From Eledone cirrhosa (lineage: Eukaryota): a stretch of 64,000 nt of DNA. Numbering within the stretch: the first letter of the stretch is position 1; each line of letters opens with the position of its first letter. Positions 1 to 64,000 of the stretch are shown here, in pieces. The notes under the pieces are model-generated. The model had not been told where the DNA came from. It saw nothing but the letters and a program-made list of their open reading frames with translations, and ran no database searches. A program made the translations under genes and the position numbers. The DNA lies in the NCBI GenBank assembly GCA_964016885.1, contig OZ024740.1, positions 245,706,001 through 245,770,000 of the forward strand. Reading direction: 5' to 3'.

Positions 1-25
1 CTGGAATCTCATATGGTTGACAACC
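1..25 (-). CDS. CTSB: Cathepsin B, fifth coding exon (partial, runs off the window)
   Basis: ACAG acceptor ending at 26, then GGT TGT CAA CCA TAT GAG ATT CCA = GCQPYEIP, the motif preceding the occluding loop; phase 0 matches the previous donor. Confidence 0.9.
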
Positions 26-1359
26 CTGTCAAGATATTGAAGAGAAATACAAAAAATATACATCACAAAAGGCATGGCTGTGTGGTTAAGAAATATGCTT
101 AACACCTACATAGTTATGAGCTCAATCTTGATTCTGAGATGCACACAGAAAGAGAAGAGAAAGAGAAGAATCAATCCCAGTACTTAACTGGTACAGTATT
201 TATCAATGGTCTCTCCTCATAAGGATGGGAGTCAACATTAACCTCAGCAGGATTTGAACTCACAATGCAGAGAGCCAAAACAAATATCGCAAGACAACCT
301 CCCTAGTGTTGGTGATCTATACGATAAATATGCCCAGTACATTCTGTAACATGATTGGTGACAGGAAGAGCATCCAGCTGTAGAAAATCTGCTAAACAAA
401 AGAGGACTTTTCAACTGTGACAAAGATATAACAACCTTCCTAGTGCACTTGGTATAGTATGGGAACATATGTAAGCAAGATGTAGGCCCTAGGCCCATCT
501 GAGAGGTCAGTAGCAACGCTTGAATATTGACTCTGTCTGTGAATTCATCCAACCTTTGCTAGCAGGGAAGACAGGTGTTAAATGATGATGATTCTATTCA
601 AAGTTTTAACAACTCTGCCATTTCACTGCTTACTGATACTCAATTTATCAAACCAGAGCAGGGTTAGTGAATGCTAAAGTTAATACTGACAGGATTTGAA
701 TTCAAAACATAAAGGGATGAAACTAACTACTCTTTTTGATACTCCACTGTCTTTGTTGAATATTGATGATGCTGTTGTTTAACCCCAGGTCCTATGATGA
801 ATAGTTCTGCAGCTAAAACAATCCTGTTTCATTTTTTCTTTTTGCTTAGAAGTACATAAGTCTACATTATCTTATAAGTCATTTCCTTATTAATGATAGA
901 AATTTGGCTATTATTTCCAGTAGGTTAAGCAACCATGTAGAGGCTCTCTTATTAACTGAAAGGTATTTACTTATTTTAACAGCCTTGTAAGGATGAAAGG
1001 CAAATCTTTACATCCGTGGGATTTGAAACTAGAATATAAAGGGCCATAACTATTAAGATATCTTACACACCTGTTTGTGTGAGTAAGAAAGAAACAAACG
1101 AACAGAGACTACACTGAGAAGAAAGAGACTCTCTTTAGCCTTATTGGGGGTAAGACAACCTTTCTCATGCTTGTCTACTCTACCAGGGATGACATAGGGA
1201 CTAAACAATGACCACCACCATAACTGTTGATATACAGGAATAGCACTGATTTTCTGCCCATTGATGGCCTGACACCTCTCTTAATCCTTTTGATTCTAAA
1301 CCATCTGGAACTGCCCTGCATACATGATACAAAACTGATAATTTTAAAAACATTATATA

Positions 1360-1502
1360 CGAGGGTCAGCTGAAAAGTTCATAGGCTGACAAAATTACTC
1401 TCATGGAATGACCAAATAAGCTATTAATATGAGTTGAAATTAATGCATGCAATATTTCACACTCCATCATAGTTAGCCTATGAACTTTTCAGCTGTCCCT
1501 TG
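1360..1502. mobile_element. Tc1/mariner-like MITE
   Basis: TA-CGAGGGTCAGCTGAAAAGTTCATAGGCT ... AGCCTATGAACTTTTCAGCTGTCCCTTG, inverted termini of about 28 bp; right TA decayed. Confidence 0.7.
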
Positions 1503-1511
1503 TGTATATAT

Positions 1512-1568
<57 letters not shown>

Positions 1569-1579
1569 GATAGATATAG

Positions 1580-1610
<31 letters not shown>

Positions 1611-1617
1611 TATATAT

Positions 1618-1654
<37 letters not shown>

Positions 1655-2519
1655 GATAGATATATATATATATACATACATACATACATACACACATATT
1701 TATATATATACGGAATGAAAGTAACCTAAGGGCAGCAGTAATGAACTCCCTCCTGCATCAATAGCCAGCCAATGCAGGCTGGATATAGAAAGTGAAGCAA
1801 CAATTCCAGTGCCCCAGCATGGCCTCAGCCAGATGGCTGGAACAGGTAAAAGAGTAAAGAGTAAGAGTATATAATACTGAAACAAAGTTATCAAATAGAA
1901 TCTTCAGTCGTTTTCTCACTGACTCAATAATTTAATTAAGTCAGTATCATTAAGACACCAACCAAAGGAAAACAGTGGATATTTATATGTTAAATAGTGA
2001 GAAAAATGATTTCTTCAAACATGACATCTATACTCTTGAATGTAATATAAATATGCTCCTAAATATCTACACTGACGATCTTTGATTGACTATTGAACTG
2101 CACTAAATATTAGTGAAACATATTTCAAAAGTAATAGAGTCATATGTACGAAGGAATATAAATAATTTTTGCCAGGTATCTATATTTGAATATTTTGTTA
2201 AATTTTAATATGTTCCTTACAGAGCTATGTGTTTTACAATCTCTACGGATTATCTCCTGTCAAAATTAAATTTGATATGTTATTTTATATATGTATGTCA
2301 TTCGATATATATGTATATATACTGTATATCAATCAATATTTTATAATAAATGCTTGGATTTATTTCTTGGAATCCTTCTTTGAGCTTCTCCTTCAGGTGA
2401 TAGGGTGCATGTTTGAGATTTTCTCAAACCTGACACCTATACTTTTGAATGCAATATATCATCATCATCATTTTACGTCCGCTTTTCCCTGCTTGCAAGG
2501 GTGGGACTATATATATCTT

Positions 2520-2970
2520 CTTAGTCTTAGGTTCTTCCACGCCTTTCAGTGCATCAAGGAGTATATAGTTGCCAACGATCATGATCAGCAGTGGCTTTTT
2601 CTCATCTGTGCCAAGTGATGTTGACTGCCATCAGATCTTTTTGGAACATTCGTCGCCAGGTGATCCTGGGACAACCCCGCTTCCGTTTGCCGCCAGGTTG
2701 AGTCCAGTTCATCACCATTTTCGAGTGTAGACACAAATATGGCCAGCCAGATGGCTCCGTGAGCATCCTCGACTCGGCTCTCTGCAGGGTTTCCTTGTTT
2801 CGCACTCAGTCATGCCAGGACACACAAAGGATCCTTCGCAGGCACGGCTGGTGGAATGCGTTTCAGCTGTCTCGCCATCTTTGCCGTGCTCTTCCAAGTT
2901 TCGCTCGCGTAAAGCACTGTCGGCAGCACGATGCTATTGTACAGGAACAGCTTGATCCTGGGGCTGATGC
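2520..2970 (-). mobile_element. RTE-type LINE 3' fragment
   Basis: Minus-strand peptide KMVMNWTQPGGKRKRGCPRITWRR resembles the RTE ORF C-terminus; frameshifted. Confidence 0.65.
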
Positions 2971-3105
2971 ATGAAGATTAAGTGAGAGAGAGAGATACAA
3001 TTGGCTTTTTTGCAGCTTCAACAAATTCTTTTAAGATTTTGACCAGAAGAAATAAAAAACAACAATCCAAAGTCTGCAGTGAAATGTAACTAGGGAGAGT
3101 TTTAC

Positions 3106-3190
3106 CTTTTTGCTGTTATATGGCCCACCAGTGACAATGCCTGTATATTCAAAATAGTCCCAAGCACTAGAAGGGTACCCACCATTACAC
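3106..3190 (-). CDS. CTSB: Cathepsin B, fourth coding exon
   Basis: TTTTGCAG acceptor ending 3191; G+CNGGYPSSAWDYFEYTGIVTGGPYNSKK (85 nt) completes the phase-2 codon; GT donor at 3105. Confidence 0.95.
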
Positions 3191-3308
3191 CTGCAAAATT
3201 ATGAAAAAATGATTTCATTAGTTGCTATTTGTTTTGTTATTCTGTTAAATCACCACAGCACTACTTTCACAGAATTATTGTTTCTCTTCATCATCTTCTC
3301 CAACATGT

Positions 3309-6300
3309 ATACAACAGTGAAAGACTATCTTGGGTCATACCACAGAGAACGACTGTCTTGGGTCATACAACAGTGAAAGACTGTCTTGGGTCATACAACA
3401 GAGAACAACTGTCTTGGGTCATACAACAGTGAAAGACTGTCTTGGGTCATACAACAGAGAACAACTGTCTTGGGTCATACAACAGTGAAAGACTATCTTG
3501 GGTCATACCACAGAGAACGACTGTCTTGGGTCATACAACAGTGAAAGACTGTCTTGGGTCATACAACAGTGAAAGACTGTCTTGGGTCATACAACAGAGA
3601 ACAACTGTCTTGGGTCATACAACAGTGAAAGACTGTCTTGGGTCATACAACAGAGAACAACTGTCTTGGGTCATACAACAGTGAAAGACTATCTTGGGTC
3701 ATACCACAGAGAACGACTGTCTTGGGTCATACAACAGTGAAAGACTGTCTTGGGTCATACAACAGAGAACAACTGTCTTGGGTTATACAACAGTGAAAGA
3801 CTGTCTTGGGTCATACAACAGTGAAAGACTGTCTTGGGTCATACAACAGTGAAAGACTATCTTGGGTCATACCACAGAGAACGACTGTCTTGGGTCATAC
3901 AACAGTGAAAGACTGTCTTGGGTCATACAACAGAGAACAACTGTCTTGGGTTATACAACAGTGAAAGACTGTCTTGGGTCATACAACAGTGAAAGACTGT
4001 CTTGGGTCATACAACAGAGAACAACTGTCTTGGATCATACAACAGTGAAAGACTGTCTTGGGTCATACAACAGTGAAAGACTGTCTTGGATCATACAACA
4101 GAGAACAACTGTCTTGGGTTTTACAACAGTGAAAGACTGTCTTGGGTCATACAACAGTGAAAGACTGTCTTGGGTCATACAACAGTGAAAGACTGTCTTG
4201 GATCATACAACAGAGAACAACTGTCTTGGGTTTTACAACAGTGAAAGACTGTCTTGGGTTATACAACAGTGAAAGACTATCTTGGGTTATACAACAGTGA
4301 AAGACTGTCTTGGATCATACAACAGTGAAAGACTGTCTTGGATCATACAACAGAGAACGACTGTCTTGGGTTTTACAACAGTGAAAGACTGTCTTGGGTC
4401 ATACAACAGTGAAAGACTGTCTTGGGTTATACAACAGTGAAAGACTGTCTGGGTTTTACAACAGTGAAAGACTGTCTTGGGTCATACAACAGTGAAAGAC
4501 TGTCTTGGGTCATACAACAGTGAAAGACTGTCTTGGGTCATACAACAGTGAAAGACTGTCTTGGATCATACAACAGTGAAAGACTATCTTGGGTCATACA
4601 ACAGTGAAAGACTGTCTTGGGTCATACAACAGTGAAAGACTCTCTTGGGTCATACAACAGTGAAAGACTCTCTTGGATCATACAACAGTGAAAGACTGTC
4701 TTGGATCATACAACAGTGAAAGACTATCTTGGGTCATACAACAGAGAACGACTGTCTTGGGTCATACAACAGTGAAAGACTGTCTTGGGTTATACAACAG
4801 TGAAAGACTGTCTTGGGTCATACAACAGTGAAAGACTGTCTTGGGTTATACAACAGTGAAAGACTGTCTGGGTTTTACAACAGTGAAAGACTGTCTTGGG
4901 TCATACAACAGTGAAAGACTGTCTTGGGTCATACAACAGTGAAAGACTGTCTTGGGTCATACAACAGTGAAAGACTGTCTTGGGTCATACAACAGTGAAA
5001 GACTCTCTTGGGTCATACAACAGTGAAAGACTGTCTTGGATCATACAACAGTGAAAGACTATCTTGGGTCATACAACAGTGAAAGACTCTCTTGGGTCAT
5101 ACAACAGTGAAAGACTGTCTTGGGTCATACAACAGAGATCGACTGTCTTGGGTCATACAACAGTGAAAGACTGTCTTGGGTCATACAACAGTGAAAGACT
5201 GTCTTGGGTCATACAACAGTGAAAGACTCTTTTGGGTCATACAACAGTGAAAGACTGTCTTGGATCATACAACAGTGAAAGACTGTCTTGGGTCATACAA
5301 CAGTGACAGACTATCTTGGGTCATACAACAGAGAACGACTGTCTTGGGTCATACAACAGTGAAAGACTGTCTTGGGTCATACAACAGTGAAAGACTGTCT
5401 TGGGTTATACAACAGTGAAAGACTGTCTTGGATCATACAACAGTGAAAGACTATCTTGGGTCATACAACAGGGAAAGACTGTCTTGGATCATACAACAGT
5501 GAAAGACTATCTTGGGTCATACAACAGGGAAAGACTGTCTTGGGTCATACAACAGTGAAAGACTGTCTTGGATCATACAACAGAGAACAACTGTCTTGGA
5601 TCATACAACAGTGAAAGACTGTCTTGGGTCATACAACAGTGAAAGACTGTCTTGGGTCATACAACAGTGAAAGACTATCTTGGGTCATACAACAGTGAAA
5701 GACTATCTTGGGTCATACAACAGGGAAAGACTGTCTTGGGTCATACAACAGTGAAAAACTGTCTTGGATCATACAACAGAGAACAACTGTCTTGGATCAT
5801 ACAACAGTGAAAGACTGTCTTGGGTCATACAACAGTGAAAGACTGTCTTGGGTCATACAACAGTGAAAGACTGTCTTGGATCATACAACAGTGAAAGACT
5901 ATCTTGGGTCATACAACAGTGAAAGACTATCTTGGGTCATACAACAGGGAAAGACTGTCTTGGGTCATACAACAGTGAAAGACTGTCTTGGATCATACAA
6001 CAGTGAAAGACTGTCTTGGGTCATACAACAGTGAAAGACTGTCTTGGGTTATACAACAGTGAAAGACTGTCTTGGGTCATACAACAGTGAAAGACTGTCT
6101 TGGGTCATACAACAGTGAAAGACTGTCTTGGATCATACAACCGAGAACGACTGTCTTGGGTCATACAACAGGGAAAGACTGTCTTGAGTCATACAACAGT
6201 GAAAGACTATCTTGGGTCATACAACAGTGAAAGACTGTCTTGGGTCATACAACAGTGAAAGACTGTCTTGGGTCATACAACAGTGAAAGACTATCTTGGG

Positions 6301-7357
6301 TCATACAACAGTGAAAGACTATCTTGGGTTATACAACAGTGAAAGACTGTCTTGGGTCATACAACAGTGAAAGACTGTCTTGGATCATACAACCGAGAAC
6401 GACTGTCTTGGGTCATACAACAGGGAAAGACTGTCTTGAGTCATACAACAGTGAAAGACTGTCTTGGGTCATACAACAGAGAACAACTGTCTTGGGTCAT
6501 ACAACAGTGAAAGACTGTCTTGGGTCATACAACAGTGAAAGACTGTCTTGGGTTATACAACAGTGAAAAACTGTCTGGGTTTTACAACAGTGAAAGACTG
6601 TCTTGGGTCATACAACAGTGAAAGACTGTCTTGGGTCATACAACAGTGAAAGACTGTCTTGGGTCATACAACAGAGAACGACTGTCTTGGGTCATACAAC
6701 AGTGAAAGACTGTCTTGGGTCATACAACAGTGAAAGACTGTCTTGGGTCATACAACAGTGAAAGACTCTTTTGGGTCATACAACAGTGAAAGACTGTCTT
6801 GGATCATACAACAGTGAAAGACTGTCTTGGGTTTTACAACAGTGAAAGACTGTCTTGGGTCATACAACAGTGAAAGACTGTCTTGGGTCATACAACAGTG
6901 AAAGACTGTCTTGGGTTATACAACAGTGAAAGACTGTCTTGGGTCATACAACAGTGAAAGACTGTCTTGGGTTATACAACAGTGAAAGACTATCTTGGGT
7001 CATACAACAGTGAAAGACTGTCTTGGGTCATACAACAGTGAAAGACTGTCTTGGGTCATACAACAGAGAAAGACTGTCTTGGGTTATACAACAGTGAAAG
7101 ACTATCTTGGGTCATACAACAGTGAAAGACTGTCTTGGGTCATACAACAGTGAAAGACTGTCTTGGGTCATACAACAGTGAAAGACTGTCTTGGGTCATA
7201 CAACAGTGAAAGACTGTCTTGGGTCATACAACAGTGAAAGACTGTCTTGGGTTATACAACAGTGAAAGACTATCTTGGGTCATACAACAGTGAAAGACTG
7301 TCTGGGTCATACAACAGTGAAAGACTGTCTTGGGTCATACAACAGTGAAAGACTATC
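3309..7357. repeat. 28-bp minisatellite array, about 145 units, intronic
   Basis: Unit GTCTTGGGTCATACAACAGTGAAAGACT with variants (AGAGAACAACT, GGATC, GGTTA and a 27-bp deletion form). No unique spacers. Confidence 0.98.
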
Positions 7358-7496
7358 CTCACCTATATACAATTTGCTAAATATACATTATATACACAAT
7401 AAGAAAAAAAAAAGATCTAATGCATAGATGCAGAAAGCAACAAAGATATCCTTTCTCTTACATATACCACAGCAATAAGAAAATGATTGATCTTAC

Positions 7497-7612
7497 CCCA
7501 TACCACAATCTTTACAGCAAGCCATTAAATTTTCAATAGAAAGGTGAGCATTTATGCTACCCTTTGAGTGGATACATATTCTATCTGTCATGGCCTCAAC
7601 AGCAGCAGTGGC
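7497..7612 (-). CDS. CTSB: Cathepsin B, third coding exon
   Basis: CAG acceptor ending 7613; ATAAVEAMTDRICIHSKGSINAHLSIENLMACCKDCGM+GG (116 nt, phase 2). DRICIH and CC..CG.G are typical of cathepsin B; GTAAG donor at 7496. Not in the ORF track. Confidence 0.95.
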
Positions 7613-8512
7613 CTGTAACAAACAGAATAGAATGTTGGTCATCAAATCTTATTTAGGGCTATATTTTGAATAAGCTCTAAATACCTTCCTTTGGAATTCT
7701 CTCTTTGACCTTGTTTTTCCTACAGCCCTCAACTTGCAGCTGTTTAAGAGGAAAACTAACAGTATAGGTTTCACTATAAGGGCTATGGTTGTAAGGGGTT
7801 AACTACAAAGGCTATGGTTGCAGCGCCCCTTATTCCAGACTAATCATCAGCATTGTTTTTACACCTATTTTTCCATGGTATCATGAGGTGGAAAATACTT
7901 TATTGGGGACGTATTCTATAGCCAGATGCCTTTCTTGATGCTAATCTATATTTGTTTTTAAGTAGGGTATTCATTCATCTGATTTACGCACATCAAATCA
8001 CTGAATTCTGAAAGATAAACAAAAGTTACCAGCTGCCTAAATGCTGTCAATGCAAATAAAAACACTGAGACGAATACACATGTATGCATCACACTCATTG
8101 TAGGTCCCCTTCGGTCATGAATGACCATGGTTTTTGCACTTGGAAAGTTCCCCTCTGAGGCACAAGCCTGGGCAAAGTGCGTTTGTGGAAGACCAGCAGT
8201 TGCCCATGCATGCCAGTCTCCCCTCTCCATACCACCGATGTGGCTGTTTCAATATCAAGTCACTTTTTGTCTGGCTGGCACCTTGCTCCAACCATATTGC
8301 CTGTCTAGCCTGCAGCAGGTTGTCTTGTAGAAACTTCCAATTATTCTCTATGTTATATCTATCTGTATCCTCCTTGCACAGAGGTCTTTTATTTTCTATA
8401 CAGTCCTTCTCTTGAATATTGTTTCTGATTCCATTGGATTTTTAATCTTCTGCTGGTACAAGTAACTAGTTTATGTTGAGTGGTGCATTCTTCTATGGGA
8501 AATGACATATTA

Positions 8513-10557
8513 CACTGGTGAACACACTTTTTGCTGACTTAGGTTTTGTTATTGTTTTTAGCTAATTTTAAGGTTCTGATTTCAAATATGGCATCCATTT
8601 TTTCCTAACGCGTCCTTATTTTATTATGCACTGTAAGAATAATATAATTTACTTAAGATAGATTACTAAATCTTATAGCTTGAAACCCTAAATTATAATG
8701 TCAATAGAATCTGATATGGTAGATGAAATATAAGATAACATCACCTTTTATTAAATACATCTTGTTAATTCTCAAATAAAATGGATAAAGCACAAACCAA
8801 CACATTTATGGAACAAATTTTCGCTTATGAGAGCAGCTTGAGTGTTTCATGTCTACACAGTCTCTTTGAATACTCCAACAGTAGTCTGCCATCATGTGTG
8901 TGTTCCATCTACCTTATATCTCTCTTCCATAACCTTGATATCTTAATGGAAGCGTTTGCCATGCTCATCGCTCACATCTCCCAAATTAGCAGGAAATTCA
9001 TCGAAATGAATCTTTATGCTCGTGCTGCAGCCTAAAAGATGAAAACTATCAAGCAATGTCTCCACCAAATCCTTGTAATTTGTAGCCATATTTGCTGCCC
9101 CAAAATCCTTTCACAACAGAGACAAATGAATCTCATGTTCTTTTTTCTAAGTTTTAGCATTTCATTAACTTTCTGATTTGTGTCCCATTAAAAACAGCAG
9201 CCTGTATTTTATCATAACTTAGGCCAGATAATGTTGTACAACCCATGTCATTAGTCCTAGTTTAATATGAAGGGGTGGGAAGATGATTCTCTCGCCCAAC
9301 AAGGGGTTGGTATATAATATTCTTCTCCCCAACAGTGAAACTTTTCCTAACTGACCAATGCCTCTGTTCCTAATGCTTGTCTTTCGCTCGGCTATCCCAT
9401 AAACACAGGAAACATGGATATTTTGTATACCCTCCTTGTTGGCCAAGTAAAAAGTTGAGAATTTTCAGATCCATACATATGTCCCATTTGTGTCCATCAT
9501 ACTTGAGTAAATCTAATACAGTTTTTATGTTTTCATGCTTCTCTTTTAAGTGCACAGAGTGTCCAATAGGAATTACACCTAACAAGTTTCCATTATGGAG
9601 TAATACACATTTAGACTCTTCTTTGAACTATCTATAAAGAGTCTCCATTCATGAGGATCATACTGTAAAGCAACCAACACTTTTAACAGTGCCGCCATGT
9701 TACAACAGTAAACAAAATATTTTTCAGTTTTAAAGAATGCCTAGAGATCTTTTTCCATTTCTATAAAACGTTACATTTGTTTCTTTCTGCAACATATTCT
9801 TCTCTTTAAGTCTAGAAGCTAACAGTTGTGATAACTCTTTTGACAGGCCTACGTCTCTAACTAAATCATTCAGTTCTACCTGGTTAAAGTTTTCACGTTC
9901 CTTGGTTGCTGTTTCTACAAAGTCTGTATCACTGTAAGGTTCATGATTTTCATCTGATACATATATCACTTTCATCTTCCAGTGAAGGTAATTTTATGTA
10001 AACGGGTACTGGTACTTCATCTGAGTGGAGCACGGGAGGAATTGCTGAATCCAGATTTGGGTAACTTATTTTCCATCAAGTTTTCTTGCTATAACCATAA
10101 GCCTTTGTGAGTCAAAAGTAACAATCTTCTGCATGGTTCTTTGGCTCCCGCCATACCACAGAAATGCCAAATACTAGTTGTTTCCTTGTGCTCTTTGTCC
10201 ATTGGCGTAGATTTTCGACACATGGTTTACATATATTGTGTGGGACCCACGATTTATCCTGATCACAAGTTTAAGCTTCAAGTAAGCCAAGTATGCTCTT
10301 TTCATAAATTCTCTAATGTTCATTCTTTCACTTGGGACTCTAAAGCTAACGTATATATAGCAAAAAGAGTCAGGGGAATGCAAACATTTTCTTCGTAATG
10401 AAGCCATGCTACTGAATACTAATGTCATTTCTTAAAATCAATCTGATGTGATAGGAAAAAAGTGTTGTCATTTTAAAACTCAGCGGCTCCAAATTACTCA
10501 AGAACAGATCTCAAACTTAGGTCAGCAGAAAAAAAGACAAAATTTTGTTGACTAGTA
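8513..10557 (-). mobile_element. Chapaev3-like (CMC) DNA transposon, full span, decayed transposase
   Basis: TTA target duplication (8510-8512, 10558-10560); CACTGGTGAACA.../...TGTTGACTAGTA termini with imperfect subterminal inverted repeats; minus-strand fragments CLHSPDSFCYI, FNQVELNDLVRDVGLSKE, DLKILNFLLGQQGGYTKYPCFLCLWDSR and PPLHIKLGLM. Family assignment is from recalled motifs. Confidence 0.75.
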
Positions 10558-11339
10558 TTAGTCACAAACATCTGTCAATTCATTTTCTAATGAACATGAA
10601 GTCAATCTGGCTTACATCATCATCTTATTTATGTCAGGTTTTCCATGCTTGCAAGTCTTCTTCAGCACAATGTCCCATCACTTGTTTCTTTTCTTTATCG
10701 CTACCTGTGTGAGGTTCACCATCCTGAAATCTACTTTCACCACTTGTTGTTAACTACCTCTATGAACCTGCCACATTTTTATACAAAACATATGAGCAAG
10801 ATGCAATTATCCAGCCATGTCTTGTTTCAGACTGTTATGACCAGTTCAACCTATGCCAGCATGGAAAATAAATGTAAAATGATGATAGCAGTAGTGTGTG
10901 TGTTTGGTAATATTTTATGTTGAATTGATACAAAGAAAATCTGTAGTATTTTTGAATACCCTTAAGTCTTGCCAATTATAAAATATATGCTGATTTTTTT
11001 CTTTATTAATTTCTCATGAATATTTTTCTTACAACCTCTTCAAATGAGAGACAATTGTTGCAAATGATTTATGGCTCTTCTCACTTTGTTTATTGCATTG
11101 CTAAGTTTTTCCAAGCACTTGTGCATATTGTTATGCTATTTTGTATGTATGTGAGTGTACATATTCATCTGTGTAGAGTTGTATGTAATGTTCATGCATA
11201 TATGTATGCATGAGTTTGTGTGTGCACATGTTTGTAAGTGTGTGCATGTGTATTTAACACTCAGAACAACGAAAAAGAAATATCACAAAATTACATAAAA
11301 CAATTGACAAAAATTTAGTGAGATAAGTATTTTACTTAC

Positions 11340-11549
11340 CCAACAAGAGCCACAATTTCCTTGATCCCTGACTTCCTTAAGAGAAGGACAGAAAGACCAG
11401 TTATCACGTGAATCAAATGAATCAGGAAGAGGACCACCCATCACAAGTTTTGATGGTCGCACTGGTTTACGATGTTTGTAGGCATCAGGTAAAACACCCA
11501 ACAGTCTTTTGATGTCTTTCAAGTCAGCCCAGCCAAAGTTATCTTGAGC
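11340..11549 (-). CDS. CTSB: Cathepsin B, second coding exon (propeptide end, mature N-terminus, catalytic Cys)
   Basis: AG acceptor 11551-11550; 70 codons [19 protein letters not shown]...[30 protein letters not shown], containing the papain-family QGxCGSCW motif; GTAAGT donor at 11339. Confidence 0.96.
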
Positions 11550-11642
11550 CTAGAGTTGAAGATAAAAGACAACTTTAGAAATATGATTTTTTTTTCTTTC
11601 CTACTAATGTATTTCTTATGGTTAAATTCAAACTAACAATAA

Positions 11643-12680
11643 TAATTGTTTCTATTTTTTGGCACAAGGCCAGCAATTATCCCAGTGCATTACTGGTACT
11701 TTATTTTATCGACCCCGTAAGGATGAAAGGCAAATTTAACCTCAGTGGAATTTGAACTCAGACCATAAGGGGCATAACTCTATGCTGCAAAGCATGGCGT
11801 CCGACCCTCTACCGATACTGCCAATCCAAATGATTTTTAGTTAGGCACAAGGCCAGAACTTTTGAAGGGAAGAAATCGATTACATTGGCTCCAGTGCTCT
11901 ATTTCATTGACCTCAGCTACAAAGCATTTTAGTCAACAATTTAACAAATCTGCATATCTACAATAATAGAAATAATAATGTTTTCTAACATAGGTACAAG
12001 GCTAGATATTGGGGATGGGGTGAACAGTCAAACAGTGAATGTGAGTGGCCAAGTGAATAGGCTGTTAGGATCATGAGCATAAGGTCATAAGTTTGACTCC
12101 TGAATTAGGCTCATGTTGTGTCTTTGAGCAAGTTACTTTATTTCACACTGCTCCAGTTCATCCAGTTGAAAAAATGAGTACCAGCATTAAATCGGAGTTG
12201 TCCTTGCAATAGACTGACATCCTGTCCAAAGGGACATCATATACTTTCAGTCACTTAACACCAATGGGACTAGGACAAGCTTCATTCAGATGGGTCTCTG
12301 GACTTTGGACAGATTTATATTGACATCAGTATTTCACTGGTATTTTATTTTATCGATTCTGAGAGAATGAAAGGCAAAGTTAACATCAGCATGATTTAAA
12401 CTCAGAACACAGAGAGCCAAATCAAATACTGCAAGGCATTCTATCTGATGCTTTGAATGACTCTGCCAATTCAATGCTCATTTTAATAAGGCACAAAGAT
12501 TTATTGGAAGGAAAACAGTTGATTATATCAACCCCTAGTACTTAACAGGTATTTTATTTTACCAACCCTGAAAGGATGAAAGGCAAAGTCAAATTCAATT
12601 AGATTTGAACTCTGAATGTAAAGAGCCTGAACAAAAACTGCAAAGTATTTTCTTTGACACCCTAATGATTCTACAAATTT
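11643..12680. mobile_element. Cluster of tRNA-derived SINEs
   Basis: Several minus-strand copies of the GAGTTCAAATTCC..CTTTGCCTTTCATCCT..GGGGTCGATAAAATAAAGTACCAG..GGCCTTGTGCC family (11643-11830, 12320-12480, 12485-12680), plus one plus-strand SINE of another family (about 12040-12310). Confidence 0.8.
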
Positions 12681-12727
12681 GCTACAACAACAACCACTAC
12701 TACTACTACTACTAATAATAATAATAA

Positions 12728-15700
12728 TGCTTTCTTTATTAACCACAATGGTTGACATAAAGTGTAACATTAAGGACAGCACAGGACCATACAAATGGGC
12801 ATTTATGTGTGTAAAAAAAACAGAGGATGTAACAAAAAAAGAAACAATGAAAAATTCCCCAATAGGGGTGGAGACTTCCGAGCGTCGCTCGTGGAGAAAG
12901 CCCACAAAAAATCCACGGTTACCCTGACCGCTAGGGCAAATGCCTTCTTCCAGTTTTCCTCCCACTATGCTACAGGCACACACACAGGGTAGGCCCATTC
13001 ACAGGGCCATTCTTGCCTTTCTCACCCACCTTTCAACAAACTGGCTGAAAGGCAGCACTTCCCTCTCCACCCTGATTTTCCTTTTCAGGTGAAACCTGAA
13101 AAAGTTAATGAGGGTGTCTCCAAAGAGGAAACTACCCGTCTTCAACCCTTTCAGATGTGTCCACCATACAATCTCTTTTACCATGGCCACCAGGCAGATA
13201 AAAACTGCCTGCCCTTCTCGGCTAAAGGAAGGTGGCGGGACAATTCTCACGATGGACTCAGCTGATAGCTGGATCCGTTCTACATGTCACAGCAGGTGTT
13301 CGGCATAAACCCACAAGTCAGCAATGCTCGAACACTGCACGAGTGCGTGCAAGACGGTTTCATCACCCTGCACGCATCTCGGACAGGCCCGGCTGACCCC
13401 ACTTCCATGCCTGTAGAGTTCATCCCGAACTGGCAAGGCTCCTCGGTAGCACTGCCAGGCCAGGGATTTCTGGAAGTTGTCCATGGGCCCTGGCCCAAAA
13501 GTTCTCCTGAAGAGGTTGGCTAGTTGGTTTTCGTCGACACACAGAGTCTCCTCAAGGACGTCATCACTCTTTCCCTCCACTAACCCTCTATAGAATGCCA
13601 TGGTGGAGTTTCCACCGATCGTATTGCCCGACTGGTCAAGGGCTGTAAGCGCCTGAAGACATTCCAGTCTCCAAGTGCTTCCTCTCGGTCTTCGCTTGAC
13701 CCAGGACTGTAGCTCCGTCAAGGAGACAAGTTGAGGAAACATGCATCTAGCAAAAGACGACCACACCTGATCACCATCGAGGAAGTGGTGGAGATGCCGT
13801 AGCCTGAGCGTGTGTCTGCGCATCATCAGCCACGGCATGCCCAGCCCTCCACGTAGCGGGTGTTAACAGCAGATGGACCACCTAACCATCGGAGCACGTT
13901 CCTTCCACAAAAAGCGAAAGAACAGATGCTCCAGTCCATTCAGGCGAGGCTTAGGATAAGGCACGATGGTCAGGCAGTAGTAGATGACGGACGCGATGTA
14001 CGCGTTCGCCACCTCCGCTTGACCTTTCTGAGGTAGCTTCCTCTCGGCCCATTTCTGGGGGAGAGAAGCCACCTTGCTCGTCACCTCCTCCCATTTTTTG
14101 TCCGTCTGGAGGTCCGGACCGAACCAGATCCCGAGCAATTTAACCGGTCCGTCCGTCCAGCGCCTGACAACACTGTTGGACGGCATGGACCTGCCTCTCC
14201 AAGTGCCTCATATTCTCTTAGTGTGATGCCGATCGCCTCGATGTGTTTGGCGTTCGACACCACTACGGTGACGTCATCTGCATATGCTGACACGGTTCTT
14301 CTGCATCCTAGTGCGCGCGGGACCCCCCCCCTCCTCAACATCTCTATTTGTGCAGTAATGGCTCGAGAGTCAATACGTACAACAGGGACGAGAGAGGAAA
14401 TCCTTGGCAGACCGAGCGCATGATGTTGAACAGTTCTGAAAGGTGACTGTTTACTCTCACCACAGAGCAGATGTCGCTGTGCATGGCAGCGATCCAGCCT
14501 CTGAAGACGGGCCCAAAGCCAGCTGCTCTCAGGACTGCCGCCAGATAACGATGGTTGACCCTATTGAAGGCTTTCAACTGATCTAAATTGATCAAGGACC
14601 CACCCGTATCAGGTTCCCTAGCTACTCTCTCCATGATGTATCGCATGAGGTGGAGGTTGTCGTGGATGGATCTGCCTGGAATGGCGCATGTCTGCACTTC
14701 TCCCATCAGACGACTGACAACAAGCGCCATTCTCTTTGCTAGCACCTTGGCCAAAATCTTGAACTCTGCATTTAGCAGAGTTATGGGCCTGAAATTATCT
14801 ATGTTATCCCGCTTGTTCAGGTCCTTTCTCAACAGCGCCATTGCTCCTTGGCTCACAGAGCTGGGAATTCTCCCTTTCTGCTGCCAATTGCAGTAGATAT
14901 CCGCCAAGAGGTCGCCAAACAAGTCTGATATGTGTATGTAAAGCTCATAGGGCAGACCATCCAAACCAGGCGATTTACCGATCATGCAACCAGTCATTGC
15001 CTCCCGTACTTCAGCGGCTGTTATCAGCTTTTCGCAGCACTCCACTTCAGTGGCCGAGAGCCACAGCAGTCCAACCAGGTAACTACTAAAACCATCCCCC
15101 AAACAGCTGAGCTAAGCATCAAGCGTCGCACACATTTGCCCAGGATCGAGTAATATGCGCCCGTCGTGATCCTCCAAAGACTGGATCTTAGTTTTGTTGC
15201 CACGACACACTCGGGCCCATTGAACGGCTTTTGTCCCCTCGTTTCTGAGAGCACATGCCGTAGCTCTGACAATGCAGCCTTCATGCCTTGCGTTGAATAA
15301 TTGGTCCAGGGTCAATTTCACCGCAAGCACGTCGGTCGTGATGCCTTTACTAAGTGCCTCGTTTAATTTTCTAACTAGTTCCCCCTCTGTTCTATGTTTT
15401 TCTATTGCTAATGCCTTACTAAATCTAATGGACTCCATTCTAATCACCCTTTTCAGGGCAAACCACCATTTGTTGTTGACGATTGCCCCTGTCAACGCCT
15501 GCTTAACTAGTTCACTAATCCGGCCTCTGTAGGCTTTGCGTGCTGTCAATGATGTGTTTAGCTTCCAGTAGTCGGGTCCCTGTCTATGAAGCCTATCTAA
15601 GGTGACCACACAGAGCACGAATTTGTGGTCCGTGTAGTCGACTATCTTGAATTGTGGACAGCCTATGCTAGAACTATCTATTTCCCTACAAAATACCCTA

Positions 15701-15935
15701 GAAACTATCTGGATGACTCGATGTGGTTTGACCATGTCCACATTGGCACATTCAGGAAATCCAGACAGTACTTGTCAGACAGTTGAAAACATCTGAGCAG
15801 GTTTGTGAGTCCTTTACACCCTCCTCCTCTATCTGCTAATCCCACACAGTCCCAGCATGCATCTAAGATCCTGTTCCAGTCGCCCACTAACACTAAAGAG
15901 CAGGATGTTCCAAGAAAGGTTCCCAGTCGCCGGAA
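12728..15935 (-). mobile_element. Tx1/L1-clade LINE, 5'-truncated, decayed ORF2 (APE endonuclease and RT)
   Basis: LVGDWN, DHKFV, YWKLN, KSPGLDGLP, FRPITLLN, QGFPLSSLLY, AYADD and a C-terminal CPRC...ETVLHALVQC motif; 3' end abuts an (ATT)n tail. Confidence 0.92.
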
Positions 15936-18255
15936 GATGCAAAAAAAAGAGCTAACTTCTTTAAACAAAACAAAATCTTTGCCGAAGATACCAAAAGATT
16001 TTACAGAAAGTTAGGTAAGAAAAATATTGAAATAAGACAACTTGAGCTTGATGAGGTTGAACACTTCTGGACAAATATCTGGGAAAAAGCTAAAGACTAC
16101 CAAGAGAGGTCCCAAAGTGGATAGCAATTGGCGTAATGTATCTTCTACCGAAGAATGAATGCACAGAAAATCCCCAAATCTCCCAATGATGAACAAAGCC
16201 CTCACATTAGTGATTACCAACAGGGTCTACAATTACCTTGTCTGTGGAGATCTATTGCCACCTGAACAAAAAGGTTGTAAACAAGGGAGTTACAGGTGCA
16301 AAGATTAGCTACTAATAAATAGACTCATAATGGAAAACTACTAACAGAAAAAGAAAAACCTGTCGATGGCCTGGATAGACTACAAGAAGGCATTCGACAG
16401 CGCAGCTCATTCATGGGTCATAAAAACACTAGAAATATATCCTGAGGGCAATGATGACAGACTGGAAAACTACGATGGTCCTTCAACACCACAACGGACC
16501 ACTGGAATCTCGATAAATCAAGATTAATCATGGAATATTCCAAGGCAACTCATTGTCCCCTTTGCTGTTCTGTATGTCACTTGCTCTGTTAAGTCAGTTA
16601 CTGCGGAGGACAGGTTATGGATATAAAATAGACAACAGACACTACAGTCACCCTCTTTATATGGATGATATCAAGCTATTTGTACACAATGATGGGCAGC
16701 TGGAAGGTTTACTGCACACAGGGAAACAATTCAGTGATGACATCCATATGGAATTTGGACTGGACAAGTGTACAAAAGTCATTCAAGAGAGGGTTGCTCT
16801 CTAACCATAAATATATTGTCGTAGACCAACAAACCACCATAAAGGAAGAGTTCTATAATTATCTTGGAGCTACTGAAGGAGATGGAATCCAGCATGCAAA
16901 TATGAAGGAAAAGATACGGAAGGAGTACATAAGGAGAGTGAGATTAGTAACAAAAAGTGAGCTTAAATCCTGCAACAAGTTCAAAGCCATTAACAGTCCA
17001 GCAGTACCAGTTGTAACATAGAGCTTTAACATCATAAACTGGAACCTGCAAGATCTACAAAGGTTGGACACTATGACAAGGAAACTTTTGACAACAGAAA
17101 AAAATGCATCACCTTAAAGCCGATGTACGTAGGCTGTCTATCTCAAGGAGAGAAGGTGGATGGGGGCTCCGATAACTGGAAGCTGCACACAAAACAGCAA
17201 CCATTGAGTTGGATTGATACCTCCACCACACCCGAGATGAACTTCTTAAGCATAAATGAATTAAGAAACTACACTCAATAACAAAAGAGGCAAGAAAATT
17301 TAGGCAAAAACTAAACATCAAACAAGATAAACCCATAGAAATGAGTGCTGCACAGCTAGCTATGACTATGAAGATCAAAGCAAAGAAACTCCAAACAGAG
17401 GAACTAAACCATGAATGGAAGGCAAAACCACTACATGGTAGATTCTCAGAATGACTTTCTGATAATGAAATCGATCAGCATGACTCACTATCCTGGCTCA
17501 GAAGTGCTGGTTTGAAAACAGAGACTGGTGAACTTTTAGTTGCTGCACAAGACCAACCTCTAAACACTTGGGACTATAGACACAGAATAGTGAAAGATGG
17601 GATGAACCCTCTATGAAGAATATATTACAAACATGAAGAAACGGTAGATCATGTTATCTCCGGGTCCAGCGCTGGCAAAAACTGACTATATAGAAAGACA
17701 CAACCGCATAGCCAAATATGTGCACTGGATGCTCTGCCACTCTCATGACATCCAAACTTCTAACAAATGGTATGAACATCAACCAAAAACAGTCATGGAA
17801 AAGGACAACATATCCACCTTTTGAGATATACCTTTGATAACCGACTGAGAAATCGCTGTCAACAGACCAAATATCATCATAAAAAACAAAACAGATCGGA
17901 CATGCAGCCTTGGTATACCAGCTGACAAGAATACATCTGTAAAAATAATGGAAAAACTGTCAAAATACAAAGACCTGAAAATAGACATCAACCACATGTG
18001 GAGGATGACCATAAACACTGTCCCTGTGGTAATAGGAGCATTAGGATTAATACCCAAATCCTCAGACCTGCACCTTAGCGTCCTTTCCTGCAAGATCAGC
18101 AAATATGAGCTACAGAAGATCACGCTACTTAGAACTTCACACATTCTCAGATGAGTTCTCTCTCTACAATGAAAACATCTATTGCCCTCGGTTCAAGGCC
18201 TGAACCCGGGAATAGAGAAACAGAACTGAGCTAAATGAAATAACACAAAAATAAT
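15936..18255 (+). mobile_element. R4/Dong-like RLE non-LTR retrotransposon, 5'-truncated, decayed
   Basis: EQKGC, AWIDYKKAFDS, QGNSLSPLLF, YMDDIKLF, ETVDHVISG, NRPNIII, KLSKYKDL and VPVVIGALG motifs; ends in (AAT)n. Confidence 0.88.
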
Positions 18256-18434
18256 GATAATAATGGTCTCTGATTTAGGCACAAGGCCAACAATTTTTAC
18301 TGGTGCTTTATTATATCGATCCTGTAAGGATAAAAGGCAAAGGTAACCTCGGCGAGATTTGAACTCAGAAAGTAAAGGCCATAACTTTATGCTGCAAAGC
18401 ATGATATCTGACGATCTACCAATACTGTCAATAG

Positions 18435-18880
18435 GATATGCCAATACATATAGACAGAGATCAAAGCCAACCGACCAGACATAGTCAAAAACCACAAAGA
18501 AAAAAATGCCTTCTAATAGATGTATCAATCTCTACAGATGACAATATATCTTCCAATGAAATGGAGAAACTCTCCAAATATAAAGATCTAGAGATAGAAA
18601 TAACTTGAATGTGGAAAATGAAAACTGAAACGATGCCTATAATAATAAGTGCTCTGGGAATGATAAAAAAAACCACACAGCTAAATACATAACAAAACCC
18701 CGGGCCTTACAAATATATACAGCATTCAAAAGATAGCACTACTAGACACTGCACACATATTACTACAAGTACTATCAATACAATAGAAACAATACCAGCA
18801 AAAACTACACTGCTCATACCCAAGGCGTACAGAGCTGTGCTCGGTAAAGCAGTAATGATGCACAATAATAATATCAATAA
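18435..18880 (+). mobile_element. R4/Dong-like RLE 3' fragment (second family)
   Basis: TDREIKANRPDIV..., EMEKLSKYKDLEIEI, MPIIISALG; AAT-rich tail. Confidence 0.8.
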
Positions 18881-19004
18881 TAATTGTTTCTACTTTAGGC
18901 ACAAGGCCAGCAATTACCCAGTACATTACCGGTACTTTATTTTATCGACCCCGTAAGGATGAAAGGCAAAGTTAACCTCGATAATAATGATAATAATAAT
19001 AATC

Positions 19005-19515
19005 TGAGAAATGGTGTGACCATAAGCCAGAGTCGGTGATAGAAAACGATCAGGTGAAGGTGCTGTGAGATTTCAGGATACAAACAGACAAAGAATTAGA
19101 ACACAATAGGCCTGACCTGGTGGTTTTGGACAAGAAAAAAAATATCTTGCTTGATTATAGATGTCGCTTGCCCCTTTGACACATGAGTGCAAGAAAAGGA
19201 AAGGAGAAAATTAATCAGTACCAGGATGATTTAAAGTGGGAACTGAAAAGGATTTGGAACTGTTGAGATCAAGGTCATTCCCATCAACGAAGGAGCACTA
19301 GGCACTATCTTTAAAAGCTTCCAAGGCTGGTTAAAGAACATTAGCCCAGCCAATTTTTTTGGAACACTCCATAAGGCATGCCTACTGGGAACAGCAAGGA
19401 CCCTCCGATATGTCCCGAATGTTTAAGGCTGCAGTTAATGGCTTGATATTCATTAGGGCAAATTTTTCAATTAAATAACAACAATGGCTGAAATATCAAA
19501 GTAATAATAATAATA
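19005..19515 (+). mobile_element. R4/Dong-like RLE 3' fragment (third family)
   Basis: VKVL*DFRIQTDKELEHNRPDLVVLDKK and LIIDVACPFD restriction-like endonuclease motifs; flanked by (TAA)n. Confidence 0.8.
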
Positions 19516-19778
19516 ATGGTTTTTGATTTAGGCACAAGGCCAGCAATTTTGGGGAAGAGAAAGTTGATTAAATCATTATTGGTACTTTATTTTATCAACC
19601 CCCGTAAGGATGAAAGGTAAAGCTAACCTCTGTGGGATAATAAAAATAATAATCTAGTAGGTCCTTGACATAAAGTAAGGAAAGCTATGAACAGTAGCAA
19701 AGGACCTTAATAGCAGAAAGGACAAGAATGTTTCTCATCCTTGACCATGGGTTATGGTCCAATAGGAAGAATACTTAA

Positions 19779-19998
19779 CTTTAGCATTTAAACTGGCCAT
19801 ATCCGGCCAGAAATCCGTCACCACTTTATGTTCAAACTAGCTGTAATTTGGCCACTCATACTGATGTTAAAGTATTGTTCTCAAAATAAATAACATCAAA
19901 ATCTCATAAATTCGATATTATATCAGATAATTATGTAAGATAAAGCCTTTACCACAAAAATACAATAGTATATATAGAGTAACGTAAATGCTAAAGGG
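19779..19998. mobile_element. piggyBac-like MITE
   Basis: TTAA-CTTTAGCATTTA ... TAAATGCTAAAGGG-TTAA. Confidence 0.65.
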
Positions 19999-20042
19999 TT
20001 AAACCAGTCACAACTTCAGTACTGTGTTGTAATAAAAATAAT

Positions 20043-21250
20043 AATGGTTTCTGATTTAGGCACAAGGCCAGCAATTTTGGGGGGAGGGAATGTCAATTAA
20101 ATCAATCCCAGTGCATGACTGGTACTTTATTTTATCGATCCCCTAAGGATGAAAGGCAAAGCTAACCTCGGTGGGATTCGAACTCAGAATGTAAAGGGCC
20201 ATAACTATGCCGCAAAGCAAGGTGTCCGACACTATACTGCCAATCCACTGCCCTTATGATAATAATTCTTTCATTCACTACAAAAGTTAACATTAAGAAA
20301 ACATTAGGACAGCACAAGACAAAAACACTGTGTGCATGTGTCAGTGTGTATGTTTTGTGTGTAAACAGGTTTAATAATAGTAAAAAGAATGGTAACCATA
20401 AAAAATCAAACAATGGGAATTACTTGAGAGCTGCTCATAAGAAAAAAAAACATTATCTGATCTCCAGAGCAAGCACCCTGTCCAATCTACAGACATACAC
20501 TCAGAGCAGGCCCATTCACTCACTTCTTGGAAGGCAGTACTTCCCTCTCTGATTTTTCTTTTCAAGTGAAACATGAAAAAGTTAATCAGGGCTTCACCGA
20601 AGACGAAAGTGCTTGTCTTCAATCCTTATGATTTAGGCACAAGGCCAACAATTTGTGCATGTGGGGTGGTGGGGTAATCGATTATACCACCACTTGACTG
20701 GTACTTCATTTTCTCGACCCCGGAAGGATGAAGGATAGAACACAAAGTTGATCTCAGCAGGATTTTTACTTTGAACATAATGAGAGAACAAATACTGCTA
20801 AGCATTTGTCCAATGCTCTAATGTCTCTGCCAAATAATAATCATCATCATCGTTTAACGTCCGTGTTCCATGCTTGCATTTTTTAATATAGGCACAAGGC
20901 CAGAAATTTGAAGGGAAGGGGAAAGTTGATTAAATCGACCCCAGTGCATTACTGGTACTTCATTTTATTGACCCCGTAAGGATAAAAGACAAAGCTGACC
21001 TCAGTGGGATTTGAACTCAGAATGTAAAGAGTCAGAAGAAATACTACTAAGCATTTATCCAATACTCTAACAACTCTGCCAATCCACTGCTCTTATAATA
21101 ATATCAATGGTTTGTAATTTAGGCACAAGGCCAACAATTTTGAGGTCAATTAAATCAACCCCAGTATTTCACTGATACTTTATTTTAGTGGCACTCCTAA
21201 GGAGAAAATGTAAAGTGGAGCTCAACAGGATCTGAATTCAGAATATAAAA
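20043..21250 (-). mobile_element. Head-to-tail SINE array with an embedded Tx1-like 3' fragment (about 20260-20625)
   Basis: Four same-orientation SINE copies (starting about 20043, 20630, 20885, 21105); peptide EALINFFMFHLKRKIRE matches the C-terminus of the 12.7-15.9 kb LINE. Confidence 0.8.
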
Positions 21251-21524
21251 GCTTCTAATTGTTAGCTCATAAAATGAGGGGTGTTGATTGTGATTGTAGT
21301 GGCAGTGGAGTTGGAGATTATAGAAAGAAGATGAGAATGAGGGAAAAAGGGAGAGGAGAAAGATTGATGCAGAGAAAGGAAAGATGAGAGAGAGAGAGAG
21401 AGGAAGAGAGAGAGAGAGAAAGAAAGAGAAAAAGGAAGAGAGAATAAGAAAGGAAAACAGAGAGATAAGATAGAAAAGGATTGAAAGTGGGAAGAAGTGG
21501 TTTAAAGTAAGAAGTTCCACTTAC

Positions 21525-21662
21525 TTTCCAGGTTGTCTTCATGCTGTTAATTTTCTCCACCATCGAAGCAAGAGGTGTGTACATCTGCATTTTGACCACA
21601 GTATAGCCAGACACCATGGACACCAACAAGGTGGCAACTAAGATTTGGAATCTAAACTCCAT
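21525..21662 (-). CDS. CTSB: Cathepsin B, first coding exon (signal peptide and start of propeptide)
   Basis: ATG at 21662; translates MEFRFQILVATLLVSMVSGYTVVKMQMYTPLASMVEKINSMKTTWK (46 codons): hydrophobic signal peptide plus the IN...TTW propeptide motif. GTAAGT donor at 21524 (phase 0). Upstream TTTTAG acceptor ending at 21675 implies a further 5' UTR exon. Confidence 0.9.
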
Positions 21663-21728
21663 GTTGAATCTGGTCTAAAATCAGATAAAGTTATTAGTAA
21701 ATTAGGTACAAAGCCTAGTAAACTTTAA

Positions 21729-21941
21729 ACCTTAATAATCATGAAGGTCAATAAATACTCTAAATGTGTCACTGCTCCATGTCACAAGATTAACATATCA
21801 GCACTCAAGTTGATATGTTAGATATCATCGACATGCATTGTTATCTAATGTGTCCTAGTTTAAAAATAAAATTGTTGATCTTGTGACATGGAGCAGTGAC
21901 ACACATCTAGAATATTCATTGAGCTTCATGATTATTAAGGT
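21729..21941. mobile_element. piggyBac-like MITE just upstream of the ATG exon
   Basis: TTAA-ACCTTAATAATCATGAAG...CTTCATGATTATTAAGGT-TTAA, imperfect inverted arms of about 65 bp. Confidence 0.7.
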
Positions 21942-22331
21942 TTAAATTTTACTAGGACAATTGATTTTGAGAGTTACTATAATGTAAAATAACAGCATTG
22001 GATCGTACAATGGATCATACATGCAGAACATATACATACATAGACATGCACATACATACACACATATATAATTATACATATACACATATAAATACAAGAA
22101 TACACACACAATTATACATAAATACATACATACATAAACAGGCAAATATCCATAAATATCTATGAATATATTATCTGAAAGATAGAATTGGGGTTCCCAT
22201 TATTATAATTATTGTTTCTACTTTTGGAACAAGGCCAGCAATTATCCCAGTGTATTACTGGTACTTTATTTAATCGAATGGCAAGGGCCATAATTCTATG
22301 CTTGGCATCCGACCCTCTACCGATAATGAAA

Positions 22332-22973
22332 TGTAAAGGTGTATGTAGAAAGAGTATAACTATTAGGTAGAAAGAAAAAGGCTATGATAGAGTAATGAGG
22401 GTAGTCAGAGTTTAACGAGGGGTATTTTAGTTGTTATTAGAATGATTATAACATGGTTGTTAGATGAAATAACAAGAATGGCCGATTTACTTCATATATA
22501 AAGGTTTACTTCACTTCAATCAAAAAGAACAAGTTACTATGAGTTGCGAAGGTTGACAATGTTATTTTGTTGTTGGTCCATGAGGCTGGTGTAGTCTGAG
22601 ACCATAGTGAGAGAGAGTAATGGTCTGTAGACCTCTGAATGGTCTGTAGTTGACTGTAGACCACTGTGGCCTGTAGAGAGCAGTGAATCTTTCACATAGC
22701 TTGTAATAGCGTACTGCTCCGATCGCTCTGTTTGTCTGTAGACCTCAGGGGCCTGAAGGTAGCGGTGAATCTTTCACATAGCTTGTCTGTATCGTGGTGC
22801 TCCGATCTCTCTGTTGTAAGGTGGGATATACAGGCTTTATATACCTGTCGCTTTCTGTCTCCCACTGCGAGGGATCGCTCACGCATGAACCTGTTCACAC
22901 CAAAAGGGTAGTGACCTAGAGTTTGACCTTTAGGTGTAACCCAAGGTTCAAGGTGTGGACAGATCTCGCTACA
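22332..22973 (-). mobile_element. Possible solo-LTR-like sequence
   Basis: TGTA...TACA ends, minus-strand TATATAAA near 22840, internal 22-bp direct repeat GTGAATCTTTCACATAGCTTGT; no target-site duplication found. Confidence 0.3.
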
Positions 22974-23289
22974 GGAGTGTGTGTGTTAAGGGTATGACAA
23001 AGGATATATGATTAAAGTGAATATGTGAGTGTTTTAGATGTATGGTTAAAGGTTAAAAAGGAAGAAGTGTTCAAAGTCTCTAATAGGTTATGAAATGTGG
23101 AAAGAATGAAAGTGGTCTGTGTGTGTGTGTGTTAAAGGTATGAAAAAAAAGGGAGGGGGGTATAATTAAAATAAATAAGTGGGTGTTTATTGTGTGTAAT
23201 GGTTGTAGTTAAATGTATGTGTTCATAAAGAGATCAGGGTAGTGAGTGGAAGAGTTAATTTATAAAATGAGGAAGTTCATATATATATA

Positions 23290-23955
23290 TATAATAATAT
23301 ATGTAGTAAGAAACACAGTAAATCGTGTGTCTAATATTACGAGGGTTGAAGAACCCCATTTATTTGAAATATTTAACCATGAAGCAGACAGAATGATAAA
23401 ATTATACAAACCACCTCAATAACAATTATATCTCTCGGACAGATTAGGGATTAATCTGTTTCAGTATGAGTTATTAACTCTAACTTTCATTTATATTTCG
23501 GCCCCTCATGAGGTGAGCTTATTAAGTTGCGTGTGTTGGACTGTTATTTCTAACTTATACACTCACACCACTTTTGACTTACGGCACACGAGGTGATGAA
23601 TTCATTTTTTTGTGTGAACGTTAGTACTAGGTGTTTGTCGCATTTAATCAGATTCTCTCACTGATGATGCCCGTGGATTATCTGTTACAAACACACTCAG
23701 GGCGAAACAGATTAATCCCTAATCTGTCCGAGAGATATAATTGTTATTGAGGCGGTTTGTATAATTTTATCATTCTGTCTGCTTCATGGTTAAAGATTTC
23801 AAACAAATGTGGTTATTCAACCCTTGTAATATTAGACACACGATTTACTGTGTTTCTTACTACATATATATTATTATAATGCTCAGTATTTATACTTTGA
23901 GTTGTTGTTTACAGGGTTTCAGTATGAGTTATTAACTCTAACTTTCATTTATATA
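23290..23955 (+). mobile_element. Penelope-like pseudo-LTR remnant with partial inverted copy
   Basis: About 170-bp inverted repeat (23290-23462 vs 23704-23879), a 40-bp direct repeat (about 23458 and 23916), a hammerhead core, and (TA)n flanks. Confidence 0.7.
23654..23735 (+). ncRNA. Type I hammerhead ribozyme
   Basis: TCTCTCa-CTGATGA-t-GCCC...GGGC-GAAA-CAGATTA atccc TAATCTG-TC-cGAGAGA: stems I, II and III all pair; GUC cleavage triplet; one mismatch at the base of stem I. Confidence 0.8.
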
Positions 23956-23996
23956 TATAAATATACATATATATATACATATATATACACATACAT

Positions 23997-24171
<175 letters not shown>

Positions 24172-24410
24172 CATATACATATATATATACATATATATAT
24201 ATACATATATACACATACATATACATATATATATACATATATATATATACATACATACACACATATATATATATACATACATACACACATATATATATAT
24301 ACATACATACACACATATATATATATACATACATACACACATATATATATATACATACATACACACATATATATATATACATATATATATATATACATAC
24401 ATATATATAC

Positions 24411-24441
<31 letters not shown>

Positions 24442-24483
24442 CATACATATATATACATATATATATATACATACATACATATA

Positions 24484-25060
24484 TGGTGGCTGCCAACTCG
24501 TTTTCGAGTACGGCCACTACTTTATATCCATGTAGGAGAACCCCTACCGATGCGCTGAACGAGTGTGACTTTTTAGTCCAGCCAGCGACTTGAAAACTCT
24601 GGTACAAACACTACACTTGTGACAATTATTGACACATAGTGCTGGGCCCATGGTACCATGTGAGGACAAGTGCAGAGAGATCTCCAGATATAAAGCAATG
24701 CCTGTGCCGTGAAGCTTTTATAGTGAGCAAAGGCACTGCACAAAGCCAGTCCCACTCTCTCAACCAAGATGATATTTACCAAAAAGAAGAACAAGTCAAC
24801 ATCATTGGATACCATCAGGGTTGCAGGTGTTATATCAGAGTTTTCCTTATCCTAGAATTCTGCCTTGACAAAGGCTAAGGGGTCATCTCTCCCGGTGATT
24901 TTGGATGGCCATTGACTCTTAAGAGCTCCTTTGCCCTTTGACAGGTTTTGTTTTTAGTCCTGCAGGATGTCCAAAGTCACCCTCCTCACCAAGAAACCTT
25001 GGTGGGGTTGCCAGTTTAGTCGCCAACGACCCGACCATGAGACAGGTTGTACTGGGATAC
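24484..25060 (-). mobile_element. About 600-bp non-autonomous RTE-derived element, copy 1
   Basis: Near-identical to the copies at 28448, 29149 and 32159; GGAGAAGGAAAACTCTGA-type RTE 5' motif; [18 protein letters not shown]2H2 remnant at the 3' end; in (TA/TACA)n. Confidence 0.7.
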
Positions 25061-25212
25061 ACACATATATATATATACATACATACACACATATATATAT
25101 ATACATACATACACACATATATATATATACATACATACACACATATATATATATACATACATACACACATATATATATATACATATATATATATATACAT
25201 ACATATATATAC

Positions 25213-25243
<31 letters not shown>

Positions 25244-25290
25244 CATACATATATATACATATATATATATACATACATACATATATATAC

Positions 25291-25321
<31 letters not shown>

Positions 25322-25396
25322 CATACATATATATACATATATATATATACATATACATACATATATATACATATATATATATATACATACATACAT

Positions 25397-25443
<47 letters not shown>

Positions 25444-25723
25444 ATAAGAATCAAAGAACTGTTCAAAACATTATTGTGCTTACAGCTGTTTCCTCCAAAC
25501 CGAGGTTTGGATTCTTCGGAGCAATTTATTAATGCATGGACAGTTATATGACCTCCTTTTCAGCCGAGTTGATTGCTATGGCGCAGGGTCGGAGAGGTGC
25601 CCGACGTCTGGGCCGTCTGGACGTCGCCTTTTTGGACCTTGCAAAGGCCTTCGACACGGTTCCCCATCAGTTGGTGGCCGCCGGTATGGAGCGAAAGGGA
25701 TTTTGCGGTCACATCACTCTTCA

Positions 25724-26056
25724 GAAACCTATGTAGGCTCCACTTCTAACTGCTTCAAAATTAGATATAACTCGCACATCCACTCGTTCAAAAAGCACAG
25801 CCTAGCCAACTCCACCTCACTTTCTAGCTACATACACTATCTAAAATCTAAAAATAAACCATACACACTCAAATGGGAAGTGATAGGCAGCGCGACCTCG
25901 TACAAACCACCTAATAAATTCTGTAACCTCTGTATACTAGAGACACACAATATTATCTTCTCCAACCGTAACCTACTTAACAAAAAATCTGAGGTGTTTG
26001 CAACTTGCCAGCACCGCCTCAGACATTCCTTCCAAAACTTTAAGCCCTATATATAG
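25724..26056 (+). pseudogene. PLE GIY-YIG endonuclease, C-terminal fragment
   Basis: ETYVGSTSNCFKIRYNSHIHSF...LSSYIHYLK...LKWEVI...CNLCILE...LLNKKSEVFATCQH: YIG, R, E and N motifs plus CxxC, as in Penelope-like elements. Confidence 0.88.
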
Positions 26057-27499
26057 CAATGTCGGACTGGAACCTAACACCACATCTAGCATCAAACACC
26101 AGAGACACACCCTATACTACATACCCAACACTAGCTGATCCATTATAACACAAACAACGACATCCCTCTGGAACCCTTCGCAGGGAAAATACCCATTTAT
26201 ACCTCTACGGCAGGTGTGACAACATCCACCCACCTGGACGGCACTACACCGCTCTAAGGGTAATTTGAGCATGAATTGATCGGTTGGATGGTGTTGGGCA
26301 GAGGAAACACCTTCCTTAGACAGATGTAAAATGATTTAATCGAGTAGCGCTGTTGACCAGTAGGACCGGGCTGCTGAGCGCAGTGAGTGAATGCAATGCA
26401 ACTGCCGTGCGGGTTGTACGTATATGGATGATCTGACGGTCAGAGAGGGGTCGCGAGGACTGCGGATTGACCTTTGGCCTGCCTGGGGACGATTATCTTT
26501 CGACATCCAATGTAGCAAGCGATGACCCAGATCTTACCAGAGATCATTGGGTCCTGAAGCAATCCTGCAATCACCGCGCCTGGTCATATGAGCAGACTAC
26601 AACCACAGAGATCATTAATTTAGAATCCTCGCTCATCATCTATAATTTCCATTTGTAGCACCTTAAGATGGGTTAATCCACCTTAATAATAATATGATCA
26701 CCTTCAGCATAATTTAGTTAAACTACTCTATAGTTAGTACACTTTATGCTTTAAAAGTCTCTCTTGGAAGGTGCACCTCACCATAGAATTTAGGGTCTAT
26801 ATTGGGACACATTTTAATGGCTAGATATAGAAACCCCAGAGTTACCTCCCCGCATGCATTAACTCCCCTTAGCCACACACACACTTCCGGTATTCAATGG
26901 CGTCTCTCGAAACGTAACAACCTCCTGTATCGAACTAAAGAACACCAGACTACGATCTCTAACTGGATTGTCGTGGATTATGTGAAAGGCATATAATCGA
27001 AATATACACTCCCTTGACCATGAAAATGCCGAAGTACATGAATTACTTGACATCCCTGCGCTGTGCATCTCCAATACTTATAACACCTTTAATGCTTGCA
27101 CTATCTTTAATGCTTATAATATTTCTCCACACACAGACTATATCAATCATATAAAGACTTTGCCACCAGATCTACCAACCTAACACTCTTATTTACCTAC
27201 CTAAGTGCCTCTACCACACATATCTCTCTGCCACACTATATAAACAAGACGCACATGCGTGCCACACATATAACATTTGCACTATATAACCACTTATCTT
27301 CATGTTGTACTTTAACCTATATCTTTGATTTTTGATTGTACCTATTAATATAAATGTAATCTCGAAGTGTGTACTGCCACTCTAAATTCTGTAATGAATG
27401 TTGACCCACAATGTTTGAATATGTATCAATGTTTGAATATGTATTGGTATGTCTCTCGGCTGAAAAGGAGGTCATATAACTGTCCATGCATTAATAAAT

Positions 27500-27546
27500 T
27501 GCTCCGAAGAATCCAAACCTCGGTTTGGAGGAAACAGCTGTAAGCA
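27500..27546 (+). ncRNA. Minimal hammerhead ribozyme, U4C core variant (inverted copy at 25477-25523, minus strand)
   Basis: TGCT-CCGAAGA-a-TCCAAAC ctcg GTTTGGA-g-GAAA-CAGCTG-TA-AGCA; palindromic stem III. Confidence 0.65.
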
Positions 27547-27825
27547 CAATAATGTTTTGAACAGTTCTTTGATTCTTATACTTCATATAACTGCTCTGTA
27601 AATCATCTGATGTTTTTACATTGAGCTACTTAACTTACTGGTAATAAGGTAGTAATACATCACTGACTACCACTATTTAGGGTGTGTGTAAAATACTTAC
27701 AACTGCTTAAGGTTTTGTGTTTACATAACCATAAATAGTATAACTAATACTATATATATATATATATATATATACATACATACATATATATATATATACA
27801 TACATACATATATACATACATACAC

Positions 27826-28330
27826 GAGGAAGAATATATTGAGACAGATGGCACTAAGGAATACTGGTGGAACCTGAAAATAAAAACTGCCACCAAATTA
27901 AAGCACAACCGGCCTGATATTGTAGTTTGGGACCACACATTGAAAACGTGTTCTGTTGTGGAGATCAGCTGCCCACTTGATGTAAACGTTGTCAGAAAAA
28001 TACAGGAGAAAGAGGACATCTACGGACCATTGATGAGGAGTTTGCAAATCCAGTATCCAAGATACACCTTTAGCTTCATACCCATCATTATTGGTGCTAC
28101 GGGTTATATACCAACCCGCTTGGACCAAAGTATGACTGAACTTGGATTTGCGGACAAAAAGCGCAGCTCCCTAATTCATAGTCTACAAATGGCTGCGATA
28201 GCTGGCACCTTCAAAATTTGCAAAACATTCTTGCGATTCAAGGGATGACAATTTCTTTTCTTTTACAACCTTGTCACCAGGAAGGTGGCCGGTCAAAAAA
28301 ATATACTCGAAATTAAGAGAAAGAGAAAAC
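27826..28330 (+). mobile_element. R4/Dong-like RLE 3' fragment
   Basis: EYWWNLKIKTATKLKHNRPDIVVWD...VVEISCPLD...FIPIIIGATG, open to the stop at 28248; between microsatellites. Confidence 0.8.
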
Positions 28331-28447
28331 ATATATATATATATATATACATACATATATATATATATACATACATATATATATACACATACATATATAT
28401 ATACACATACATACATATATATATATATACATACATACATATATATA

Positions 28448-29055
28448 TGGTGGATGCCAACTCGTTTTCGAGTATGGCCACTACTTTATATCCATGTAGG
28501 AGAACCCCTACCGATGCGCTGAACGAGTGTGACTTTTTAGTCCAGCCAGCGACTTAAAAACTGGCACAATCACTACACTTGTGACAATTATTGACACATA
28601 GTGTTGGGCCCATGGTACCACGTGATGACAAGTGCAGAGAGATCTCCAGATATAAAGCAATGCCTGTGCTGTGAAGCTTTTATAGTGAGCAAAGGCAATG
28701 CACAAAGCCAGTCCCACTCTCTTAACCAAGATGATATTTACCAAAAAGAAGAACAAGTCAACATCATTGGATACCATCAGGGTTGCAGGTGTTATATCAG
28801 AGTTTTCCTTCTCCTAGAATTCTGCCTTGACAAAGGCTAAGGGGTCATCTCTCCCGGTGATTTTAGATGGCCATTGACTCTTAAGAGCTCCTTTGCCCTT
28901 TTGACAGGTTTTGTTTTTAGTCCTGTAGGATGTCCAAAGTCACCCTCCTCACCAAGAAACCTTGGTGGGGTTGCCAGTTTAGTCGCCAACGACCCGACCA
29001 TGAGACAGGTTGTACTGGGATACATGTTACCAGTAGCACCAACTGGTGACCTGAC
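28448..29055 (-). mobile_element. Non-autonomous RTE-derived element, copy 2
   Basis: Direct sequence match to copy 1, with a longer 5' end. Confidence 0.7.
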
Positions 29056-29072
29056 ATATATACATACATACA

Positions 29073-29104
<32 letters not shown>

Positions 29105-29148
29105 CATATATATACATATATACATACATATACATACATACATACATA

Positions 29149-29706
29149 TGGTGGCTGCCAACTCGTTTTCGAGTACGGCCACTACTTTATATCCATGTAG
29201 GAGAACCCCCACCAATGCGCTGAACGAGTGTGACTTCTTAGTCCAGCCAGCGACTTGAAAACTCTGGCACAAATACCCCACTTGTGACCATTATTGACAT
29301 ATAGTGCTGGGCCCATGGTACATGTGATGACAAGTGCAGAGATATTTCCAGATATAAAGCAATGCCTGTGCCGTGAAGCTTTTATAGTGAGCAAAGGCAC
29401 TGCACAAAGCCAGTCCCACTCTCTTAACCAAGATGATATTTACCAAAAAGAAGAACAAGTCAACATCATTGGATACCATCAGGGTTGCAGGTGTTATATC
29501 AGAGTTTTCCTTCTACTAGAATTCTGCCTTGACAAAGGCTAAGGGGTCATTTCTCCCTGTGATTTTGGATGGCCATTGACTCTTAAGAGCTCCTTTGCCC
29601 TTTGACAGGTCTTGTTTTTAGTCCTGCAGGATGTCCAAAGTCACCCTCCTCACCAAGAAACCTTGGTGGGGTTGCCAGTTTAGTCGCCAACGACCCGACC
29701 ATGAGA
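29149..29706 (-). mobile_element. Non-autonomous RTE-derived element, copy 3
   Basis: Direct sequence match; 5'-truncated. Confidence 0.7.
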
Positions 29707-29751
29707 TATATATATATATATATATATATACATACATACATATATATATAT

Positions 29752-29782
<31 letters not shown>

Positions 29783-29799
29783 CATACATATATGTATAT

Positions 29800-29888
<89 letters not shown>

Positions 29889-30132
29889 TATATATACATA
29901 CATACATATATATATATACATACATACATATATATATATACATACATATATATATATACATACATATGTATATATATACATATATACATATATATATACA
30001 TATATATGTGAATATAGACATAGAATATTCGAAAATATTCTGTATGTTTATAATAAACATTTTGAAGACCTAATCGCTATAGAATAGAATACGTCACGTA
30101 TTACAATTAGATTCTCGATAAAAGCAAGGGAA

Positions 30133-30174
30133 GTAATCTACGCGTTTCATTCTTGTTAGAATCATCAGGACCAC
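30133..30174 (-). ncRNA. Minimal type I hammerhead ribozyme
   Basis: Minus: GTGGTC-CTGATGA-TTCT aaca AGAA-t-GAAA-CGCG-TA-GATTAC. Confidence 0.75.
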
Positions 30175-30441
30175 ATATCCAGTGCTTTTATCGAGAATGA
30201 CACAGCTAGAGACTTATAGAATACTTAGCTGTGTACAGGAACTGATTTGAAAGAGCGGTTGCCGGTCCGGCAGAAATTAGAAATTGGAATAAATGCTCTG
30301 AAATAGCGATATATATGTGAATATAGACATAGAATATTCGAAAATATTCTGTATGTTTATAATAAACATTTTGAAGACCTAATCGCTATAGAATAGAATA
30401 CGTCACGTATTACAATTAGATTCTCGATAAAAGCAAGGGAA

Positions 30442-30484
30442 GTAATCTACGCGTTTCATTCTTGTTAGAAATCATCAGGACCAC
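30442..30484 (-). ncRNA. Minimal type I hammerhead ribozyme
   Basis: Minus: GTGGTC-CTGATGA-t-TTCT aaca AGAA-t-GAAA-CGCG-TA-GATTAC; 6-bp stem I, GUA triplet. Confidence 0.8.
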
Positions 30485-30631
30485 ATATCCAGTGCTTTTA
30501 TCGAGAATGACACAGCTAGAGACTTATAGAATACTTAGCTGTGTACAGGAACTGATTTGAAAGAGCGGTTGCCGGTCCGATATATATACATATACATATA
30601 CATACATATATATATATACATATATATATAT

Positions 30632-30690
<59 letters not shown>

Positions 30691-30833
30691 TATATACATA
30701 CACATATACATATATATATACATACATATATATATACATATATATATACATACATATATATATACATATATATATATACATATATATATATACATATATA
30801 TATATACATATATATATACATATATATATATAC

Positions 30834-30900
<67 letters not shown>

Positions 30901-30923
30901 CATACATATATATATATATATAT

Positions 30924-30954
<31 letters not shown>

Positions 30955-31148
30955 CATACATACATATATATATATATATCTCCACCACTCCCCTACACAC
31001 CCTTTGAACTCTCTTCCCACACACTTTTCACCTGAAGAAGGTCTTATGCCCGAAACGTCGTTCCCCACCACCACCCCACTCTCAAGAGCGTGAAATTAAT
31101 AAACATTTGTTGTACTGCCTCTCTGTTTTGTTCCTGTTCAAATTTTCC

Positions 31149-31228
<80 letters not shown>

Positions 31229-31335
31229 CATATATATATACATATATATATACATATATATATATATACATATATATATACATACATATATATATACATA
31301 CATATATACATATATATACATACATATATATATAC

Positions 31336-31404
<69 letters not shown>

Positions 31405-31405
31405 C

Positions 31406-31442
<37 letters not shown>

Positions 31443-31465
31443 CATACATACACATATATATATAT

Positions 31466-31496
<31 letters not shown>

Positions 31497-31499
31497 CAT

Positions 31500-32016
31500 T
31501 ATGTAGATAAATCTACCAAGAGTTTACGGTAGTGTCCAATCCGTATGAAGAACTCAATGTATTCCGGATATCATGGAAAGAAGAGATGTAATGAAAAACC
31601 ACTTTCGGTGAAAGATAAACGGTATACAGAGTCAAGATAAAATATTAAACAAATAATGAATAAACAATTCCTTATATTAAACAAAAAAAGTTCATTATTT
31701 AACGATCGTTTCTAGGATATATATGTGTTAGAATTGGTATGCATATTCAACAGATCTATGTACAAAATTATACAAAATTATACAAATTATCAAGATTAAA
31801 TATACATACCAAACACATATATACGCCGTCTTCAGAAATAAATGGTATGTATATTTAATCTTGATAATTTGTATAATTTTGTATAATTTTGTACATAGAT
31901 CTGTTGAATATGCATACCAATTCTAACACATATATATCCTAGAAACGATCGTTAAATAATGAACTTTTTTTGTTTAATATAAGGAATTGTTTATTCATTA
32001 TTTGTTTAATATTTTA
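31500..32016 (-). mobile_element. PLE-like remnant with a perfect inverted repeat of about 174 bp
   Basis: 31638-31811 vs 31843-32016, with a 31-nt spacer containing CTGAAGA on the minus strand; (TA)n flanks. Confidence 0.7.
31695..31841 (-). ncRNA. Hammerhead ribozyme with a greatly extended stem II
   Basis: Minus: TTATTT-CTGAAGA-c GG cg TATATATGTGTT TGGTATG...CATACCA..AACACATATATA t CC ta-GAAA-CGATCG-TT-AAATAA. Confidence 0.65.
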
Positions 32017-32158
32017 TATATATATACATATATATATACATACATATATATATACATATATATATATACATATATATATATACATATATATATACATATA
32101 TATATACATACATATATATATATATATACATATATATATACATACATATATATAAATA

Positions 32159-32762
32159 TGGTGGCTGCCAACTCGTTTTCGAGTACGGCCACTACTTTAT
32201 ATCCATGTAGGAGAACCCCTACCGATGCGCTGAACGAGTGACTTTTTAGTCCAGCCAGCGACTTGAAAACTCTGGTACAAACACTACACTTGTGACAATT
32301 ATTGACACATAGTGCTTTGCCTTTGGTACCATGTGACGACAAGTGCAGAGAGATCTCCAGATACAAAGCAATGCCTGTGCCGTGAAGCTTTTATAGTGAG
32401 CAAAGGCAATGCACAAAGCCAGTCCCACTCTCTTAACCAAGATGATATTTACCAAAAAGAAGAACAAGTCAACATCATTGGATACCATCAGGGTTGCAGG
32501 TGTTATATCAGAGTTTTCCTTCTCCTAGAATTCTGCCTTGACAAAGGCTAAGGGGTCATCTCTCCCACTGATTTTGGATGGCCATTGACTCTTAAGAGCT
32601 CCTTTGCCCTTTGACAGGTTTTGTTTTTAGTCCTGCAGGATGTCCAAAGTCACCCTCCTCACCAAGAAACCTTGGTGGGGTTGCCAGTTTAGTCGCCAAC
32701 GACCCGACCATGAGACAGGTTGTACTGGGATACATGTTACCAGTAGCACCAAGTGGTGACCT

Positions 32763-32765
<3 letters not shown>
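32159..32765 (-). mobile_element. Non-autonomous RTE-derived element, copy 4
   Basis: Direct sequence match; same 5' end as copy 2. Confidence 0.7.
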
Positions 32766-32803
<38 letters not shown>

Positions 32804-32910
32804 GCATAAATATATATACATACACATATATATATATATATACATACATATATATATATATATACATACATATATATATATATACATACATATATATATA
32901 TACATACATA

Positions 32911-33710
32911 CTCAGATGGTGGATGGGTTCTACACAAGAATGCTGAGGATGGCTCTGAACATTAATCAGCATACACTGAGGATGAAAAACTCAGAGCTGT
33001 ATGGGAGCCTCCCAAAAGTCAGCTCAAAAGTAACACAGAGAAGACTGAGGTTAGCTGGACATGCTCACCAACATCCAGAGTTGACATTGCACTCAGTGCT
33101 CCTGTGGGAGCCCCTACATGGACATACTGGAAGAGGAAGACCAAGGTTAACATATGTTGATGCCCTAAGGACATGGCAGCGATAATGAGGGACAGAGACC
33201 GCTGGAGAGAACTCGTCCATGGATCTCGGGAATTTTACCCGCCCTAGAATAGAATACGTATGCAGTAGATGTACAGGGAAAGTGGCAGTAGTAATCGCAG
33301 TGATAGACACATTCTTTCAATGCAGGTGGGTTCTATAGAAGTGGTTGATAGCTTCCGGTACCTAGGTGATCAGATTAGCATGGGAGGGGGGGTGTTCCAA
33401 GGCCATAGTATCTAGAATAAGGACGGGTTCGAAGAAGTTTAGGAAGCTGCTTCCTTTGTTGACAAAGAAGGGTTTTCTTCCTGCATATAAAAGGACAGTT
33501 ATATGATGCCTGTGTGAGATGCGCGATGCTGCATGGTAGTGAGAGGTGGGCAGCAACTGCAGAGGTTATGCGACAACTGGAGGTAAATGAAGCAAGTATG
33601 TTCCATTGGATGTGCAATGTCAATGTGCGTGAACGACCAAGCATATACGAGTTGAGAAAGAAACTGGGTATAAGAGGGATAAGTTGTGGTGTGCAGGAGA
33701 GAAGGCTGAT
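32911..33710 (+). mobile_element. Joined RTE-type LINE fragments (RTEX-like C-terminus, then RTE post-RT region)
   Basis: [11 protein letters not shown]...RRLRLAGH...LLWEP...[10 protein letters not shown]; then VVDSFRYLGD and AMLHGSERWA...[14 protein letters not shown]. Confidence 0.75.
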
Positions 33711-33826
33711 ATATATATACATATATATATACATACATATATATATATATATATACATATATATATACATACATATATATATATACATACATACATATAT
33801 ATACATATATATATATATACATATAT

Positions 33827-33827
<1 letters not shown>

Positions 33828-33857
<30 letters not shown>

Positions 33858-34370
33858 ACGTTTAACGTCCGTGTTCCACGCTTGCATGGGTTTGGACGGG
33901 GGTATTCCCACTTGAGGCAAGAGTGGTTGTCTTGCTCGCATAGGACTGTCTGGCAGGTTTTCTACAGTTGGATGCCCTTCCTAACACCAACCACATTTAC
34001 AGTGTGGGTTTGGGAGGTTTTTACCGTGTTGCCTACACGGCCACATTACAGCGTGGATTGTGTGTTTTTTTGTCGTGACACCTACACGATCTCATTTGTT
34101 TCGGCCTGGATGGCGCTGCACCAACATAACTTTACATAGAACGGGGTGGTGTGGATGGGTTGGTGGTGGTGGGACGGGGTGTATTTTGTTAGAGATGCCT
34201 ACTGGCTGTAGTAGGTTTTACTATGTATTTAGGTAAGGCGGGTCTTCTCTGTTACTGAGTACCGCCAAAGGTCTCGGTCCAGTGACATTGTCTTGGAGAG
34301 GTGTAAGTGTGTGAGGTCGGAGTTTATCAGCTCGTCCCAGGTTTTTCTAGGTCTGCCTATTCCGTGGCTA
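33828..34370 (-). mobile_element. RTE LINE 3' end with (GAT)n tail
   Basis: GRPRKTWDELI; reverse complement of about 42515-43030. Confidence 0.85.
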
Positions 34371-34399
34371 CATACATATATATACATATATATATATAT

Positions 34400-35198
34400 A
34401 GTGTGTACTAAACGATGATGGCACACTTGCCATCACCGACGCTGATAAGAAGGTAGCTTGGAAGTGTCACTATGAAAGGCTACTAAATGAGGAGAATAAA
34501 TGGGAGAAAGACAGTCTCCCCCATATCGACCCAATAGAGGGACCAGCAGTCTTAGTCGAGGGGAGTATAATAAGTAAGGCAATCAAGGATATGAAGACGG
34601 GTAAGGCGGCTGGGCCTTCGGAAATAGTTGCTGAGATGCTGAAGGCATCTGGCACGGTGGGACACACCATGGTCACCCGCATAGTTAACCAAGTCATACA
34701 GAATGGGGTTGTTCCAAAGGACTGGCATAGCAGCATCATCGTTAACTGTTATAAGGGTAAAGGAGACGCCCTAGATAGGAGTAACTATAGAGGCATTAAA
34801 TTAATCGACCACGTCATGAAGGTCACGGAAAAAGTAATAGCACAACTAATCAGAGAGAGAATTGACCTAGATGAAATGCAGTTCGGGTTTGTGTCAGGCA
34901 AAAGTACCACAGACGCTCTTTTCATTGTACGACAACTACAGGAGAAGTACCTAGCTAAAGGTAAACCCCTCTACTTAGCTTTTGTCGACTTGGAGAAAGC
35001 CTTCGACAGAGTCCCCCGCTCCATTATCTGGTGGGCTCTTAGAAAACTAGGCGTTGACGAATGGCTTGTGAGAGCTATACAAGCCATGTATAAAGAAACA
35101 GTCAGCAAGGTTAGAATTAACAACGAATATAGTGAAGAGTTTAGCGTAAAAGTTGGCGTCCATCAGGGCTCTGTTCTCAGCCCCCTACTATTTATTAT
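34400..35198 (+). mobile_element. RTE LINE RT fragment
   Basis: KAAGPS, NYRGIKL, QFGF, FVDLEKAFDRVPR, GVHQGSVLSPLLF; cut by (TA)n. Confidence 0.92.
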
Positions 35199-35260
35199 AT
35201 ACATATATATATATACATATATACATATACATATATACATATATATATATAGATATAGAT

Positions 35261-36345
35261 AGGTAAAAATACACGGGTGTGTATGATTGTGTATAGAAGA
35301 TTATATTAATAAGAGGAATTCCAACTTTGTCTGATTTACTCGTTTTATTTACAATCCTTTAAAATATATAATGGTATTATAATGAAATAGTATGATAGAA
35401 TATTAAATTCTAAGTGTTAATTGAACAAGTACTTTCATGCTTTCGCAATCTTCAGGTTCATAATATGTGGTGACAGTCGAGTTTGCAATTTTCAACTGTC
35501 GATATGTTTGTGAGTATTGATTTATTATTTTTTAGATCGACACAGGCAGACTATATGTATTTGAATTAAGATATTTCATTCTAGCTATTTTATTGTCAAT
35601 TACAACAAAATCACGTAAGTGTTTATCATATATTAATTTATACTGCTCAGAAATGATTCTTAGAGCTAAAATAATTGTAAATGACCCCATTGAGTGTAAA
35701 CTCTAAGTTATATTATATTACTGGTCCCTCAGTTGAGTTGAATTTGTAATCCCATATAAACGGCTGTTATTTCTAGCACTATGAGTATGGGAGGCTAGAG
35801 GACCGGAATAATTTGTGTGCAAAACCTCGTGTATTTTCGCTACGTTAACCAGACCTTAGATATTTTTCCGAGGTGAAGTTACTTAATTTATCTGGGTACC
35901 TATTGATAAACACAGAAAATTAATTATCTCACTACTAATTAATTAATTATTCCACTATTATACCATCCTTTGTGAAACATGTTTAAATTTTGAAGTTCGG
36001 ACTGATCTGCGGAAAAAGTTTGTATTTTGAAATTTAAACGTGTCTAGGTACCAAGGCCTTTTGCCGATATGTGTTTGTGAGTATTGATTTATTATTTTTT
36101 AGATCGACACAGGCAGACTATATGTATTTGAATTAAGATATTTCATTCTAGCTATTTTATTGTCAATTACAACAAAAACACGTAAGTGTTTATCATATAT
36201 TAATTTATACTGCTCAGAAATGATTTTTAGAGCTAAAATAATTGTAAATGATCCCATTGAGTGTAAACTCTAAGTTATATTATATATATATACATATGTA
36301 TATATATACATATACATATGTATATAAATATATATATATATATAC

Positions 36346-36405
<60 letters not shown>

Positions 36406-36480
36406 GTATATATATATATATACATATGTATATATATATAATATAACTTAGAGTTTACACTCAATGGGATCATTTACAAT
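35261..36480 (-). mobile_element. PLE-like pseudo-LTR remnant
   Basis: About 220-bp direct repeat (about 35500-35720 and 36065-36285), a short inverted copy across (TA)n (about 36242-36290 vs 36430-36480), and a hammerhead motif. Confidence 0.6.
35422..35460 (-). ncRNA. Minimal (39-nt) hammerhead ribozyme
   Basis: Minus: TGAAC-CTGAAGA-t-TGC gaaa GCA-t-GAAA-GTAC-TT-GTTCA; perfect 5-bp stem I, GNRA-capped stem II, palindromic stem III. Confidence 0.8.
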
Positions 36481-39329
36481 GATCGCGCTGGCAGAAGAAA
36501 GGGCGGAACTGCCATTTATGTCCATAATTCTTTCTCAACAGAGGCTATGAACATATTCACTAATGGATACTGTGAGGCAGTCACTGTATTCAGTCAAACC
36601 AACAACCTATTAGTAGTTGGGCTCTATAGGCCACCCCAAACGCCTGTACCATGCTTCAAGGAATGCCTCAACAGCATAAAGTGTTTCATCCAAGAGTGTC
36701 ACCCTGACAACATCTTAATGATGGGGGACTTCAACCTCCCCGGAGTTGACTGGTCCACAAACACCCTGCCACCAGGTTCTTCTGCCTCAACCTCTGACAG
36801 GGAAGCTGTGGAATCGCTTCTTGACTTCATGGATGATTTCTTCCTATCCCAACTAGTGCTCGAACCAACGAGGTGCCACAAAAACGTCCTAGACTTAATT
36901 TTCAGCAATCACACTGACAATATCCACAATATTGCAGTGGAGAAAACTCTACTCTCTGATCATGACATGGTTCTCTGTGATCTGAGATTCCACCGTCCAA
37001 TATACAAACCCAATGTCATTTCTCCTGTCCATCCGTTTGACGCTATGGATTTCCACAATGCAAACTGGGAAGCGATCAGTCATGATCTTGCACATGTCGA
37101 CTGGTCCTTCACGCACACTCATACACCCACTAACATCAAAAAGTCCTGGCAGACATTTGTGGACACTGTTACAAACATATGTGCTAAACACACCCCATTA
37201 AGAACTATAAACAAATCTAAGAGCAGAATCCCTAGAAATAGAAAAACGCTCATCAGAAAAATTAAGAGAACGAACAAAAAAATCAACAATCTGAAATACT
37301 GTCAGCAGCAACACATCAACTTGACTGCCATTTCATCACTAGAGATTAAAAAACATAACCTCCAAAACAACATAATGTCCCTCATCAACAATCAGAGAAG
37401 AGCTGAAGAGGCCTGGGCCATTGAGAAGATCAAACTCAATCCCAAAGTGTTCTTTTCATTTGCAAAAAAACACAAAATCACTGGCTCTACTGTTGGCCCT
37501 CTAATTGATGAAAATGGCACTCTTCAAGACAATGCTAAAACCATGGGTGAGATACTGCAGAAACAATACTGCTCTGTTTTCAGCAATCCTGATATGGCCG
37601 ATCTGGGCTGTATCGGCGATGTTACTCCCCATTACACCTTATCGGACATAACGTTTGGCGCCCCTGATGTCTTGGCGGCAATAAAGGAAATCAAGCATAA
37701 TTCAGCAGTAGGTCCCGATAGGTTCCCTGCTTGTGTCTTGAAGGCGTGTCAACACCAACTTGCTTCTCCTCTTGCCAATCTGTGGCGGAACTCACTGGAT
37801 GCTGGATATGTGCCAGAAAACCTTCTATCCCAGTCTGTTGTCCCAGTTTTCAAAAAGGGAAACAAATCCCTTGCCGTGAATTACCGTCCAATCTCACTCA
37901 CCTCTCATATCATTAAGGTATTTGAGCGAGTGGTGAGATCGCGAATGACCCACTTCCTTGAGAGTAACAATATGCTGAACTCCAACCAGCATGGATTCCG
38001 TAATGGAAGGGATTGCCTGACGCAACTACTGCATCACTTTGATGACATTTTGAGAGCCTTGGGAGAGGGTTCCAACACTGATGTTATCTACCTTGATTTC
38101 AGCAAGGCCTTTGACAGGGTTGTTCATAACATTCTACTGAGAAAGCTGTCCAATATTGGTGTCACTGGAAAGCTGCTGCAGTGGATCAAGAGCTTCCTGT
38201 CAAACAGAACCCAACATGTTGTAGTTGAGGGAGTCAAATCAAGCCCAGCCAAAGTCAGTAGTGGAGTCCCACAAGGCACTGTGTTGGGCCCACTTCTCTT
38301 CATCATCTATATTAATGACATCACTGACATCATCAAACACAGCAACATTAAAATTTTCGCTGATGATTCCAAGCTCCAAAAGGTCATCAATGGCGTGGAT
38401 GACCGGATAAGCCTTCAGTCAGACCTACTGGCTGTTACCCAATGGGCAGAAAAGAACAACATGTTACTGAACGAAGACAAATTCGAACTGATCCACTTTG
38501 GAAAAGAGGATGCTCTGAAACTCCCGTACTCCCTTCCCTCCGGGGAAACTCTCGTGGCATCTAACAACATCAGAGACTTGGGAGTAACCGTGGACAGCAA
38601 CATAAGCTGGACCACGCATATAAGCAGCAAAATTGACATGGCCCGCAGAATGTGTTCCTGGATCCTCAGAACCTTCCAGTCGAGAGATTCCCGCACCATT
38701 ATCCTTCTCTTCTCTACTTTCGCCCGACCACACCTTGAATACTGTTGTCCACTGTGGTCTCCCCACACGAAACAAAGTATCATGAAACTTGAAGCTCCTC
38801 AAAGGGCAATCACGAAAAAGATAGATGGCATGTCAGACCTTGACTACTGGGGTCGATTGGAAAACCTGAAACTTTACTCACTCCAACGTCGCCGTGAGCG
38901 TTATATTATCTGCATGATGTGGAAAATGTTCCATCATCACTGCCCAAATGATGTTGGCATCGCCTTCAAGATACACCCAAGGCTTGGGCCCCGTGCTATC
39001 CGTCCCATTCAAAAATCTAAATCGCAACTCATAACAACAATACGGCACAATTATTTCACCTCAATCGGCCCTGCTCTCTTCAACATCACACCAGGACACG
39101 TCAAAACAGAAACTGACCACACAAAATTCAAGAAGTCTTTGGACAAATTCCTCCAAGTAATCCCGGACAAACCACCCACACCCGGATATGTCTCCGCAAA
39201 CAGTAATTCTCTTCTCGAATGGGCCATGGTGCCCAAATCCTGAATTGAAAGACTTCGCCAGGTGGTGCTATTAAGTTAGACATGGCCTGGGCCAATACTG
39301 GCCAAAACATTTCAAAGTTATTCAAAGTT

Positions 39330-39330
<1 letters not shown>
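36478..39330 (+). mobile_element. CR1-type LINE, 5'-truncated, young
   Basis: Uninterrupted ORF2, short 3' UTR ending CAAAGTTATTCAAAGTTA before (TA)n. Confidence 0.9.
36481..39243 (+). CDS. LINE ORF2: APE endonuclease (N-terminally truncated) plus reverse transcriptase
   Basis: The frame is open upstream of the listed ATG ([14 protein letters not shown]); motifs [67 protein letters not shown]. Confidence 0.92.
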
Positions 39331-40357
<1,027 letters not shown>

Positions 40358-40998
40358 GCATAAACGAACTAAGGAAAAAATTAGAAATAAGAGGGATCAG
40401 ATGTTGTTTACTCAAGAGACGACTACGTTGGTATGGTCACGTGATGCGCATGAAAGACGACAGTTGTATAAAAAAAGTTCAGGGCAATAAAAATAGACGG
40501 TAGCCACGGAGTAGGCAGGCCCAGAAAAACCTGGGACGACTTGATAAATTAAGACCTCACACACTTACACCTCTCCAAGACAATGTCACTGGACCGAGAT
40601 CTTTGGCGCTACACAGTAATACAGAAGACCCGCCTTACCTAAGTACAAAGTGAAGCCTACTACAGTCAGTAGGCACCTCTAACAAAATACACCCCCGTAC
40701 CACTACCCCCACACCACCCCTTTCAATGTAAAGTTATGTTGGTACCACAACATCCACTCCGAAACAAATGAGGTCGTGTAGGTGTCACGACAAAAAAACA
40801 CACAAGCCACTGTAAAAACCTCCCAGTCCACACTGTAAACGTGGTCGGTGTTAGAAAGGGCATCTAGCCGTAGAAAACCCGCCAGACAGTCCTATGCGAG
40901 CAAGACAACCACTCTTGCCTCAAGTGGGAAAACTCCCGTCCAAACCCATACAAGCGTGGAAGATGGACGTTAAACAATGATGATGATGATAATGATGA
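40358..40998 (+). mobile_element. RTE LINE 3' end with (GAT)n tail
   Basis: [17 protein letters not shown]...[10 protein letters not shown]; tail GGACGTTAAACAATGATGATG. Confidence 0.88.
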
Positions 40999-41004
40999 TA
41001 CATA

Positions 41005-41050
<46 letters not shown>

Positions 41051-41053
41051 TAT

Positions 41054-43032
41054 ATCGACCCAATAGAGGGACCAGCAGTGTTAGTCGAAGGTAGTATAAT
41101 AAGTAAGGCAATGAAAGATATGAAGACGGGTAAGGCGGCTGGGCCTTCCGAAATAGTTGCTGAGATGCTGAAAGCCTCTGGAACGGTGGGACACACCATG
41201 GTCACCCGGATAGTAAACCAAGTCATACAGAATGGGGTTGTTCCGAAGGACTGGTGTAGCAGCATGATCGTTAACTGTTACAAGGGTAAAGTAGACGCCC
41301 TAGATAGGAGTAACTATAGAGGCATTAAATTAATCGACCAGGTCATGAAGGTCACGGAAAAAGTAATAGCGCAACTAATCAGAGAGAGAATTGACCTAGA
41401 TGAAATGCAGCTCGGGTTTGTGTCAGGCAAAAGTACCACAGACGCTCTTTTCATTGTACGACAACTACAGGAGAAGTACCTAGCTAAAAGTAAACCCCTA
41501 TACTTAGCTTTTGTCGACTTGGAGAAAGCCTTCAACAGAGTCCCCCGTTCCATTATCTGGTGGGCTCTTAGAAAACTAGGTGTTGACGAATGGTTTGTGA
41601 GAGCTATACAAGCCATGTATAAAGAAACAGTCAGCAAGGTTAGAATTAACAACGAATATAGTGAAGAGTTTAGCGTAAAAGTTGGTGTCCATCAGGGCTC
41701 TGTTCTTAGCCCCCTACTATTTATTATTGCCCTTCAGGCTATAACAGAGGAGTTCAAGACCGGCTGCCCATGGGATGATCTAACGCAGATGATCTAACGC
41801 TCATAGCTGAATCAATGGCCGAGCTAGAGAAGAAATTCCAAACATGGAAGCACGGCCTAGAATCAAAAGGCCTTAAAATTAACCTGGCTAAGACTAAAGT
41901 TCTAGTTTGTAGGAAAGAAAATAAGGTGCCGGTCCCTTCCGGGAAATGGCCATGCTCAGTGTGTAGGAAAGGCGTAGGTAGAAACTCCATTTTATGTCCC
42001 AAATGCAAAGTATAGGTGCATAAAAGATGTAGTGGGATCACAGGTAAGCTAAGAACCTAGATTTTACATGTGGCCGGTGCTCTGGTGCAATAAGTAGCAG
42101 CATGTGCCCACAAAATACTAGCTCTTTCAATTGCGCAGAGGGTTCTATAGAAATAGTGGACAGCTTCCGTTACCTGGGTGATAAAATCAGCAGTGGGGGA
42201 GGGTGTTCTGAAAGTACAGTAGCTAGAGTCAGAACGGGATGGAAAAAGTTCAGAGAGCTTATACCAGTATTAGCCGCTAAAGGGTTCTCCCTAAAAATGA
42301 AAGGCAGGTTGTATGATGCCTGCATACGAACAGCAATGTTGCAAGGCAGTGAGACCGGGGCATTGTGTGCAAAGCATAAACGAACTAAGGAGAACATTAG
42401 AAATAAGAGGGATCAGATGTTGTTTACTCGAGAGAAGGCTACGTTGGTATGGTCACGTGATGCGCATGAAAGACGACAGCTGTATAACAAAGTGCAGGGC
42501 AATAAAGATAGACGGTAGCCATGGAGTAGGCAGACCCAGAAAGACCTGATAAATTCCGACCTCACACACTTACACCTCTCCAAGACAATGTCACTGGACC
42601 GAGACCTTTGGCGGTACTCAGTAATAGAGAAGACCCGCCTTACCTAAATACAAAGTAAAACCTACTACAGTCAGTAGGCATCTCTAACAAAATACACCCC
42701 GTCCCACCACCCCCACCCCATCCACACCGCCCCTTCCAATGTAAAGTTATGTTGGTGCCACAACATCCAGGCCGAAACAAATGAGATCGTGTAGGTGTCA
42801 CGACAAAAAAAACACACAGTCCACGCTGTAATGTGGCCGTGTAGGCAACACGGTAAAAACCTCCCAGCCCCACAGTGTAAATGTGGTTGGTGTTAGGAAG
42901 GGCATCCAGCTGTAGAAAACCCGCCAGACAGTCCTATGCGAGCAATGACAACCACTCTTGCCTCAAGTGGGAAAACTCCCGTCCAAACCCATGCAAGCGT
43001 GGAACATGGACGTTAAACGATGATGATGATGA
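41054..43032 (+). mobile_element. RTE LINE, 5'-truncated, RT through 3' tail
   Basis: Same family as 34400-35198; includes WPCSVCRKGVG...CPKC zinc-finger-like segment, frameshifts, and a (GAT)n tail. Confidence 0.92.
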
Positions 43033-43148
43033 TATATATACACATATATATGTATATATATGTATATATACACATATATATATATATATATATATCAAAC
43101 CCATCCAAGCGTGGAAGATGGACGTTAAACGATGATGATGATGCTATA

Positions 43149-43185
<37 letters not shown>

Positions 43186-43189
<4 letters not shown>

Positions 43190-43520
43190 TCATCATTTTA
43201 CGTCTGCTTTTCCCTGCTTGCAAGGGTGAGACCAGAACTGATTCTGGCTTGATTTCTACAGTTGGATGCCCTTCCTAACACCAACCTCATTAACAGTGAG
43301 TGCTGGGTGCTTTTTTGCCATGGCACTTCCACGACCACTTTGCAGTGGAATGATAGGGGCCCCAGTCCATATCATCTCATTTCTACAGCTGAGTAAACTG
43401 GAGCAATGTGAAATAAAGTGTCTTGCTCAAGGAAACAACACATCACCCAGCCTGAGAATTGAACTCACAACCTTTCGATTGCAAGGCCAATGCTCTAACC
43501 ACTAAGCCACGTGCCTCCAT
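43186..43520 (-). mobile_element. tRNA-derived SINE with RTE-like tail
   Basis: Minus: A box TGGCTTAGTGG, B box GAGTTCAATTC, CCTTGAGCAAGACACTT core, tail GACGTAAAATGATGATG. Confidence 0.8.
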
Positions 43521-43557
43521 ACATATATATATACATACATATATATATGTATATATG

Positions 43558-43620
<63 letters not shown>

Positions 43621-43742
43621 GTATATATATATGTATATATATGTATATATATGTATATATATATGTATATATATATGTATATATATATATATATGTATAT
43701 ATATATGTATATATATATGTATATATATATGTATATATATAT

Positions 43743-43918
<176 letters not shown>

Positions 43919-44149
43919 ATATGTATGTAAGAGATGTCAACATGAATGGATCTGTTATTTTTATCTAAAGACATTTTTTTCCAATTCCATCCCACCCGTC
44001 CCCTCAATCTATCTTATTTCTCATTCTTTCTTCTGATGAAAGAGTAGCGTCCGAAACGTTAAAATCCTATTCCTGCTATATCAAGCGTTAACCTAACATA
44101 TCTCTTCCATATACTGTACTGATTGTGTTGTTATTTCTGTTTACCTTTT

Positions 44150-44194
<45 letters not shown>

Positions 44195-44237
44195 CATTTA
44201 TATATACATAGAAGTTCCACAACAGTTAGTTCACCAT

Positions 44238-44280
44238 ACCGAGAACAATTGTTTCACCTTATTAGGATCCTCAGCTCAGT
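44238..44280 (-). ncRNA. Minimal hammerhead ribozyme
   Basis: Minus: ACTGAG-CTGAGGA-t-CCT aata AGG-t-GAAA-CAATTG-TT-CTCGGT; 6-bp stem I, palindromic stem III; next to (TA)n. Confidence 0.8.
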
Positions 44281-45009
44281 CTAAATGAAGTTGTATGGAA
44301 AAGGAAATACAACTGTACAACTACACATATGCAGAACTAGTCAGTTCTCCTGGGGGAGGTAAACCCACAATAAATCGATGAAGACTGGCGAGAAACATTG
44401 AGACTGTAACAATCAGTTTAAGAATACTAGTCTAAATATATTAGTGTATCGTAATAATTTTTCATCTCAGATATTCAGAGAAAAAATATATATTAGATAT
44501 ATTCAATCAATATCTGTCAGCCCATGGCACTTGAGCCTTTCAGCGGGAGCTAGGCCGATGACAATTAAGTTTTTGTCATTGTTGGTTGCTTGTCTTCCTG
44601 AAGTATCAGTTGATTCTTGTGAGAGTGCTTAAGTACTACATCACCTTACTTTTACTATCAATAGTAATATGGTGTTTTGGGTTACCTCAAAACATTTTGG
44701 GGGCAAAACCAGAGTTCCCTTTCATAGTATATAGTTGAGGGAACATGTCTTTGCATTTTTCTTTTTGACTCATTTTTATTCATATTGTTCATTTGCTTTC
44801 TCTAATCAATATATATGATCTTTTTTTTTAATATACATGAGCATAAATTTCATTTACATAAATATTTCAGATAATAAACAGCTGAAAAGGAAATATATAA
44901 ATAATGAAAAAAATAAATGGGTCAATGAGGGAAATATATTACACAAAAATATATAACCAAAACGAGAAAAGAAAAAAAACTGTCAATTCAATACTAAGTG
45001 CGACAATTG

Positions 45010-45430
45010 GTGGCACACCACCAGAGTCATCTGAAATTTTTTAGGCAAGCCGACACGCTCACGCCATTACTGTGAGTAATAGCAAGGCTAAGATGCAGAA
45101 ACAACCAAGAACCCCCACGGGCACCACATGATATCTCATAAGGCGAGCTGCTAACTATGACAAGAACTTCGCTGTCAGTGATCTCAAATGTCACAGGCTG
45201 GAAAAAAATAGCTGATAATTCCAGGTATTTTAGGATTTCATTCCGTTTGGCTACGGAAGCAGGGACCCTCACATTTACCGCAGCATCCAGGATATGGGAG
45301 GAAGCAAGAGTCACTGATTGTGGCGTCCTAGATGAGACATCCACCTCTTATCCAGGGACAGTTATCAATTCTGGATAATCCAACCGGCTCTAGAACAGAG
45401 GGAATATTTACTAGAACTAGGGCCTGCCTA
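45010..45430 (-). mobile_element. CRE-like RLE retrotransposon 3' fragment
   Basis: KYLEL...FFQPVTFE...WLFLHLSLAI; homologous to 49400-49700 and 62040-62310. Confidence 0.6.
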
Positions 45431-45726
45431 ATGATCTATGTATATAAACAAATTTGAAGTTTGAGGCAATTTTTGAGATATACTTTACATGTCGAACTTG
45501 AAACATAAACAAGCACGAAATGCTACTGGCCTGCTAACATATATGGGGGAAAGTCTAAGTGGTCATTGGACCTGCTAGAAACAGTACCCAAATCTCACTC
45601 AAATCACATCCTATTGCTTTAACCAAAGAAAATGGAAGGACACATTAGATAACATAGCCATCGATATATTGTCTGATGAAATATAGAATGGTCATAGCTG
45701 AAACATATCTGTTGGATGAGAGCTAA

Positions 45727-46100
45727 GGGGCGACGTCCATACTCAAATCGCCACGCAAAACGTCAAAATGACGTTTTGGACGTGACCCACCCACCCAGTA
45801 CCGAAAACGTCAAGCGTGACAAAGATGAAAAACACTCATAAAAACCCTCAATTGACTTAGGGTTAAAAATTAGGAATGTTAATCAGTCTTCTTTTGTCGA
45901 TAAAAAGTTATCACACACACACACATACACACATGGTGAAAAAAAGCTCTATAAAGTTGAACAATGCTTATAAATTAATTTATCTCAAATGACTTTTAGA
46001 AATAGGGGCAAAGCAAATTTTATGGAATTTAAAGCAAGTTTCAGTGGGGGGGGGGGGACAAATTTAAGTGGGAGGGACAAATAAGTATGGACGTCGCCTC
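45727..46100. mobile_element. PIF/Harbinger-like MITE
   Basis: TAA-GGGGCGACGTCCATACT ... AGTATGGACGTCGCCTC-TAA (16/17 TIR match, 3-bp TAA duplication). Confidence 0.8.
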
Positions 46101-47021
46101 TAACCTAAAGCTAAACAACAAATATATTCTCGGGTCTCGAGAATTAAATTTTGTTAATCTATCTCCGGCGAAATTTTCTTTAGACAAAAAAGAACATTAC
46201 AAGAAATCTCATATTATAAAATAAATAGGATGGGTTGGGGTCTCAATGTGTAAACTAAACGATTAATTTTGGTGTTTAAAAAGAATCAAGGGAGACAACC
46301 TACAAAAATTATCGATCATGTCTGTTCGGTGGAGAGTCGAACTATTAAATACGTTTCTCGAAACACGATCAACAGTGAAATTATTTGTTTGAATATTTAA
46401 ACCAAATTAAGTTGCCAGTCTGGTTTTAATTATTTAGACCCAAACTATGTTATCTAAATCAGCATCGAGTGGTATATACGGTTGTTAATAACTAAAAAAA
46501 ACACTTAATGTTTTTCGGATATTGTCCAGAAGATATATATCAGCGATATTTATATAACTCAACACGAAATAAGAATCCGGAAATTTGCTAGAAATAATTA
46601 AATAAAACAAGAGTATCTTTGACAATAGATCTATGGCAGGGATACCCTAAAAACTAATATAATTGTGTCTATTTTTGGCACAAGGCCAGCAATTATCTCA
46701 GTGCATTACTGGTGCTTTATTGTATCGATCCCGTAAGGATGAAAGACAAGAAGTGAAAAGAAAAAAATAGAATAAAATCAATGGAGAAAAATCAGCAATC
46801 GGTAAGAGAATTAACAAATAATTGAAAACAACCTTACATTAAAGGAGAGCGGAACCGAATTAGTAAGAGCTGGGTACGGATAGCTTACAAATATGTTTTG
46901 TATGAAAGCGGGTTGGGGTGACAACTAAGGGAGATAACTATGGATGACCACAAGGGAGCTTCTCCGTAGTCACTCAATCTGCTAGAAATAACAGCAAAAT
47001 CTTTCTATAGGCTTACTAGAT

Positions 47022-47340
47022 AATTGTCTCTACTTTAGGCACAAGGCCAGCAATTACCCAGTGCATTACTGGTACTTTATTTTATCGACCCCGTAAGGAT
47101 GAAAGGCAAAGTCAACCTCGGCGGGATTTGAACTCAGATCGTAAAGGGACGTAACTATGCTGGAAAGCATGGCGTCCGACCCTCTACTGATACGGCCAAT
47201 CCACCGCCCTTACTAGATAATTGTTTCTACTTTAGGCACAAGGCCAGCAATTACTCAGTACATTACTGGTACTTTATTTTATCGACCCCGTAAGGATGAA
47301 AGGCAAAGTTAACCTCGGCGGAATTTGAACTCAGATCATA
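47022..47340 (-). mobile_element. Young tandem tRNA-derived SINEs (one full length 47022-47212, one truncated)
   Basis: B box GAGTTCAAATCC, core GACTTTGCCTTTCATCCTTACGGGGTCGATAAA (resembles the Meta/Sauria SINE core), tail GGCCTTGTGCCTAAAGTAGA.ACAATTAT. Confidence 0.85.
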
Positions 47341-48279
47341 GATAATGTAACAAGGAATGTGCTGTAGTTGAAAAACAAAAGAACAGGATTGGTCAACGCT
47401 TTACTCATTGAAACAGGGAGGTAGCAAATTGGCAAAGTCGTTAGAACGTTAGACATTTGCTCCGGCTTTCTGCGCTTTGAATTCAAAACACAACGATATC
47501 AACTTTACCTATCATCTTTTCAAGGTCGATAAAAAAGTACCAGTCCAGTAATGAATCGATTCTCTCTCTATCTATCTATCTATCGAAAGAAGACCAGGAG
47601 ACTGGAGAGATGGGCCGTATGTCACTACGGCATATGTCACTACGGCATCCCTACGCCTCCAGCAGGAGTTACGGGTCTATAATTACATACTACTCAATCA
47701 GAGTTGACCAGAGGGTTTAACAATATCAATAGGCATGATTTGGTTCTTACATAAGCACGATATTTCGTGTTTATAGTGCAGAGTGCAAGGGATTTAGAAT
47801 TATGCCATTCTTCAAAAGCATTGGCGAAGTTTATGAAATAATATGGCTCCTGTTGGAAATTGAAACTGAGGTTTGGTGGCTCTACGTCTAGGAAGCTAAC
47901 CTGAACTGTACTTAGGAATGCTTTTCACAAACATGACAGCGATATAAACGAAGGGATACGGCAGCAATTAGGAACTCAGTTGCACTTTACATCCCAAGTC
48001 TTCATATAGGATGGGTTACGTTTGTCTGCAAACACTTCTTTTTAAGCTATGTGTGAGTGTGCGCACGAGTTTTAGCAGCCAGCGCACCAAAGTTGAGTTG
48101 CTTAAAATAATGTAGTAATTTATAATCATACTTATTATGTGTTCAGTGTATACATAATTTCATCAAAGAGGTATTATCGTACTGAAAACAAATTATTTTG
48201 TCGTGATACACATGGTCGCGTACTTAAGAAGTTTGCTTCACAGCCATAGATCACATTGCTCGGAATATCACGGCTCCTT

Positions 48280-49800
48280 TCAACGTTTTGTACCTGGATG
48301 ATGCCACGTTGGGCGAGCTCGTGGAAACTGTCTGTCACGATCTGCGATTGGTGGTTCCTGCTCTGGCGAGAATCGGTCTCGAGGTCAACTCGCCCAAGTC
48401 GAAGGTAGTGAATGTCAACTACGACACAGAGGGCTTTGCAGCCTCCGTTTTGGGGCGTGCGGTCCATTCTCCAACAGGTACAGATAGCCCCGAAAGAGGA
48501 TGTCCCGATCATCGGGTCACCGCTCCTCCCGCCGGCCATCCGGTCCAGGCTCCAGCAGTTCACGACCCTCAAAACAGACTGGGCATGATTGATGCTCATC
48601 CAGCCTCCTTCCTGTTGAGGAACTGCTTCACCATGCCGAAGCTCCTCTACACATTTCGTAGCGCTCCTTGCTACGGACACCCATATCTCCTCGCTGACCT
48701 CGATACTTGTATCCGAGCGGCAGCTGAGGAGATATGCAACGTCGGGTTTGACGACTTTGGATGGCAATAGGCCACCTTACCTGTTAGGAACGGTGGCCTT
48801 GGTCTCCGGTCTCAATGGTTTTGCCGGCGTTTCTTTCGTCGGTAACCTCTTGCCGCGTCCTCATCAACAGCATTCTCCACAACACAATGGGACCCACCGT
48901 GATCGAGGACGGCAAGACCGCCTGCGAGACTTGGAACCGCCTTGGAATCCGCCCAGTAGACGTCCCTTCTACTCTTTCCCCTGTAGAGGTCAAAGCCCCA
49001 TCCCACCTAGCATATGGAATGCCATCCAGTGCGACATCACTTCGGACAGGCTAGCACGCAAGTTCGACCAGCGCTGCCAAGCATGTTTTCACTCAGGCAT
49101 TGAGCCTCCTTTTCGACTGGCACACAGTTGGACAATGATAGCCTGCGAATCGCGGTTTCCTTAAGGCTCGGCCTCCAGGTCTGCGAGCCTCACAAATGTC
49201 GGCCTCCACCCACTGTCCTATCGCTACAGTGCCGGCCGCCTTCTACGCCATGCTGCTCCCAACGAGGTCATATAGCATGGCTTGGATACTGCAGGCTTCC
49301 CCTCCCAGCTCGAGCTGAACTAAGGAGACGACAAAAGGCCTGACGGGATGACTTCCTTTCCGCTCAGCTGTGGTAAACCCCTCATCTGGAATGCCACATG
49401 CAGTGACACATTCTCCAGCGGCAACCTGGTGCAGTCTGTGACTAACCCAGGCTCTACTGTACTTCGAGCCGAGGAGGATAAACTCTCCAAATATTAGTTG
49501 CTCTTCGACAGGTTTGCGGTCGAGTCCCTAGCAATGGGGATTTCTGGTGTCCTTGGCCCTAGGGCCACCTCCCTACTCACCACCATCGGCAGAGTTGGTT
49601 CCCGCAGGTGTGAGCCTCGCGGGCTTGAATGGCTCGTCCAGCGCGTCTCCCTCACCATCTTCCCGGGAAACGCCTTCTCTATTCTGTCCGCCGGGACCTC
49701 GGGGCGGCCAGCGCGTGGGCCCCTATTTGCTCACAATAGAGAGAGCAGGAGAGACGGAAGCAGTGACAGTGGGAGTTTGGTTCTTTTGTGTTCGGAACTA
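48280..49800 (+). mobile_element. CRE-like RLE non-LTR retrotransposon fragment (RT end to endonuclease)
   Basis: YLDDATLG, LLRNCFTMPKLLY, LPVRNGGLGLR, LRIAVSLRLG..CEPHKC, RPDGMT...GKPLIWNATCSDT, WLVQRVSL...GNA. Confidence 0.8.
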
Positions 49801-49897
49801 GTGTATATGTATATGTTTATTTACTGCACAGTGTGTTACATACACACACACATTAAGACTACGACAATTGAGTGCCTTCTGGATACTATAAAGCATC

Positions 49898-50267
49898 TGT
49901 AGCGGTTGTCTCCCTTGTTTGGATTAACGTCTGGACGGGAAGTGGGGCCCTTTCTGTAACTTCCGGTCAGAGCCCTATAAAACTAACAACTTTAAGCTCT
50001 CTTTCTCTCATTGCCTTTTCGGCACCAGGTCAAGAGCCTCTCATTAGGCTCTGCCATTCATTTGGCCAACAGGCGCCTGGCCTTAGCCAGGCGTCCTCTG
50101 CCAGCCGCGTTTGCCTGGCAATCAAAACGGTAACTACTAACTTTGCTTCATTCTATCAACCTCATCTTTGACATGTCAACTATACTATCTACCATTGTTA
50201 ATTAAATATTATACAAACAAACAATGTATTCCTTGTTACATTCATACAACCCAGTATCCTCGCTATA
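49898..50267 (+). mobile_element. Solo LTR (Gypsy-like), 370 bp
   Basis: CATC-TGTAGCG...CGCTAtA-CATC (4-bp duplication, short inverted termini); TATAAAA near 49976; ATTAAA near 50200. Confidence 0.75.
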
Positions 50268-51337
50268 CATCTCATATGATGAATCGCTGAAGAATTGTAT
50301 TTAATAAAAGGCAGTGTCAACTATAGTCACGGGCTAACTAATTCCTTGGGAATGAAACTGGAAAGGAATAGTAAGTATTGAGCTCAACAAAAAGTAACAA
50401 ACTCAATATTACCGGCCTCGTTAAGCAATCCTAGATTAATAAGCATTTGAGCCATGATCATCCCGTGCTTTTTTTATTATTTTTATTAATGAGTGTCATT
50501 TGAGAGAGAAATAGCAGCTATTTCTGGGCTGTCGAACGATTGCGTACATAATCTTTCGATAATTCAAAGTTGTTTTAAGAAAAGTGAAGTTATGTTAATG
50601 TTGAAAGCTCGAGCATTCAGATGAAGTTAGTGAACAAAGTGTCCCAAATGAAATCAGAATTCCTGAAATTGGTAGAGATAACCAACAAATTTGAGTATCG
50701 TAGTGTCAAGAACGGATTGCTCTATTTTTGTATAATACTTTCAGTAAATGTTTACTGTTATACCCGTCTCGCAGGCACGTGGGGGAACCACAGAAAAGGA
50801 GTGATTTACGACGATTTTGAAGGCCATATTCCTTCAAAATATATCAACTACCCTTATAATAAAAATTATTATTACACCGTTGTCGCTCGGAGATGGGTGT
50901 AATAATAAAAAAAATTTGCATGTATACAGATAAATCGATTGCCAATAAAATACACAAAGGAACTTCTAAGTAGTTGCTCGACTTGTTAGAAATAACAGAC
51001 AAATCTCTCTCAAATTACACATCTTAATAAAAAGGACACACATTATATAATGTAGTCCTAGATACACCCCAAAACAAGATGGCATGGTCATGGCTAGAAT
51101 GCCGTTGATTATATGTCCACTTAATCAACAACAATAACAATAGTCGATTAGATTCACTACCACACATATCTACAAACGTTATCTTCGTGCCTGATTGAAA
51201 CAAATTGATATTCAGTATAAAGAATGTATTGAAAGGGATTAGTGGGGATTAGCACCGATTTTTTAAAATGGTGATTTGTATATGGACTTGCGTATTCACC
51301 GTTTCGAAACGTGCACATAAAATAAAATGAAACTTAC

Positions 51338-51428
51338 TTTTGTTGTCAATATTTGTTCAAGTTGTTTCTGCTTGGGTGACGTTGGTTGTCCGAATGAAAT
51401 AAGATATAGTTGGTAATGTTTGTTTATA
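51338..51428 (-). promoter_or_regulatory. Candidate TATA+Inr promoter and 58-nt non-coding first exon (possibly of cathepsin B)
   Basis: Minus strand: TATAAA at 51428-51423, TCATTC initiator with A at 51395 (33 nt downstream of the first T), ATG-free 58 nt, then a perfect GTAAGT donor at 51337. Confidence 0.4.
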
Positions 51429-52167
51429 TGACTGTACTTCTAAATTCGATCATATGACTTTTCCTATTATTTTATGTATTTATTTATCTATTTTTATCTC
51501 ATTTTATGATCGTTTAGTCATCACGTCTGTTCTAATTCTTTTTTCCTTTTTTTTTCCCCTCCTCTCTTTAATTTCTTTCTCTTCTGTCTTCTTTTCCTCT
51601 ACCGCTCTCTCTTCTCATGTCATTATCTTAGTTTCTGTTCAAACACATGACCATTCTTACCCCAATCACAAAAAACGTGATTGTATATTATTTACTTATC
51701 GCTGAAGTTTGGCAATTTGACCTAAAATGAAATAAAAAGACCATATCTTTATCTAAAATGAGTATCTATTTTAGATAATAAAATTATGGTCTCTGTACTT
51801 CGATTTTGGTTCAAATTCTAGAACTGAAAGATAAATATATAGCGGAGCATGGCACTTAAACGGTTTCCATATTTTTCGGAGAAAAAAAGAAATGAAAGCT
51901 GTTAGAGGTGTCGTTAAAAGAAATTGAAACTTAATTATTTATTTTTCCTTTCATAATCGCAATTTCCTCTGTTTAAAAGGCAGAAATGTTCGAAAGATAT
52001 TGGAAAACAAAAAAAGGTGTGACCATTTCGGTGTTGATTCCAAACTTCTACCACATACTATATAGAGACCTGTCCTGCAGATAGGATACGGCCACCAGGA
52101 ATGATGGCTAGTTGCGATATAAGCGGGGAAACTGCTGGTCAATTAAACAACCCCGGACCAACAACTT

Positions 52168-52640
52168 CTAGGGGTGATGGAGCAATGGGTGACACCTGTA
52201 GCTCCCAAGAGAACTCTCACAACCCAGTAACGTAGTTAGGACAAGGCAAGTAAAAGCCTCTTCTAAAAAGCCTAGTCTTTGCGGGTTTGACAAATTACCA
52301 GATCGGTTACTGGCCCAAATAAGACCACTGAAACTGCAATAGGATGAGATGAGGAAACCAAAAAACAAACCATACCGCATCGTCCTTCATGTGGGATAAC
52401 AAGGGATGCGTTCAGGTCTTAAGTAGAGGGGCCTATTCAAAAAGTATATTGCGGTCTCCATCTCATGCTGCAAAAACTAGCAATAGGCCTGCGACCTGTC
52501 CTGGGAGGTGTGGTTGGATGCTCAAAGTTTTTGTATCCTGAGACCCCAAAGAAGGCCTGGAAGGGAGAAAACCTTAACAGTTGGAACCTGGAACATCACA
52601 ACTCTTACAGGTAAGGAGCAGGAACTAGCCTTACCCTAAA
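52168..52640 (+). mobile_element. RTE-type 5' UTR-like sequence with a decayed HDV-like ribozyme fold
   Basis: Nested pairings at 52429-52535; GGAAGGGAGAAAACCTT motif resembles RTE 5' regions. Confidence 0.4.
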
Positions 52641-52759
52641 TATTATATATTTTATATTTTAATAGTGTTTTTATACTGTTTATTTTATATTGTAAACATA
52701 ACACTAATTGTACTATTGTACCCTCAATTAACTGACATCATCACAAGATTATTGACCTG

Positions 52760-55150
52760 TGTAATAATACTCTATGTCTAGCACAACAGATCATATGATT
52801 AGACAAAGAAGTCTAAAACAGAGAAATGAAAAAGATCAACTTATAACAGATCAAGAGATGAAACAATGAATTAAGGATTTCAGAAGACACAGTCCACTAG
52901 CTGAAGTGTTGCCAGGCCGTGGTTAAGTTGTGTTACATGTTGGCTAGTGATTTCACGACAAAAGAAAGTTAGGTGTTTACCTTTTCACAGACAGGAAGCG
53001 AGAGGCTGATTCTTCAAATCAACGCGGGAACTTTTCCCTCAGGGCGCGTAGAGATACATTCTCTTCTACTGGCGCTGATTGGCTGAGCTGAGCCAAATCA
53101 CGCACAGAGAATGTATGTGAGCCTGTGGAATGTAGGTCACTACAATACTCCCCCTCTAGACGTAAGATGATACAGATTATTGAATCAGCAGGAAAAAATG
53201 CTGAAAGAGCACATCAGTGAAAAAATAATTGAGCAGAAGGATGCATGCAAGAAGAAAAATGAGGCGCTAAGGGCCGTGTTGAGCCGCTGTGTCAAATGAC
53301 TAGCTGTTTTGTAGTTTATACGTGACCACGAAGGGTCTAACAGAAAACGGATAAAGTCTGACATGGGCGTAGTTGCTGTTCTTGCATTAAATGTTAATGG
53401 TAAGTGTTGTACCAGTAGCTGTGGATGAAGCTATTATGGTAGTTTACCAGTGCTGGCAAGAAGATGATGGGTAGGTGAGAAAATGTTGGCCTCCCAGATG
53501 TATTGCCGAAAGTGCTAGGCAGCCAGGAAAAAAAAATGGCTGGTTTCTTTGAAAAGAAAAAAGCAAGTTGAATCTGTAGGTGGATAGTAGTTGCAGTGTA
53601 AATTCCATAATTCCGGCGAATCCACAGAAATGGTGGAAATGCTGACAAGTCCAGTTCCATTTGTTGCTTTCCCAGCGAGTCAGGTAAGGTAACAAGATGG
53701 AGGTTGTTATGGACGATGAGTGTGCAACAAGATGCGAAGCTGTTTGAATCCAGCTGCAATTAGCAGTTCTCGTGTTGCAGTGCCTGTTTGAATCCAGGTG
53801 AATTAAGCTCTATGAGTCGCTAGCATGTTTTGGTACCTCCACCAGGTGAGAAGGGATCTCGCAGAACTTTACGATGTTTGAATATCATACACTAAGAACA
53901 ACATGTTGGTGTGTGTCAAAGAAATATGTGTGCATATGCAGGCATGTAATACAGCAAAGAATGTGTGGGTGCAGTCATATATACAATGATAAAGAAAATG
54001 ATACAGTCATATATACAATGTAATCAACTTAAAAGAAGAGGTCAAAGGAGCAAAGAAACGTGCTCGAACATAGTTATTAAAAAAGGGTTCAAATGTTCAA
54101 AAATAAAGTTAACAGGTATGTAAGCATATGACAGCAGGAAAGAAAGTGTGTCCTCCAGAGAATATATGCAGGTGGTTTCTGGACTGAGGTACAACGTGAA
54201 ATTCCCAACCTCCGAAGGCGGTGGGATTTTCCCACAGGAAGAGTGCTGCAAAAATAAATTCTCTGTTTTGTTCTGCTGGTTTTGGTTGTTGATAAAGCAA
54301 AGATGAAGCTGTGTTGTTGTTGACTCGCGGAGTGTTGTTTCAATTCACAGTAAAAAGTTTCCCAGAAAAAATGAGTTGCGCAAAGTGCTAGAAATAACAG
54401 CCAAAGTTGATGGGTCAAGAGGCCAGCGACCATAGAAATAAGCATTCTGAATAAATGCACAGTTTTCAACGGCAAATTTACGTGGTAAATTTTTAAACCG
54501 GCAAATAGGAGAATATAGCTTAAGGCTGGAGAATCCTTGGCAAGAAACATTATCTATGGCGTGTGTTATCTCAGTGAGTTGAGATGTGTGCTCCCACACG
54601 CGCCAAAACAAGGTTAAAGTCAAGTTGAATAAAAAAAATATTTCTTTGGCGCGAAAATGATAGTGGAACAGGTTGTTGGCAGCCATTTAAAAAAATTTGT
54701 GTGTGAAAATGAAAATATGATGAAAAAGAAGGAAAGGCTATATTCACTTTGTATACAAATATGGCGAGAGTTCCATTTTTTTGTGAAAGTGATGAAAAAG
54801 TAGCGAAAAAGGTTTAGTTGAATGAGTAAGCGAGCTGTGATGTTCATCAAAATTGACATGTTGAATATAAGAATACAGGAGTCCAAGTCTTTTTGAGTGT
54901 TCGTTGTGAGAAGAACGAAGGATATATCCAGTGAGTGAAACACATTTAAACGATGTAAACACGTGAGGTGAAGAACAACATTTTTTCTTATTTGTTTGCT
55001 GCTGAGAAAAAGATTACTTATATTTTTCGTTGTAGAAAAAATCCATGTGGAATGTTGTAGAAAAAATCCATGTGGAATGTTGTTAGAGGAATTTTTTCTT
55101 TTTGAAATACTGCTAATTAATTTTCTTTTTTTTATATTCACACAACAACA
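52760..55150 (-). mobile_element. Decayed LTR retrotransposon: 3' LTR (52760-53144), PPT and internal remnant
   Basis: Minus: polypurine tract AGAGGGGGAG directly before TGTAGTGA..., LTR ends TTATTACA. The internal region is too degraded for confident motifs and its far boundary is approximate. Confidence 0.55.
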
Positions 55151-55189
55151 ACAAATCCTATTATTTTTTTCTCGGGGTCACCAATTATA

Positions 55190-58100
55190 ACAGATCACTG
55201 GGTTGTACAGCAAAGGTCCGCATTCCTAGGATCCCACCAGGAATGAACCTATGGTGCCTCCTGGGATGCGTAATCGAGGAGGGTACCACCACTACCCTCT
55301 TAGATATTAGAAAGACTGACAGAGAGGACAGGTCCGGGATGGATTTGGAGATTCTTCTCCAAATAAAACCAGAAGGACTAAATAACATCCCGGACTTTGT
55401 CCGCTTGCAGGACAAGTCAGCGATTCAGTTGATTACTGAGGGGAGAAGGCTGCACTGCTTCGTCTGCAGTGAAGCAACGCATTTGTGAGCCTTCTGCCCT
55501 CAGCTCAAAAATGCAAGGGACCACAACCCTCCTTTGCTGCCAACGCCAGTGCCAGCACAGAAAGCTCCACTGACACTGGCAACCCCACCAACAGCAAAAA
55601 CAGTTGAACCACCACTAGCACCAAAACCAACCCAGGGGGAAAAGGAGGAAAGCTCTCCCACTCAAAATATACACATGGACAAAAACATAAACCCACACAC
55701 AGACACAGATACACTCACAGCCACAGACCCGTCTTCTTCCAGTATTGAAGATGAGGGAAACCCAAATCCGCCAAAAAGCAAAAAAGAAAACACAAAGGAA
55801 AAGCACCCACAACAAAAAATGCAGACACCACCAGTGTAAACACTTCCCCAAGAACACCAACACCACCACCACCCCCACAATCCCCCAAACGCAAACAACC
55901 TAAACAGACACAAGAACAAATCAACACATAAACACCTACACAGACACACCCGAAACAACACCAACAAAACCATCACCACCTCAGTTACCCAAACGAAAAT
56001 ACATAAAACTGCACCAACAAAACATAAAAAACTTTGTGCTTGTCAAAAGGGCCAATGAGAAATTGATGTCCCTCGTAACACGAAGTGAAGAAATTCAGAG
56101 GGGGAGATTTTTTAATTGAGTACATTTCGCCTACCAGAAGATTTGTTTCTGGTACGAATGTTGCTCAATTCCTACAAAGGAATTTGAAAGAACTTTCCTC
56201 AAGACATGGGAACCCCGAATATGAGTCACACATCAAGACTTTTAAAGGGGTTCCCAAAAGAACCAACTATGGAGGTTGAACCACCCGACCTCCACAAGAC
56301 CCTAGGAGGTAAGTAAACCTTTCCTCTCTTTTAACCTACCAACATGGCCATATTAAGAGTAGGAAGTTTAAATGTTCGTGGCCTGGAGTCGCTCTGGAAG
56401 CAGGGTCGCCTGCTCAATGACCTCAGGTTTCTAGAGATGGATGTGATTGCCATCAGCAAGACCAGGATTTCCAATAAGCGTGCACTAGCCCCCATTTTCA
56501 ACGACTATCAGATCTTCGCATCTGTTAGTCAGCCGGGAATGGGAGGTGGGGTGGCAGTGATGTTTAGGAAAGACCTGGGTCTCGAGGTAAGGTCAATCTT
56601 CCCGGACCCGGACAGTAAGTTGGTGGTCCTGGACATAAGCAATGGCGAAGGTGGTGCCTTTAAACTGGTGGTTGTCAACGCCCCTACATGTGAGGGACGG
56701 CCGTATTTCTTTAAGAGCCCGGAAGCCTTTCTGGGTACATCTCGCCCTTTACTGTTAGTGGGGAACTGGAACAGCATCTTGAATGCATGCTGGGAGTAGC
56801 TGACAGGAGCGGGGAGGGTTGTGCAAAAGCCTCAAGTACCTGATCAGCCAGTTCCAACTGTCTGACAGGTACCGACTAGATTTCCCTAATGCGGCAGTGT
56901 GGACCTGGACCAACCGCATAGGGTCATCAAGATCGTATTTAGACAGGATTTTCATTAGGAGAATAAATAGAAATCATCATCCGGCGGCCTCAGCTGAAAT
57001 TGACTCAACAATTGATCTCCTGTCGCTCATTGCCGCTACCAAATCCTGGATTTCAATACCAGAATCTCTGGAGATGACATCAGGATAGGGCAACTTGCGC
57101 CCCCTGTTATTAGTGACTGCTTGTGGTTTCCAAAGCACTAATGGGAACACACACAACCTCATAGGTGGCACGATGGCAGTGGCCAGAAAAATCTTACTTG
57201 ATAGAAATAGGGTAGGCTGTCCACCTTTTAAAATCACAAGTCTGTGATTTGTATCATCGACCTAGATAAGATGCGTAGGTTAGGACCTGGTTACTGGAAG
57301 CTGAACATGTCATTTCTGGCACATAAGGCTTACAGGGACTGGGTCAATAATTTAGTTAAGCCAAAGTTGACAGGGTGGCGAGTCGTCAACAACAGGTGGT
57401 GAGGTCTCTCAAAAGAGAGATTAGAGTAATTTCGATAGGGTTTAGCAAAGAGGTAGTGTTAGAGAAAAATAGCAATAAGGGGCTGCTGGTAGCTAAGTTA
57501 GACAAGACTATTTGTAGAGGCATTGCAACTGACGTGCTAGCAGCAGGAATGGCATTAGACCATTTCTTCAATGCGAAACACGAGGGTTGCATATTCAGAG
57601 CTTATATGCGTGCTCTGAGAAACAAGGGAACTAAAGCTGTCAATGGGCTCGTGTGGCAGAGGCGCAGTGTGGTAATAAAACCACAATTCAGTCTTTGACA
57701 GACTGAGATGAACATGAGCTGAGCGCTGCAAAAGGCCAATAACTTCAGCTGAAATTCAGGATGCTCTTGTCGACTGCACTAGGTGCAAGTCACCTGGTTT
57801 GGATGGTCTGCCCTATGAGCTCTACCTAAATATGTCAAACTTGTTCTCTGATCTCCTCAAAGCAATCTACTGCAACTGGCAGTAGAACGGGAGTATTCCC
57901 AGTTCTGTGAGCCAGCATAGTGGCGCTGATAAGGAAATTCGAGAACAAGAGGGACACGTTAGATAATGTCAGGCCCATAACTCTGCTCAACACAGTGTTT
58001 AAGATTTTGGCCAAAGTGTTAGCGAAGAGGTTGGCACTTGTCATCGAGGAGTTGGTTAGAGAGGCGCAAACTTGTGTATTCCCAACCAGGTCCATACACG

Positions 58101-60005
58101 ACAACCTCCACCTCATTCGATACATTATAGAGAGGGAAGGGTGTAAACATGACTTCAGTGGTGCTCTGATCAATCGAAAGCATTTGATAGGGTCAACCAT
58201 CGGTATCTCGAGGCTGTCCTGAAGGCAGCTGGCTTCAGCCCCGTCTTCAGAAGCTGGATGGCTGCAATGCACAGTGGTCAAAGTTAATGGCCACCTCTAG
58301 GAACCGTTTCAAATCTCCTGATTGGTCCATCAAGGGTGCCCCCTCTCCTGCCTTCTGTAGGTATTGACTCTCGAGCCTCTACTGTGGAAGCTGGAACTGG
58401 TGCATGGCATTCCACTCGAACCAGGACACAGAAGGGCTATGTCAGCTTATGCAGATGACATCACCGTGATGGTGTTGGAAACCACGGAAATCAAGGTGGT
58501 CAGCACCTTATTGGAGAAATATGAAAGGTTGACGGGAGCAAAACTTAACCTGGAAAAGTCAGTGTTCTTGCAACTCGGCACCTGGAAAGGCAAGTCCATG
58601 CCATCCAACAGTGTCGTTGGGCGCTGGACGGACAGACCGGTTAAGTTGTTTGGGGTTTGGTTTGGACCAGAGCTCCAGGTGGACAAGAATTGGGATGAGG
58701 TGATCAGATCAGGGTAGCCAATATCACACAGAAATGGGCTGCGAGGAAGCTGTCACTTAAAGGTAGGCAGAGGTGGCGAATGCGTACATCTACTATTGCC
58801 TGATCGTCATGCCTTGCCAAGCTGGAACGGCTCCTCTTCAACTTCTTGTGAAAGGGATAGGTTCCATTGGCGAGGTGGTCCATCTGCTGCCAGCACCCTC
58901 TATACAGAGATCTGGGCATGCGGTGGCTAATGATGTGCAAACATGTGCTGAGGCTAGGCATGTCCAGATATTCTGCCTAAACGGTGAACAGGTGTGGTCG
59001 CCTTTTGTAGACGGGTCTTTCTGCAGCTCAACTCTTTGACTGAGCTGCAGTCCTGGCTCAAGAAGAGACCGAGACTGGGTGACTGGTATCTGGAATGTTG
59101 CCAGGCACTCACTGCCCTCTATCAGGCAGGCAATGCGGTCAGTGGAACTTCCACTCTCGAGTTCTATAGAGGTATAGTGGTGGGAAAGTACGACGACGCA
59201 CTCGGAGAGTCTCTGGGTGTTGACGAAGTTACGGAACACTTTCGAGCCAGGGACGATGGATAATTTCCAGAAATGCCTTGCTTGGCAGTGCTACCAGGGG
59301 CCACTGCCGATTTGAGATAAACTCTACATGCATGGTAGTGCTGTCAGACAGGCCTGCCCAAGATGCAGTCTGTGCATTACTGACTTCTGGAGTTATGTCG
59401 AACAGCTGTTGTCGCGTGTAGAACGGATCTGGCTATTGGCCGAGGAAGGGCAAGTAATTTTCCTGTCTGGTGGTAATAGCGAAAGAGGTTGTATGGTGGA
59501 CCAGGTTGAAAGGACTGAAGACAGACACTTCTCTCTTCAGCCAATCCCTCAACAATTTCTTCATGTTTCACTTGGAAAGGAAGCTGAGGATAGAGAGAGA
59601 AAGTGCTCCCCCCCCCCCCCAGTACATTTGCTAAAAGGTGTGGATGAATGTAGTGAGAATGGCCTGTGTGAGTGGGCCTACTCTGACCATGCGCCTGTAA
59701 GCTGCTTAATTTGAGGAGGGGAGGGGGTGCCCTAGAAGTGCCAGGTGGTTCAGGATTGGTGGGGTACCTGAGTTGCCCCTGGGTGGTTCACCCCCCCCCC
59801 TCTATTGGGGAATTTATTTTGTTATTTTATACATTTTTATATTATTTATAGATTTATATATTTTTATATTTTTTCATTGTTAAATTGGTTTTGTTATTGT
59901 GCATTTTTACACAATCTTATTGTAAACCCCTACTGTCCTTGTCTTTGTATTGTCCCCTACATGTCAACCCTTGTGGCCAATAAATGAAATCATTATTATT
60001 ATCAT
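55190..60005 (+). mobile_element. Tx1/L1-clade LINE, near full length, decayed (ORF1 remnant plus ORF2)
   Basis: ORF1 CCHC knuckle CFVCSEATHL*AFC; ORF2 start MAILRVGSLNVRGL at 56344, SRSYLDRIF, RPITLLN, AYADD; same family as 12728-15935; ends GGCCAATAAATGAAATCATTATTATT. Confidence 0.92.
56975..57200 (-). mobile_element. RTEX-like 3' fragment nested in the Tx1-like LINE
   Basis: 8-bp duplication ATAGAAAT (56967-56974, 57201-57208); LVLWKP...RGR..YPD...AMSDR; GATGATG tail. Confidence 0.8.
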
Positions 60006-60099
60006 TATTGTGTTGTGCTTCTGTCACCTAGGCCCATTGAACTGTTTGTTATCACGTGTAGGTATAAGCCAGGTCTGTAACAAAGATCGAACCACCACC

Positions 60100-60680
60100 T
60101 TCTTTTAGAAGAGAGGCACGGTTACTCTTACTCTGTCTGCTAGCTATGGCGAAGGAAGCTGTATGGTGGACTCCTCTGATAGGATTAAGAACAGGAACTT
60201 TCCTTCAAGTTCCACTTGAAGAGGATGGTGATGGTAGTGAAGGAGGTGCTCCCTTCTAGTGTGTTTTATGAGAGACAGGTGTGAGTGGTGCAATTGATGC
60301 GACTGAATGAGTATAATCTAACTATGCTTTTCTAAGTAGGAAGAAGGAAACCAGGAGAGTGCACTTTCAATGTCGATAAAGTAACAGAGTAATCAACGGC
60401 TTCATGTTGGATTTCTTCCTGGGATTACGCTAAAATGCAGTCCTCCAGTTTTGGGAAACTTCTCCTTGTTGACATTTGTCATAGTTTTCTTTATTTGTTT
60501 TTCTTTTGTATTGTGTTATGTATATTTACTACAATTACTCTTATTGTTATCCCTACTGTTTTCACTTCAGTGTCCCTTTTCCTTTACTTGATGTAAACAC
60601 CACTTTGCATTGTGTTGCATTTGTCCCTGTAATGTGCCTAATGCCCTGGGCCCTTGTGGCCAATAAAAGAAATTATTATC
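60100..60680 (+). mobile_element. Tx1-like LINE 3' fragment
   Basis: AMAKEAVWWT motif; tail CCCTTGTGGCCAATAAAAGAAATTATT. Confidence 0.7.
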
Positions 60681-61689
60681 AGGATTTTTTTTTTTTACAT
60701 ATGGATAGCAGGGAATGAAATGGAAACCTTTGATAGTGAAGATGGTATGTGTAGGAATTGTTGTTTTAAGAAGTTCAGTGTCTTACTGATGATATATTGC
60801 TGAAATAAGTACATCCTTAGTTAAGTAAGTGTTACTATATGTAATTAATAGAAACTACTCTAGTAGTCATAAGAGCATTGGCAGAACACCTTGTTGTATT
60901 TGTTCTGGGTCTCTTTGCAATTTACTTTGTATTATATCCTTCTGAGTCAATAAATAAGTACCAGTTCACGAATAGAGTCGATCCTCCATCTTTCTCTCTC
61001 TTGTCAGACCTAGAGAAGGATAGTCTCCACTCATCATTATCATCATCATCATCATTTTATGTCCGCTTTTTCTTGCTTGTATACACACAATAAGCGACAA
61101 TGGCACTCTTACAGTTCCAAGGTTGAGGGCTTAAGGTAAAGCAAAAATGCTTAGCAGTATTTGTTGTGGCTCTCTGTGATTTGAGTTCAAATCCTGTTGA
61201 GGTCCACTTCTAGGATCAATTTCTCTCTCTCTGAATCAGCTACATTCCACTGAGTGAAAGATCATAGGGAACCATCTACGCCTATTTTTCCAGACATAAT
61301 GGAGAGTTGAACCTCCAGGGACTATGCAGTACAGCACAGAAAAGAAATTAAGTAGATTCAGGTACACCATTTTCTAGCACCTTTAGTTCCATAGTCATTC
61401 CAGGTTGTTAGTTTTGGTGGCGAAGATTTGTCATTGTTAGCAGCTCATCTTTTTGATGTATCAGAGGATGACTGTGAAGGTACTTGGTTATTCCAGTGTC
61501 ATAGCCATCCTATCACCTGAGTGTGTTGGCGTGCCTAAAAAATTATTAGTGGTACCTCCAACTAATAACCTCTGTGACAAGAGGATTTATATAAATATAG
61601 TTAGTTGTGATACACCTGAAATAAAAATGTCTTAGAAACATATTATAACACAGAAAATACTCTCCCTGTCCTTCAGCTATAATAAAATG

Positions 61690-62310
61690 AAAGTGCAAAT
61701 GCTTGAAATTAAATCTAATGCTATCCACTAACTTCCTCCATCAAGTGACAGAACATTCAAGTGTCTGCTTATAATTAAATATGAATTAAAAGAAGTACCG
61801 AACTATTAGTTGCCAGAAAATTGATGGTGTACCTGAAACTGTATAAAACAAAAACATAAGTTTGTCATGCTGTCTGAATGCTGGTTGCTTCGCCCACCAC
61901 ACTGAGCTAAACCTGATCATTAAGCGGGCCCTAGGTAAATATCCCCTCAGTTCTGGAGTCAGCTGGATTACCCAGAATTGATGGGAAGAGACCAAAAGAC
62001 CCCTGGGTAAGTGGCAGGTGTCATATTTGGAACACCACGGTCAGTGACTCTTTGCTCCCTTCCACATCATGGATGCCACGGTAAATGTGAGGGTCACTGT
62101 TTTCGTTGTCAAATGGAATAAAATCCTAAAATACAATGAACTATTAAATAATTATTTTTTCCAGCTTGTAGTGTTTGAGATGTTTGGTGGAGCTAGGCTG
62201 CTGACAGCGAAGTTCTTGTCATTGTTGGCAGCTTGCCTTACTGAGGTGTCAGGTAATGCTCGTGAGGGTGCTTGGTTGTTTCAGCGCCTTACCCACACTA
62301 TCACCATATT
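61690..62310 (+). mobile_element. CRE-like RLE 3' fragment
   Basis: KYNELLNNYFFQLVVFEMFG...REGAWLFQRL; followed by a plus-strand SINE at 62320-62445. Confidence 0.7.
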
Positions 62311-62621
62311 TTTTGCCCTTGACATTCTGAGTTCAAATCCTGCCGAGGTTAACTTTGCCTTTCATCCTTACGGGGTCGATAAAATAAAGTACCAGTAATA
62401 CACTGGGATAATTGCTGGCCTTGTGCCTAAAGTAGAAACAATTATATTTGTGAGGTTCCTAACAATAATTAATTCTATTTATTATATATGTTTATATCTG
62501 TATTTTATATTTTGATTCTGTAAGAATCATAAACAATTCGTGAGGAAAGTTGGTTGATCAATTAATCCACAGACTTTAATTGTAAACAGATGTAATGCAC
62601 TCTACGACTTGTTCCTTAAAG

Positions 62622-62898
62622 CAAGGGCCTTGTTTGCCTTAAAAATGTGAGGGGGACAAACCAACATTTGTTGATTCTTAAAGGAGCATAAATTACTTAT
62701 GGTGCCTTTCCCGGACCCTATTACATAAGTAAAATTTTACACTAATTAAATTTTATATATTCAAATGAAGTTCAGATATAAAGAAATAAGCTTTAAAAGA
62801 ATTTATTATATCAAATATACAAAAAGTAATATATAGACGTTTGAAAAAGTGGGGGTGGGGGACTTGTCCCCTGGTACCCCCCTGAAACAAGGCCCTTG
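62622..62898. mobile_element. hAT-like MITE
   Basis: Perfect 14-bp TIR CAAGGGCCTTGTTT/AAACAAGGCCCTTG with an 8-bp duplication CCTTAAAG. Confidence 0.85.
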
Positions 62899-62937
62899 CC
62901 TTAAAGTATTATCAATAAGGTATCAACTGGAGTGTCA

Positions 62938-63250
62938 ATATTACAAAGAAGAGAGACGGTTTTAAATGTACATCCTGTTTATTATATAATCCTGGTATAC
63001 GTATTTTGAAAACGTCAAAGTGATTGCATAATAACCTTTCAGACAGGTACAAAGTTCTACTGTTTTTATTTTTGATATACTACTGCAGTTAGTAATGTGG
63101 TGGTAGCAGTCCATTCCAGTTGCACCTGTCTGTAGTGAACGCATCAAAGAATTATTATGCAATCACTTTGACATCTTCGAAATACGTATAACATGATTAT
63201 ATAATGAACAGAGGATATACATTTAAAACCGTCTCTCTTCTTTATAATAT
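62938..63250. repeat. Diverged inverted repeat of about 95 bp, possibly an old PLE pseudo-LTR or MITE
   Basis: 62938-63033 vs 63153-63250, with an internal CAGACAGGTACAA/TTGCACCTGTCTG stem. Confidence 0.55.
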
Positions 63251-64000
63251 ATGTGTGTGTTTAAACAATGCGTAATGAAAACATAATCAAGAGGGACAAC
63301 TCAGATGGGTTTTTTTTTTAAGCACCTAATTAAACTTTGGAAACAGGTAATGTGACGGAATAAAAGATGGCCTGACAGAAAATTTAGCGAAATATAGTTA
63401 TTTACGTGTCTACTATAACAATGAAGACAGCAAAATATGTTTGCCTCATTAATCAACTAGTGGCCCAACAAAGGAGATCGGTAAAATAAGTACCAGACAT
63501 GAAAAGATAAGTACTAGTGATGATATAACTGACTAAATACTTTGAACGCAGTACCCCAGCATGACTGCAGTCTAATGACTGAAATTAGAAAAATAAAAGA
63601 AGAAATAACATCAATGAATAAATGCATGCGGTAACTGTATTCAATATATATTTTCATCTGATTATATCTCTCTTCCAGTGGGAAGCTCTTAACTTATGAG
63701 ACCAAACAGTCGCCAATCCAAGTATGTGAGCTGAATTCAACTATCAGTGGTAACTAGGCAATTCATAATGACATTTATTGACCATCTCCAAAGCTCAAGT
63801 CAGACCCATCTGGGATGGTGCTGCTGTTGCAAATACAGACACCTTAAACTGCAACTAGAGAAAATTTCCTTTCTGTTTTTTCTGCTTTAACTACAAATGG
63901 TCTCTGTGTAGCGGAGTTGTTTCATGGCATGTAACAATAATCTATTCATGCATGATTTGGTCACCGGTTGGCCAATCGTGAGTCACGCATGAATATACAA

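Follow-up and report, generated by a model that had tools for sequence, protein, structure and literature searches.

A one-armed, damaged copy of a young hammerhead repeat in a (TA)n microsatellite, from a family that is probably a non-LTR retrozyme and whose insertions bear a PLE footprint

The window, by which we mean the whole stretch of 64,000 nucleotides that was analyzed, carries on its minus strand, at 30000..30579, a single retrozyme arm of 1.87 units, as delimited by self-alignment of the window. The two units (30000-30308 and 30309-30579) align with zero mismatches and one 1-nt gap, and each holds a type I hammerhead motif, with the predicted cuts 309 nt apart, in agreement with an earlier note on this DNA that had described two near-identical minus-strand hammerhead units. 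We number the unit from the base after the predicted cut; the cut-to-cut monomer (30139..30447, minus strand) is 309 nt long here compared to 310 nt in the family. The arm lies in its target, a (TA/CATA)n microsatellite that forms the left flank at 29706..30007 and the right flank at 30580..30980. Its 3' end, the "short" site at unit position 139, is joined to (TA)n, its 5' break at unit position 179 is fused straight onto (TA)n, and the second, long-end arm that is usual in the family is missing. Both window units share a C>T change at unit position 203 that is absent from the sampled loci. The earlier observation that the units lack an open reading frame was borne out: the frame listing covered stop-to-stop frames of 120 aa or more, zero of these lie inside the units, and the frames that overlap the units are microsatellite.

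An internal TA tract at unit positions 127-139 (30309..30321, minus strand) corresponds to the "short" arm end and may act as a priming site through 8 to 10 nt of microhomology with the (TA)n target. A 35-nt "tail" spans unit positions 131-165 (30283..30317, minus strand), and position 165, at window position 30283, is the fixed "long" arm end of the family. On the same strand, a 16-nt motif at 30252..30267, with a second copy at 30562-30577, is identical in an older sister family and is a candidate cis element for reverse transcriptase or transcription. In addition, the near-palindrome TACGTCACGTA lies in a small hairpin at 30090-30100 and 30399-30409 (unit positions 39-49). This near-palindrome, which we take to resemble a CRE/ATF site, is a candidate promoter element and has no counterpart in the sister family.

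The surrounding sequence contains several other repeats. The segment at 30981-31152 is the 3' end of an abundant (TA)n-inserted family with a hammerhead-like core and 1,732 search candidates; this family has longer CA-rich copies elsewhere and is not homologous to the retrozyme. An element of ~550 nt occurs four times by microsatellites (24485-25040, ~28450-29005, 29150-29705, and 32160-32715), with two of the copies in tandem, 702 nt apart. At 36442-39243, there is an uninterrupted 933-aa frame with AP-endonuclease and reverse transcriptase domains (Pfam RVT_1, E value of 1.9e-30), which identify it as a putative young non-LTR retrotransposon, and 3309-7354 is occupied by ~145 copies of a 28-bp minisatellite with 92% matches.

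The upstream type I hammerhead motif (30420..30508, minus strand), recognized by its motif and pairing, has an extended stem I and a complete core consisting of CUGAUGA, a U.U at the base of stem II, GAAA, ACGCGU, and GUA, with the predicted cut between 30448 and 30447. The downstream motif (30111..30198, minus strand), with a predicted cut between 30139 and 30138, is missing one base at the junction of the core and stem II and is probably impaired. CUGAUGA is found at 30472-30478 and 30162-30168, and stem I is formed in each unit by GTGGTC/GATTAC, 6 bp that include two G.U pairs. Two further elements described earlier were found in both units, namely, the 16-bp inverted repeat (30493-30508/30420-30435 and 30183-30198/30111-30126), which folds through two small internal loops as a distal extension of stem I, and the palindromic stem III, whose ACGCGU lies at 30449-30454 and 30140-30145. 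Rfam gave zero matches in the window at the gathering score; in an E-value scan, the intact upstream copy matched HH9 weakly (17.7 bits, E value of 0.34), and the other hits were microsatellite noise. The identification as a hammerhead is thus based on motif, pairing, and variation and not on Rfam. Stem III consists of one base pair plus a tetraloop, and in 37 of 47 loci position 10.1 is a U, which gives the U.U pair at the bottom of stem II, from which it follows that cutting is probably weak.

Folding with ViennaRNA, in which tertiary contacts are outside the model, placed the double-hammerhead fold 3.7 to 5.7 kcal/mol above the minimum, with a pairing probability of ~0. Since this fold is not favored, cleavage of a dimer is possible but unsupported. 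The circular monomer was predicted to be 60% paired, with a z score of -4.0 to -4.3 compared to 100 dinucleotide shuffles; as scores for the reverse strand are similar, the result is informative about hairpins and not about the strand. Across subfamilies, N7 is U, A, or C and loop II is variable, and the changes in stem I turn G.U into A-U or A-U into G.U, with the pairs kept. Subfamily-wide variants lie mostly in the ribozyme region, and fixed core positions are changed only in single units. This pattern, with subfamily variation in N7, loop II, and stem I but not in the fixed core, suggests to us that the family ribozyme is under selection. There are also 311-nt subfamilies that have an extra base two positions past the cut site and a remodeled stem I (L081, L088, L112, L118, L122, L132, and L140).

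The host genome of the window is 3.0 Gb in size. Genome-wide, a 26-nt core motif of the unit has 14,896 exact matches, compared to 0 for the reversed control, showing that the unit is not a chance pattern. In the best 40 of 191 candidates from a DNA search, we found 309 matches that are ~99% identical and arranged in tandem with a 310-nt period; the matches are spread over many contigs, and arms reach more than 20 units. Exact counts of ends fused to (TA)n, taken on both strands, were 1,006 for the long end and 1,164 for the short end (controls, 0), and the 3' ends of the arrays lie in (TA)n in the sampled loci. Because these 3' ends run into microsatellite, the family is not the terminus of a coding PLE, and the unit itself is not an autonomous PLE, as it contains no open reading frame for reverse transcriptase plus GIY-YIG. 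The sampled genomic homologues, which the earlier note had proposed to check, include tandem copies without a coding PLE and are not merely PLE termini. Every sequence-level feature tested was found (tandem, noncoding, dispersed, and self-paired), so that at this level of evidence we class the family as a non-LTR retrozyme whose insertions bear the footprint of a PLE. The earlier retrozyme claim therefore holds for the family, which is tandem, noncoding, and dispersed, and is weak for the locus. For the locus itself, the likely reading is a one-armed, damaged copy of a young hammerhead repeat that would be a non-LTR retrozyme with circles copied by a PLE. Among the contigs of sequencing run X1, many of high depth have TA junctions. 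Runs with other organism codes (X4, X5, and X6) each contain one 340-nt contig (310 + 30) at a depth of 10 to 15; contamination, diet, a related species, and a circle are indistinguishable as its source, and we dropped these contigs as evidence of circles, since a collapsed tandem array looks alike.

The 309-nt spacing in the window is a departure from the family unit of 310 nt, as 169 of 171 cut-to-cut units in 20 fetched loci are at least 310 nt long, and it arises because the downstream ribozyme (30139-30168) is without one base. The one-base-short core occurs genome-wide in 9 scattered single units and never in a run, indicating that this form has not spread. The sequence fits equally a real deletion and an assembly error in a short homopolymer, and the 309-nt form thus appears to be a local dead end or an assembly slip. 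This bears on the proposal that a read-through transcript of the window dimer forms a double hammerhead and frees a 309-nt monomer or circle. The two sites are indeed 309 nt apart and share the palindrome ACGCGU, a nested double fold of the dimer can be drawn at +3.9 kcal/mol, and axolotl ribozymes with a similar helix III cut better as dimers (PMC7229834). However, one core is short of a base, the short form is never arrayed, and the probability of the double fold is near 0 in the model; with one core damaged, at most one cut would be expected from the dimer, whichever fold it adopts. The window locus probably does not release a monomer itself, and the excision of a monomer of ~309 nt through a double hammerhead, a weak part of the earlier account, is in our judgment quite unlikely here.

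What the earlier reading overlooked is the most informative feature, a two-armed insertion with two fixed ends, of which the window keeps one arm. Two divergent arrays between (TA)n tracts were found at 17 of 20 loci chosen by BLAST, and the remaining three were one-armed (two loci) or broken by an N gap. The 17 two-armed loci were picked without regard to their ends, and all of them (17/17) have one end at 165-170 and the other at 130 or 139, a pairing that would arise about 1 time in 100,000 if the ends were independent. A second set, consisting of the first 60 long ends in order on contig C1, was chosen by the long end and comes from a single chromosome. In this set, 52 of 60 loci show both ends and 0 have two long ends; the partner arm ends at 118-139 by k-mer mapping and never at 165 (52/52), with the k-mer ends below 130 representing 130/139 ends with nearby variants. 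The other eight loci comprised two two-armed loci with the far end outside, two that were off the stretch, one with an N gap, and three that were one-armed. Thus, an inverted, head-to-head, 5'-truncated copy is present at 17 of 20 loci in one set and at least 54 of 60 in the other and is absent at the window locus. The long and short ends are 26 to 35 nt apart, one per arm, and the short site can anneal to the target over 8 to 10 nt, compared to a homology of at most 2 nt for the long site.

We also compared the inner ends of the arms. The 53 central junctions include 23 with an overlap, 7 that are blunt, and 23 with a few extra bases, and the 106 5' breakpoints are evenly distributed over the unit (chi-square, P = 0.46), without clustering at the cut site. 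The median arm length was 4.8 units for long-end arms and 2.9 units for short-end arms (P = 0.013, with some arms clipped by the stretch), and either arm may be the longer one at a given locus. Formation of the second arm by a simple fold-back was ruled out, as the two arms break at unrelated positions in the 60-locus set. A preferred stop at unit position 179, which had been considered for the window, L038, and L042, was dropped for lack of recurrence in the same set. Target-site duplications are unreadable within (TA)n.

Variation among units points to a single template per insertion. The haplotype analysis covered the 51 of 60 C1 loci that have complete units, with 397 units. Both arms have the same subfamily haplotype at 34 of 35 two-armed loci, compared to 9.5% between loci; an earlier, stricter count with another anchor gave matching arms at 29 of 33 loci, compared to 8.6%. 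A private change, absent from all other sampled loci, is present in every unit at 8 of the 39 loci with at least three units, and in both arms at 6 of them, whereas a private change that fills only one multi-unit arm was seen at no locus. Single-unit changes amount to 0.14 per unit (56 in 397 units), about the rate of private fixed changes per locus, which fits a bottleneck of one monomer. Nearly all unit junctions at the cut site are exact, and the divergence within loci is 0.05% per base. This one-monomer bottleneck, together with the exact junctions, the unbounded arms, and the absence of a stop at the cut site, favors a closed circle, and we regard a monomeric circle as the probable template. 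Periodic blocks of shared variants are seen in the three longest arrays (L092, L093, and L115), where they suggest some local expansion, and a haplotype switch occurs inside one insertion at L102 and L129, near the central junction in L129, possibly from a jump between two template RNAs. The later expansion in three arrays and the two loci with a haplotype switch count against the circle.

The same end rule is seen in PLEs of this genome. A two-armed, 5'-truncated insertion of a young Hydra-type PLE lies in the window at 25441..27751 on the plus strand (boundaries set by eye and given for context only) and follows the same short-end/long-end rule. This insertion also has a hammerhead-like motif with the core CCGAAGA and ~130 nt of unrelated sequence at its central junction. 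Traced from a 3' fragment in the window, the young PLE family has an intact 832-aa frame and 11 copies that are a median of 0.5% apart. The protein has no significant match in Pfam or PDB, so its assignment to the Hydra clade rests on its motifs (RWR, DKT, CxCX5C, CxxC, CxH, and LYRDD), which match the published description of that clade (PMC8557442), and not on a tree. We sampled 20 loci of this family, mostly chosen as opposite-strand pairs, and all 17 loci in which both ends were scored (17/17) have one short end and one long end, ~166 nt further. The median difference between arms in this family is 1 base in 1,450 for arms of the same locus, compared to 16 for different loci. A second Hydra-type locus (L082) follows the same rule with a 95-nt offset.

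The short ends of the retrozyme and the Hydra-type PLE are alike by eye (..TATATT(T)CA and then TA), with alignment scores that are not significant; shuffle tests of the unit against the termini of two Hydra-type families found no significant similarity (P = 0.16 to 0.86), and local alignment to the 3' regions of 14 PLE fragments found nothing convincing. In a pLTR-like family, the hammerhead core and the U.U in stem II resemble those of the retrozyme (P = 0.003, partly due to the shared core motif), and this family is a possible source of the retrozyme ribozyme. The pLTR-like family is also found in short head-to-head (TA)n insertions (L180:271, L182, L052:2574, L186, L090, L102, L126, and L139).

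The older sister retrozyme family has a unit of ~321 nt, 1,713 motif matches, and ~77% identity to the window family over positions 59-235, and many of the 30 loci sampled from it, several of which overlap, have the same two-ended architecture. Examples of sister insertions are L138:3216-4019, L117:7015-7500, and L191-L220. Its ribozyme is complete and differs in having UUGAUAA (a U3-A8 core), GUC, and a two-sided change in stem II. A U3-A8 core is present in active natural hammerhead ribozymes. The pairing of C3 with G8 is backed by a rescue experiment (PMC11167929). This comparison of families indicates that the ribozyme was replaced by another complete one, with the priming region conserved.

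Published PLE insertions have an inverted 5'-truncated copy, a tail of 30 to 40 bp at one end, and (TA)n targets (PMC8557442 and PMC3846280), and the Hydra clade inserts in (TA)n (PMC8557442). Purified PLE protein has been shown to nick both strands and to extend them, treating the two alike, and two internal starts bound the tail (PMC11167929). One short and one long end, an inverted truncated arm, and insertion in (TA)n are the signature of the PLE inverted copy plus tail, and it is very likely, as judged from this footprint, that a PLE mobilizes the family. In the mechanism that we propose, arrays would be transcribed and the hammerhead would cut after GUA, perhaps aided by the pairing of two ACGCGU palindromes or by a protein, and a host ligase would close circles of 310 nt. 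The PLE endonuclease/reverse transcriptase would then nick both (TA)n strands; at one DNA end, priming would occur at position 165, a site set by the protein where homology amounts to at most 2 nt, and the other end would anneal to the AUAUAUAU tract of the RNA at 130-139. Synthesis of both cDNAs would proceed around one shared circle, for anything from 0.1 to more than 20 turns, and would end at random points, after which end-joining would link the two cDNAs in the middle of the insertion. At the window locus, the long-end arm would have been lost or never made, and one ribozyme would have lost a base. On balance, we lean toward the view that each insertion is one 310-nt circle copied simultaneously by two PLE reverse transcriptases, working from opposite ends of the cut (TA)n target, from fixed, non-interchangeable starts.

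PLE twin priming might instead use as the template an uncut linear multimer transcribed from an older array, in which case the hammerhead would be a passenger and circles would have no part in the spread. Such a transcript would likewise account for a single haplotype in each insertion, for the exact unit junctions, and for the lack of clustering at the cut site. The autonomous PLE, which needs no circle, also has matching arms, and uncut RNA is the main substrate for insertion by the purified PLE (PMC11167929). The ribozyme was dispensable in that one assay, which by analogy would count against the proposal of a circle copied by a PLE. However, a linear multimer would not place a new mutation in every unit of both arms, a pattern found at 6 two-armed loci. 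It also predicts recurring single-unit variants, seen for 1 of 55 (weak evidence, from the 51 loci sampled), and it leaves unexplained both the spared core with its variable N7 and the different, complete ribozyme of the sister family. We consider this template unlikely. Alternatively, a short insertion of at most one unit per arm, copied from a linear monomer with template jumps, might later have been both expanded and homogenized at the DNA level, through unequal crossing-over together with arm-to-arm conversion. The periodic variant blocks in the three longest arrays fit this route, and local amplification is the model favored in a recent preprint (bioRxiv 10.64898/2026.07.22.740005). However, outside the two switch loci, there are 56 single-unit variants compared to 7 block variants, the latter in three arrays, which argues that most of the array length dates from birth. 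The nearly invariable exactness of the unit junctions at the cut site also speaks against later expansion, and the low divergence within loci implies little time for homogenization. We find expansion of this kind very improbable as the origin of the arrays.

If each insertion is one circle copied from two fixed starts, the family would prove at the genomic level that a PLE reverse transcribes an animal retrozyme by the rolling-circle route, and asymmetric twin priming on a single RNA would account for the "inverted copy plus tail" of PLEs. This bears on two linked questions, namely, which enzyme moves animal retrozymes and whether it copies the circle, and how the inverted copy and one-sided tail of PLEs originate. 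The family comprises more than 1,000 insertions of very recent origin, in which the ends and private mutations serve much as single-molecule records would, and its 310-nt unit, with two defined start sites, is a minimal substrate suited to the published PLE assay in vitro. Tandem copies of a small RNA circle written into (TA)n would also bear on the birth of satellites.

The family resembles metazoan non-LTR retrozymes in having tandem noncoding units (within a range of 150 to 450 nt), a type I hammerhead in each, low GC content, a predicted circle that is self-paired, thousands of copies, and co-occurring PLEs. Its helix III, with one pair and a palindromic tetraloop, is like that of HHR_Amex1 of the axolotl, and the U.U at the base of helix II is like that of HHR_Amex2 (PMC7229834). 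For coral, mussel, and axolotl retrozymes, cleavage, circles, and ligation have been demonstrated (PMC7229834, Cervera and de la Pena 2020). The same paper proposes that circles are converted into tandem cDNA by a reverse transcriptase, for which PLEs are considered a strong candidate. In their preprint, Li, Clavereau and Pollet (bioRxiv 10.64898/2026.07.22.740005) connect retrozymes with PLEs through their co-occurrence and through pLTR similarity; 8 of 9 predicted Xenopus dimers in that study were uncut in vitro. The two-armed head-to-head insertions, fixed ends, and (TA)n targeting seen here set the family apart from the published accounts of metazoan retrozymes, as far as their main texts go; the words "inverted" and "rolling" are absent from the main text of PMC7229834, and a literature search outside supplements and most subscription papers found no description of two-armed retrozyme insertions.

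The family also resembles EN+ PLEs, especially those of the Hydra clade, in its inverted truncated copy, one-sided tail, two internal starts, (TA)n targets, and type I hammerhead near the end. It differs from them in that the retrozyme unit has no coding frame and the arms are long runs of identical monomers; moreover, published descriptions call the PLE tail optional or "often at one end," and in the retrozyme one end of each kind is near obligate. In L1 twin priming, the two target ends prime the same RNA, which gives a 5' inversion and a central junction with overlaps and small insertions; the two pieces derive from different portions of a linear RNA, and the position of the second site varies. 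The retrozyme insertions are similar in that both target ends would prime one RNA and the central junction has overlaps or insertions, but both of their arms consist of many copies of one sequence, and the two starts are fixed. Compared to the double hammerheads of the amphibian satellite type, the palindrome for an intermolecular helix III is present here, with the double fold lying above the minimum by the margin given above. The class of element is a known one, and the new part is the near-obligate two-ended insertion from one template.
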